Shown in pieces: positions 1 to 64,000 of a DNA stretch of 64,000 bases (positions within the stretch are counted from its first letter, which is position 1; each line of letters begins with the position of its first letter). The DNA lies in assembly GCF_001194135.2 (NCBI RefSeq), contig NC_069003.1, positions 21,418,722-21,482,721 on the forward strand, in the 5' to 3' direction. The notes under the pieces were generated by a model. It was not told the DNA's origin and searched no databases. It saw only the letters and a program-made list of their open reading frames with translations. Position numbers and translations under genes: made by a program. Source of the DNA: Octopus bimaculoides. Taxonomy: Eukaryota.

Positions 1-395
1 CAGACGAGGTTGAAGTGCAACGAGTAGATATACCAACATGGTAGAACCGACTTAGGAATAATAAATGGAGGCCTCCAGATGTCAAGCAGACAGGAAGAAG
101 CATAAAAGGATGTGATGTGGAAAGAGAGGAGGCGGTAGGAGTTGACATGAAGAAGGGTATCTGGTTGCAGAGGGGTACCTCAGGAAATTTCATCCAATGC
201 ACAGCAGAGTGGGAAAAGTGGGTGCAAAAATGATGAGGAGGAGGAGGATGTAAGGTGACTTTTCTGTCAGGTAGAGCAACCTCATATAGAGTCCATGGTT
301 GTCAAGAAGTTTTGAAAACAGTGGGGAATAGATATGAAGAAGTGAAATAAGTATATCTTTAAATGTGCTGTACAGGAAGAAAACTAATGAGAAAA
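1..395 (-). mobile_element. Degenerate LINE ORF2 3' remnant (CR1/L2-like, tentative)
   Basis: Minus-strand fragments (DR.SHPY-like, TAVHWMKFPEV) weakly resemble the C-terminal 'SHPY...TA.LWNSLP' region of CR1/L2-type RTs; frameshifted. Confidence 0.3.
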
Positions 396-400
396 ATAGT

Positions 401-740
401 GAAGGCACATGGCTCAGTGGTTAGAGCATCGGGCTCACAATGATGAGGTAGTGAGTTCAAGTCCCAAATTGGGCAGTGTATTGTGTTCTTGAGCAAGACA
501 CTTTATTTCACATTGCTCCAGTTCACTCAGTTGTAGAAATGAGTTGCGACGTCACTGGTGCCAAGCTGTATTGGCCTTTGCCATTCTCTTGGATAACATC
601 AGTGGCATGGAGAGGGGAGGGTGGTATGCACAGGCACTGCTGGTCTTCCATAAACAACTTTGCCCAAACTTGTGCCTTGGAGAGTAACTTTCTAGTTACA
701 ATCCCATGGTCATTCAAACTGAAGGGGGTCTTACCCTTTT
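401..740 (+). mobile_element. tRNA-derived SINE, family 3
   Basis: Head gaaggcacatggctcagtggttagagc...gagttcaagtccc (A/B-box-like); near-identical body at 27742-28058 and 26101-26455. Confidence 0.85.
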
Positions 741-1309
741 ACAGGAAGAAAATTAATTGTTCATTCTCTGACATTCTAAAATATATTTTAATGTATCTTC
801 ATCATCATCATCATTAAGGTAACATGCTCAGAAACAGATGAGACAAGGAGAGCATTCAACCACAAAATACCTACCTCAACAAATTCCACTTAATCCATGC
901 CAGCATGGAAAAGTGTATGTTAAAACGATGACAATGTTGCTGTAGATGAATTGCATAATTTTGGGGTTGATCTCAAAGAACTTCACCTAGACCCTTGTGA
1001 GAAGGACCATTCCTGTTCTTAGGAAAAATAGGCTTACTTTGTCCCTGAGTTTAACATCGCAACCCCCTCACCCTCAAGTCCATACTACCACCCACCCTCA
1101 GTTTAATACCACTCCTGACCCTTGGATAATGTTAGAAATGATGCTCTACATTGTTGCAACAACTGAGGCCAGATTTCTGGTCTGATAGCTACTCCCTTAC
1201 CACCTCTCCATTCTATACTAATTTTAGAGATCCTGATAAAGGGCCACAGGCACTGCACTTCCTCCATTGACAAACCCCTAAAAAAAGTAGACAAGCAAAC
1301 AAGACTCAC

Positions 1310-1407
1310 CTTGAACTATATAAGAAGCTAGAAGAGCCAATGTATTGTCACTGCAAGGTAATGCTTCAGTTTTGAGGTCCCGTTTTACTTGAAGAGCAAA
1401 TAAATAT
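1310..1407 (-). CDS. FARP1/2: FARP-family FERM protein, 4th coding exon in window: (R)[32 protein letters not shown]
   Basis: 98 nt; pyrimidine tract plus cag acceptor (1408-1410); gtgagt donor (1304-1309); phase 2 in, phase 1 out; matches the FERM F2 motif RYLF.LQ.K.DL...L.C. Confidence 0.95.
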
Positions 1408-2374
1408 CTGTAAAAGATAAAGAAACAAATAGTAAAAAGACAATGGCTTTTGGTTCTTAATATGTTTGGTAGTAATAGTGAAAAAATGTTCTTCCAGTTA
1501 TTAACTTTACTAGTTTTATACCATCTATACAATCTATACACTATTAAAATTCAAAATTTGTATTGCTGCTTGTGTATATGAAGAATTTAACCAAAGACAG
1601 TTCATTGGAGTGGGAAAGTACTTTGACTAATGTATTCTTGAACATAAACTCTTTTGTTTGAAATAACTTCTGGTGTATTTCTGGGCCTTGGAACCTTGAA
1701 AACTGAAAAATGTTACCTATTAACATAAGAAAGTATTTTCTGGCCATTCATGAAAGGGAGGCAATTTACTAACATATGGAAGAAAGAGAGAACAAGGAGG
1801 AGATAGAAAACACAGTATGATATATAAATGAGTACGGTGTGTGTGAGTCTGTGTGTGTGTGTGTGTGTGTAAAGAGGAAGTAATCTATACAAAGAAGATA
1901 TTGATAGGAAGTGAACAAAAAACAGTAAGAGAGGCAAGAAAGAAGTTGAAAAGAAAATGAAAAATGAATATGAAAAGAAAGAGAGAAGAGAAGGAGAATT
2001 CATACGAGTTGAGGTTACCATAGTGACCGTGTGCATTTGAAGATGCCTTATGTGTGTGTGTGTGTGTGTCTTTCTCTCTCTCATATGTATGTGTGTAAAT
2101 GACTGCAGCATCTATTACACTTAGGTACATAATATAAAACACACACACACATACAGCTTGTGCATGTGTTATTGAAAGTTCAAGTTTAAAAATTTTAATA
2201 AGTAAACATGTAGCCATGTGGTTAAGAAGTTTACTTCCCAACCACATGGTTTCAGGTTCAGTTCCACTGTGTAGCATCTTGGAGAAGTATCTTCTATTAT
2301 ATCTCTCAGGCTGACAAAAACCTCCTAAGTGGATTTAGCAGACTGTAAGAATGAAGCCCATATATATATATATA

Positions 2375-2625
2375 TATCATCATCATCCTCTAATGTCCAT
2401 TTTTCATGCTGGCATGGGTTGGCTGGTTTGACTAGAGCTGGCAAGCAAAAGAACTGTACTAGGTTCCAGTCGGATTTGGGTTGGTTTCTATGGCTGGATG
2501 CCCTTCCTGAAGCCAACCGCTTAAAAAAGTATGCTAGGTGCGTTTTGCATGACACCATGCATGCCAGCATGGGTACTATTAATACTTGGCCTTGACATGT
2601 GTGCTTTTTACATGGTACCAGCATG
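2375..2625 (-). mobile_element. RTE-type 3' tail fragment
   Basis: Reverse complement of the tail seen at 23690-23937 and 49310-49670, with (GAT)n end. Confidence 0.75.
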
Positions 2626-2712
2626 GGTGCTATATGTGTGTGTGTGTGTGTTTGTATGAGTGTGTGTGCTTGTGTGTGTGTGTCTCCTTGTCTCGACATT
2701 GTGTAATAGTTG

Positions 2713-4259
2713 TATTGGCTCATCCCATAAATAATGCAGAACGAAAAGTCAAAGGGGGACAGGATAAACTACCTCCATCAACTTCCTATAAAAGCAGGTA
2801 GTAATTTTACCTTATCCTTATTCTTAGTGCAAGTTTTGAAGAGTGCAATTCGATTTTAACAGTTGTTTTGTCAAGGCTATATTGGAAGTGACAAAGAAGC
2901 ATATTCAGCATATTTTGCATTATGAGTTCAGTAAAGGCAACAATGGCAACAGAAAGTGCAAGGAACATTAATACAGTATATGGGGATCAGAAAATAAGCG
3001 TAAGCCAATGTCAATGGTGGTTGCAGAAATTCCAAGCTGGAAACTACAGCCTAGAAGACCAGCCTCGTCCTGGAAGATCTGTAGAGCTCGATGAGGATGT
3101 CCTGTGAACTCTGGTGGAACAAAATCCCATCATAACTGTTGAGGAACTAGCAGAGAAGCTTAGATTTGGTCATTCAACCATTCATCGACACCTGCGTGCA
3201 TTTGGAAAAGTCAGAAAATTGGGTCAATGGGTTCCTCACAAACTTTCCAAGTCTAATCACACACACAGAGTGAATGTGTGCTCTTCTTTGCTGTCATGTC
3301 TCACGAATGAACTCTTTTTGGACCGAACAGTGAAATGGATTCTCTATAAAAATGTCAAGTGGTGAAGACAGTGGGTAGAGAAAGGNNNNNNNNNNNNNNN
3401 NNNNNNNNNNNNNNNNNNNNNNNNNNNNNNNNNNNNNNNNNNNNNNNNNNNNNNNNNNNNNNNNNNNNNNNNNNNNNNNNNNNNNNNNNNNNNNNNNNNN
3501 NNNNNNNNNNNNNNNNNNNNNNNNNNNNNNNNNNNNNNNNNNNNNNNNNNNNNNNNNNNNNNNNNNNNNNNNNNNNNNNNNNNNNNNNNNNNNNNNNNNN
3601 NNNNNNNNNNNNNNNNNNNNNNNNNNNNNNNNNNNNNNNNNNNNNNNNNNNNNNNNNNNNNNNNNNNNNNNNNNNNNNNNNNNNNNNNNNNNNNNNNNNN
3701 NNNNNNNNNNNNNNNNNNNNNNNNNNNNNNNNNNNNNNNNNNNNNNNNNNNNNNNNNNNNNNNNNNNNNNNNNNNNNNNNNNNNNNNNNNNNNNNNNNNN
3801 NNNNNNNNNNNNNNNNNNNNNNNNNNNNNNNNNNNNNNNNNNNNNNNNNNNNNNNNNNNNNNNNNNNNNNNNNNNNNNNNNNNNNNNNNNNNNNNNNNNN
3901 NNNNNNNNNNNNNNNNNNNNNNNNNNNNNNNNNNNNNNNNNNNNNNNNNNNNTGCTCCACACACCATATTCGCCAGACATTTCTCCATTTGATTATCATT
4001 TATTCCGTTGTTTTCAAAATCATGTGGTATGAAAAAAATATGAATTCTGTAGTTGAGGTCAGAACAATACTGGAGGAGTATTTTACATCACGGACAAGGG
4101 AATTTTGGAAGAGGGGCCTTACAAGTCTACAAGATAGATGGAAGAGCATTGTAGAAAATGAAGGAGAGTATAATTTAGATTAAAAAAAGAAATTTATCTT
4201 AATTTTGAAAAATAAAAGAAGTATAAAAAAAACTGCATCATTTATGGGATGATCCAATA
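2713..4259 (+). mobile_element. Mariner DNA transposon, full length but decayed
   Basis: TA TSD (2713-2714, 4258-4259); 25-bp TIRs ttggctcatcccataaataatgcag (2715-2739) and ctgcatcatttatgggatgatccaa (4233-4257), 2 mismatches; central N-gap 3386-3952. Confidence 0.95.
2880..4183 (+). pseudogene. Mariner transposase pseudogene
   Basis: Mariner motifs WVPHKL and PYSPDISPFDYHLF, HTH region, C-terminal DRWKSIVENEGEY; in-frame stops and frameshifts. Confidence 0.92.
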
Positions 4260-4702
4260 GATTAGTGTTGTTATCATAAAAGCAGTGTCATTCATTGCCA
4301 ATACTTTGTGAAAACATGTTAAGCAATGGAGATGTAACACCATAACACCATGCTTGAAAACAGATGAAAGCTGGCAACAAGAAGGACATCCGGCTGTAGA
4401 AAATCTGCCTCAATAAACTCATCTGACCCACATAAGAATGTTAAATGATGATAATCATGAAGAGGAGGAGGACTACATCACCGAGCCAGTCTTGATACAT
4501 ATGATACTACAACAATCACTCTAACCTTGTTTACATTCATTTTGCAGGAAGTGAGTCACTCTCTAATGTAAGAGATAAAATTCTAATGCTTTCTGCTTTC
4601 ATTCACTTCAGAATTGTTACAAGATGTTAAGAGTGGAAACAATGTACACTAGCAAAGGACAAGAGCCTCAGCCCTTTCTAAGGTTCATAAAGTAATCCTT
4701 AC

Positions 4703-4821
4703 CTTGTATATTCCTCTTCCAGCAAACCAGGGTCAGGGGTATAGAATTTAACAGCAAATCGAAACTCAACATCTGTGTTTGGAATTTGTTTTAAAATGGG
4801 TTTCTCTCGATCCAGCCAACA
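4703..4821 (-). CDS. FARP1/2: FARP-family FERM protein, 3rd coding exon: CWLDREKPILKQIPNTDVEFRFAVKFYTPDPGLLEEEYT(R)
   Basis: 119 nt; cag acceptor (4822-4824); gtaagg donor (4697-4702); phase 0 in, phase 2 out; FERM motifs WLD..K.I.KQ and F.VKFY.PDP..L.EE.TR. Absent from the ORF track. Confidence 0.95.
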
Positions 4822-4823
4822 CT

Positions 4824-4824
<1 letters not shown>

Positions 4825-4864
<40 letters not shown>

Positions 4865-4876
4865 TATAATAATAAT
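4825..4876. repeat. (TAA)n/(ATT)n microsatellite abutting the splice acceptor
   Basis: About 17 triplets directly before the AG on the minus strand. Confidence 0.95.
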
Positions 4877-4984
4877 TTATTCTTTTATTGGCCACAAGGG
4901 TTAATATAATTTATACATAAAAGACAACACAAGACAATGCAAAGGGTTTTCATATTCGTGTAAACATTAAATAATAATAACAAC

Positions 4985-5285
4985 ATAGATATAGAAAAAT
5001 AGAAAAGTATCAGGACCTCCCCATTGAATTACAGAGACTATGGAAAGTATGGGTAAAACGTATTCCAGTAGTTATAGGTGTAGTGGAAAATGTCCCTAAA
5101 GATTTAGATAGAGGAAATAGGCATAAGACCCAGTTTAGTACAGCTCCAGAAAATTGTGTCATCAGGGACAGCTAGGTTACTTAGGAGGGTTCTTGGCATC
5201 TAAGGGTCCTTGTAGGACCATGTTAGGAATTTTTCTTTTCCATCAGTCTAATTTGTTGTGTGTATATGAATAACAACAACAACAA
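4985..5285 (+). mobile_element. R4/Dong-like LINE 3' end (restriction-like endonuclease C-terminus)
   Basis: KIEKYQDLPIELQRLWK...IPVVIGVV...LQKIVSSGTARLLRRVLGI* followed by a 3' UTR and (AAC)n. Confidence 0.75.
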
Positions 5286-5483
5286 TCCTTTTCTCTATGG
5301 GCTGGAAATTTGGGAGAAGGGGAGGTGCTGGTCAATTACATTGACCCCAGTTTTCAACTGGTACTTATTTTATGGACCATGAAAGTCAACCTTGGTGGAA
5401 TTTGAACTCAGAACATAGTGACAGGTGAAATACAGCTAAGCATTTCATCAAGTGTGCTACCAATTCTGCCATCATGCCACCTA

Positions 5484-5534
<51 letters not shown>

Positions 5535-5747
5535 CTTTTCTACTATAGGCAGAAGGTCTGAAATTTGGGGGGAGGAGGATAATCAATTACATCAACCCCA
5601 GTACTTGAGTGATACTTAATTTATTCACCCTGAAAGGATGAAAAGCAAAGTTGACCTTGGTGGGATTTGAACTCAGAACATAAAGATGGACAAAATGCCA
5701 CTCGGCATTTTGCCCAGCATGCTAACAATTTTGCTAGCTTGCCACCT
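5286..5747 (-). mobile_element. Two tandem SINE family 2 copies separated by (TAA)n
   Basis: Copies at 5286-5481 and 5535-5747 share the core gaaagcaaagttgaccttggtgggatttgaactcagaac. Confidence 0.85.
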
Positions 5748-6139
5748 AAATAACAGCAACAACAACAAGTGTTTCATTTCCTTGGCCACTTAGGTCAATC
5801 GTATTTAATTTCATCCCTGCATTCAAAATACTGAAATGTTAAAAAAACAGATTTACAAAAAATGAGGGAAAGGGTGAAATCCGTACAATATAGGGACAAG
5901 ATTAACAAAGAGAAAAAAAAAAAACACATGATTAACTGAAATAGCTTAAAGAATATAGAAAAAAAAATGCAATAATTGAGTGCAAGATATATAAAACATT
6001 TAGAATTACCCTCATCACCACACAAAATGATCACTCAATGGTTAGAACAGATTAGATCAAAACCCCACCACCACATCCCTACCAGCCACTCACTGTTCCT
6101 ATCTGGATTTGATAGCCTCAAAAGTACTCATTAACACCG

Positions 6140-6540
6140 TTTGGGCGGGAATGACACAAAAATCATGGCCCACATCTTCCATTTACTCCTGCTTTAGCTC
6201 GCAGTAAAATTTGTTATTTACTTTTTACCAAAATTCTGTCACTGGCACAACTTCTGTTCTATATTCTAGTTTTATCTCATTTTCTGTAATTAATACATCC
6301 TTTGCACCACATATGCAATAATTTGTTTTCGGAGTACTAATTCATCTTCCAAAATGACTGGCAATTTCCTGTCTTCATCATCTTGTTGCATTTTATACAT
6401 TTTTCGGTTGTGCTTGCCTTTCCTTCCTCATTGGCTCTCCTTCCTCCTCTGCTTTTCCTGATAATTTTTTTGCTACCTTCTGACATCCACTATATCCCTT
6501 ACTGCCGAGTATAGTGTTCCTGTTTCTTGGGTTCCAGGAC
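6140..6540 (-). pseudogene. Decayed coding-like remnant with zinc-knuckle-like Cys spacing (TE gag/ORF1?)
   Basis: Fragments CIKCNK...GNC and YCICGAKD in adjacent frames, with multiple stops. Confidence 0.25.
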
Positions 6541-7589
6541 TGATAATGAGACACATTCTCGGGTTGCTCATGGAGCTGGAATTGGTGCTACTTGCTATTG
6601 TTATGTACATAACAATAGCTCATATCCGTCCTATTGCTCATATCCGTCCTTGTCAGTACCAGCTAACACAGTTAGGAAGTTCTCGGTCAGTTGCCAGTGG
6701 CAACAGATGTCTGCTTTATGGATACATACCAACCTTGAGAGGCAAACATATCCATAAAGCTTGTAGTCCCTCCAAAACCAAACCAGGTGATTAGCTATAC
6801 ACACAACAACCCACCATTCATCATGTCTCAGCTGCTCTCATCAATTATTCCCAACACTCCAAATTTTCTGCCAATAGCCTTGGTAGGCAGTAAATTCCAG
6901 TCTCTGGTCCACAACCATCACCTCCAAACAAATAGGACAAGTGCCCTTGGAAAACTGTAGGCAAATGTCAGGCATTGAATAGCACAAAAATGTAAAGAAA
7001 ATAGGTCACAGAGTGGGGATTAATGGAGCATTATACAGAACAAAGACAAATATATCACAGGGCAAAGCCAAAGGAAGTGTGTCCTGGGACAAACACCAAA
7101 ATGAAACTTGTAGCAGTGAAAGATTCAGAACAAAACATGTTATGGGACACAACCTAAATGAAATGCCAGAGGGGAAGGCCCAAATGAAAATATACCACAG
7201 AGAGTGAGACCAAAAGAAGTATTTCAACGAGTGGAGTTAAATAAAGACCAAGCTGAGCTGGGAAACTAATTGTTTTAGGCAACCCAGAATTATAAAAGTA
7301 GACTGGTCACAAGGTTAAATAATGAGTCACATCATTAAATAGATATGAGAATTGATACAGGATTGGGTGGCGGGGAACACCCTAGCCATGTTGTAGACAA
7401 CCATTCTGACAGATCATCAACAAGGCTTGATGATCTATTAACTAATCAACATGTCACTGCTCCCTTGTATATTTGGTAAGATTATTGGGTTGAGAGTTGT
7501 ATAACATATTTGTAATTCTATGGTTGTAATGCATGTTACATGCAAGATAGAAGGATGGTCTGGATGAACACTTAGAAAACATACACTTT

Positions 7590-8260
7590 CATGCAAATTC
7601 TGATCTTCGGTCATAGCCAAAGGCAGCTCTGAAGGCATCAGAATGTGAGACGAGTACTATTGATGTGTATGTTGATCTGAGGTATTTGAAATGGTTAACT
7701 TCTTTAAGGACCTCGCTGTTGAGAACCATTGACACCTTTTCCAAGAATAGGATCCCTGCCATGAGAACTTTGGTTTTGGATGCATTTTATCTTAATATCG
7801 ATTTTGAGAACCCAGGAGTTGATTTTGTTGGTAGCAGTTTGGAGGTCAGCATAGTTGTCTCCTAGGACCACTATATTGTCAGCATAGTAAAAGTTGATGG
7901 AGACAAAATTCAATCCCACCCTAATACCAGGAAACTCTGCCAGCACAGGTTTCATGATCCAGTTAATGGATAACACATAGCTATGTTGAACCCCAGAACA
8001 GACATCAGAAAACGGTGATTTTTGTCTATACCCAGATCTTTCAAACCCCAAAATATGACAACACTACTGCATCAATACTCTGCAAGTTCTACTTACAAGA
8101 CGTCTACGGCAGCTTAGCCATACTTTCCATCAGTCTCCAGGAGAGTTCATTCACAAAGTGGTCAACTCAACACACCCACTAGACTGGCACAAACGAGCTG
8201 AAGGACAACTGAAGACATGACTGGTAACAGTAAAGGCAGATGAGCCACCACATCTATGGT
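7590..8260 (-). mobile_element. RTE-clade LINE reverse transcriptase remnant
   Basis: SGVQHSYVLS (cf. GVRQGCVLS), YADNIVVL (YADD), EVNHFKYL; stops and frameshifts. Confidence 0.85.
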
Positions 8261-8746
8261 CTTTGGCAGTGGAACCAGGAGTGGATCTCCATTACAGGCT
8301 TGATTGCAGTGGACCATCAGATATGGTCGGCATTCATGAAGGATGTGGTGAACTTGGCCGGAGATAGGTCAACCCACCCAAAGTGAATGCCACTGCAAAT
8401 ACAATTTCATATTGCATGCATGATTGCTCTGTGTTTATGACACAATAAAAACTTTTAATGAAATAATTGCAGCAATAGTAGATAACCCATTCATCCATTT
8501 TTATGTTTTTACACAACACTTAAAGGTTCCATTCATTGTTGGATACGATTGGGGTTGAGGATAACCTAACAATAGCTAACTTCACGTCAGCAATGCATTT
8601 TGTGCTATGATAATGGATTACTGAACTGTCTAATTTATGTCATTGTCTAGAAAATTACATTGTCATGTAATTGCAGCATGGTTTCACTTTAATATGCCTC
8701 AACCCTACATAGATCCCCTTTAATCAAATAATACATATTCATATAC

Positions 8747-8787
<41 letters not shown>

Positions 8788-8831
8788 CACATACACCTAT
8801 ACACACACATACACACACACATATACATACA

Positions 8832-8991
8832 CAGGCTTCTTTCAATTTCCATTTGCCAAATTCATTTACAAGACTGGTTGGGTTGGAATATTAGTAAAAT
8901 ACATTTTCCCAAGAAGCCACACATTGGGATTGAACCTAGAACGAAGTGGTTGAGAAGTAAGCTTGTTAACCACAAAGCTATGCTTGTACCT
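8832..8991 (-). mobile_element. SINE family 1 head
   Basis: Diverged reverse complement of the 10836 consensus head. Confidence 0.7.
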
Positions 8992-9439
8992 GCAATCTGA
9001 TGGAAATTGGACTGCTAATGCTAGCAGGTCAAGTGACAATGTAGACCTTTGTTCAGTGTGGCACAATGAGGCAAGAAGCTAACAACATGACTGGAAGGCA
9101 AAGAATGATGTTGTAAAGGAAATAATTAAGTGAGAAACAAGACAAATTAACAGGAGAATAATTCCACGGATGGGAAGAAGGTTTGGAGACAATATGGATG
9201 GGTTAGAGAGAGGGGGAATGTGTCAAGGGAGGGGAGACAGAAGAAATAAAAGATGTCATGGAGGGAGTGAAGAAGAGGATGAACAAGGAGTTCATTAACT
9301 GGTTTATGATGTAAATAACCATGTCTTTCGTTTAAGAAGATAATTACTAATACAAGACAAATAGTTAAGACATGATTGGAGCAGATAATTGTTATTATTT
9401 TCACAGGGCAAATAAGTGAGTTACATGACTAAATATATA

Positions 9440-9603
9440 GGTACAGACATAGCTATGTTGTTAAGACGATCACTTTGAAACGACATGGTTTCATGTTCAG
9501 TCCCACTTTGTGAGACTTTGGATAAGTGTCTTCTGCTATAGTTTTGGTTTGACTAATGCCTTTGTGAAGGAATTTGGTAGATGGAAACTGTGGGAACATG
9601 TCA

Positions 9604-9641
<38 letters not shown>

Positions 9642-9760
9642 TGTGTGTGTGTGTTTTGGTCACTATCCACCACCATCACTTCTTGAGAACTGGTGTTGGT
9701 TTATTTACACTTCTGTAACATAGCAAGTTGGCAAAATGGACTGACAGAATAAGTACCAGA
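9440..9760 (+). mobile_element. SINE family 1, diverged
   Basis: Head, (CT/CA)n, then 3' body. Confidence 0.7.
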
Positions 9761-9803
9761 CTTGCAGGTTTCTGTTTAGAACCAGGAATGATATTACTGC
9801 TGC

Positions 9804-9849
<46 letters not shown>

Positions 9850-10074
9850 GGTGGTGGTGGTGGAGCTGTTTTAGCCCCAGATCAGCTTTCATCACACATA
9901 TTTATGATCAAAGTCATTCTAATAGTGACTACTCTACCCAGACAGTATGTCTACACAGGGAATCAATTTGTCTCAGGAGATTTACAGGTCTGCATTTGAA
10001 AAGTTTCTCCCCAAGTTCCAAGCCTGTATTCCTGACTCTCCTACCTGTGCCACCATGTTCTCCAAAGGAAAAGC

Positions 10075-10375
10075 ATGGGCTGGTGCAGTTTGGCACCAAT
10101 ACCAGTATTGTTGGGAATGAGTATAGCATTGAATTCAGCATACAGATAGGAGTTCAAGGTTCGGTTCTCAGCCCACTTCTTGTTCATCATATCCTCCAGG
10201 ACATAACAAGACTACTATGCTGATGACCTTATTCTTATAGCTGGATCACTACCAGAACTAGAGAAAAAATATCAGGTGTGGAGGCAAGGTCTGAAACCAA
10301 AGTGCCTTAGAGTTAATTTAGCAAAGACCAGAGTCTGAGTAAGTAGGAAAACAGACTAATCATTAATGTTGATGA
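10075..10375 (+). mobile_element. RTE LINE RT fragment
   Basis: IGVQGSVLSPLL motif, then YADDL-like tatgctgatgacctt and a LRVNLAKT-like segment. Confidence 0.8.
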
Positions 10376-10751
10376 TGATGATGAAGGTGGACATCAACCT
10401 CACCAATCTGGCCCCTTCCTCCTGACAAAACAAAACAAACAAATAAATAAATAATCCATACTAGAGCACCTTGTTTGTTTTTCTCAACCACTGAGCAGAA
10501 TATTGGATGTTTTGAGTGAAAATATTTTAAATTCAAATTTACAGCACAACATTCCAACAAGTCTATCAAGTCATTGCCTTGTTTTATTTTTCAACTGAGT
10601 AAATGGATAAGTCTACCATTTAGTCATTAACAAGAACAATCCCTCTGGTAGGATTCCTGACAGTTTGTCTTTCACTACTCAGTTTGCTTAACCATTTTGG
10701 CATAAACCTGTCTGAGACTGACCCTGGTTCTATAATATAAATAATCCTGTT

Positions 10752-11391
10752 TTAACCCTTTAGCTTTCAGATTATTCTGCTAACCATAATATTTATTTAT
10801 TCAAATTGGTTTGAATTAATCATACATTAATCATAGGCGCAGGAGTGGCAGTGTGGTAAAGTAGCTTGCTTACCAACCACATGGTTCTGGGTTCAGTCCC
10901 ACTGCGTGGCACCTTGGGCAAGTGTCTTCTACTATAGCCTCGGGTCGACCAAAGCCTTGTGAGTGGATTTGGTAGACGGAAATTGAAAGAAGCCCATCGT
11001 ATATATGCATATGTATGTATATATGTGTGTTTGTGTGTCTGTGTTTGTCCCCCCAACATCGCTTGACAACCGATGCTGGTGTGCTTATTTCCCCGTAACT
11101 TAGCGGTTCGGCAAAAGTGACCGATAGAATAAGTACTAGGCTTCCAAACAATAAGTTCTGGGGTTGATTTGCTTGACTAAAGGCGGTGCTCCAGCATGAC
11201 CGCAGTCAAATGACTGAAACAAGTAAAAGAGTAAAAGAGTATCTCACTGCTTCTACATTTCAAAGACGTGATAGTATATTTTTAGGATGACATTGCAGGG
11301 TGGGCATGAGAGGCTAGATCTGGCCAGTTTGAACATAAAACAAGTAGAGTATTTGGTCTGGATATGGTCTGTTTAAATGCTAAAAGGCTAA
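10752..11391 (+). mobile_element. piggyBac-type MITE family A, interrupted by a SINE
   Basis: TTAA-ccctttagc ... gctaaaagg-ctaa ends; same body as 18936-19156. Confidence 0.85.
10836..11241 (+). mobile_element. SINE family 1, near full length and young
   Basis: ggcgcaggagtggcagtgtggtaa...gggttcagtcccactgcg head, internal (TA/TG)n, (gtaaaaga)n tail; CpGs retained. Confidence 0.92.
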
Positions 11392-12141
11392 AGTGATCTA
11401 AATCAAAACTTACCATTTCTGTCCCAAACACCAGCTTAATAATGACAAAGTTATTTTATTAAATTCCTCGTTACTTTCAAAATTAATTAACACAAAAGCA
11501 GTGTATTTCAACAGATGTATGGTGACAAAAGTGTAAAACTGGTCTAAATTAAAACCTTCCCTCAAAATTCCATGTTATGTTCCAAACACCAGCTTAATTA
11601 TGACAAAGTTATTTCATTAAACTCTTCATTATTTTCAAAATTAATTAAAACAAAAGTAGTGCATTTCAACAGAAATATGGAAATGAAAATGATAAAGTGA
11701 TCTAAATTAAAACCTTACATCAAAATTTCATGTTGGTTTATGGTCCAAACAACAGCTTAATAATAAGTTAACGAAATTCTTCATTATTTTCAAAATTAAG
11801 TGAAACAAAGCAGAATATATTTCCACAGAGTATGGGAATAAAATGGACAACAAATGTTTGGCTCAGCAGAGTTATTAGGGAAGATATACCTGCCAAAAGT
11901 AATACACAACCCTATAGAACCAAAAACCATTTAGCTGTGAAGCCTTATTCTCAAACACAGTTATGCCTGTAGTGTCACGTGACACAAGATCGGTCAACAT
12001 GAAGACTGTGCCATGTGTAAGACATGTTGCAGATTACTTTAAATCAGATCAAAGTACAAGGTATTGTGGGAAATATTACAGAAATTCTAACAAATGTTTC
12101 ATAGTCCTGATGAACTAAAGGCCTGATATGTTACCATGAAG

Positions 12142-12200
<59 letters not shown>
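12142..12200. repeat. (GA)n microsatellite
   Basis: Direct reading. Confidence 0.95.
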
Positions 12201-12201
<1 letters not shown>

Positions 12202-12589
12202 AAGAGATGCTATGAAAAGGCTATTCCATCTCACTGGATATGTTTTTGTGGATGGCAATCTCTATGTCAAATAAAACTGGAGGATGAGATATGTTGGCAC
12301 AGCTATTTGAATGCTGCCTATTTGGTATTGCCAATTCAATGCCGATTCCTTTGACAAACAAAATTTTAATATCTCATTTGTTCTATTCCTCTTCCTTCTC
12401 CTCCTCCCCTCTCTACAAATAGTTATATTTGTATGTGTAATGTCTCCCTGCCTCTTTCCTTATCTGTTTATGTATATATTCAGTGTGTACATGTGTTTGC
12501 CTCCATTTTATTTTTCTTTAATGGCTGGATTCCAACCCGGCCCAGATCAACAAAATCCACCCAACATACTTCTCAGTCCATCATCACTG

Positions 12590-13000
12590 CTTCTATGTCC
12601 TGGATACATTTCAGGCTAATATCTGTGATCAAGTTGTCAATATAAGTGTGATAACATTTTCCTCTTCTTACCTTACCATGTAGTGGGTTCCACAAGACTA
12701 ATTTGGATATTTCCAGTTCAGGAATGGTGCACTCAGTGACCAGATAGTTTCAGCAGCCTTTACCTGATCTTTTCACTAACTTTCAGCAGGTCTTCACAAA
12801 GGCATTCATTTGTCATATGTTACTGCCATTTCCCAATTAGAGCCATTTGTAACATCCTTGAGTAGCAGCCATCTAGCTCGTTTGATAATTTCTTTATCAG
12901 TGCTCACATTCCACTGCCATATAATAGCACTGATTCCACAGTTGCAATGAACAACTTGATTCTGATTCAGCTGTGTCAGCTTCCAAACTGCCATGCAGAA
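12590..13000 (-). mobile_element. RTE LINE ORF2 C-terminal remnant
   Basis: Decayed reading resembling IATVESVLLYGS..KRLDGCY.RMLQMAL..KLVLWNPLHGK. Confidence 0.75.
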
Positions 13001-13304
13001 TCATCTCATTCTGATAAAAATGAGTAGGCAGATGGTTTGGGATTGGAACAGAGGAGCTTTCCACTATTGCAAATTTGAAAAAGACTATCAGACAGTAGCC
13101 ATTACTTCATCAGTCTGTAATCTTTACCTGATATACTCCAGTTATCAGACAATGAATTTTAGATCTGACCCAGTCACTTTCCCATTTGACCAGGCATGGA
13201 AGGTTATTTCAGTGGATTATGAAGCTGAGGTCATTTCATCTCCACCAAATAACAAAACTCAAAAGAAAAAATATACTGGTTTTCTACAGCTGAGTGAACT
13301 GGAG

Positions 13305-13415
13305 CAATGTGAAATGAAGTGTCTTGCTCAAGAACACAACACACAGTCCAGTCTGGGAATTGAACTCACTACCTCATGATTGTGATCCCAATGCTCTAAC
13401 CAGAGCCATGCACTT
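13305..13415 (-). mobile_element. SINE family 3 head fragment
   Basis: Reverse complement of the 401-510 head. Confidence 0.75.
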
Positions 13416-13518
13416 TCTTATGTGTGTGTGTAACAAAAATAAAATAGAAAAGAAATAAGAAGCAGAAAGTGAGGATATAAAGTAGTGTTATTATAAAGAG
13501 TATAAAAGTCTTATTTAC

Positions 13519-13623
13519 CTGTAAATTAGTTTCATCATAGTACTCTAAATCGAAGTAGTCAGCTTCCATAAGTTCTAAGTACTTTATCACAGACTCCCAA
13601 AGTACACTGCCCATAGCTTTTGA
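13519..13623 (-). CDS. FARP1/2: FARP-family FERM protein, 2nd coding exon: SKAMGSVLWESVIKYLELMEADYFDLEYYDETNLQ
   Basis: 105 nt; tttcag acceptor with a long pyrimidine tract; gtaaat donor; phase 0/0; FERM F1 motif L.L.E.DYF.LEY. Confidence 0.95.
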
Positions 13624-15050
13624 CTGAAATAAAAGGAAAAAAAGAGAATGATAAGATGAAGAGAAAGAGAGAGACTTAGTGGAGAGTGAAAATACAAAAC
13701 TCAAATAATATAAGAATTGAATTTCATTTTTAGTTTCAATTTCTGGATTATGACTATGGTCTGGTGTTTCATTTATCAAATGTTTCTGGTCAGTTTATAT
13801 CAACATTAGCAATTATTTTATCAACCTCATAGGGACAAAAGTTGAAACCGGTGTAAATGAAAGGTGAACAAATACTACAAGGTATTTTAGTTTGCTGCAC
13901 CAATTCCACCACTCTCTAATATACACATGCACAAAAACACATACACAGCTGTGTACATATGCACACAGATGTGAGAGAGGAATGAATCATCAGCTGCAAA
14001 CACACATATATATATATATAGAGAGAGAGAGATGGTTAAATTTGAAAACAAGTGGAGAAAAGTACTCAATCCCAAAACTGTAGAGACCCACTCACTTGCC
14101 CACTTGACCATGCATGCATGGTTACCCCAGAGGATTACAAATCTGAGGTTGCCTCAGTTCTAACAAATAACAAAACTCAAAAGAAAAAATATATTGGTCA
14201 ATGTGAAAGTGACTTTGAGAAGACATGGCAATCAGCAGTCTTCCTTCCAACATGTAGACAAGAAGAAATCTACTAAGCTAGTTATATCTGGAATTTGAAG
14301 GTCAAAAATACTGCAAACACCATTAAGTAGAGGACAACAGAATGATCCGAGCCATATGTTAATCGATCAAGGAGGTTCAGGCTTTGTATAACTGAAAGAA
14401 CCCATAGCCTTTTTAAATTTAAAATCTTTACTGAGCTAAGACCCAAAAATTTTCACTGAATGCAAGTATCTTGATAAGTTTCAATTATCGAACTGGAAAA
14501 ACCACACTTCATGGATTAATCTCACAAACTTTAATATTTCCCTGTTGAATTAACCACATTAACCATCGTTAATTCCCATCCTAATGGACCAAAGGGACAC
14601 AACTCTCTCATCTCTCTTCCTTTCATGTGTTTTTTTTTCCCCCCATTTCTTTTTTTCATTCACTTTCCTCTCATTCTTGCTAGCTTTTTCCCAGAGAGCA
14701 ACCATGTAGTACTCATGGTACACTATAGTGGCTTGTCCAATAATTGTACTATTAGAGCATGAAACTTATAGTGACTAATACTTAAACCCTGTATATATTA
14801 AACAATATTTATCTTTTGTTGGAACAAGTAGTATTTTTGTTGATCCTACTTATAATGGAACGGTTTGGCATTAGGAAAGGCATCTAGCTGAAGAAACAGG
14901 CCAAAGCTGGCACTGGAACTAAGCACAGGTGACCAGATAGCCAAATTTTGTAAAACATCCAACCAATACCAGCATAGAAAAACCGATGTCAAACGATGAT
15001 GGTGATGATGTGTGTTTGTATTAATAGTTGTCTTAATGTTCAGCTATATA

Positions 15051-15211
15051 GGCGCAGGCATGGCTGTGCTGTAGGAAGCCTGCTTCGCAACCACTTGGTT
15101 CCAGGTTCAGTCCCACTGTGTGGTACATTGGGCAAGTGTCTTCTACTATAGCCTCAGACCAACCTAAGCCTTGTAAGTGGATTTGGTTGTTAGAAACTGA
15201 AAGAAACCCAT

Positions 15212-15251
<40 letters not shown>

Positions 15252-15455
15252 TGTATCTTTGTCACCTACCACAGCTTGACAACTGGTGTTGGTGTGTTTA
15301 TATCCCCAAAACTTAGCAGTTCAGCAAAAAGAGACTGACAGACTATGTACCAGGCTTTAAAAAAAAATTAAGTCCTGGAGTCAATTCATTCAACTAAAAT
15401 AATCATCAGAGCAGTGCCCCAGTATGACCACAGTCTAATGAGTGAAAGAAGATAG
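15051..15455 (+). mobile_element. SINE family 1
   Basis: Full head, (TG)n and body, as at 10836. Confidence 0.88.
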
Positions 15456-16185
15456 AGAAAATGGCCTGTGAGCTTCTGCATAATCCAGTTTCACTCAAGG
15501 CAATGGCTGAACCAAGGTGAGAGAAGAAAATCCCCATGCTCAAGCTGCCACATGGTTACATTGAACCTAGAACCAAGTGATTACAAGTGAATCTCTTAAC
15601 AATGCCTACACACCGATGACGACGAAGAGGATGAGGAGGAAGTGGAGGAGGTGGTGAAATTGAGGAGGCGGTGAAATGGAGGAGGCAGTGAACAAAATAA
15701 AATGATAAATGAATCAATAAATTAACACACTTGTTTTTAAACGAGATGACGGAGTTGAATGGGTCAGTGATCAGAGGAGAATAATTGGATTGCTAAGTGG
15801 ATCATAGATAAAAGTACACACACACAATACATACATATATATACATATATACATACATACACACACACGTACATACATACATGTGTGTATATGTATGTAT
15901 ATATGTATTAATATCTATGAAAGAAAGAAAATGGAATTCACGAGACTCTTTACATTATTCACAACAATTGTTTCAACCCATTGTGCACCTTGCCTCACTG
16001 GTGCATCACAGGTACAGATGTGTCTTGTCAGGTGACTTGTCAAAAGGTACCTCATTTTTTAATCTCCATTTCACTTATTTCTATTACAATACATTGTGGT
16101 GGTAGTAGTAGTAGTAGTAGTACTAGTAGTACAAGGTGTACACCCAAGTATAAAATTATTAATATCTATATACACATATATGTAT

Positions 16186-16790
16186 ATAGGACAATCATTC
16201 CAGAAGTTTTAAGGCTTTCTTTTTAGGAGAGGCAGTTATATACTGGTCTTGGATTACTGTAAAATTAATATATCATTACTATACATCTAATAAGCTGACT
16301 TGCCTACCGTTGTTATTCCAGATTGAAGTAGTGTATTCAAAGTCCTGTAACACACTTTGAACACATCCTACTAAGCACTGCTTCTCACAGTTGACTAGTT
16401 TGGAGAATGCAGTCAGGATGTGAAGACAATTTGGAAGATTGTTATGTAATAAATTTTTCTGTTTAACTGGGTAAAAACCCAACAGAGACTTATGAAATGC
16501 TCCAGATTGCTTATGGATTAACTTGTATAAGCTGAGCACAAGAGGCCAGGCAAAGCACAGCCATGGGGAAACTCATAATGATTCCCTTTTTCCACAGCAA
16601 GGGCATCATCTATATCCACTGGGTTTCCTCTGGACAGACAGTCAACAAAGAATACTTTGTGGAGGTTTAGAAGGCAAAGATTTCATCACAATAACCAGAG
16701 CTCTTCTACTTGGGTTGGTGGCACCTGCACCAGGACAATGCACCAGTCCATAACTCCATCCTGGCAACCAGCTACTTAACAGAGATGATC
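16186..16790 (+). mobile_element. Internally deleted mariner element (second family)
   Basis: KFFCLTG KNPTETYEMLQIAYG-like N-terminus joined to FFHSKGIIYIHWVSSGQTVNKEYFVEV and HQDNAPVH catalytic-region motifs. Confidence 0.85.
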
Positions 16791-17254
16791 ATGAAAACTG
16801 TCCTTATTTTGTTGGTCTCTCTTTTGCCAAACTGCTATGTAATGGGGATGTAAACAAACAAACACTGGTTATCAAGGGATGGTGGGAGACAAGCACAAAC
16901 ATAAAGACAAACACCTACATATATTTTAAAAATTAATAATTAATTTCCTTTAAAAATTAATTTTGTTTATCTGCTTTTGTTACTAAATTTTGTTACTAAA
17001 TTTCCAACAAATTTCACTGCTTATGTGTTTTCATTATCTTCCAAAATAATTAAGAATTTGATTGGACTTAACAAAATAATTTAATGAAATATTACTAAGT
17101 GGTCTATTAAGTCAGTGTTTCAAATGTAGCTAACATAAGGTTCATATATAAAATTATCATAGTTAGTCCACATTACTCTGTAAGGAACACAGGACTAGTT
17201 TCCCAATTTCTCTTACGTATATATTCTTCCCTGGATGGGGATGCTGGCCTGTTA

Positions 17255-17400
17255 TAGGATTACTCATTTTTGCAGACTGAGTGGACTGGAGCAACATAAA
17301 ATCAACAAAAACACAATGCATTATCCGGTCCAGGAATTGAAACCACAATCTTACGATCATGAGTTAACACCCTAACCATTTAACCATGTGCCTCCACCAT
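17255..17400 (-). mobile_element. SINE family 3 head fragment
   Basis: Similar to 13305-13415. Confidence 0.65.
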
Positions 17401-17911
17401 AAAATTTACCATAGGAGGTTTTCGTTTATAAATATAAACATTTTAAATTACATGTGTCTACTACTTGCTGGGCTTGCTATTTGAGNNNNNNNNNNNNNNN
17501 NNNNNNNNNNNNNNNNNNNNNNNNNNNNNNNNNNNNNNNNNNNNNNNNNNNNNNNNNNNNNNNNNNNNNNNNNNNNNNNNNNNNNNNNNNNNNNNNNNNN
17601 NNNNNNNNNNNNNNNNNNNNNNNNNNNNNNNNNNNNNNNNNNNNNNNNNNNNNNNNNNNNNNNNNNNNNNNNNNNNNNNNNNNNNNNNNNNNNNNNNNNN
17701 NNNNNNNNNNNNNNNNNNNNNNNNNNNNNNNNNNNNNNNNNNNNNNNNNNNNNNNNNNNNNNNNNNNNNNNNNNNNNNNNNNNNNNNNNNNNNNNNNNNN
17801 NNNNNNNNNNNNNNNNNNNNNNNNNNNNNNNNNNNNNNNNNNNNNNNNNNNNNNNNNNNNNNNNNNNNNNNNNNNNNNNNNNNNNNNNNNNNTATATATA
17901 TATATATATAT

Positions 17912-18055
17912 CCATCTACCAAATTGACTCACAAGACTTTCGTTAGCCAGAGGCTATAGTAGAAGACACTTGCCCAAGGCGCCACACAGTGGGATTGAAC
18001 CTGGAACCATGTGGTTGGGAAGCAAGCTTCTTATAACACAGCAACACCTGTGCCT
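17912..18055 (-). mobile_element. SINE family 1 head
   Basis: Reverse complement of the consensus head. Confidence 0.85.
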
Positions 18056-18885
18056 TATTATTAGCTAGGTGTTATTTTTTTTTTAACAAACTGTCAATGT
18101 CATCTCATCATCACATCTTACCACTATTTCAGAACTTAGTTCCACTTCCCGTTTCTCTTGATTTATAATTTACCAACATCGGTTCGTGCCTGATGCTCTG
18201 CAACACAAACTTTTGGCTGACATTAATGTGCAAAGATTGTAGGAAGATTTATTTGCCTTTGCAACTATCTCACTTCCTTATTGATCAACATTTTGGTAGG
18301 AAGCTAAAAGACAGAAATCTATCAGTTTCTATCAGATATTTATTCTTTTATTATTTTACTTGCTTCAAGCACTGGACTCTGACCATGCTGGGGCACCCCA
18401 CTCAGTGACTTCAATCAAGTGATTTGACCAGAGTACATAGTGTGGTATACTCTTTTATTGATCATTATTTGTCAAATGACTAGGTTCACCTGACTTACAT
18501 CCCTTTGAAGATTTATCTCTATTTTTACTACAGAGTATTTGTAATGGTTTATACAAAAACAGATGCAATCATACATTGATGAAGATATAACATCATTATC
18601 ATTGTTTTGAGGTCTATTTGCCCATGTTTGCATGGGTCAGACAAGAGTACATTGGGGAAGAGTTTCTACAGCCAGATACCCTTCAAGTGAAGTAACAATA
18701 TCCCCGTCTGTCGGACATGGTTATGAGGAGAACCATAAACAAATGACACCCTACACATGAGCCTTTTATTTGCAAAGATTCCACATGTCAAGACATGTCA
18801 GGAAACCTGGACATGCATTCATTCCACCCGCTCCCAAAAAAGCAACATTACTAACAAATTTGTGCTGCTTCACCTCTCTTTATTT

Positions 18886-19324
18886 CTACTCTTTAGTTAT
18901 CATATTTCTGTTGAAATACACTGCTGTTGTTTCAGTTAACCCTTTAGCATTCACATTACTCTGTTAGATGTAATGCTTATTTATTCACATTGTTTTGAAT
19001 TAATCATGTATTATCTTGTAGCTTTGAGATTTTGATGATATGGTAGTTTATTTTTAGAATGACATTGTGGAGTGAGAGGCCCAATATAGTTGGTTGAACA
19101 TAAAACAGATAAAATATTTGGACAGGATATGGCCAGTTTAAATGCTAAAGGGTTAAAGGAAAGGAAGAAGTTAGTTAAATGACTTTGTCATAATCAAGCT
19201 GATGTTTGGAACATAAATTAACATGGAAGTTTGATGGAATGTTTTAATTTAGATCACTTCAAAATAGAGTTTGTATCATTAGAACCAGGACTGGTCTCAG
19301 GCAGGTTGGTCACCAAAGGATTAA
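18886..19324 (+). mobile_element. MITE family B interrupted at an internal TTAA by MITE A
   Basis: 5' part 18886-18935; 3' part 19157-19324 ending ...caccaaaggattaa. Confidence 0.75.
18936..19156 (+). mobile_element. piggyBac-type MITE family A, intact
   Basis: TTAA duplicated at both ends; TIR ccctttagcatt / aatgctaaaggg; 221 bp. Confidence 0.92.
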
Positions 19325-19383
19325 ATAAGAAATCAGCAGAGAGTCAACATCCTTGTCATTTTTCTGCCTTCACAATGAAGTTG

Positions 19384-19619
19384 GATCCCTTTAACATTTA
19401 ATCAGGCCATATCCAACCAAATATTCTACTAGTTTTATGTTCAAACTGTCCAGCTCTAGCCTCTTACACCTACCATTTCAAAGTCATTCTAAAAGTAAGC
19501 AACCACATCATCAAAATCTTAAAGCAACATATTAATACATATTAATACATGATAAATTCAAAACAATGCAAGAAACAAGCATTACATTTGACAAAGAAAT
19601 CTAAATGCTAAAGGGTTAG
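19384..19619 (-). mobile_element. MITE family A, opposite orientation
   Basis: Reverse complement of 18936-19156, diverged. Confidence 0.8.
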
Positions 19620-19719
19620 AGACCATTTAATTGTTATTGAAAATGGTAATTTGTTCATTGCTATATTTTCAACCATCACACTCCCCTCTCCACCATCATG
19701 GAAGTCCCTTAAGATGCAT

Positions 19720-20230
19720 TAGATGACTTGAACTAAACACATCCAACCTCAAAATAGCTTATTAGGCAGTTGAATGAAATATTGGTTTCAAATTTTAGCA
19801 CAAGGCCAGCAACTTCGGGGGAAGGGATAAGTTAATTACATTGACCCCAGTGCTCAACTGGTGCTTATTTTATCAACCCCCCAAAAGAATGACAGGCAAA
19901 GTCAAACTCAGCAGATTTTGAACTTGGAACGTAATGATGGACAAAATGCAGCAAAGCATTTTGCCCTATGTGCTAACAATTCTGCCAGCTCACCGCCTTT
20001 GTTGAATCAAATATTAGATGGCTAAACTATCATATTATATGACTAAACTAAACATATTTGATGGCTTAAACTAAACACTTCAGATGAGCAAATATTAGAT
20101 GAGTGGATTAAACGTGTAAGACGGCCTGAACCAAATATTAGATGGCTGGACTAAACTGAACACAACAGCGCATGGTCCAAACTAAACATATTACAAGGCT
20201 TAACTAAACACATTAGATGACTTAAACACA
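19720..20230. repeat. Degenerate ~23-bp minisatellite (aactaaacatattagatggctt-like) split by a SINE
   Basis: About 8-9 imperfect units, mostly in 20005-20230, with one unit at 19720-19750. Confidence 0.7.
19783..19999 (-). mobile_element. SINE family 2
   Basis: Same core as 5535-5747 and 42938-43179. Confidence 0.88.
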
Positions 20231-20418
20231 AATGCATTACGTAAGTGAAGCAAGCACATTTAATGTGAAAGGATTAACGGAAAGAGGCGCCAGGTCTGTG
20301 GTAAATGAAGATTTTGTCCGAGACAATAACGGAATCAATCAATCAATCACCTCAGGATAGACAAACAACAACACGAAACAGCATCACAATGATATTACTA
20401 CCACAGACTAATATTAAC

Positions 20419-20452
<34 letters not shown>

Positions 20453-20914
20453 TTGATGTCACTGTGTGTCTGAGTAGTGTTGAAGCAATAGTAACAATAA
20501 CAATAATTAGGATGATGATGATGATGATAATCTAATCAGCTAATCTATTATAAAGAGGCTTAATGCTAATGCAATGATTTCATGGTTGGACCAACACACA
20601 CACACACACACGATCAATGGAGATTTACATATACATCCACATTTTAGAGAAACAGTGCTAATAATACACATGTTTCTTTGTTTTGCAACCCATAGTTATA
20701 TGCACACACACACATATATATATACACACATGCAAGTAAAAATACATGATGACACACACACACACACACATACATATATATACATATATATACATGCAAG
20801 TAAAAATACACTGTCACAAACACACACACATAATTATAGTATTAAGATAGCAGTAGCTTCTAGAAGTCCACAGCTCCTCCTGACAAGAAACAACAGCAAC
20901 AACAACAATTTGAT

Positions 20915-21410
20915 TCAAGTAGGAAGTCTCTCTGTTGTCTTTGAGCTTACTAGAAATAGCAGCCAAACTTCACATCACAATTCGCTGTTTTTTAAAAGCT
21001 GACCACTTATAGATAATGTGGTCTTAGACATTTTAAAAAGAGATAGAGAAAGAGAGGATGGCCATGGTTGGAGTCTATGACCATAGGTCTTCACAGTCAG
21101 GATTGACCTGGGGTTAACGAGCACCAGCAAGCAAAGATGTAGCAGCAGTGACAACAATCACCATGAGTCAGTGAGGGTGCCTCTACATGGCCACTTGTTT
21201 GGCTAGAAATAGCAACTAAATCTTCCTCAACACACACCTTACTGCTTTTAGAGAAATAAAAACACATGAAATAATGTGGCCCTGACATCTCTACAGACTG
21301 CAGGGGTAAAAAAAAAAATGGAGAAAAAGACTGGTCATGGCTGTTCTGGATCAGTTCAGTTGGGGTTGATCTCCGGATAAGCAACAGCAAGAACAAGAAC
21401 AGCAACTATC
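20915..21410 (+). mobile_element. Two tandem copies of a (CAA)n-tailed short element with a structured 5' end
   Basis: Copies at 20915-21140 and 21162-21410; shared gctagaaatagcagccaaatc head, gacacattggataatgt-like middle and gacctgggg(c/t)taa+(CAA)n tail. Confidence 0.75.
21162..21228 (+). ncRNA. Candidate HDV-like ribozyme fold (P1.1 not found)
   Basis: Order P1a CAUGAGU, P2a GAGGG, P3a GCC, L3 UCUACAU, P3b GGC, P1b ACUUGUU, P4 GCUA-GAAA-UAGC, J4/2 CUAAA, P2b CUUCCUC. Confidence 0.35.
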
Positions 21411-21640
21411 ATAAGAGAACACCACCGACACCACCACCACCACCAAGAGCAACAACAGTAACAAGCTTATCAACAATGCTAAAAACTGATTAGAAAACAA
21501 CAACAATAAACGAGATGTTTAAAGCTATTTATTGATTTGCAAATTAAGGGGATCAATGCCAATTAGGAGAGATAAACGAGTGAGAAGGGAAATAAATCAA
21601 CACAATTCCAAAAGTTATTCATAATATACATGGATTGAAG

Positions 21641-21641
21641 G

Positions 21642-21680
<39 letters not shown>

Positions 21681-21717
21681 ATATATGTATGTATGTATAT
21701 ATATGTGTATGTGTGTG

Positions 21718-21815
<98 letters not shown>

Positions 21816-21960
21816 TAGATATATGTATGTATATATGGATATATATATATGTATGTATATATGGTTATATATATATATGTATATATATGGATATATATGT
21901 ATGTATGTATATATATGTATGCATGTGTATATATGTATGTACATATATGGGCATGTTTAA
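21641..21960. repeat. Compound (TG)n/(TA)n/(GATA)n microsatellite
   Basis: Direct reading. Confidence 0.95.
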
Positions 21961-22561
21961 ATGCACATATACACACACACATATTCATGCAAAAACAAAT
22001 ACACACACAAACACATGTATACATACAGACACATCTACACACAGAAAACACAGAAGTACATATTCACACACACACATAGAAACAACCGGAATTGTGGAGG
22101 AGTAGATTTTTCTACTTCAATGCAAATGTTTTGTAGCTTGTTTTTAAACTGATTGATTGATTAACAATGTTGCTATTGCTGTTGTAGTGTTGTTCCTTCT
22201 TTCCTTTTCATCCATGAGTCACCCAGGGTTTTAATATAAGGTATGCCACACCCTTGTGGGACTTAAGAGGCAGACTAAAAGGTTTTAGTGACAGGAAGGA
22301 TGGTAGCCAACCATAGAGCACTGCACCATGACGAATAAAATGAAAGATTGTTGGAGTGTGATGGAGGGGGGAGGGTCCTGGTCACTACAACTCTAACCTA
22401 CCCACACCCCACACACTTCAGCAAAGGGGTGCAGGGAGCCCTTAAAACTGTTTGTTTGTTTTAGCATTTTTTTTTTTTTTTTTTTTTTTTGGTTGTGACA
22501 TTAGAGTGGAGAAATGGTTGAGGTGAGTGGGGAGGTAGTTTTAAATATCATTTCATCAGAG

Positions 22562-23008
22562 TCAATTATACAACAGAACATATTTTAAATTATAATATTT
22601 AAATACAAGGAAGCAGAAGAAAAAAAACAAAAACGGGACGATAAAAGGGAAAATAAAGAAACGGTGGGGATGGGGAAAAGCAGCAGAAGATGGAGGAAGA
22701 TGGGAGTCATAGGCTATGTACCCCAGAACATATGGTGTGTCCAGCCATGCCCTGCAGTAATGACCATGATGGCATTGCCACAGAGAATGACCAGCGATAC
22801 TCACTGCAGCAGCCACTCCACCACTCAGGGCTCAAGTGGTTGACATGCAAAGGGTCAGGAGTTCAAAACTTGTTAGAACCTTCTATGTTTTTGTGGCTTT
22901 ATTTCCCACCCACCCTTCTTTTTCATTCTTTTTTATCTTCCTTTTTTATTTCTTTTTTTTTTTGTATTTAAATGTTATATTTTAAAATGTGGTCTGTTGT
23001 ATAATTGA
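22562..23008. repeat. Foldback/MITE-like element with 47-bp terminal inverted repeats plus imperfect inner arms
   Basis: 22562-22608 vs reverse complement of 22962-23008, about 5 mismatches; A-rich/T-rich inner arms extend the pairing by about 60 bp. Confidence 0.75.
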
Positions 23009-23069
23009 TTGTAGAAATAAAACTTTTGTCAGTGTAGGCTTTAAACCAGTGAAAGAATCCCCACTGTTA

Positions 23070-23904
23070 TAGATGCAGGCATGATTGTGCGGTAAGAAGC
23101 TTGTTTCCTGACCACATGGTTCCAGGTAAAGTCCCACTGCATTGCAACTTAGGTAAGTGTCTTTGACTATAGTCTTGGGCTGACCAAAGCTTTGTGACTG
23201 GATTTAGTAGAAAAACCCCCAAAAGAAGCGCATTGTGTGTATTATATATATATAGGCGCAGGAGTGGTTGTGTGGTAAGTAGCTTGCTTACCAACCACAT
23301 GGTTCCGGGTTCAGTCCCACTGCGTGGCACCTTGGGCAAGTGTCTTCTACTATAGCCTCCAGCCGACGAGAGCCTTGTGAGTGGATTTGGTAGACGGAAA
23401 CTGAAAGAAGCTCGTCGTATATATGTATATGTGTTTGTGCGTCTGTGTTTGTCCCCCGCACCATTGCTTGACAACCGATGCTGGTGTGTTTACGTCCCCG
23501 TAACATTAGCAGTTCGGCAAAAAGTGCCCGATAGAATAAGTACTAGGCTTACAAAGAATAAGTCCCGNNNNNNNNNNNNNNNNNNNNNNNNNNNNNNNNN
23601 NNNNNNNNNNNNNNNNNNNNNNNNNNNNNNNNNNNNNNNNNNNNNNNNNNNNNNNNNNNNNNNNNNNNNNNNNNNNNNNNNNNNNNNNNGGCACATAAAA
23701 GACACCATTTCGAGCGTGGCCGTTTTCGTGCGGGTGACACGTAAAAGCACCCACTACACTCTCTGAGTGGTTGGCGTTAGGAAGGGCATCCAGCTGTAGA
23801 AACTCTGCCAAATTAGATTGGAGCCTGGTGTTGCCATCTGGTTTCACCAGTCCTCAGTCAAATCGTCCAACCCATGCTAGCATGGAAAGCGGACGTTAAA
23901 CGAC

Positions 23905-23937
<33 letters not shown>
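23070..23937 (+). mobile_element. Two SINE family 1 copies (23070-23240; 23253-23567), then an RTE-type tail after a gap (23690-23937)
   Basis: Heads match 10836; the tail ends gcggacgttaaacgac(gat)n. Confidence 0.85.
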
Positions 23938-24164
23938 ATATATGCATGTCTTTGTGTCTATGTTTGTTCCCTGCTACTGTTCGACAACTGCCAAAGAGCT
24001 TTGCAGCAGTAGCTTCTTTTATTGGTTAAGTCATGGCATACAGGTGATGTGATCCTTAAAGCCAACATTGTAGTGGAGGGCGGGGGGAGCTGTGTCAAAA
24101 ATGAAACCAACTGTAACTTTCTCACTAACCATAATAAAGGATATACTGCTCACTCACTCACTCA

Positions 24165-24197
<33 letters not shown>

Positions 24198-24295
24198 TAA
24201 ATATATATATTTTTTAACCAAAAAATTTGGTAAAAAATATAGTATCTGTTAACAATCTTAGCAAAAAACTCACAGTTGAGTTTTTGAATATATAT

Positions 24296-24416
24296 CAACT
24301 TTAAATAGAGCTCAAAATCGAAATGTACATAGGTCTATTTATTTGTTATTATTATTGTTATTGTTGTTGCAATAAAGTATTTTCAACGGATCAATTTTGA
24401 GCTCTATTTAAAGTTG
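24296..24416. mobile_element. 121-bp MITE inside (TA)n
   Basis: 26-bp TIRs caactttaaatagagctcaaaatcga / tcaattttgagctctatttaaagttg, 1 mismatch; flanked by TA repeats. Confidence 0.75.
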
Positions 24417-24461
<45 letters not shown>

Positions 24462-24557
24462 NNNNNNNNNNNNNNNNNNNNNNNNNNNNNNNNNNNNNNN
24501 NNNNNNNNNNNNNNATATATACCGGAGTAAGCAACAAGGTGCTGCTTTTAAATAAAG

Positions 24558-24585
<28 letters not shown>

Positions 24586-24588
<3 letters not shown>

Positions 24589-24785
24589 GTTGTAGGCTGG
24601 CAGAATCATTAGCACACTGGGCAATATGCTTAGTGCCATTTCGTCCATCTTCAAAATCTACTGAGGTTCACTGTGCTTTCTATCCTTTTGAGGTTGTTAA
24701 AATAAATACCAGTTGAGCACTGGGGTTGATGTATTCGGCTGACGCCTTCCACCACAATTACTGACCTTGTGTGAAAATTTGAAAC
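24586..24785 (+). mobile_element. SINE family 2
   Basis: ggctggcagaatcattagc head and conserved core. Confidence 0.8.
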
Positions 24786-25046
24786 ATATATATATATATA
24801 TATATATGCACACGTACACATGCATATGGTGAGGGGAAGAGTCATACAAATACAGATATAAACACACCCACACACACCCTGTACACTAATCATGAACATC
24901 TAATCGGTTAGAATGAGCTTTTGTGATTATAAAACTCTGAGCAATAGCTGAATCATTTGTTAGCTAATCAGTTACATACATGTGTATGTGAGTGTAAGCA
25001 TATTATGTATACGTACATGTATATATGTGTATGTATATATATATAA

Positions 25047-25094
<48 letters not shown>

Positions 25095-25135
25095 NNNNNN
25101 NNNNNNNNNNNNNNNNNNNNNNNNNNNNNNNNNNN

Positions 25136-25197
<62 letters not shown>

Positions 25198-25314
25198 TAC
25201 ATATATATACACATGTTAAACGATGATGATAATGACACTCATTATTATATTAGGGAATGTATACAAATGCACACACTTACTCATCACAAACATATGACTG
25301 AGTAACTGCCTACC

Positions 25315-25356
<42 letters not shown>

Positions 25357-26100
25357 NNNNNNNNNNNNNNNNNNNNNNNNNNNNNNNNNNNNNNNNNNNN
25401 NNNNNNNNNNNNNNNNNNNNNNNNNNNNNNNNNNNNNNNNNNNNNNNNNNNNNNNNNNNNNNNNNNNNNNNNNNNNNNNNNNNNNNNNNNNNNNNNNNNN
25501 NNNNNNNNNNNNNNNNNNNNNNNNNNNNNNNNNNNNNNNNNNNNNNNNNNNNNNNNNNNNNNNNNNNNNNNNNNNNNNNNNNNNNNNNNNNNNNNNNNNN
25601 NNNNNNNNNNNNNNNNNNNNNNNNNNNNNNNNNNNNNNNNNNNNNNNNNNNNNNNNNNNNNNNNNNNNNNNNNNNNNNNNNNNNNNNNNNNNNNNNNNNN
25701 NNNNNNNNNNNNNNNNNNNNNNNNNNNNNNNNNNNNNNNNNNNNNNNNNNNNNNNNNNNNNNNNNNNNNNNNNNNNNNNNNNNNNNNNNNNNNNNNNNNN
25801 NNNNNNNNNNNNNNNNNNNNNNNNNNNNNNNNNNNNNNNNNNNNNNNNNNGATGCCAAACCAGCAGGGGGACACTGCTGACCTCCCCTGTTCGAGGGTTA
25901 TAAAGGACACAGGTTTCGTGTGTCACATAGCTAGCTAGAGGCGATGGCTTCTTGGAGCTAATTCACGGCAGCTTTCGTCCTAATTTTGGGACTGCCATGT
26001 TGGCTTGGCGATAACTATTAATTTCCAGTACCGCTGCCGTAGTCTCCTTTAGAGAGACTTAGAAATATTAATAACTCTATATATATATATATATATATAT

Positions 26101-26455
26101 CTTGACTCCATCGGTCATGAATGATCATGGGTCCACCAAAGAGCTTCCCCTCTGGGGTACAAATCTTAGTGGAAAGTCGCCACACCAGCAAATGCACAAC
26201 CTAAGATTGTTTTTTATGGAAGACCAGCAGTCGCTCATGCATACCAGCCTCCCCTCTTCGTGCCACAGATGTTATCCAAGGGAAAGGCAAAGGGGCCAAT
26301 ACAGTTTGGCACCAGTGACGCCTCAACTCATTTCTACAGCTGGAGCAATGTGAAATAAAGTGTCTTGCTCAAGAACACAACACACAACCTGGTCCAGGAA
26401 TTGAACACACAACCTCAAAATTGTAAGCTCAACACTAGCTACAGAGTCATGCACC
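26101..26455 (-). mobile_element. SINE family 3
   Basis: Reverse complement of 401-740. Confidence 0.8.
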
Positions 26456-27149
26456 TTTACACACACACATATATATATATTATATATATACATATACAGA
26501 GAGGCACAGGTGGAGTAAGAAAGGCAAGTGGTGGTTACAATACTTAATACTCATGAGACAATATGGAGGTATTTTTGTTGTATGAAGTTTGGCCAACCCT
26601 TGTTAACATGAATGGAAAGAGAGAAAGAGAGAAAGAAAGGGAGAGAGCAAGGGAGTGAGAGAGAAAAGGAGAGAGGAATAAAGAAGAAAGGTGGAATGTA
26701 TGTGTGAGTGTGCCTGCTCCTTCATCTGTTTGGCAAAGTTTTGCATTTAGATAAAGGGCATTCTGTCGACTGAATACACACACATGCATGAGTACATGTG
26801 TACATGTGTATATACACACACACACATATACCATGTGTGCATATACGTGCTATTGAAATAATAATACAACTGCTGCTGTCTCCAGCTGCAGTGGCCTCAG
26901 TCATCAATAAACGGAGTTGGAGGTGCATGGCAAACGACTTTGATACTGTTAACAGTGAAATCAATAGCGCATGTGTTTATTAAATGGCCAATATCGATTC
27001 CAGTGAAATGCAATCACACACCTAGATGCATGCACATACACACACACACAGCTATGTGCAAATACTTCTACCAGAAGGTCTTACACACACACACACACTC
27101 ACTCATCATATTCAATGAACATGTTTGTAAAGAATTAAGATCTTAGCTA

Positions 27150-27560
27150 GTAGTTACGGTTGATTAACTTCAAGTCAACCCTGACTGAACAGACTTATGA
27201 TCAAAGAAATTCTCACTGAGACAACTATCTCATCTTTTATTCAGCCGATGTGTGTGTGTGTGTGTTTGTGTGTAGGAATGACTACATTTACTCTTGATGT
27301 GTCCTGTTTTATAAGAAGTTACAGAGCTTTATCTTAACAAGATTTCGCTACTATTTCTAGCAGAGAGGCACCTTCGTTAGTGGACGTCATTGCAGTTGAT
27401 TAGTCTCAGGTCAATTCTGATTAAACAGACTTACGATCAAAGATGTTCCACCACAGTGAAACCCAACCCTTCTTTTACTCAGGCATAGTGTATATCGGAC
27501 TACATTATCTAATGTGTCATCTCACGTTTAAGGTGAGTCAGATACTGCTGTTGTTTCTAA
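27150..27560 (-). mobile_element. Two tandem diverged copies of the (CAA)n-tailed element
   Basis: Repeated gttgatta..ggtcaa..cagactta.gatcaaag unit; ctgctagaaatagtagcgaaatc head on the minus strand near 27345. Confidence 0.6.
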
Positions 27561-27741
27561 CTCGTTGGTTTGGCCGCATAGGGGCCAACCAGAAGATGTA
27601 AGTTTGATTTTGCACCAGGCTCTGCTTGTCTTTCATTATCTTGATTAAAATATATTGTGAGTGATTGAAGCAGTGTGAGAGTGATGTGGGTGAGTGGGTA
27701 AGGGTGGGAAATGTAATTGAGTGAGTAAGCGAATGTGTGTG

Positions 27742-28058
27742 AAGGCACATGGCTCAGTGGTTAGAGCTTAGAATCATGAGGTTGTGAGTTCAATTCTTGG
27801 ACTAGTTCTTGAGTAAGACACTTTATTTCATGTTGCTCTGGTTTAATCAGCTGTAGAAATGAGTTGCACTGCCCTGGTGCCAAGCTATATCAGCCCCTTT
27901 GCTTTTCCCTTGGATAACAACAGTGGTGTGGAGAGGGGTGGGCTGGTATGCATGGGCAACTGTTGGTCTTCCATAAACAACCTTGCCCAGACTTGTGCCT
28001 TGGAAGGGAACTTTCTAGGAGCAATCCCATGATCATACATTACTGCAGGGGGTCTTAG
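27742..28058 (+). mobile_element. SINE family 3
   Basis: Colinear with 401-740. Confidence 0.85.
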
Positions 28059-28819
28059 AGAAGTGTCTGTGTGTGTTTCAGAGAATGATGTTCCTGTAGT
28101 GATTGTTGTTGTTTACGAGCAGTTTAACCCAAAATTAAGTGTGACCAATGAGCCCATCCCATATTAAGATGATAAAGCGTGAGTTGAAGGAGAATTGTTT
28201 ATTAAATCTAGCAGGTCAAGTAAAACCTCTCTACATAGGCTTAATGTAATAATGTTTTCACTCCCTACCAGCCAGTGGACATTGAAGAAATTGAGATGAA
28301 ATGGCACCAAACAGTAACCGAAATCAAGATGAAGGTTCAACTTTGGAGGAATTTCCCACTGTTATCTTCAAGGGAAGTTGCAGTTGATTAAATCAATACA
28401 AAAACATAACGTATTTATTTTATTAGCCCTAGAAAAATGAAAGACAATACTGACTTTAGCAGAACTTGAACTCACTTGTTTCAGTCATTAGACTGTGGCC
28501 ATGCTGGAGCAGCCCAACACTTGTTTTTACAAGTCTTATACTATCAGTCTCTTTTACTGAAATGCTACATTATGGGAATGTAAACACACCCACACCAATT
28601 CCCAAATGGCAGCGAGGGGTAAACAGAAGGGGACACACACACACATACATTCCATATTTTAATGAGTATAAGGAACCCATTTTTGTCAAAAATTAGATTA
28701 AAAAATATGGGAGCTTGTTATACACGGATAGTATTATAATCCCTCACAAATCCTTTTTTCCAAATTTTAAGCCCCAAAAATTAGGGGGTTCATTATACAT
28801 TTAAAAAATACAGTATATA

Positions 28820-28980
28820 TGATGGGCTTTTTTCAGCTTCTGCCTTCCAAATCCACTCACAAGGCTTTGGTTGGTCTTAGGCTGTAGTAGAAGACATTTG
28901 TCCAGAGTGCTATGCAGTGGGAACTGAACCTGGAACCATGCTGTTCAGGAGCAAACTTCTTACCCTACAGTCATACCTCT
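28820..28980 (-). mobile_element. SINE family 1 head
   Basis: Reverse complement of the consensus head. Confidence 0.8.
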
Positions 28981-29084
28981 ACATATATGACACATTCATG
29001 TATAAAGACAAACAATAACAGGTGAAGAGAATGTATTCATCTAAAAGGTTACATCTCCAATTTATTTGATGTAATCAGTAATTT

Positions 29085-29298
29085 CCTTTCAAATTTTGGC
29101 ACAAGGCCAGCAATTTCAGGGGAGGGGTAAGTCAATTACATCAATCTTAGTGCTAAACTGGTACTTATTTGATCGACCCTAAATGGATGAAAGGCAAAGT
29201 TGACCTTGGTGGAATTTGAACTCAGAATGTAAAGACTGGTGAAATGCTGCTAAGTATTTTGCTCGGCATGCTAAAAAGTCCGCATGCTTACCACCTTA
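29085..29298 (-). mobile_element. SINE family 2
   Basis: Conserved core. Confidence 0.85.
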
Positions 29299-30651
29299 AT
29301 CTAATCAAGTTATCTGGGGAAAATGCATGGCCTAGTGGTCAGGGTGTTGCACTCACAATAAGGTCACAGGTCGTAGTGGTTGGCATTAGGAAGGGCATCT
29401 AGCCATAGAAACCATGCCAAATCAGACTGGAGTCTGGTGCAGCTCCTCAGCTTACCACCAATGGTTAAACTGACCAACCCAGACCACCATGGACAATGAA
29501 TGTTAAATGCTGATGATGATGATGATGAAACATCAAATGGCTATCAGGGTCCACCCAAGTAAAATAGGAATCAAAGGGGTCCATAGGCAGAAAATGGTTG
29601 AGAATCCCTGCTCTAACCCATCACTTTATCATTTCGACAGCATTTCAGGTGCATGCCTCCATGCACATGTATTTGTCTGCATGTATGTATACACACATGT
29701 ATTTTAGTCAAAGTATATCTACCAAAAGCAATACTTATTTTCTTGAAGTCTTTTTAAATCCCTAAAACAGATTTCATATTTGAAAAAACAAATTAATTTT
29801 GCCTTTGTGTGTGTTTAGTTGTTTATTGTGTTTGTGGTTGGTTTATTTCAATAAGAAAAATTCAATATATTAAAGGAAAAGAAAATGTTTAATTTAAAAA
29901 GATAAAAAAAAATATGAATCAAGCTTCAACAGTGTTTCTCACCAATGTATGTGTGAGATTTTCTCCTTAATTAAATCTGTGAAATTCGTGACTTAATTAA
30001 TATATAATTTCAACTTCACAACTTCTGTTGAGAAATCAAGGAGGAGGAGGAGGAGGAAGAAGAAGATGGTAAAAAGAAAGAAAGAAAAACAAAATCTGTA
30101 GCAGGAAGAAACAAAATGTGGTAGCAGGAGGAGGAGGAGATTGAAGAAGAAGAAAAAAGAAGAACAGAAAATGAAGAATAAAACAAAGAAGAATGTGAAG
30201 AAGAGAAGAGAGTTAAAGTGAAGAAAAAAACAAAAGAAGAGAAAAAGGTGAACAAACAACAAATAAAGTAAAAATTATAAAAAAAGTAAATCCATGAGAA
30301 GAGAATTTCAATTATTTCCTTCCACAAAAAAAAAATTCTAATAATAATAATAATAATTTGTCCTTCCCCACCATTATTCAATGAAGAAACATCATTTAGT
30401 TGGTGCTGAGACCACCCAAAGAATAATGTTGTTGTTGTTGTAGGTGGGGTGTTGGTGGAGGTAGTGGTGGTGCTGTGTGGCTGTCATTAACTAATATTGT
30501 TGGTGATATTTGGTGATAACACTAGCAAATATTTAATCAATAAATGGTTGTCAACTAATCGATCACAACTATCGATACCTCTCGTTTGCAACGTCATAGA
30601 CCATCACAAACAAACTCTTTCACGAATAACATTCAAAAGATAAACAAATAT

Positions 30652-30817
30652 AGGCACAGGCATGGCTATGTGGTAAGAAGCTTGCTTCTCAAGCACAAGA
30701 TTCCGGGTTCAGTCTCACTGCATGGCACCTCGAGCAAATGTCTTCTGCTATAGCCTCAAGTAGGCCGAAGACTTGTGAGCGGATTTGGTAGACAGAAACT
30801 GAAAGAAGACCGTGATA

Positions 30818-30857
<40 letters not shown>

Positions 30858-31060
30858 TCCCCCACCACCACTTGACAATGGGTGATGGTGTGTTTATGTT
30901 CCTCTAACTTAATGGTTTGGCAAAACAGATCAATAGAATAAATATGAGGCTTAAAGAAAAAATAAATAAGCACTGAGGTAGATTCATCTGGCTAAAAGTT
31001 TTTCAAGGAGGTGCCCCAGTATGGCCACAATCTAATGACTGAAAAACAAGTAGAAAGATA
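30652..31060 (+). mobile_element. SINE family 1
   Basis: Full head, (TG)n and body. Confidence 0.88.
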
Positions 31061-31086
31061 AAGAAATAAACAAAAACAAAAATCTA

Positions 31087-31108
31087 CCCCCCCCCCCCCC
31101 CCCCCCCC
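31087..31108. repeat. C22 homopolymer (G22 on the gene strand)
   Basis: Direct reading. Confidence 0.9.
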
Positions 31109-31249
31109 ACCAACCTAAACAGCAAAACCTTGGAGTGAGGACATGATGTGTATGAATAGTTTGGGGCGGAGTGCAATCAGCAGATTTATTTGCCAAAAAT
31201 GACAGAAGTAAGTAAACCTACAACTCTAATGGCACAGTCTTCAGCAATA

Positions 31250-31640
31250 CAACAGTACTGATAATGAATCAGTAGTCACTGAGACAGCTAAAAATAGCTG
31301 CTAAATCTCTCTCAAATCACACCCTACTTCTGATGTATAAAGTGACACATTGGTTACAGTTGAAGTGCATTCAATTATAAAAACGTCAACTTGGTGAAGG
31401 CTGATCTTGGTTAAACCACAAAATATGGATGGACATACACACCCAGTTTTCACAAAACTCATTCATTCATTTGTTCATACATACATATATACATCCATCC
31501 ATCCATACAATCATTTATTTGGGCACTTATCATAGAATATGACAGGCTATATGTTTAAAATAGGGCTGCAGCACCTCAGATCTCTGATCATGGGTCTGCT
31601 TGGCCTGGAATGATCTGAGATGGGCTTGGGCTATACAACA
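31250..31640 (+). mobile_element. (CAA)n-tailed element, interrupted
   Basis: cagctaaaaatagctg ctaaatctctctc head (31285-31313); tail gatcatgggtctgct...gggcttggggctatacaacaa. Confidence 0.6.
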
Positions 31641-32009
31641 ATGATAATTTATGAGGGTTAATTTCATAGGTGAACTTTTACTGGCTTATAAATGGACAAT
31701 AACAACAAGAGCACTCAGAGAGTGTAAACCTCTGCCATGGCAACATCAGTGTCCTCTCAACGATTAGCTGGAGATGATTTTTAAAATAAGAATATTTGAA
31801 ATAAACTCAACTGCTCTCACAAACAAGAATACTAAAAGTGAACCTGGCTGCTCTCGGCAGTGAAGTGAAAGCACGCTATAAAATTAAAACTACTGAATAA
31901 TAATAATGCTGATAATGATGATGATAATTACCTATCCTGTTTGTACATCAGAAATTATGCTAGCATAATAACAACCAACATAAACTATGTTGCATAAACA
32001 AAAGTACCA

Positions 32010-32370
32010 CAAAGCATGACAAATCAACCATAGGCCAGAATACAGCAATCTATAGAAAGACAAAGTCAAGGCTAATCAGCTAGATACTGTTATCATGGAT
32101 CACCAGAAAAGGAAGTACTGACTTGTACCGACTCTTCTTTTAAAAAAAAAAAAAAATTAAAAATATAAAAATGGAGTAATTATTATCTAAATGTAAAGAT
32201 CCAGAAATAGAGCCAACTGGAATGTTGGGTCTGAAAACAGAAAACAATCCTTATAATAATAATAGGTGCTTTGGGAGGTGATAGCCCAAAACCTCCAGGG
32301 CTTACAAATATACACAACAGAGAGAAAAACAACACTATTAGTTCTGTACACATATTACATGGAGTGCTTT
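32010..32370 (+). mobile_element. R4/Dong-like LINE REL-endonuclease remnant
   Basis: KANQLDTVIMDHQKRK..., LSKCKDPEIE..MLGLKTE..PYIIGALG-like motifs; frameshifted. Confidence 0.65.
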
Positions 32371-33216
32371 TAATACAAGAAAAACACACAGAATCAAAAC
32401 AAAATACTACACATGCACAAAAGCCGTGTGTCAGTTGTTCTGTGAAAGCATGCAATAAAAATAAGACTACTAGGAGGCTAAAAAAACAAAAAAAAAACAA
32501 ATAAAACCCAATAACAAAATTGATAACTGGAAAATAAGCTATAGCTGTTGTAATTTATTGTTATTTTAGATCTGAAATATTTCATAAAAAAAAAAAAATC
32601 AATCGTAATTCAATTTTATGACCTAGTCAGTTCCTACATAGAATTTTAACATCTTTCCTCTTTCTCCCTCTCACACACATATACACACATGCATTTAATA
32701 CAAATCGACTTCTAAAAGTCAATTTATTGTATTCATTTCTATATTTTGTTTTCATTTTCTTTCAGATTCATCAACTCTAGATATAACAACAGCCACACAC
32801 ACACACACATAATTTTGTTTTATTTTTTTTAGTAATTCCGTTATAGGAAAATCTTTATTGACTTAAATATTAATATTTATTCATGCTAGCATGTTATGTA
32901 TGTATGTATATACATATATGTTATATGTTATGTATATATATATGCATGCATTCATATATTTCCAAATGTTTTTTTCTAAGCATTCAAGTCGGTCACTGAC
33001 AAAGTGACAAGGCTTTTGCCTTTGAACAAAAAGATGGTTCCAGAGATTTGAGAACGCCTAAGTAGATTAAAGCATGCATATACATGCATGTGTATGTGCT
33101 TGTTTGTGTGTGTGTATGCATGATTATTTGTGTGTGTATGTCTATATGTGTATGAGACTTGAAAGACAGGCACTGTGCAACTGTTCAGGGCCAACATGAT
33201 ATATTGAACGAATAAC

Positions 33217-34283
33217 TTGCTAGTAATAATAATAATGATGATGATGATGATGATAATAATAACTATGTTGATGATGAAAATATCAATAATAATAACAACA
33301 ACAACGATGATGATGATGAAGATAACAATGATGATAATAATAATAATAATAATAATAATAATAGTAATCAAATGAATAACCAATCAACAAACAAAACAAA
33401 CCAAAACAAAAAAGCTATAATTGCATATAGTTATAAAGTTATAGCAGTCACACATGGAAATGATGGACAGGTGGTTATTTCTACCTCAACCTTTCTCTTT
33501 TTTTTTTCTTTTTTTTTGAGTTTGCATTTTAAACCCTACTTGGAAAGATGAAGGGAATGTTGTTGTTGTTTTTTTATGATGGAGTAAGGGGGTAAGGGGA
33601 GGAGGGGACAGAGAGAAGGAAAGGAAGAGGAAGTGAATGTAGAGAGGGTCTCAGGTAAAAGAACAGGAAAGAAATAACGAGTTGGAATAGGGAGGTGATA
33701 GTATGAATGTACCTAAGTACATGTAATGTTTATGTAGGTGTGTGTGTGTACTTATGTGTGTGCATGTGTGTATGTATGTGTAAGCATGTGATTTTGTATT
33801 TGCACATGGGTGCCTGTATACAGGTATGCATAGTATTTGTGCAGTGCGTATATGTGTATGCATACATGCACATGTGCATGCATCCATGTGTGTGTGTGTG
33901 TGATTGTGTATTTGCACATGGGTGCTTGTATACAGGTATGCATAGTATTTGTGCAGTGCGTATATGTGTATGCATACATGCACATGTGCATGCATCTGTG
34001 TGGGTGTGATTGTGTATTTGCACATGGGTGCTTGTATACAGGCGTGCAGTATGTGTATACATATAGTGTTTGTGTGTGGTGTGTATGCATATACGTGTAC
34101 ATGCCTGTGCATGTACATGTTATTTCCCATTGCAGAATTCCAGCTGTTTATGTAGGTGTGTGTGTGTACTTATGTGTGTGCATGTGTGTATGTATGTGTA
34201 AGCATGTGATTTTGTATTTGCACATGGGTGCCTGTTTTGGTTTGTTTTGTTTGTTGATTGGTTATTCATTTGATTACTATTAC

Positions 34284-34340
<57 letters not shown>

Positions 34341-34466
34341 CATCATCATTGTTATCTTCATCATCATCATCATCATTGTTGTTGTTGTTATTATTATTGA
34401 TATTTTCATCATCAACATAGTTATTATTATCATCATCATCATCATCATTATTATTATTACTAGCAA
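33217..34466. repeat. Complex duplication: inverted arms 33217-33408 / 34233-34466, direct copy 33727-33817 / 34145-34235, and three ~110-bp tandem units at 33792-34040
   Basis: Direct comparison of the segments. Confidence 0.9.
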
Positions 34467-34534
34467 NNNNNNNNNNNNNNNNNNNNNNNNNNNCATATTT
34501 CAGTGCATGAACCTCAAATGGAGAATCCCTGGAA

Positions 34535-34800
34535 TGCATCATCATCATCATCGTTTAACGTCCGCTTTCCATGCTAGCATGGGTTGGACGATTTGACTGA
34601 GGACTGGTGAAACCAGATGGCTACATCAGGCTCTAATCTGATTTGGCAGAGTTTCTACAGCTGGATGCCCTTCCTAACGCCAACCACTCCGAGAGTGTAG
34701 TGGGTGCTTTTATGTGCCACCGGCACGAAGGCCAGTCAGGCGGTACTGACAACGGACACGCTCAAAATAGTGTATTTTACATGCCACCTGCACAGGAGCC
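34535..34800 (-). mobile_element. RTE-type 3' tail, young
   Basis: Nearly identical to the reverse complement of 23690-23937. Confidence 0.85.
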
Positions 34801-35479
34801 ATACATGTAGATATGTACATATCGATACTATTATGTTAAATTTGGCCAAATGAATTTTTTTCAATACTTTTCTTGCAATAGCTGGTTGTTTTGGTTAAAC
34901 TATCGTATCTCCAACTGCTTCAGGTGCCAAAATATCAAAAATTCTCAAAGTATAGTACAACGGTTTTGCTATGGAATGGTGAAACTATTTTTTTCGTTTT
35001 CTGAAAAATCAACGTTTTGGACTTATGACACTTTTGCATTATAGTAACAGTATATATATGCATGTATATAAGTAGCATATTAGCAGAGTTAACAGAGCAT
35101 CAGATAAAGTGCTTTGTGGTATTTAATCTGGCTCTGAGCTCTAAATTCCAAAGAGATTGATAGAATAAGTTACTAGACTTTAAAAAAAAAAAAAAGTACT
35201 GAGGTTGATTTGTTTAACTAAACCCTTCATAGCAGAGCCCCTGTATGGCTACAGTCCAATGACTGAAGCAAGCAAAAGAATATACATGATAGCCTTTGGG
35301 CAGTTTTTGCTGCCTAAATTCACTCAGAAGGCATTGGTCAGCCTGAAACTGTAGTACAAGACACATACCTGAAAACAACACTGGATTAACGATTTAGTAA
35401 AATAAGCAATGCTTAGAACATCAAGGGAGCAGAGCACTACAGAAATAGTAAATGGTTTATGGCACAAAAGAAATCCTTT

Positions 35480-36190
35480 TAAATTTGCTAAAATAATATT
35501 AGGGATGCCTTATCTCTACTAAGTACAGAAGTGGATGTGTTACGTAAGATTAAATTTGAGGGTTTGATCAAAGACATTGCAATTAAAAAAAAAGTAGGAG
35601 AAAACTTTTCAAATATAAATAAAGTGGAAGTATACAAAAATAAACATTATTTTTCTTTAAACTTGCTAAAATATTCAAAGTGGTTTATATGATCGGAAAT
35701 GTAATTTCAAAGTGCTCATGGTGTCATAGTGAGGATCTGATCAAAGACTTTGCAATTAAAAAAGGTAAGAGAAAATTTTTCAAATAAAAATAAAGTGGAA
35801 GTATACAAAAACAAACAAAAAAAAAATTTATTTTACTGTTAGTTTTGTTTCATTTTGGAAAATAAAAATATATTTTACGGTTTATATTTTGAATTACATG
35901 TAAATGTGGGCACCAAAATCTTTTAAGTGCTTAGGGCCTCAATGGGTCTTAACCCTTTAAGGTCAGCTGTGGCTTATTGATACAACATGCTTTCTTCTGC
36001 AGAGGACAGGTGTAGCTTATTAACACACTGCTAACTTGTGAAGAAGACGGGTGTGGTATATAAGCCACATTTGTGTTATAAGCTATTTGACCGATTATCC
36101 TCTTGTATTTCCCCCCACCCTTTTTTTTGAATGCCGCACAAAAAGACTTGCTATTTATACTCAACCTTAAAGGGTTAATTTGGCCATGCC
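35480..36190 (+). mobile_element. hAT transposon 3' remnant with a duplicated C-terminal segment
   Basis: DALSLLSTEVDVLRKIKFEGLIKDIAIKKSRRKLF* resembles the hAT dimerisation domain; ~75-bp direct repeat (35567-35640 / 35738-35810); terminus gcttagggcctc...ggtcttaa-tttggcc. Confidence 0.6.
35949..36178. mobile_element. Second piggyBac-type MITE family (C)
   Basis: TTAA at both ends; 11-bp perfect TIR ccctttaaggt / accttaaaggg; internal sequence unrelated to MITE A and B. Confidence 0.85.
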
Positions 36191-36956
36191 TGTGGAGCCA
36201 TGCAGTGTAACCAAACTGAGAACCATATGGTTACACCGCAAACTTTATGAACCACTCAGCCAAACCTTCACCAACAAACTGGGTTAATATTGTAGGGAAG
36301 GATATTAAATCCTAGTTCAAAGTATTTAATATATATTTAAACCATTTTATATATTTACTTATAAAAGATGTATGGAAGGACAAAGAGTAGGTAAATATAT
36401 GAAAAAGCTGAATCAAATTAATTAATAAAATAATTAATATCATATAGTCATTAATAAATTACTGGTAGGCTTGGTGTAGTTTGGGTTAGGGTAGTAATAA
36501 TAAAATAAAGATTTAGATTAAGTTAAAAACCACATGAAAGAATAAAGGCTTATTAAGAAATCTTATTTTAAGAAAACAAAGAGATTCTGAAGATATTAGT
36601 AAAAGGAAGCTATTTAGAAATAATTAAATTAATTGAACAAAATACTTAAGAGAGAGTTAATTAGTCGGGATAAATATGGTTGGTTAAAAAGTATCAAAGG
36701 AATTTAGACATGAAATAGCTGTGTAGACGGTTACCTAAGAGAATGAAAGGTAGAGAGAAAGAGGTATAACAGAATTACAAAGATTGGAAAAAAAAAAATC
36801 AAATTTTAAATTAACAGGTATTTCGATGCTTTGATCTTTGAGAAGGTTAAGTAAATAAATAAATAAATAAATGATAATCATAATAATATAGAAAAGGTAT
36901 AAGCTTAACGATAAACATAACGATGAGAGGAAAGATATTAAATTGATAAAATCGAG

Positions 36957-36998
<42 letters not shown>

Positions 36999-37021
36999 CA
37001 CACACATATATACACATACAT

Positions 37022-37070
<49 letters not shown>

Positions 37071-37093
37071 CACACACATATATACACATACAT

Positions 37094-37138
<45 letters not shown>

Positions 37139-38460
37139 TAACATGGAATGTATGTTTCCACTTCATGTATTTGTATATGTGTATACACTTGTGTGTGTGT
37201 TTATAAGTATGTACATTTATGCATATATACAATAGTGTATGTATATGTTTGAGTATACATGCTTGTGGCATTAGTACGTGTCTATATTCAGGTATGTTTC
37301 TATGAAAGAAGGTACAGTGTATGTGTGTGTATGTGAGAAGAGAGAAGGCACATACACATGTGAGCATGTGTATATGTGTGGCGATAAAATGCCACAGCAA
37401 CCCATCTTTCTCTCTCACCAAGTTGCTGCTTCTCTCTTCTGACTGACATTAAAAGAAAATCAATGGAACAGGAAGAAATAAAGAGAGAAAAGCTTGAAGA
37501 TGGAGAGGCAGTGGAGATGATGATGATAGTGATGATGATAATGATGGCGATGATGATAACAGTGGTGGTGATGATGGTGATGATGATAATGGTGGTGGTG
37601 GTGGTGATGAAGATGATGAGATGGTGATGAAACTGTTAGTGACTGTATGTAATAAAGAATGTCTGTGCAAGTATTATAAGTGTATGTATGTGTATGCATG
37701 TGTGTGTGTGTGTGTGTGTGAGCACGTGTACTTGTACATGTGCATTTGGGTGTTTGGTTGTATGTGTACAAGTATCTGTATAGGGCATGTAATTGTGTTT
37801 ATATATCTATATGTGCATGGGTATTGGTACATGTGTATAGGTATCTGCATATGTGTATCTAAATATGGGTGTGCATGTTTATAAGATTGTGCATTCATAT
37901 GCTTTTATCTATGTGTATGTATCTCTCTCTCTCATATATATATATATATATGTGCATTTATGGATACCTATATATGTGCAAGTGTGGGCATGTATGTATA
38001 TTAATGTATAAGTATGTAGTATGTGCATATACATATATATGCACATATACAGATACCTCTCTCTCTCTCTATATATATATATATATGCACATATACAGAT
38101 ACCTATATANNNNNNNNNNNNNNNNNNNNNNNNNNNNNNNNNNNNNNNNNNNNNNNNNNNNNNNNNNNNNNNNNNNNNNNNNNNNNNNNNNNNNNNNNNN
38201 NNNNNNNNNNNNNNNNNNNNNNNNNNNNNNNNNNNNNNNNNNNNNNNNNNNNNNNNNNNNNNNNNNNNNNNNNNNNNNNNNNNNNNNNNNNNNNNNNNNN
38301 NNNNNNNNNNNNNNNNNNNNNNNNNNNNNNNNNNNNNNNNNNNNNNNNNNNNNNNNNNNNNNNNNNNNNNNNNNNNNNNNNNNNNNNNNNNNNNNNNNNN
38401 NNNNNNNNNNNNNNNNNNNNNNNNNNNNNNNNNNNNNNNNNNNNNNNNNNNNNNNNNNNN

Positions 38461-38501
<41 letters not shown>

Positions 38502-38518
38502 CATACATATACATACAT

Positions 38519-38565
<47 letters not shown>

Positions 38566-38738
38566 TAGAGAGCTCCATTACTGCTATCATTTGGAAATCA
38601 ATCTCCACTCAATATAGATATTAATAACAAAAACAGGAACAGAAGCCACAAAAGGTGCAACTGATAGGAGGATGTGATACCCGAGTTGGCACACACACAC
38701 ACACACACACAAAGACAATAATAAAGGAACCACTACAC

Positions 38739-38993
38739 CAGTGTTTCTCAACCACTTTTTAATTATAGACCCCCCTCTGATACCTATTTTACTCAGTAGA
38801 CCCTTCAAGCTATTCAATGTTTAAAAGGTCAGATTATATTTTGAGAATTAAATGTTAGAAATTGCATTAAAAATTTGTTGTTCAAATATCTTGTGTTTTG
38901 TAGAAGTATAACCAATGTATTTCAATTAAATTTTCACAATGAAATCTTACATGGACCTCCAAGGGCCATATGGACCCTTGATGAGAATCACTG
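38739..38993. mobile_element. hAT-type MITE (CAG...CTG termini)
   Basis: cagtgtttctcaacc / gatgagaatcactg ends; homologous inverted copy at 41265-41545 and a fragment at 29545-29612. Confidence 0.7.
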
Positions 38994-38999
38994 CACATA

Positions 39000-39219
39000 G
39001 TTGCTCAGCCCTTGGTCAGCAGCTTTGACTGAGTAAAATCTATGATCATAGACAGTCTAACCATGCCACTCCAGTTGTTCAGTTTCAGCTAGTTTATATA
39101 CCAAGCTCTCGTTATCCAATAGAGATTTCATTTTTTAAAAATATGACAAGGTATATTTAGAGGGAGATTTGGCTGCTATTTTTAGCAAGGACAAGCAAAA
39201 ATTCCCTCAATGACATGCC
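39000..39219 (-). mobile_element. (CAA)n-tailed element with HDV-like head (P3/L3 deleted)
   Basis: Minus strand: P1 GGCAUGU/GCUUGUC, P2 GAGGGA/UCCCUC, P4 UUGCUA-AAAA-UAGCAG, J4/2 CCAAA. Confidence 0.65.
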
Positions 39220-39348
39220 TCTGCTTGGTCGTTCTTCTGGCTACAAACATTGGCTAAAAATCTCTCTAAAAACACAACCTAAGATCTTTAAGAAAAAGAA
39301 GGACATTTTGGATAATGTAATCCTAAATACGCTAATGTAGTTGCAGGT

Positions 39349-39520
39349 AGGCACAGGAGTGGCTGTGTGGTAAGTAGCTTGCTTACCAACTGCATGGTTC
39401 CGGGTTCATTCCCACTGCATGGCACCTTGGGCAAGTGTCTTCTACTATAGCCTCGGGCCGACCAAAGCCTTGTGAGTGGATTTGGTAGACAGAAACTGAA
39501 AGAAGCCCTTCGTATATATG

Positions 39521-39551
<31 letters not shown>

Positions 39552-39770
39552 GTATGTGTTTGTGTGTCTGTGTTTGTCTCCCAACATCGCTTGACAACTG
39601 ATGCTAGTGTGTCTACGTCCCCATAACTTAGCGGTTCAGCAAAAGAGACCGATAGAATAAGCACTAGGCTTACAAAGAATAAGTCCTGGGGTCAATCTGC
39701 TCGACTAAAGGTGGTGCTCCAGCATGGCCACAGTCAAATGACTGAAACAAGTAAAAGAGAGTAAAGAGTA
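39349..39770 (+). mobile_element. SINE family 1, young, inserted in a plus-strand copy of the (CAA)n-tailed element (39240-39860)
   Basis: Nearly identical to 10836-11241. Confidence 0.9.
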
Positions 39771-39965
39771 GGTCTGAAAAGTTATGTTGGGCACGGCTGG
39801 CACAAGTTTGATCATAGATCTATACAATTAAGGCTGACTTGGGGCTAAGCATCAACAACAGTATCACACATATTTGTGTCTTCTTCATTTGTATGACCAC
39901 CCTGTGCTTAAGAGGACTGGTTTGTATTCTCTAGTGAAAATCCCAAATCAAGTACAGACTGTTTG

Positions 39966-40184
39966 TTAACTCTTTAGTATTTAAACTGGCCATATCTAGC
40001 CTAAATATCTGTTTTACGTTCAAACCAACCAGATCCTGCCTCTCACACCCACCCTACAATGTTACTCTAAAAATAAGCAATCACATCATTGAAATCTCAA
40101 AGCTATGAGATAAGACATGATTAATTGAAAGCAGTATGAATAAGTATTACATTTGACAGAGTAATCCAAATATTAAAGGGTTAA
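39966..40184 (-). mobile_element. MITE family A
   Basis: TTAA at both ends (39966-39969, 40181-40184); body is the reverse complement of 18936-19156. Confidence 0.85.
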
Positions 40185-40555
40185 GGAAGTCACCAAGGGT
40201 CAATTTGGTGATCCCATGGAGTAGGAAAGAATTAGATTTATATTGCAACATCATCACACAACAACGGGCCTCCCCTCCTCTTTCTATCAGTTCCATCCTT
40301 CTGGTTAGGTTGGGAAACAGTTATCCAGGATTAGAAACTGAAAGTCAAAGAGGGAGCTGCTATGTGGTCACATGATCTACTAGAACTAGCAGGCAAATCT
40401 CCTTCCCTCCCCACTCCAAAAATATGGAAGGACATAATGTAATCCAGGACAAAAGCTGATTATAGATAATCAAATTAAACAAAAAAAATGAAAATCTTAC
40501 ATGCCTAATATTATATCCCCTTTTCTTATACATAAATAAATATACATGTGTGTAT

Positions 40556-40660
40556 GCAGGTAACTCTTGACATAAACACCAACACTAGTTGTCAAATGAT
40601 GGTGGGAAACAAACACAGAGACACACACACATCTACACACACACACACACACACACATAT

Positions 40661-40713
<53 letters not shown>

Positions 40714-40883
40714 CATACATACACACACACACACAATGGGCTTCTTTCAGTTTCCATCTACCAAATTCACTCACAAGGCTTTGGTCAGCCTGAGGCTACA
40801 GTAGAAGACTAGCCTACGGAGCCATGCAGTCAGACTGAACCTGGAGCCATGTAGTTGGGAAGCAAGCTTCTTACCACACAGCC
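40556..40883 (-). mobile_element. SINE family 1
   Basis: Reverse-complement head, (CA)n and body. Confidence 0.8.
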
Positions 40884-41264
40884 AATATGTATGATTATAT
40901 AATACCAAGTGGCAAAAAATGCCGTCATAGATCCATTACACTGTTGAAAGAGAGCAGAGATATACTAAACCTTTTCTCAGTCAAGCCATGCCCACAATAT
41001 TTATTTATGTTGCCCTTGGTTACACAATATCAATGAAATAAACCACCCATCAAAAATTTGATAACCAAGTAAACATTTACTTTTAATTATAAATAGTGTG
41101 ACTGTGAGAAACTCCTGGTCAATATGGTAACAGCTTTTCTTTAAACTATACAAATGTAACGATGGTTCGTTAGAGATTTTGTATGGCCTACTTTGTTCAT
41201 CAGTGGAGTAGATTATAAATGATAAGGTCATAAATATATAACAAAACACATTGATGCCTTAGAA

Positions 41265-41545
41265 AAACGGTTCTCAACCAGGGTTCATATGGCCTTTGAG
41301 GGTCCACATAAGATTTTTTCTTGTAAAAATTTACATGCAATAAATTACTTATTGCTTATAAATACATAAAATATTTACTAAAATACATAAAATATTTTTT
41401 ATTTCTTTTTTATACAGTTCCTAATAATATTTACTTGTACAAAACAGCAAGATGTTTTTTTATATACAGTGAATGGCTATGGGGGTCCAGTAGAGTAAAA
41501 TAGGGATCAAAGGGGACCCTAAGCAAAAATGATTGAGAACCTCTA
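41265..41545. mobile_element. hAT-type MITE, same family as 38739-38993
   Basis: ggttctcaacc ... gattgagaacct termini; shared internal sequence. Confidence 0.65.
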
Positions 41546-41595
41546 CCATACAACAATATTATCAAATGTAACAATGATGAAAGAGAGAGAAAGTA

Positions 41596-41626
<31 letters not shown>

Positions 41627-42937
41627 CTTCTATTGTTACACCTCCTCTTAGTTCACTAATCTCATTCTTATCCTTCAGCTACCATCTTGCCTCAGTTTTT
41701 CCCTCTACCTCACTCTCACCAGTTTCTCTTCTTTCCATTTCTCTTTCCTTCTCCCTCTCACACAGATTTTTCTCTCCTACTTCTTCCTGCCTACATATAA
41801 AGCTCTCAGTGTCTTGTGTTTTCCATCAGTTGCAGCCAGTTTCTCAAACAGAACATATAAAACCTTGCTTTCATTTTTTAATTTTTTTATTTCCCTTCTG
41901 TCATCTTAACCCTGAAGAAGGGATCTGTCCAAAATATCAGATACAACACACCCCATGGCAATTTCACTGTACTCTTTCTGTCACTTTTTCTATATACATA
42001 TATATATACACCTGTTTGTTGTCTAGACACCTGCCTTCGTCTTTTGTTTTTTCTTTGTAAATTCCAACTATACACACACACACACACCATATTTGCTCAT
42101 GTATAAATTGCACTATTTTGCATTTGATTTTAACTGAAACATCTTGGACATGACATAACTGAGGCAAAGTTAAAACTAAGACGGGGAAAAGTTTTGTAAC
42201 AAGATATAACAATCAGTGATGCAATTTATACATGAATAAATACAATATATATATATATGTATTTTAAATGGTTATTGTGACACTTCCTAGATGCAGTTGT
42301 CCCTCATCATTCTTGTGTTCTTTTGCTGGTTCACTCATTGGATTAGAAAAATGAGACAGAGTGTTGTGTTCACAATAATACAGTCATGAAATTCAATTTC
42401 TGAAATTGGGCAGCATGTTATCTCCTTGAGCAAGGCACTTCATTTGTTTTTGTTCCAAGCTACTCAGCAGCTGAACTGATTCCCACCTCTCTCCCTCTCT
42501 AGCTGTCACATCGCAAATGTTCAGCTGAGTCAATGTTATCTATATCTGCTCACAACTACGTTGGTTCCTAATGCAATTTACAAAAGACATGGCACATGCT
42601 GCCAAGTCACACTCTCTCACAAGTGGCAGCTGTAGATTTCTTTTAGTATTTTTCTGTTTCAACATTTAGCAAAATGGTGGCAGTCACATTGTTTGGCTTA
42701 ATGACTTTTTTGTTACGTGCTTCTCATTAATTTTTTCCTTAAAATCTCATAGATCTGCCAGTTTCTAACACTAATTATGTTTTGGAGACTTCTATTACGT
42801 AAAACATTTAATCACCAATAGTCACGTGCCACCAACATACTTCAAACTCTGGCTCACAGCTAATTTGTCACCTTACTCTACTTTTTCTACTTCTACTACA
42901 ACGGTCTATGCTCCATGGGGTTGGTTAGTAACATACT

Positions 42938-43179
42938 TATTTCTTTACTTCTTTATTGCCCACAAGAGGCTAAACATAGAGGGGACAAACAAGGACAGAC
43001 AAAGGGATTAAGTCGATTACATCGACCCCAATGCGTAACTGGTAATTTATTTATCGACCCTGAAAGGATGAAAGGCAAAGTCGACCTCGGCGGAATTTGA
43101 ACTCAGAACGTAACGGCAGACGAAATACTGCTAAGCATTTCGCCCGGCGTGCTAACGTTTCTGCCAGCTCACCGCCTTA
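42938..43179 (-). mobile_element. SINE family 2, full length, with 14-bp TSD
   Basis: TSD gttagtaacatact at 42924-42937 and 43180-43193; CpG-rich. Confidence 0.95.
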
Positions 43180-43569
43180 GTTAGTAACATACTACCATGC
43201 CACCACCTTCTCCAACTCCATCCAACACACTTCTTGTCTCCATTCATTTTTATCACCCCAACCCATACAGTATTTTGACCACTGTCATACCACCAAACTT
43301 GGTGTTTTCAGCTGATCTACATTAAAATCTTCCATCAAAATTTCATGTTAACTTATGTTCCAGAAACCAGCTTAATAATGACAGTTATTCTACCAAATTC
43401 TTCTTTATTTTTGAAATTAAACAAAAGAAAGCAGTGTATTTTAGTAGAATTATGGTAACAAATGAGTTAAAATAATCTAAATTAAAACCTTCTTCTATCA
43501 AAGTTTCACATTAATTTATGTTCCAAACAACTGCTTAATAATAATAGTAATGTTTTTGTTTTCTTTTTC

Positions 43570-44190
43570 TTTCTTTTGCTTGTTTCAGTCATTAGACTGC
43601 AGCCATGCTGGGGCACCACTTTCAGGGATTTTAGTCAAACAAATCAAACTTGCAACTTATTTTTCTAAAGCCTAGTATTTATTCTATCAGTCTCTTTTAC
43701 TGAACTGCTAAGTTATGGGTACATAAACACACCACCACTGGTTGTTAAGTGGTAGTGGGGGACAAACACTGATGAAAACACACACATATATACACACAGA
43801 TGGGCTTCTTTCAGTTTCTTATTTCTTTATTGCCAACAAGGGGCTAAACATAGTGGGCACAAACAAGGACAAAGGGATTAAGTCGATTGCATCAACCCCA
43901 GTGCATAACTGGTACTTAATTTATCGACCCTGAAAAGATGAAAGGCAAAGTTGACCTCGGCAGAATTTGAACTCAGAACGTAACAGCAGACGAAATATTG
44001 CTAAGCATTTCGCCCGGCATGCTAATGTTTCTGCTTCTTTCAGTTTCTGTCTATCAAATCCACTCACAAGGCTTTGGTCAACTTGAGGTTACAGCAGAAG
44101 ACACTTGCCCAAGGTGTTACACAGTGGGACTGAACCTGGAACAATTTGGTTGGGAAGCAAGCTTCTCACCACAGCTGTACCTGCACTTAC
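43570..44190 (-). mobile_element. SINE family 1 interrupted by a 5'-truncated SINE family 2 (43820-44033)
   Basis: 15-bp TSD cttctttcagtttct at 43805-43819 and 44034-44048. Confidence 0.9.
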
Positions 44191-44389
44191 TAAATTCTTC
44201 ATTATTTCCAAATTCAATTGAAGCAAAGGCAATATATTTCAACAGAAATATGGTAGCAAAAGGAGTTACAGAAAAACTTTCACTCTCAGAAATTTAAAAA
44301 AATAAAATCAGAGATGGGGGAGGAGAAAAGATTTTTTAAATGGGGGCGGGGGGTTTAAACTAAGAAATAACAAAGAATTGGTAATTTAC

Positions 44390-44491
44390 CTGTACTTGGA
44401 ATATATGTTGAGTGTCATCAAGCATTTTAACTCGAAGGTTGATTAGTTTACCCTTACGAGGGGATTTTGGTGAAATAGTATCTGCTGCCAT
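44390..44491 (-). CDS. FARP1/2: FARP-family FERM protein, first coding exon: MAADTISPKSPRKGKLINLRVKMLDDTQHIFQVQ
   Basis: ATG at 44491-44489 with an in-frame stop 18 nt upstream; gtaaat donor; phase 0; GKL..L.V.MLDDTQ..F.V is the FARP/FRMD7 FERM N-terminus. Confidence 0.93.
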
Positions 44492-44711
44492 TGTAGAATC
44501 TGTTAATTACTCTTTTATCTCTTTCTTTCTTTCTATCCTTTTTGTTCTTGTTTTCTTTTCTTCTTCTTCAGTGAAATGACTTCTATTTTATTTTTTTTTT
44601 TTTTTTTTTTTTTGATAATTTATTTTCTTCCCCCTTTTCTTTCCAATTCCGTCTGGATAACTTTTACTAAGGAAATTTCATTTTCTTCTTTTTTTTAATA
44701 CCTTGAGAGCC
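44492..44711 (-). other. Putative 5' UTR part of the first coding exon
   Basis: Strong acceptor tttttttcctttttgcag at 44712-44735 implies an upstream non-coding exon; purine-rich UTR containing uORF MKFP* (44667-44681). Confidence 0.65.
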
Positions 44712-46523
44712 CTGCAAAAAGGAAAAAAAAAAAAATTATTAGCAAAAGTAAAAAAAAAAATCTTAAAACAAAAATAAAAAACAAAAAAAATGAAACAGTT
44801 TCATAGACAGAAATGAAGTTCAACAATCCTATTGTTTCATTGTTGTCATTTAATGTCTACTTTTCCATGTTTGCAGGGGTCAGACCAGATTTGCTGAGTC
44901 AGATTTTCTACAGCCAGATGCTCTTCCTCTCACCAACTCTTACCTGTTTCCAAGCAAGGTAGTATTTACCCATGGTAAGACAAGTTTTACATGGAAAACT
45001 AGAAATCAACATCCTCACTTGTATGACAGTGCTCATTGACAACCATTACATGTCAAAAGAAGGGTGCACAGACTCATGCACACACACACGACAGGCTTCT
45101 TTCAGTTTCCATCTCTCAAACCCACTCGCATGGCTTTAGTCGGTTCAGGGCTACAGTAGAAGATACTTGACCAAGATGCTGCATAGCAGGACTCAAGCTA
45201 AGACATCACAGTTAGGAAGCAAGCTCTTTAACTATGCAACCAGCCCGTGCTTATGCCATTTGTATTTCCTACGCTGCATTACTACCAATTTGAAAATGGT
45301 TTTGTGGCATCTTACCTCTGCCTTCCTCTGAGTGGATTTGGTAAACAGAAACTGAAAGAAGAGGCTTATCATGTATGTGTGAATTTATCTGAGTGTGTAC
45401 ATATACATAAATGTGTCTATATGTGTGTATGTGTATGTATGCACATGTGCATGTCTCTGTGTTAGTTTACATTTATTGTTCTCCAAAAATTGCAAACTAC
45501 AAGCAGTGTTGTTGTTGCCATTCCCCTGTCACCAAACAGCCTGCTGGAGTTGTGCCTTTAAAGATATGTGAAATAAGAGATTCCTTATTTGAAAAACATG
45601 TGTTAGCAACAGGAAGAGCATCTGGCTGTAAAACAATGCCTGAACGATATATTCATCTAATCTATGCAAGCTGGGGAAAAATGTATGTTAAATACGAGAG
45701 AATGAACATATGTATGTACATATTTATTTATTTATGGGTTTCAGCCAAGTGGCTGCAGTCATGCTGGAGTACCACACACAAAATAAAAATTGTGCCAGAA
45801 AAGTGTGACATACAACCAAAAGGTGGAGACACAGTAGGAATGTTCCATACACCACTTTTTTGTTTAGTATGGTTTGACAAACTATTATAACATGAGATAA
45901 GCTAGTGTGAAGAATCTGTACAGTCATACTGAAAAAGGGAACAGAGAAAGTCTAACTGGTATTTTATGCTTTATATAACGTACATGTTTCATTAAGCTGA
46001 CTGCCATTATTACGTAATCCAGCTGGCCCCATCACATAACACAATATAGTTTGTTCACTTCATCTGTATTATCAGCAAAAATACACACACACACACACAC
46101 ACATGAAATATTTGTTTTGCTTGGGCACAAGTTACCCCTTTATTAAAGTGTCAACTGAATCAGCAATAAATTTTTATTCTAAAATGCAGGTAAGAGATTC
46201 CCAATACTTAGCTTATGGTTAAAACAGTTTACAATGAAATATTCTGCTGACCAAAAGCCCAATAAAAATGGATTTCAACTCACAAATGATGTGCAGGCAA
46301 TATCAAGGCCTTAACCATGTAGCCACTATTAGCTTCATGTCTACTATCAAGTAAATGTGCCCCTGAATATTTAGCTTTAACCCTTTCAATGGCATACATC
46401 TAATGAAATACACTACTTATGTGATACAGTTCTATATTTAAGAGATGAGGAATTATGTACATCATTTACACTATTTACATTATTTATATTTGACGGATAT
46501 TTGTCCTCATCTTGTTTGTTGTT

Positions 46524-46569
46524 AACACAACGTTTCAGCTGATACACCCTCTAGCCTTCATCAGGTGGC
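46524..46569 (-). ncRNA. Minimal type I hammerhead ribozyme motif (left arm, slightly decayed)
   Basis: GCCAC-CUGAUGA-A-GGCUA(gagggtgtat)CAGCU-GAAA-CG-UU-GUGUU. Confidence 0.55.
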
Positions 46570-46796
46570 TTGGGGAAATTTTGAACCTGGGTTCTCATTC
46601 CTAAGGTATTTTTTGATGTTATTATTATTATTATTAGTAAAGTCACTGCCTGGAATTGAACTCGGAATTTTGGGGTTAGGAGCACGGGCTACTGACCCCA
46701 AGATTCTGAGTTCGATTCCAGGTAGTGACCTTAATAATAATAACAACATCAAAAAATACCTTAGGAATGAGCACCCAGGTTCAAAATTTCCCCCAA

Positions 46797-46842
46797 GACA
46801 CCTGATGAAGGCTGGAGGGTATATCAGCCGAAACGTTGTGTT
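46797..46842 (+). ncRNA. Minimal type I hammerhead ribozyme motif (right arm)
   Basis: Stem I GACAC/GUGUU; core CUGAUGA (46802-46808); stem II GGCUG/CAGCC; GAAA (46830-46833); palindromic AACGUU stem III; predicted cleavage after GUU at 46837. Confidence 0.7.
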
Positions 46843-46945
46843 AACAACAAACAAGATGAGGACAAATATCCATCAAATATAAATAATGTAAATAGTGTAA
46901 ATAATGTACTAGTTATGTGGTTCAATAATGTTTGAAAATAACACA

Positions 46946-47230
46946 TTAACTGCCACATGTATCACTGGTGGTACATTGCAAACTTCAAACAACTGCCATA
47001 TACACCACCTGTGGTATATTTTTGTAATTTGAGAAAATATTTTATTCTGTATCTTTGACATGGTTTTGAGGATATCTGAATAATATGGAATAGTGAATAT
47101 TAAAATCTAATTATGAAATATTGCAAAAATGCAAAATAATTATATTTCCTTGTAATTAAACAGTATACCGTGTGACTGGGTGAAATATGTGGCGTCACTG
47201 TAAGTTCCAATAAAATGTTGTGGCAGTTGA
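46946..47230. mobile_element. Possible MITE
   Basis: ttaactgccaca / tgtggcagttga termini (10-bp core). Confidence 0.35.
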
Positions 47231-47419
47231 TGTGATAAAAATTAGAATTTAATAAAATAATTTTTTCCTTAATTGATATATTAAGTTAGTGTTTGAAACC
47301 TAACTTAATAAAAGATATATATATATATATAAAATTCCTGATTTATTATTTGTCCTCAATAGTTGAAGGTCGCTGTGTAGAAGTTACTCAAAGAATAGAT
47401 AAGGTTAAAACTATGTTTA

Positions 47420-48262
47420 TAAGAATGTGGCTCTTCCTCCTCCCCCTTTCACCTAGCACCAGTCTTGGGGGTTCTGAAAATGTCAGAGGCACTACCATTC
47501 TCCCTTTAACTGTCTAAAACCATTAAATCTTTCAATACCAACTGGTTTGAATCCACCTCTAGACATAAGAAACAGAACCCCACTTTTTGATTTTTGAAAT
47601 ATTCATACTGAAATTAAAACCTTCACCTTAAAAGACCTAAAATTGAGGCTAATCATGCTCTATAGAGCGAAAACTTGGACAATGTAGTGAACAAGGGAGA
47701 AGAAGATAGATGTATTCGAGAGGTGTATCTTTCATGGGTGGGGCAGAATAAGCTGGTAAAACAAAACCAAACAAAATAACAAATGCCACAATACTAGAAA
47801 AGCTGAAAGTCCAAAGATACCTACTGTCAAGAAACAAGTTCACAACGTTATATTTTGGACATATAAGGCACCATAGGTCATTGTCCAAGACCAGCCTGAG
47901 TGGAAACGAAGAAGGGAAGAGAGCAAGAGACTGTCAAGGACATTTGTGGAATGACGGCATCAAAAAATAGACCAAAAACAAGAACAGCATAACTCAGAGG
48001 GGAATGGAGAGTTTGGACAAGAAGGGTAGTTGGTTGATGGCAGATGATATAAAATTATGATGGAAGGTTTTAGTTTTAATATGAATATTTCAAAGACCAA
48101 AAAGGATGGGTTTGTTTCTTATGTCTAGAAGTAGATTCAAACAGTATTGAAAGGTTTAAATGGTTTTAGACAGTTAAAGGGGGAATGGTAGTGCCTCTGA
48201 CATTTGCAGAGCCTCCAAGACTAATGCTAGGTGAAAGGGAGAGGAGAAATAACCATATTTCT
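47420..48262. repeat. ~190-bp inverted repeat pair (47435-47625 / 48062-48247) around an RTE fragment
   Basis: Arms align over their length with scattered substitutions and small indels (about 85% by eye). Confidence 0.9.
47650..48040 (+). mobile_element. RTE LINE ORF2 C-terminal remnant
   Basis: KTWT..KKIDVFER..RISW..YFGHIR..GKRAR..W.DGIK motifs. Confidence 0.8.
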
Positions 48263-48749
48263 GTGGTTGTTAGAAGTGGAAGTAATACATCGAGATATCA
48301 AGGAATCTATGAACAAAAGAGAAACCTGAAGCCCAATTCTTGTAACAAAGAAGGCTTTGCTAAAAGTAGTGGTGGTGGTGGTGGTGGTGGTGGTGGTAGT
48401 GATGATGGGAGAATGGTGATGATGGTGGTGACAGTAGTGGTGGTGGTGGTGATAGTTAACCCTGGTTAAGAATCAGATTTACCATTACCAATATATATAT
48501 ATATGTTATTGATCCCTGCAAGAATGATGAAGAATACAAAGTGACCTTCATCACAGCGGAATACTATCCCATAATGCTATTGATTCTCTCTGCATCTTGT
48601 CTGCCAGTAATCCATAAATAATCTTCCTCTACATCCTGACCAACCAGACTAGCATTAGAAACAGTCTTGATAATGACTTTTTATTAATTATATTTACCAA
48701 TAACTCGTTATCTACAAGATTGCATTACAACACAAATAACAGCAAGCAC

Positions 48750-48940
48750 AAGTCAACCAAAGAGCTTCTACACGCACCCTTGATTTGCTAGAAATAGCAA
48801 TCATATGCTCGAAAAATCATATCTATTATCCTAAAAGAAAAAGACAAATCCTCTCTGGAAAGACAGGAGGGTCATGGTTAGAATGTCTTTGATTATAAAT
48901 TTGCTCAGCCAGGGTGGATCTTTGGTTGAACATACAGCAC
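48750..48940 (+). mobile_element. (CAA)n-tailed element
   Basis: ttgcta-gaaa-tagcaa hairpin (48785-48800) and ggtcatggttagaatgtctttgatt tail. Confidence 0.6.
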
Positions 48941-49208
48941 GAGTTAACCAAAATCTGCCTTAAACAAGATTCCTGTTGTCTTATAGCAAAAAAAGATGAG
49001 CACATTAGTTAAAATAGTCCTAGATATATTTAAGCGGATGGCATGGATGGTTATGATAGGAATACCTTCAGTCATGGTTGACCCAGGGTTAAACATTAAC
49101 ATCATCAACCTCAACAAGAGTAAAAACAGAATTCCAAGCAGGAAAATCACACCAACATTTTTACAGCTTAGGTTTGCTATTTCCATACTGGGGTACATGC
49201 ACATACAG

Positions 49209-49242
<34 letters not shown>

Positions 49243-49309
49243 ATATATATATATACACATACATACATACATATATATATAAATGCACATTATATATATA
49301 TAGATATAT

Positions 49310-49670
49310 ATATGTGATGGCACCTGTGCCCAGCGTCGCCTTTCTGGCACTTGTGCCCGTGGCATGTGTAAGGACCTTCAAGTGAGATCGTTGCCAGTGC
49401 CCCTGGACTGGCTCTTGTGCGGGTGGCACATAAAATACACCATTTTGAGCATGGCCGGTGCCAGTACTGCCTGACTGCCCTTCGTGCCAGTGGCACATAA
49501 AAGCACCCACTATACTCTCTGAGTGGTTGGCGTTAGGAAGGGCATCCAGCTGTAGAAACTCTGCCAGTTCAGATTGGAGCCTGGTGTAGCCATCCGGTTC
49601 ACCAGTCCTCAGTCAAATCGTCCAACCCATGCTAGCATGGAAAGCGGACGTTAAATGATGATGATGATAT
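49310..49670 (+). mobile_element. RTE-type 3' UTR/tail with internal ~70-bp repeats
   Basis: Same tail as 23690-23937, ending gttaaatgatgatgat. Confidence 0.85.
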
Positions 49671-49751
49671 ATATATGTATGTATGTATTTATATATATAT
49701 ACATATATACATACACACACAATCATATACATGCATGTGCACACACTCATG

Positions 49752-49975
49752 TATAAGGGGGTGCTGAAAAGTTCCTGGCTTTAAGGGTATCATGAAAGGC
49801 CTGGTTGGAGGCCCAACCTTCCAAGTTCTTTTACAAGGCTTAGAAAAACTGAAGGATCATTGCTATAACTGTATGAACCAGAGAGGGGAATATATTCAAT
49901 AAAATCATAATTAACTGTATTTTCCTCCTGTATTTTCTTTTACCCAAAGCTCGGAACTTTTCAGCACTCACTTGC
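49752..49975 (+). mobile_element. Mariner-derived MITE
   Basis: TIRs gggggtgctgaaaagttcc / ggaacttttcagcactca; the interior encodes a mariner C-terminus-like KLKDHCYNCMNQRGEYIQ*. Confidence 0.8.
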
Positions 49976-50429
49976 ATATACACAAACACACACACAAATT
50001 CACACAAACACACATAAATGTGCTTTCAGATCTGTTTCTCTCACTCTCTTCCCCACCAGACACACACACAAACACACACACATACACCCTGCAGCACGTG
50101 AGCCAAGTGTAATAGAGAAGGTATCAAAATCTGATATTAAAGATAGAATAAAGTATGGGAATGCAGGCTTGAGTAAGGATTAGGGAAGAACAAGGTGGAG
50201 GAGGGCATGAAGAAAAGAGAGTGATAGTATATGAGAGAGGGAACAAACGAGAGTGTGAGAGACAGGTGTGTGAGAGTGCATATGTGTGCGAGTGGGGCAA
50301 AGAATAGACATTGTAACAAAAGACAACCAACCTACCAACCAACCAGCCAGCCAACAATCAGCTCTAGATTTAGGTTAAATTCATGTATCTATCCTGAGAC
50401 ACACATAGACCCACACACATACACGCATG

Positions 50430-51082
50430 TATGTTTTGGTCACCCCCAAGGCTATAGTAGAAGTCACTTGCCCATAGTGGCATGTAGCAGGAGTGAACCC
50501 AGAACCATGTGGTTGGGAAGCAAGTTCTTTACTTGCCTGGAAAACTAATAGGGTTTTTTTTCTATTTTTTTATTCTTTTTTTTTTTTCAAATACAGACAC
50601 ACACACGCACGCACACACACACACACACACACAGCATGGTTGTGTGGTTAAGAAACTCCTTTTGAAACACAAGGTTCCATGTTTGGTCCCTGCTATGTAG
50701 CACTTTTGGGTCAACGTCTTCTGTTATAGCCTCAGGCTGACCAATGCCTTGTGTGTGAATTTGGAAGATGGAAACTGTGTGGAAGCCTGTTGTGTATGTA
50801 TGTGTGTGCCTATGTGTATGTCTTTCTGTTTTGCCACCCTCCCCCAACCACGTGACCACCAGTTCTCTTTTGTTTACATCCTTCAAAATTGGGGGTTTCA
50901 GTAAAAAGAGACAAAAAGAACAAGTAGCAGACTAACAAAGTAAGTACTGGGTGCTTCCCAACCATATGATTCTGGGTTCAATCCCACTGCATGGCATCTT
51001 GGGTGTCTTCTACTATAGCCTTGGGTTGACCAAAGTCTTGTGAATAGATTTGATAGATGGAAACTGAAAGAAGCATATTGTG

Positions 51083-51136
<54 letters not shown>

Positions 51137-51680
51137 AAAACAAACTAACATCTGTTTTTCTATAAGTGTCACAATGTGTATTGTATGATACAAATAAGAT
51201 GGTAAAACTTGTCAACAACCAGCCGTGTGTGTGTGTGTGTGTGTACCTCACTACCATTTAACAACCAGCGTTGGTGTGTATGTCCCTATAACTTANNNNN
51301 NNNNNTTAACAACCAGCGTTGGTGTGTATGTCCCTATAACTTAGTTCGGCAAAAGGGACCAATAGAATAAGTATGAGGCTTAAAAGAAAAAAAAAAGGAC
51401 TAGGATTGATTCATTTGACTAAAATTTCTTCAAGGTGATGCTCCAGCATGGTCACAGCCGAATGACTTAAACATTTAAAAAAAGAAGATAAAAGCAGAGC
51501 CCCAACACCCATACACATAGAGGATGGGCTTCCACACAGTTTCCATTTACCAAACTCACTCACAAGGCATCGGTTGGCTCAGAGTTATAAGACATCTGCT
51601 CAAAGTGCTATTTACTGGAACTGAACCCAGAACCATAGGATTGCAAAAGAAGCTTCTTAACCACACGACCATGCCTGGGT
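50430..51680. mobile_element. Cluster of SINE family 1 copies in both orientations
   Basis: 50430-50545 (-), 50635-50900 (+), 50952-51490 (+), 51525-51680 (-). Confidence 0.75.
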
Positions 51681-51751
51681 TTCATTTTTGTTAGGTCCTT
51701 TTTTTTCTTTTGCTCTTGATGATTTGGCTCAACTTGTAAAGGTATATGTAA

Positions 51752-51799
<48 letters not shown>

Positions 51800-51809
51800 G
51801 CATATTCAA

Positions 51810-51890
51810 GGCTCTGATGAAGCTATGAGGTGTTACTCAGGCACTCAACTATGAGTTCACTGCATCTCGTCACAGAAACAGCTGTAAGCT
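51810..51890 (+). ncRNA. Type I hammerhead ribozyme motif with long stem II (second family)
   Basis: Stem I GGCU/AGCU; CUGAUGA (51814-51820); stem II AUGAGGUG/CAUCUCGU; GAAA (51875-51878); palindromic ACAGCUGU stem III; GUA cleavage triplet. Confidence 0.55.
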
Positions 51891-51965
51891 AATGAACTTC
51901 AAAAGATAATCGTTTATTCCTTTGTCATCTCATTTTTTTGCATACATACATATATATCTGTGGTG

Positions 51966-52165
51966 ATGGCACATGGCTGAGTGGTTAGGGTGTTGCACTC
52001 ATGATCACAAGATCATGCTTTCAATTTCTGGACTGGGTGGTGCATTGTGTTCTTGAGCAAAACACTTCATTTCCCGTTGCTCTGCAATCACTCCAACACC
52101 TGTTGTGTGGCACACCACGCACCTGTTCAGGTAACATTGATTTGATGGAGAGAATGAGCTGATGT
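51966..52165 (+). mobile_element. SINE family 3 variant
   Basis: ggcacatggctgagtggttaggg head. Confidence 0.75.
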
Positions 52166-52184
52166 ATAGCGTTTTACATTTTTT

Positions 52185-52520
52185 ACTGGTTTCAGTCATT
52201 AGACTGTGGCCATGCTGGGGCATCCCCTTAAAGCAATTTTAGTCAAACAAATTGACCCCTGTACTTATTTTCTTTAAGCCTGGTATTTATTCTATAAGAC
52301 CCTTTTACCTAACCGTAAAGTTGTCAAGTAATGGTAGGGGACAAACAGACACAAAAGCGCACACACACACACGATAGGTTTCCTTCAGTTTCTATCAACC
52401 AAATCCACTCCAAGGCCTTGATTGACCCGAGGCTCTAGTAGAAGACACTTTCCCACACAATGGGACTGAACCTGGAGCCATGAAGCTGGGAAACAAGCTT
52501 CTTACCACACAGCCACTTCT
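52185..52520 (-). mobile_element. SINE family 1
   Basis: Reverse-complement head and body. Confidence 0.8.
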
Positions 52521-52522
52521 AC

Positions 52523-52602
<80 letters not shown>

Positions 52603-52607
<5 letters not shown>

Positions 52608-52648
52608 ATTAAGGGATCAGCAAATATTTGCTGATCCCTTAATTATGT
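52603..52648. repeat. Perfect 46-bp palindrome without a loop
   Basis: acataattaagggatcagcaaat|atttgctgatcccttaattatgt. Confidence 0.95.
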
Positions 52649-52782
52649 TTATAAATATATATGAGCTTTTAAATAAGTTCTCCACCAATAATGGTGCTTT
52701 CATACCGATGGGCTTGGTAAAAATTATTAATTGTTAATTGATTTATTAATTAATAAATTGATAATCTTTTACCCTTTTAATT

Positions 52783-52869
<87 letters not shown>

Positions 52870-53346
52870 CTAGGTGTAGGCCATAACCCAAAAGAAAATG
52901 GTGAAAATAAGGAACATTTAATATATACATACATGTGTATGTGTGTGAAAATGAGCCCGTGTATGTGTGTGTATGTTAAAACTAGAGTGTTTACAAACTA
53001 AAGTGTTTTGTTAGTAGTGGTAGTAGAGTGTTTACATGTAAACACATGTTCTAAACTAAACACTTCCACAGACACACATTTCATACAGTTTCTATTTTTG
53101 TAGAAGCAGACAAATGGAAAGAAAAAAAAAATCACGCTTTCCTTCTCTACGCACAGCCAGAATGTAAATCCACAGGAATTCCTAATGCCATGTCCAAGAT
53201 TCTGTCAGCATCACACATGGATTCACCAATGTTCCAGGCTTCCAACATAAACAATTAGATGGGCTGAGAAGGTCATGGCTACAGTGTGGTTTCCACATTT
53301 AACAACACACACACACACATATATACAGAAAAAAATGTAGCCAAGC

Positions 53347-53378
<32 letters not shown>

Positions 53379-53504
53379 AAAGTAAGACAGAGTATCTGTT
53401 GAATTCGATACCTTTTGCCATAATGTATGTGAAACACAGTGCTCAACTGACCTGCTAGAAATAGCAGTAGAGTTTGGATTAGATGTTGCATCTTTATTTT
53501 TTAT

Positions 53505-53850
53505 TTCAGTCAGACTGTGGCCATGCTGGGGCAACACCTTTAAGACCTTTGATCAAATGAATCGACTATAGTGCCTATTTATTTTTTAAGCCTGGTATTT
53601 ATTCTATTGGTCACTTATGGGGATTTAAACACACCAATACCAGTTGTCAAAAACTGGTGGTGATGGTGGTAAACAAACAGACACAAAGACACACACACAC
53701 ACGTAATATACAATGGTCTTCTTTCAGTTTCTGTCTGCCAAATCCTCTCACGAAGTTTCAGTCACCCCAAGGCTATTGTAGAAGTTACTTGCCCATGGTG
53801 CCACGCAGTGGGAGTGAACCCGGAACCATGTGGTTGGGAAGCAAGTTCTT
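53505..53850 (-). mobile_element. SINE family 1
   Basis: Reverse-complement head and body. Confidence 0.8.
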
Positions 53851-54425
53851 TACCACATAGCCATGCCTGGAAAACAAATCGGGGTTGTATTTTTCTTTTT
53901 TTTTGCTTTTTTTAAAATTAAATTCCTGTTTCATAGACTGAAAATTTCATTTTACAAATTTTCTTTCCACCACACTTCTGTAACCTTTTCCATTTTGATG
54001 AGAGATGTAAGGACTGCTCATCCCAAACTCAGCTGAAATGGTGACCAAATCTTCCTCAAGTCACATGTTTCCATCTTAATAAAATAATCCCTGCCAAACA
54101 AATAGACATTATCTAATGCAGAATTAGATTTAATATTTCCCAAATAATATAACTAGGCAGGGATAGGCATTGCTGGAGTGGCTTTGATGGTAAGGTATGT
54201 TGGATCAGGGATGATCTGGGCATACAACAACAAGTAATTCATTATTGCCATTGGACTGCATCAAATACCAGCAACATACTGGGGTTTATAATCCTGGCAT
54301 GATATGAAACTATTATATGTATGCATGCAGCACAACATGAAGGCAACTAGAGAGCCTTGGTACGCTGGCCTCTGGAAACTGGGATAGCATCTGATCTTGG
54401 AAACAAGACCAAAACTACACAGTAC

Positions 54426-54508
<83 letters not shown>

Positions 54509-54762
54509 CATACATACATATATACATACATGTACATACATACACAATATAAACATACACATATATATACATACATNNNNNNNNNNNNNNNNNNNNNNNN
54601 NNNNNNNNNNNNNNNNNNNNNNNNNNNNNNNNNNNNNNNNNNNNNNNNNNNNNNNNNNNNNNNNNNNNNNNNNNNNNNNNNNNNNNNNNNNNNNNNNNNN
54701 NNNNNNNNNNNNNNNNNNNNNNNNNNNNNNNNNNNNNNNNNNNNNNNNNNNNNNNNNNNNNN

Positions 54763-54802
<40 letters not shown>

Positions 54803-54814
54803 TACAAACACAGG

Positions 54815-55378
54815 ACCAGTCAGCTAGCACTGGCAGTGACCATGCTCAAATGGTGCTTTTTACATGCCATTGACATAGGAGCCAGTCAGGCGGCACCGGC
54901 ACAATCACGCTCGAATGGTGCTTTTACGTACCAGCAGCACGGGACTAGTCAGGTGGCACTGGCATTGACTACAGCTATGATCTCACTTGTCTTGCCAAGG
55001 CTTCTCAAGCACAGCATATCTCCAAAGGTCTTGGTCACTTGTTATCGCCTCTGTGAGGCCCAACATTCGAAGGTTACACTTCATTACCTCATTCCAGGTC
55101 TTCCTGGGTCTAGTTCTTCAACAGGTTCCCTCAACTGCTAGAGTGTGACACTTCTTCACACAGCTGTCCTCATCCATACGCAACACGTGACCATGCCAGT
55201 GCAGTCATCTCTCTCTTGCACACTACATCTGATGCTTCTTATGTCCAACTTTTCTCTCAGTGGTCTCAATCTCTGTTGTGTATGCACACTGATATTACAC
55301 AGCCAGCGGAGCATACTAGCTGCATTCCTTGCTAGCTTACGCATATGCTCAGCAGTCACTCACACACGCCTTTCCGCA
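54815..55378 (-). mobile_element. RTE LINE 3' end (ORF2 C-terminus plus repeated 3' UTR)
   Basis: MTAEHMRKLARNAASMLRWLCNISVH...LREKLDIRSIRCSVQER, followed by GTC.R.RPRKTW-like sequence. Confidence 0.88.
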
Positions 55379-55687
55379 TTTGATAGAAGAGAGAAAGAGA
55401 GAAACAAAGAGAAACAATCAATGTGGCTCTGCTATTTTTGTACCCATTCACCTGCTCTATACATAAGAAAAAAAAAAGAATAAAATAAATGTATTCTGAA
55501 TACGAAAAACAAAAAAGAAAGACTAAAATATTTCCTCTTGTGAAAAGCCGACTTAGAAGCCATAACCAGGTCACAGACATTACACTCCCACTTCCTTCAC
55601 AACCACTTTACCTTTGCAAAGGTACATAGCTTCATTATATATCTCTATATACACAGACACACACGCACACATGTATGTTGGTTACAA

Positions 55688-55888
55688 ATTTTGGCACAAG
55701 ACTAGCAACTTAGGGGGAAGTTGCTTACATAATTCCGGTGTTCAACTGGCACTTATGTTATTGACCCCACAAAAGGATTAAAGGCAAAGTTGACCTTGAC
55801 GGAATTTTAACTTGGGCTGTAAAGATGGACAAAATGCTGCGGAGTATTTCATCCAGTCTGCTAATAATTCTGCCACCTCACCTCCTTT
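55688..55888 (-). mobile_element. SINE family 2
   Basis: Conserved core. Confidence 0.75.
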
Positions 55889-56138
55889 ATAGATAATATA
55901 TAGATATATGCATATATCCATATATATATATGTACATACCTACATCTATGTGTATACATACATGGATATATGGGTAAGGACATCAAAAAAACATTGAACA
56001 CAATGAGAAACGAAAACATAAAACAAACTTATTTCAAACAACGAAAAAAACAAACAGAGAAACGAGACATGCAACATAAAGAGTATATCCCTTCGTCAGT
56101 TGTCCCTGTTCCATCTACTCTGCATTTTGAAGGCAAGG

Positions 56139-56176
<38 letters not shown>

Positions 56177-57024
56177 TTGATAGGAAGGACAACAAAAGAA
56201 AGAAAGAGACCTCGATATTATGCAAATAGAGGAATTTATCTGTAAAAATATGTGTATGAATAAGTGTCACATATTTTTACAGATATATATNNNNNNNNNN
56301 NNNNNNNNNNNNNNNNNNNNNNNNNNNNNNNNNNNNNNNNNNNNNNNNNNNNNNNNNNNNNNNNNNNNNNNNNNNNNNNNNNNNNNNNNNNNNNNNNNNN
56401 NNNNNNNNNNNNNNNNNNNNNNNNNNNNNNNNNNNNNNNNNNNNNNNNNNNNNNNNNNNNNNNNNNNNNNNNNNNNNNNNNNNNNNNNNNNNNNNNNNNN
56501 NNNNNNNNNNNNNNNNNNNNNNNNNNNNNNNNNNNNNNNNNNNNNNNNNNNNNNNNNNNNNNNNNNNNNNNNNNNNNNNNNNNNNNNNNNNNNNNNNNNN
56601 NNNNNNNNNNNNNNNNNNNNNNNNNNNNNNNNNNNNNNNNNNNNNNNNNNNNNNNNNNNNNNNNNNNNNNNNNNNNNNNNNNNNNNNNNNNNNNNNNNNN
56701 NNNNNNNNNNNNNNNNNNNNNNNNNNNNNNNNNNNNNNNNNNNNNNNNNNNNNNNNNNNNNNNNNNNNNNNNNNNNNNNNNNNNNNNNNNNNNNNNNNNN
56801 NNNNNNNNNNNNNNNNNNNNNNNNNNNNNNNNNNNNNNNNNNNNNNNNNNNNNNNNNNNNNNNNNNNNNNNNNNNNNNNNNNNNNNNNNNNNNNNNNNNN
56901 NNNNNNNNNNNNNNNNNNNNNNNNNNNNNNNNNNNNNNNNNNNNNNNNNNNNNNNNNNNNNNNNNNNNNNNNNNNNNNNNNNNNNNNNNNNNNNNNNNNN
57001 NNNNNNNNNNNNNNNNNNNACACA

Positions 57025-57062
<38 letters not shown>

Positions 57063-57069
57063 AAAGACA

Positions 57070-57230
57070 ACAAGCTTCTTGCAGTTTCTGTTTACCAATT
57101 TCACTCACAAAGCATTGGTTGACCCGGGTCTATAGTAGAAGACTGTTGCCCAAAGTGCCACGCAGTGGGACTGAACCCAAAACTTTATGGTTGGTAAGCA
57201 AAGTTCTTAACCACACAACCATGCTTGCAC
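57070..57230 (-). mobile_element. SINE family 1 head
   Basis: Reverse complement of the consensus head. Confidence 0.8.
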
Positions 57231-57658
57231 TTACACACACACACACACACTCTCCCCCATCACTCTCTGCTTTCTTGTATTTTAACGTGCTGTGTGTTAT
57301 TTATTGCTGAAATGAACTCTTGAACTTCAACATGGAAACTATGTCATGGTCGTCAGACATAAACACTTCAGCAGCTGACGAAGATGGGAACTGACAATCT
57401 TGCACCTGAGCGTCTGATACTGTCAAATGCAGCTCACTGCAGTAGCAGCAGCAGCAGCAATGCTGATGAATGCAGAGAAATAATTGTCACCCTGTCATTA
57501 TCACTTCCCAGCACTCACCTTCTCCTCACAGACAGTAATACTGCACACACACACACATTTCTAGGTAAACAGAAGGGTACACCTAACACTTCAGTGCTAA
57601 GTGCGCATTAAACTACAGCAAGCAGAAATAATGGCCACTTCTTGCATTAATAATAATG

Positions 57659-58021
57659 GCTTCAAATTTTGGCACAAGGCCAGCAATTTCAGGGAAGGGT
57701 GCTAGTTGATTACACTGACCCCAGTTTTCAACTGATACCTATTTTACTGACCTCCTGAAATTATGGAAGGCAAAGTTGACCCTGGTGGAATTTGAACTCG
57801 GAAACATAAAGACAGATGAAATACCACTAAGTATTTTGCCTGGCATGCTGACGATTCTGCCAGCGAAGAAGAAGAAGAAGAAGAAGAAGAAGAAGAAGAA
57901 GAAGAAGAAGAAGAAGAAGAAGAAGAAGAAGAAGAAGAAGAAGAAGAAGAAGAAGAAGAAGAAGAAGAAGAAGAAGAAGAAGAAGAAGAAGAAGAAGAAG
58001 AAGAAGAAGAAGAAGAAGAAG

Positions 58022-58056
<35 letters not shown>

Positions 58057-58639
58057 CCCTTTCTACTAAAGGCACAAGGCCTGAAATTTTGGTGAAGGGG
58101 TTAAGTCAATTACATTGACCCCAGTGTTCAACAGGTATTTATTATATCAACCCCAAAAGATGAAAGGCAAAGTTAACCTCAGTGGAAATTGAACTCAAAA
58201 TGTAAAGCCAGATGAAATACTGCTTAGCATTTTGCCTAGCATGCTAACAATTCTGCTAATAATAACAACAATGGCTCCAAATTTTGGCACAAGGCCAGCA
58301 ATTTCAGGGGAGGGGATAAGTCAATTACATCACCCCACCAGTGTTCAACTGGTATTTATTTTACTGACCCCCAAAAGGATAAAAGGCAAAGTTGACCTTG
58401 ATGGAAATTGAACACAGAAAGTAAATGCTAACTAAAGGCACAAGGCCTGAAATTTGGGGGGAGGGAATTAGTCAATCACATTGACCCCAGTACTTGACTG
58501 GTGCTTAATTTATTGATCCTGAAAGGATGAAAGGCAAAGTCCATCTCGGCAGAATTTCAACTCAGAATGTAGTAAAGACGGGATGAAATGCTGCTAAGCA
58601 TTTTGCCGGGAATTCTAATGATTCTGCCAGCTTGCTGCC

Positions 58640-58714
<75 letters not shown>

Positions 58715-58830
58715 GTTTAAAACTTTGGTTTCAGGACCAGCAGTTTTTGAGAGGAGCAGGGAATCAATTATACTGAGCCCTGTGCTCAATTGGTACTTAT
58801 TTCATCAATCTTGAAAAGATGAAAGGCAAA
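57659..58830 (-). mobile_element. Five co-oriented SINE family 2 copies separated by triplet repeats
   Basis: Approximately 57659-57864, 58060-58258, 58275-58432, 58433-58640 and 58720-58830. Confidence 0.85.
57865..58057. repeat. (GAA)~53 followed by (CAA)~11
   Basis: Uninterrupted GAA from 57865 to 58023. Confidence 0.95.
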
Positions 58831-59401
58831 TATTCTACTTGTCTTATGTTCAAACTGGCCAGATCTGGCCTCTTACACCTATCCTACAATATCATTTCAG
58901 AAATAAACAATCACACCATTGAAATCCTAAAACTAAGCAGTAATGCATGATAAATTGAAAAAAATGTGAATAAATAAGCATTGCAGGTGCAAGTGTGGTC
59001 GTGTGGTATGAAGCTTGCATCTCAACCACATGGTTCTGGGTTCAGTCCCACAGCATGGCACCTTGGACAAGTGTCTTCTACTATAAGCCTCAGATCAACC
59101 AAAGCCTTGTGACTAGATTTGGTAGATGGAAACTGAAAGAAGCTCGTCGTATATGTATATATTTATGTGTTTGTCTCTCCATCACTGCTTGACAACCGGT
59201 GTTGGTGTGTTTATGTCCCCATAACTTAGTAGTTCAGCAAAAGAGATTAATAAAATAAATACCAGGCTTAAAAAAAGTAAGTCCCGGGGGTGATTTGTTC
59301 AACTAAAACCCTTCAAGGTGATGCTCCAGCATGGCCACAGTCAAATGACTGAAACAAGTAAAAGAATATTTGATAGAGTAATCTGAATGCTAAAGGGTTA
59401 A
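58830..59401 (-). mobile_element. MITE family A interrupted by SINE family 1 (58985-59368, +)
   Basis: MITE A body on both sides; ends aatgctaaagggttaa. Confidence 0.8.
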
Positions 59402-60562
59402 AATATTTAAACCCATCTGATTTGTCTGGCTTTTGGAAATAGAAAGGAAGTGTGTGTGTGGTGGGGACAGGGTAGAACAGGACAACTTTTCAATCCTAAC
59501 AGCTACCCCTTCCCATGAGAAACAGACCAACAATCTCTATCCATCCTTAGTTCACTGCATTTACAATGGTGAGAAGGTTAAGGGAATTGTTGTGCAACTC
59601 AGGTGTAACAAATATCAGGAAGGATTTTTGTCCTGAGGTGATGATAATGGCAATAGTGGTGGTAGTGGTAGTGATGGTGGTGGTGAAAGCAGTGGTAACG
59701 ATGGTGATGATGTTGAATTGACAATTATTGCAAAAAACAAAAACAAAAAAAAAACAAATCCATATATGGAAGTCAATTTGTGGTAACATTTTGTTTTTTG
59801 CAGATTTTTTTTTTCTTAATTCTTGTTTCATTGTTTAATCTCCACTGCCACAACCATCACCACCATTTTTTCTAGATATATATTTTACATAATGAAGCAA
59901 AACCAATTATATTTCAACCAACCAAAAGCAAAACAAAAACAAAGAAACTGAATTTAAATAAATTCCATTCTATTAACCTCTTCTTATGTTAAAAATCTGG
60001 TCGGTTATGCATAATTAATTTCAGTAATTATTCATAAAAAACTGTTTTCCTGGCCTTGCAATGTTATAGCTGTTGTTTATCTACTTTCTCCTTATTACCA
60101 TAAATCTATTTCTATTTAGATACGATACAATATCCAAGTTGGAGTTTATTTTATTTTATTTTGGTAGAGTTGTTTAACTATTTTTTGTGGTGGCGGGGGA
60201 AAAAAGTTCTTGGATAGAAAAACAATAAATAATCTTTGAAAACTAGGAATTAAATGTTTATGGACTGAAGTTTTATAGTGCCGTGTGTGTGTATTGGAGG
60301 GGAGGGTTTACTGTTTGGGTTATAAAATAACACTTGACTGTGTATGTGTATGTGTGTGTGTGCAGGTTGTGTAGTGTGTGATGATGTGTGAGAGTGAATG
60401 TGAGTGAATGAGCAAGTGTGAGTGAGTAGAGAGTATGAGTGAGGGAAGAGCAAGTGTGAGTGAGCAAGGGAATGAGCAAGTATGGGTAAAGGAATAAGTG
60501 AGTGTGAGTGAATTAATGAGTAAGAGTGGCAGAAAATGAGTGTGTAAGTAATGTGCATCCAG

Positions 60563-60700
60563 TGAAGGCATATAGTGTAATAGCTTGGGCATCTGGCTCA
60601 ACAACCCTGACATCAGAGGTTCAAGTCTCACACTGGACAAGCTGTTGTTTTCTTAAGCAAGACATTCATTTTCCATTGCTGTAGATCACAGTGGCAGAGG
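60563..60700 (+). mobile_element. SINE family 3 head fragment
   Basis: gaaggcatatagtgta...gaggttcaagtctc. Confidence 0.6.
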
Positions 60701-60879
60701 GAAGGGGCATAACCCCTGCAATAGGTTGGGGCCCAGTTAGAGAGAGTGAGAGAGAGAGCGAGAGAGGCACTTAGACACTTCAGAGACCAAGACACCCAGC
60801 CAAATGGACCTGCATAGCTCAGAACTGAATTTAATTGCATGAGGATCCAGCAACACCACGCTATCGAATATGTCCTTGC

Positions 60880-61332
60880 CTAAGGCGGCGAGCTGGCAGA
60901 AACGTTAGCACACCAGGCAAAATGCCTAGTGGTATTTCGTCTGCTGTTACGTTCTGAGTTCAAATTCCACCGAGGTTGACTTTGCCTTTCATCCTTTCAG
61001 GGTCGATAAATTAAGTACCAGTTACACACTGGGGTCGATATAATCGACTTAATCCATTTGTCCTTGTTTGTCCCCTCTGTGTGTAGCCCCTTGCAGGCAG
61101 TAAAGAAATAAGAAACGTTAGCACGCTGGGCGAAATGCCTAGCGATATTTTGTCTGCCATTATGTTCTGAGTTCAAATTCCACCAAGGTTGACTTTGCCT
61201 TTCATCCTTTGAGGGTCGATTAAATAAGTACCAGTTAATCACTGGGGTCGATGTAATCGACTTAATCCCCTTGTCTGTCCTTGTTTGTCACCTCCATGTT
61301 TAGCCCTCTGTGGGCAATAAAGAAATAAAAAT
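60880..61332 (+). mobile_element. SINE family 2 head-to-tail dimer inside a single 11-bp TSD
   Basis: TSD tatgtccttgc at 60869-60879 and 61333-61343; the second unit starts at gaaacgttagc (~61111). Confidence 0.9.
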
Positions 61333-61789
61333 TATGTCCTTGCTTCTTTTTCTTATGAAAGCTGTAGTCTGTGGATTTTAAGGTAATTTAGTTGCTATTT
61401 CTAGCAGTGGCTGACTCCCTTGTTACCTAATACACTAACAATACTTACAAATATATTTATCTTACAAGGTTTCAATCTCGAGTCAGTTTTGTCAGGTTTC
61501 TATCATATTAATGTCACGCTACTCTTCGGAGATAAAACAGCTTATAACTAGTTAAACAGATTAAAGAATCTTTTGCAAGAGGGAAAAAAAAAAATTACTA
61601 GATATATTTGAATATAAAACAAACCACAAAAAATAGATCTTTGAAATATTATTATTATCATCATAATCATCATCTTTAGGTATTATTATTACTATCATAA
61701 TTATCATTACTACTACTACTACTACTACTACTACCATCTTTAGGTATCATCATCATCATCATTACTATTACTACTGCTGCTCCTCCAAC

Positions 61790-61821
<32 letters not shown>

Positions 61822-62349
61822 GTTATTTCCTTTAGGTTTTAAACAGTTTTATAGCTTTACTTTCGTGCTTCATTCTCTATTAATTATTTCATAATCTTAT
61901 TTATAAATCATAGCCATCACTTATGATTAGCTCTTAGACATGAAAGTGATTTGGATTCTAAGATCTAGCGTGCTTTGTGTAGTATAGCTGGTGGGTTATA
62001 TTTTACACACACACACACACATATTGATATAAGAGAAGATAGGTTTTGAGATGGAAAAATAGATTGTATAGTTTAATAAATGGATAGAAAGATGTTTGTG
62101 AGCTTGTTTTTACATCTATTTTTCCAAGCTAGAATGGGTGAGATGACTATATTATTGTTTTGGGGGTTTTTTTACAGCTGGGTGCCCTTCCTGTCACTAA
62201 CCATTACATGTCTCTTAAGTGACAGCTCCCTTATTTCAGTTATGAAAGTGCAGTTTTGAAAGCAGAGAATTTATTGACAATGACAACACTGCTAGTAGCT
62301 TGCTACACTTGAACACAAATGTAAATGTACACACACACACAGGTAAACA

Positions 62350-62905
62350 CACACACACACATAAATATATGACAGACTTCTTTCAGTTTCCATTTATCAT
62401 ACCCATCTACAAGGGTTTGAGAAGCCTGATGGCAGTTTCTCCATATCCGTAGGTCAAGAGAAAGAGCAGCAATGCCCTCATGTGGTTATGTAAACCAATC
62501 CTTGATGCTGCATGACTTTTCTTCCATCCTACATTTAACTGTTTCAAAAGTGAGAGTCAGTCCACACAATCCGACCCCACTCTTAAGACTTGGCGGTCTG
62601 ACCACAGTGGCTCAATGGGCCAAGATGTCTGCAATGACCAGCAAGCTGTAGTTTTAAACCAGAGCAGCCTTCTCCTAGATGGATTGCATTACAGGACTGG
62701 AGAGCTCCATCTACTCAGGAGTTGCTTGAAAGGTGTTGAAGAGGGCACTTGATTGCCAGAGAGACTCCACTCCTAGGCAGGCCTAATGCTATAGGAGAAG
62801 ACATTTGCTCAAGGTGCTGTCCACTGGGACTGAACCTGAATTGGATCTAAGCCAGAAACCACATGGATAGGAAGCAAACTCCTTAACCACACAGCCATGC
62901 CTACA
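62350..62905 (-). mobile_element. SINE family 1 split by a ~390-bp unrelated insert
   Basis: SINE halves at 62350-62415 and 62790-62905; the GC-richer insert is unassigned (possibly a LINE 5' UTR). Confidence 0.55.
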
Positions 62906-63574
62906 CCTATATAGTTTGAATTAAATATATTTTTTTTATTGAAATCCTCAGGGTATGCAGGTATTTTGAAAACACCTCATGGAGTGATAACTGTCACCTG
63001 CATAGTTATGGGTTGCCCTTTGATAGGCATGGCACCCATTCAGCCACCTTGCCAGGGATACAGTGAAATCATGGGACTGCAGCATGGCAGATTGTGAAGT
63101 GGTAGCAGAAGAGCTCAACTGAACCCACATTGCTTCTTATAATGATGCTGAGAGAAGGACTCCTAGAAGATCAATGGTCAGGATCACCAAGCTCTATCAA
63201 GAGAGTAACTGCAATGCATCCATAAGGGTGGCATCCATGGTTGTGTAATCAGCAAATGAAAGATCCACTATGACTCAAGCTCCCAATTCAAATTCATAAC
63301 AATGAAATTGGATAGTGACAGAGAATCAAGGGAATCTGCAAAAGCAGCATGACTGAAGAAGCTTAAAATCTTGAAAAATTCCAAGAGAATGAACTCAATA
63401 CAGTTAATCTGTTTTCCACTTGCCTTTTATTATTCATTAAAATCCTTTAATGCTTAATTAGAAAGGAAGGGTAACAATACTCATGAGGGTCCATGATACT
63501 AGCAGGAAACAGAGAGACAAGGCTCTCTTCAAACCAAAGACTTGATCCAAATGCTTCCATCTGAGTAAACATTG

Positions 63575-63817
63575 TTAACCGTTTAGAATTCAGATTATTC
63601 TATCAAATATAATCTTATTTATTCACATTATTTTGAATTGATCATACATTATCCAATTCATACATTATCTCATAGCTTTGAGATTTTAGTGGTGTGGGTG
63701 TTTATTTTTAAAATGGCATTGTAGGGTAGGTGCGAGAGGCCAGATTTGGCCAGTTTGTCAATAAAACAGGAAGAATATTTTGGTCAGACGTGGCTGGTTT
63801 AAATGCTAAAGGGTTAA
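63575..63817 (+). mobile_element. MITE family A
   Basis: TTAA at both ends; body matches 18936-19156, with a small internal duplication. Confidence 0.88.
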
Positions 63818-64000
63818 AGGCATCCAAAAACCAGGTGGTGATGTTAAAATTCAAAGGTGGGTTAAGTCTCCCACCAAAGTGGACCATAGCAGGATTTGAA
63901 CCAACAATGTAATAAGATGGAATAAATACTGCAAAGTATTTGTTTGTCCTGATGCTCTAACAACTCTGCCAATTCACCTCGTCATCCAGATCGAGCCTTA

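What the first reader, a model, noticed from the sequence alone, without database searches (positions are those of the whole stretch)
21162..21228. HDV-like ribozyme architecture at the 5' end of an abundant (CAA)n-tailed short retroelement
Seen: the helix order P1a-P2a-P3a-L3-P3b-P1b-P4-J4/2-P2b matches the HDV fold. P3 is GCC/GGC, and L3 is UCUAC(A/G)U. P4 covaries between copies: CUGCUA-GAAA-UAGCAG (53452), UUGCUA-GAAA-UAGCAA (48785), CAGCUA-AAAA-UAGCUG (31285). J4/2 reads C-N-A-A-A in six copies (CCAAA, CUAAA, CGAAA), like C75-G76-A77-A78 of HDV. P1 and P2 pair in the minus copy at 39160-39219, which starts with G. Known: HDV-like ribozymes define the 5' ends of R2, R4, RTE and L1Tc elements and of SIDE non-autonomous elements. 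Against: I find no purine pair for P1.1 between P1b and P4. Inference: a ribozyme-headed, tRNA-less SINE/SIDE family, possibly with a variant fold.
Basis: partly seen in the sequence, partly recalled or inferred. Interest (0 to 1): 0.72.

Follow-up and report, generated by a model that had tools for sequence, protein, structure and literature searches.

The report
Possible ribozyme-headed octopus short retroelement
A very common ~300-base mobile element of octopus genomes begins with a conserved folded RNA module that can be drawn as an HDV-like self-cleaving ribozyme, but the copies at hand are too few and too decayed to prove it, and several hallmarks of that ribozyme class are missing.

Summary
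The sequence is as described. Window 21163-21228 is the 5' end of one copy ("B") of an abundant, tRNA-less, (CAA)n-tailed short retroelement, with about 12 heads and 11 3' domains in 64 kb. The family also occurs at orthologous sites in Octopus vulgaris, O. sinensis and O. bimaculoides, so it is old.

**For the ribozyme reading**
- Copy B and the family consensus thread onto the HDV-like nested double pseudoknot. Only 1-4% of shuffled controls do so under a relaxed descriptor.
- Homology between copies begins at the first base of P1.
- After CpG correction, L3 reads UCUACGU. This has the U, C, C and G of the published HDV-like descriptor in the right positions.
- P1 becomes CGAGU/ACU(C/U)G.
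- A conserved C-N-A-A-A-U follows P4.

**Against it**
- No copy passes a canonical descriptor.
- There is no G1 and no G-C P1.1.
- One extra base separates P3 from P1', and J4/2 is 6-7 nt long.
- No Rfam ribozyme model matches.
- Only P4 shows covariation. P1-P3 do not (13-18 decayed copies).
- Copy B itself carries inactivating-type changes.

**Verdict:** a credible but unproven HDV-like 5' ribozyme, about 50% likely. If real, it is a new member of a known kind, like Dong, R2-SIDE and NARTc.

The parts
21163..21168 (+). P1 5' strand (ATGAGT) and first bases of element copy B. The CpG-corrected family form is ACGAGT.
   Evidence: Descriptor search. Homology among 14 copies starts at this A. 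CG/TG/CA census at this site.
21169..21172 (+). J1/2 (CAGT; family consensus CAAC)
21173..21179 (+). P2 5' strand GAGGGTG (consensus GAGGGAG). The last G is shared with P3.
   Evidence: Consensus is perfectly complementary to CTCCCTC. 62-68% of cells are paired in decayed copies, with no covariation.
21179..21191 (+). P3 GCC/GGC enclosing L3 TCTACAT (ancestral TCTACGT; the G has decayed to A in this copy)
   Evidence: An ortholog pair differs here: TACAC in O. vulgaris, TACGC in O. bimaculoides.
21192..21199 (+). One spacer C, then the P1 3' strand ACTTGT (21193-21198), then a 1-nt J1/4
   Evidence: Family consensus (T)CACTTGA(T/C).
21200..21215 (+). P4 hairpin with GAAA loop (consensus CTGCTA-GAAA-TAGCAG). 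This copy has a G.A mismatch.
   Evidence: 12-mer core found 13 times against 3.9 expected. Covariation.
21216..21221 (+). J4/2-like CTAAAT (family C-N-A-A-A-T), the best-conserved unpaired block. The first C is the candidate catalytic cytosine.
   Evidence: column counts
21222..21228 (+). P2 3' strand CTTCCTC (consensus CTCCCTC)
21229..21332 (+). Poorly conserved body of copy B
21333..21389 (+). Conserved 3' domain of copy B (family consensus GGTCATGGTTAGAATGTCTTTGATCATAGGTCTGTTCAGTCAGGGTTGACCTGGGGTTAA)
   Evidence: nhmmer
21390..21508 (+). CAA/CCA-rich tail of copy B
20910..21161 (+). Copy A, head-to-tail directly upstream of B. Head 20910-20981, 3' domain 21060-21126, tail up to 21161.
48747..48939 (+). 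Copy F: head 48747-48823, 3' domain 48870-48939. A 5'-truncated copy follows at 49040-49096.
38999..39219 (-). Copy E: P2 and P4 intact, P3/L3 deleted
27157..27386 (-). Copy C: interior of the head deleted. It is preceded by another 3' domain at 27391-27452.
31263..31641 (+). Copy D: head lacks P2a-L3, and the body carries an insertion
40339..40415 (+). Copy I: head only
53997..54232 (+). Copy G: degenerate head and 3' domain
61370..61432 (-). Copy H: head, with the body interrupted by a tRNA-type SINE
8989..9065 (-). Weak, degenerate head (24 bits)
9861..9930 (-). 5'-truncated copy: 3' domain plus a long (CCA)n(CAA)n tail
39788..39857 (+). 5'-truncated copy (3' domain only)

Best explanation
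**What it is.** The finding is the 5' end of one old, now inactive copy of an abundant, octopus-specific, non-autonomous non-LTR retroelement of about 250-350 bp.
- Shown: the family has a defined 5' end, a conserved 3' domain with a (CAA)n-type tail, 5'-truncated copies and head-to-tail pairs.
- Inferred: it is copied by a partner LINE that recognises the 3' domain and tail.

**The 5' module.** The first ~66 nt of the family's source genes most likely encoded an HDV-like self-cleaving ribozyme:
- P1 (A)CGAGU/ACU(C/U)G, starting at the element's first base
- J1/2 CAAC
- P2 GAGGGAG/CUCCCUC
- P3 GCC/GG(U/C)
- L3 UCUACGU
- P4 CUGCUA-GAAA-UAGCAG
- J4/2 C-N-A-A-A-U, whose first C would be the general acid

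**How it would work (inferred).** The element has no recognisable pol III head. It would be transcribed as part of longer host or tandem-array transcripts. The ribozyme would cut immediately 5' of the element, giving a unit-length RNA with a defined 5' end. In tandem arrays the same cut releases the upstream unit just after its CAA tail. The unit-length RNA would then be reverse-transcribed at the target.

**This copy.** The copy at 21163-21228 has lost the L3 G and both P1 CpGs, and it has a mismatch in P4. It is probably dead.
For: **Topology**
- Copy B shows the full helix order under a relaxed descriptor (null 3.7%).
- So do the plain consensus (null 0.6-1%) and the CpG-corrected consensus (null 1.5-1.7%).

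**5' end**
- Homology among 14 copies begins at the first base of P1 (A in 11/14). Upstream columns are at background.

**CpG decay**
- Leader, J1/2-P2 and L3 sites show CG/TG/CA mixtures.
- Orthologs of O. vulgaris and O. bimaculoides differ by CG against CA or TG.
- Restoring the CpGs gives L3 UCUACGU and turns one or both of B's P1 wobbles into Watson-Crick pairs (the second depends on the less certain P1' CpG; see evidence against). The published descriptor fixes U19, C20, C21, C23 and G24 in a 7-nt L3, and C-R-R-A in J4/2 (PMC6326823). This element has U1, C2, C5, G6 and C-N-A-A-A.

**Pairing counts**
- On the MAFFT alignment the HDV-like structure pairs 68.1% of cells against 64.4 +/- 1.4 in shuffles (5/500 reach it). 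It has 30 double-change cells against 19.7 (3/500).
- An alternative P1 shows no excess.
- Each copy's 5'-terminal 8 nt pairs better with its own pre-P4 segment than with those of other copies. This gives p=0.003, chosen post hoc; with the whole leader p=0.088.
- P4 covaries.
- The J4/2 AAA-U is the most conserved unpaired block.

**Context**
- No tRNA-like head.
- Precedent: Dong, R4, R2, RTE, L1Tc/NARTc and R2-SIDEs carry active 5' HDV-like ribozymes (PMC3774820, PMC3414825, PMC3383444).
- Dong-R4 is the most numerous recently active LINE group in O. vulgaris (PMC13282606).
Against: - No copy and no consensus passes a canonical or near-canonical descriptor (P1>=5-6, P3' abutting P1', P3 of 3 bp, J4/2 3-6 nt).
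- +1 is A or C, not G. There is no G.Y closing pair.
- J1/4 is 0-2 nt (AU) without G, so P1.1 is at best one U-A pair. PMC6326823 calls the P1.1 pseudoknot pairing required to form the catalytic centre.
- One spacer base separates P3' from P1'.
- J4/2 is 6-7 nt. The position after the C is usually a pyrimidine.
- P1 is only 5 bp in the consensus.
- No Rfam ribozyme family matches, at gathering or at E<=10.
- With orthologs removed, P1 covariation is not significant: p=0.09 in 13 copies and 0.25 in 18. P2 and P3 show none.
- The CpG at the P1' site is weakly supported (about TG 9 : CA 2 : CG 1).
- A nested alternative exists in which UUG of the P1' region pairs with CAA of J4/2.
- The relaxed descriptor was widened after seeing the sequence.
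Confidence: 0.5

Rival explanations
1. The 5' module is a conserved, structured but non-catalytic RNA or DNA element. Candidates are a binding or packaging site for the partner LINE's protein, a 5'-UTR remnant of that LINE, or part of an internal promoter. On this reading the HDV-like drawing is a coincidence built on two real helices (P4, and probably P2).
For: - Only P4 is supported by covariation.
- P2 and P3 are merely sequence-conserved.
- Hallmarks of the class (G1, G-C P1.1, direct P3'/P1' abutment) are absent.
- No Rfam model matches.
- The consensus MFE fold is a simple nested three-way junction: P2, a 2-bp P3 and an extended P4 (-19.3 kcal/mol, z=-2.9).
- The leader contains TCAGT/TCAAC, which is initiator-like (from my own knowledge, not tested).
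Against: - It does not explain why the 7-nt loop next to P2 carries U, C, C and G exactly where the HDV-like descriptor fixes them.
- It does not explain why a C followed by AAA sits right after P4.
- It does not explain why the pre-P4 segment is complementary to the very first bases of the element.
- An internal promoter starting at TCA would not copy the conserved upstream A(C/T)GAG.
Confidence: 0.33
2. Apart from a hairpin there is no functional 5' structure. The head is just the conserved 5' sequence of an old repeat family, and all long-range pairings are chance complementarity found by looking hard.
For: - RNAalifold finds only 4 bp of P4.
- Column-shuffle controls are not exceeded for P1-P3 in independent copies.
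- Copy B's own MFE is not unusual (z=-1.0).
- Many alternative P1 registers could be drawn by eye.
Against: - The consensus has a perfect 7-bp P2 and a 6-bp GNRA-capped P4 with compensatory variants.
- The relaxed HDV threading is reached by only 0.6-4% of shuffles.
- The head region is at least as conserved as the 3' domain across subfamilies.
Confidence: 0.17

Closest known systems
Dong (Bombyx mori, R4 clade): 5' HDV-like ribozyme of a microsatellite-inserting LINE (PMC3774820)
   Same: - A retroelement flanked by a simple trinucleotide repeat.
- The ribozyme sits at the extreme 5' end and cuts at the repeat/element junction.
- Dong-R4 LINEs are abundant and recently active in Octopus (PMC13282606).
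- The printed Dong 5' end (GCTCCCTAAAATCCTACC) resembles the octopus CTCCCTCAAATCACACC block in 14/17 positions. This is unexplained.
   Different: - Dong is autonomous. Its ribozyme spans up to about 300 nt and has been shown to cleave.
- The octopus element is non-coding, and its candidate ribozyme is 66 nt and untested.
- Only about 5 of 18 heads have a CAA-rich 5' flank, so strict microsatellite targeting is not shown.
- The similar block lies in P2', not at the 5' end.
R2 SIDEs (short internally deleted elements) and R2 ribozymes (PMC3414825, PMC3774820)
   Same: - Non-autonomous element made of a 5' ribozyme plus a 3' protein-recognition end.
- Relies on co-transcription.
- R2 ribozymes tolerate J1/4 of 0-2 nt, mismatches in P1 and P2, and even a 4-bp P1.
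   Different: - R2 and its SIDEs sit in 28S rDNA at low copy number and derive visibly from a known LINE.
- Here the element is dispersed, extremely abundant, and no parent LINE has been identified.
L1Tc / NARTc Pr77-L1TcRz of Trypanosoma cruzi (PMC3383444, PMC3185411)
   Same: A non-autonomous, SINE-like derivative (NARTc) that shares with its LINE a ~77-nt 5' module which is an HDV-like ribozyme. The copy is dispersed and abundant.
   Different: - That module is also a proven internal promoter.
- It comes from a different phylum and LINE clade, with no sequence similarity.
CPEB3 ribozyme and the published HDV-like descriptor (PMC6326823, PMC4836649)
   Same: - Same helix order.
- GC-rich 3-bp P3.
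- 7-nt L3 with U at position 1 and C-G at positions 5-6.
- C at the start of an A-rich J4/2.
   Different: - No G1.Y pair and no C-G P1.1.
- L3 position 3 is U, not C.
- One extra base between P3' and P1'.
- J4/2 is longer by 2-3 nt.
- The Rfam models for these families do not score it.

Membership tests
HDV-like self-cleaving ribozyme | Nested double-pseudoknot order P1-P2-P3-L3-P3'-P1'-P4-J4/2-P2' | tested here: met
   Found in copy B and in the plain and CpG-corrected consensus. Shuffles reach it in 0.6-4% of cases. It is absent from 13 of 16 individual heads, which carry deletions or decay.
HDV-like self-cleaving ribozyme | P1 of about 6-7 bp that starts at the cleavage site and whose 3' strand lies immediately downstream of P3/L3 (PMC3774820) | tested here: inconclusive
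   - P1 starts at the element's first base.
- It is 6 bp with 2 G.U in B, and 5 bp (7 positions with one A.A) in the consensus.
- One spacer base follows P3'.
- The strict and near-strict descriptors fail.
HDV-like self-cleaving ribozyme | G at +1 paired with a pyrimidine (G1-Y; PMC6326823) | tested here: not met
   +1 is A in 11/14 copies. The first pair is A-U (B) or C-G (consensus).
HDV-like self-cleaving ribozyme | P3 of 3 bp directly after P2, closing a ~7-nt L3 with conserved U(1), C(5) and G(6). The U.G reverse wobble is crucial for catalysis (PMC6326823, PMC3774820). | tested here: met
   - P3 is GCC/GG(C/U).
- L3 is TCTACAT in B. TCAACGT and TCTACGC occur in copies that keep the CpG, and TATGT or TACAT elsewhere.
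- This is met only for the CpG-corrected ancestor. Copy B has A at position 6, the same kind of change that abolished cleavage in Nasonia R2 (PMC3774820).
HDV-like self-cleaving ribozyme | P1.1: two C-G pairs between L3 positions 2-3 and J1/4 (PMC6326823) | tested here: not met
   - L3 positions 2-3 are C and U.
- J1/4 is AU or AC in the consensus and U(UG) in B, so at best one U-A pair forms.
- R2 ribozymes with J1/4 of 0-2 nt exist (PMC3774820).
HDV-like self-cleaving ribozyme | Catalytic C as the first base of J4/2, followed by R-R-A (PMC6326823) | tested here: inconclusive
   C is present in 12/18 copies. It is followed by N (mostly C or T), then A-A-A-T in 16-17 of 18. The C and the As are there, but there is one extra base and J4/2 is 6-7 nt.
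HDV-like self-cleaving ribozyme | P2 of at least 5 bp | tested here: met
   GAGGGAG/CTCCCTC, 7 bp in the consensus. 62-68% of cells are paired in the copies.
HDV-like self-cleaving ribozyme | Match to curated covariance models (Rfam HDV, CPEB3, drz families) | tested here: not met
   No hit at gathering score in the window. None at E<=10 in 20800-21600. None among the 150 best of the window-wide E<=10 scan.
HDV-like self-cleaving ribozyme | Compensatory covariation in P1, P2 and P3 | tested here: inconclusive
   - Whole structure: 5/500 and 3/500 shuffles reach the observed values when ortholog pairs are included.
- Independent copies: P1 p=0.09 and 0.25.
- P2 and P3 show none.
- Copies decay neutrally after insertion, so the test has little power.
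HDV-like self-cleaving ribozyme | Site-specific self-cleavage | not testable with these tools
   Needs an in-vitro transcription and cleavage assay.
SIDE-type non-autonomous LINE derivative | 5' and 3' ends shared with an identified autonomous LINE | tested here: inconclusive
   - No LINE carrying the head or the 3' domain was found in the 64 kb window or the three ~24 kb octopus loci.
- The only adjacent LINE piece is an unrelated RTE fragment with a (GATA)n tail and its own TSD.
- Protein searches for LINE handles found nothing usable.
Classical SINE (tRNA-, 7SL- or 5S-derived head with pol III boxes) | tRNA, 7SL or 5S-related 5' head | tested here: not met
   ARAGORN finds no tRNA-like sequence in the window. 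No Rfam tRNA, 7SL or 5S hit.
LINE-mobilised retroelement | Conserved 3' end plus simple-repeat tail, 5'-truncated copies, dispersed insertions | tested here: met
   - 11 3' domains in the window, several without heads (9861-9930, 39788-39857, 49040-49096).
- CAA/CCA-rich tails.
- Copies at orthologous sites in three Octopus species.

The most novel reading that the evidence does not exclude
An octopod-specific repeat family, present perhaps in hundreds of thousands of copies, is headed by a working variant of the HDV-like ribozyme. This variant does without G1 and without a G-C P1.1, and it tolerates an extra base between P3 and P1. It would cut unit-length retrotransposition templates out of host or tandem-array transcripts. 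That would be both a structurally new sub-type of the fold and the most abundant ribozyme-bearing element known in a mollusc. It would also seed self-cleaving motifs throughout cephalopod introns and UTRs.
Probability: 0.3. Interest if true: 0.7.

Novelty: new member of a known kind. Interest (0 to 1): 0.5.

Why it matters
If the head cleaves, a large share of the still 'unclassified' SINEs of octopus genomes would gain a mechanism. SINEs make up 11.6% of O. vulgaris, with 893 unclassified families among the recently active insertions (PMC13282606). The mechanism would be co-transcription followed by ribozyme processing, as in Dong, R2-SIDEs and NARTc, and it would hold at very high copy number. 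Thousands of octopus transcripts would then carry potential self-cleavage sites. The fold would also show how far P1.1 and G1 can be dispensed with. If the head does not cleave, it remains a well-defined conserved 5' RNA module of an abundant cephalopod repeat whose partner LINE is still to be found.

Tried and rejected
**Searches that led nowhere**
1. The metagenome scan for the head motif gave 3 chance hits without the rest of the element.
2. Protein routes to more octopus DNA mostly failed.
   - The window's RT fragment has no close relative.
   - An RTE fragment gave only short contigs.
   - Ten window ORFs are not on record.
   - Only the rhodopsin locus of three Octopus species was obtained. 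One decapodiform locus has no copy.

**Readings tested and rejected**
3. RTE as partner: the RTE piece in L004 is an independent insertion with a (GATA)n tail and its own TSD.
4. Alternative P1 GTCAA/TTGAT: it fits the consensus but shows no covariation and needs a 3-4 nt spacer.
5. Strict (CAA)n target specificity: only about 5 of 18 heads have a CAA-rich 5' flank, although head-to-tail pairs are frequent.
6. My by-eye 'compensatory' P2 changes: most are register shifts and vanish in column-wise counts.
7. Circularly permuted unit (3' domain first): isolated copies start at the same A(T/C)GA as tail-preceded ones.
8. Hammerhead, twister, pistol or hatchet: no Rfam match.

**Left out on purpose**
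9. I did not write out a letter-by-letter comparison with the HDV ribozymes themselves, because HDV is a virus of people. I used the published descriptor (PMC6326823) and non-viral relatives instead.
Full report
**What the window is**

The window is AT-rich eukaryotic DNA with N gaps, many microsatellites and dispersed repeats. That retrieved the rhodopsin cluster of Octopus and its loci in three species:
- O. vulgaris (L004)
- O. bimaculoides (L005)
- O. sinensis (L006)

All three loci contain the repeat family of the finding, partly at orthologous positions. The window therefore comes from an Octopus-like genome. The family predates the vulgaris/bimaculoides split. A decapodiform rhodopsin locus (L008) has no copy in 21 kb.

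**The element**

Profile searches find 10 heads and 11 3' domains in the 64 kb. A covariance model raises this to about 18 independent heads in the window plus the octopus loci.

A full copy is about 250-350 bp and has four parts:
- a ~77-nt conserved head
- a poorly conserved body of ~60-110 nt
- a ~65-nt conserved 3' domain (GGTCATGGTTAGAATGTCTTTGATCATAGGTCTGTTCAGTCAGGGTTGACCTGGGGTTAA)
- a CAA/CCA-rich tail

Several other features fit a LINE-mobilised, non-autonomous element:
- Some 3' domains lack a head. These look like 5'-truncated copies.
- Several head-to-tail pairs occur: A and B at 20910-21508, one pair at 27150-27700 on the minus strand, F plus the copy at 49040, and one pair in L005.
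- ARAGORN finds no tRNA-like sequence, and Rfam finds no 7SL, 5S or tRNA.

No partner LINE was found. The RTE fragment next to one copy in L004 is an independent insertion with a (GATA)n tail and its own target-site duplication. Only about 5 of 18 heads have a CAA-rich 5' flank. A preference for inserting at existing tails is therefore likely, but strict microsatellite targeting is not shown.

**Checking the observation**

A descriptor search that I wrote threads copy B as follows:

| Part | Sequence | Coordinates |
|---|---|---|
| P1 | ATGAGT / ACTTGT | 21163-21168 / 21193-21198 |
| J1/2 | CAGT | 21169-21172 |
| P2 | GAGGGT(G) / (ATCTTC or CTTCCTC) | 5' strand 21173-21179 |
| P3 | GCC / GGC | 21179-21181 / 21189-21191 |
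| L3 | TCTACAT | 21182-21188 |
| spacer | C | 21192 |
| J1/4 | 1 nt | 21199 |
| P4 | TGGCTA-GAAA-TAGCAA | 21200-21215 |
| J4/2 | CTAA(AT) | from 21216 |

Only 3.7% of shuffles of the upstream part allow any such threading. The same search finds a solution in just one other independent copy. It finds none under canonical settings (P1 of at least 6 bp, P3' abutting P1', P3 of 3 bp).

The heads differ a great deal:
- The P3/L3 13-mer is unique in the window.
- Copies C, D, E, G and H have lost the P3/L3 or P1' segment by deletion.

**Consensus and CpG decay**

The aligned heads give this consensus:

A-ATGAGT-CAAC-GAGGGAG-CC-TCTACAT-GG-T-C-ACTTGA-T-CTGCTA-GAAA-TAGCAG-CCAAAT-CTCCCTC-AAATCACACC

Three sites show the CG/TG/CA mixture typical of decayed CpGs:
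- the leader, A[CG]AGT
- the J1/2-P2 junction, CAA[CG]AGG
- L3, TCTA[CG]T

Orthologous copies differ in just this way. One pair reads TACAC in O. vulgaris and TACGC in O. bimaculoides. Another reads CTTGAT against CTCGAT. The CpG at the P1' site is weaker, at about TG 9: CA 2: CG 1.

With CpGs restored, P1 becomes (A)CGAGU/ACU(C/U)G. Copy B's two G.U wobbles lie at the two proposed decayed CpGs, the second being the less certain P1' site. L3 becomes UCUACGU.

The published HDV-like descriptor fixes the following (PMC6326823):
- G1-Y
- U19, C20, C21, C23 and G24 in a 7-nt L3
- two C-G pairs in P1.1
- C-R-R-A in J4/2

The octopus module has the U, the first C, the C-G pair of L3 positions 5-6, the C after P4 and the As. 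It lacks G1, the second L3 C and the J1/4 Gs.

The plain and CpG-corrected consensuses pass my relaxed descriptor, which 0.6-1.7% of shuffles reach. They fail the strict and near-strict ones. The failures come from the spacer base and from the shared G, which makes either P3 2 bp or J4/2 7 nt.

**5' end**

I anchored 14 copies on the first base of P1. Conservation starts at that base (A in 11/14) and is at background upstream of it. This supports the model. The first base is A rather than G.

**Covariation**

*MAFFT alignment, 16 rows including three ortholog pairs.* The HDV-like structure pairs 68.1% of cells, against 64.4 +/- 1.4 in shuffles (5/500 reach it). It has 30 double-change cells against 19.7 (3/500). 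Five of the six P1 pairs show changes on both sides. The tool warns that related sequences can reach such values without any structure.

*Orthologs removed, 13 rows.*
- P4 is significant (p about 0.007).
- P1 is not (p=0.09).
- P2 and P3 show no covariation.

*Model-based alignment, 18 copies.* P1 gives p=0.25 and P4 gives p=0.03.

*Other tests.*
- RNAalifold predicts only the P4 core.
- A register-free test asks whether each copy's 5' leader pairs better with its own pre-P4 segment than with those of other copies. It gives p=0.088 for the whole leader. It gives p=0.003 for the 5'-terminal 8 nt, a choice made after seeing the data.
- A rival P1 (GTCAA/TTGAT) shows no excess at all.

Individual repeat copies decay neutrally after insertion. 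These tests therefore have little power either way. Only subfamily consensuses from a whole genome can settle the question.

**Database checks**

- No Rfam family reaches its gathering score in the window.
- No ribozyme family appears at E<=10 around the finding.
- None appears among the 150 best hits of the window-wide permissive scan. That scan is dominated by microsatellite false positives.
- The literature library holds no paper combining HDV-like ribozymes and octopus.

**Comparison with known systems**

Active HDV-like ribozymes mark the 5' ends of R2, R4, Dong, RTE, baggins and L1Tc (PMC3774820). They also mark the non-autonomous R2-SIDEs (PMC3414825) and NARTc (PMC3383444).

Dong is the closest analogy. 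It is a LINE embedded in a trinucleotide repeat whose ribozyme cuts at the repeat/element junction.

R2 ribozymes show how elastic the fold is (PMC3774820):
- P1 is usually 6-7 bp, but 4 bp in the jewel wasp element.
- J1/4 ranges from 0 to 2 nt.
- P1 and P2 tolerate mismatches.
- P4 is dispensable.

The same paper stresses that P1' lies immediately after P3/L3. It also reports that a G-to-A change in L3 killed one ribozyme, and that is the state of copy B.

**Verdict**

Confidence differs by claim:
- 'Ribozyme-headed, tRNA-less retroelement' is a coherent and biologically well-precedented reading. I put it at about 50%.
- Membership of the HDV-like class fails three descriptor features (G1, a G-C P1.1, and model match). 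Catalysis is untested.
- The main rival is a structured but non-catalytic 5' module, at about one third.
- A small remainder is that only the P4 hairpin is meaningful.
- The specific copy at 21163-21228 is almost certainly inactive today.

Noticed in passing
window 21222-21238 (and the same block in all heads): The block CTCCCTCAAATCACACC (P2 3' strand plus downstream) matches 14 of 17 positions of the 5' end of Bombyx mori Dong, as printed in a primer in PMC3774820 (GCTCCCTAAAATCCTACC). In Dong those bases are the very 5' end. Here they lie about 60 nt inside the element.
   Followed up: no
L004 23229-23590: A 5'-truncated RTE-clade LINE fragment (C-terminal RLAYFGHVMRR...GRGRPRTRWLD motif) with a (GATA)n tail and the target-site duplication ATGTCTAAAG. 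It is inserted inside a copy of the family.
   Followed up: partly
window 20910-21508; 27150-27700 (-); 48747-49096; L005 10363-10755 (-): Head-to-tail pairs of the element occur, with new copies sitting in or right after the CAA-rich tail of an older one. Yet most heads (13/18) have no CAA-rich 5' flank.
   Followed up: partly
window 53448-53467: An isolated 20-nt copy of TGACCTGCTAGAAATAGCAG (pre-P4 bases plus the P4 hairpin), with nothing else of the element around it.
   Followed up: no
window 3990-4183 (+): C-terminal remnant of a mariner-type transposase (...REFWKRGLTSLQDRWKSIVENEGEYNLD), next to an N gap.
   Followed up: no
window 7704-8051 (-): A degenerate reverse-transcriptase fragment (FYYADNIVVLGDNYADL). 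It has no close relative in either protein collection (best 42% identity, E 1e-6).
   Followed up: partly
window ~61100-61330 (-), ~39600-39750 (+): Copies of a different, tRNA-type octopus SINE (…GGGCTAAACATGGAGG…AAGTCGATTACATCGACCCCAGTG…). One of them interrupts copy H of the family.
   Followed up: no
window, e.g. 25135-25215, 15835-15915, 21690-21990: (TG)n/(TA)n microsatellites give about 190 sub-threshold Rfam 'mir-297/mir-466/mir-3149' matches in the permissive scan. All are far below gathering score and are false positives.
   Followed up: yes
3' domains, e.g. window 21060-21126, 39068-38999 (-): The 3' domain contains a near-perfect palindrome, CTATGA(T/C)CATAG (CTTTGATCATAA in other copies), and a second hairpin, CAGG-GTTGA-CCTG. 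These are possible recognition stem-loops for the unknown partner LINE.
   Followed up: no
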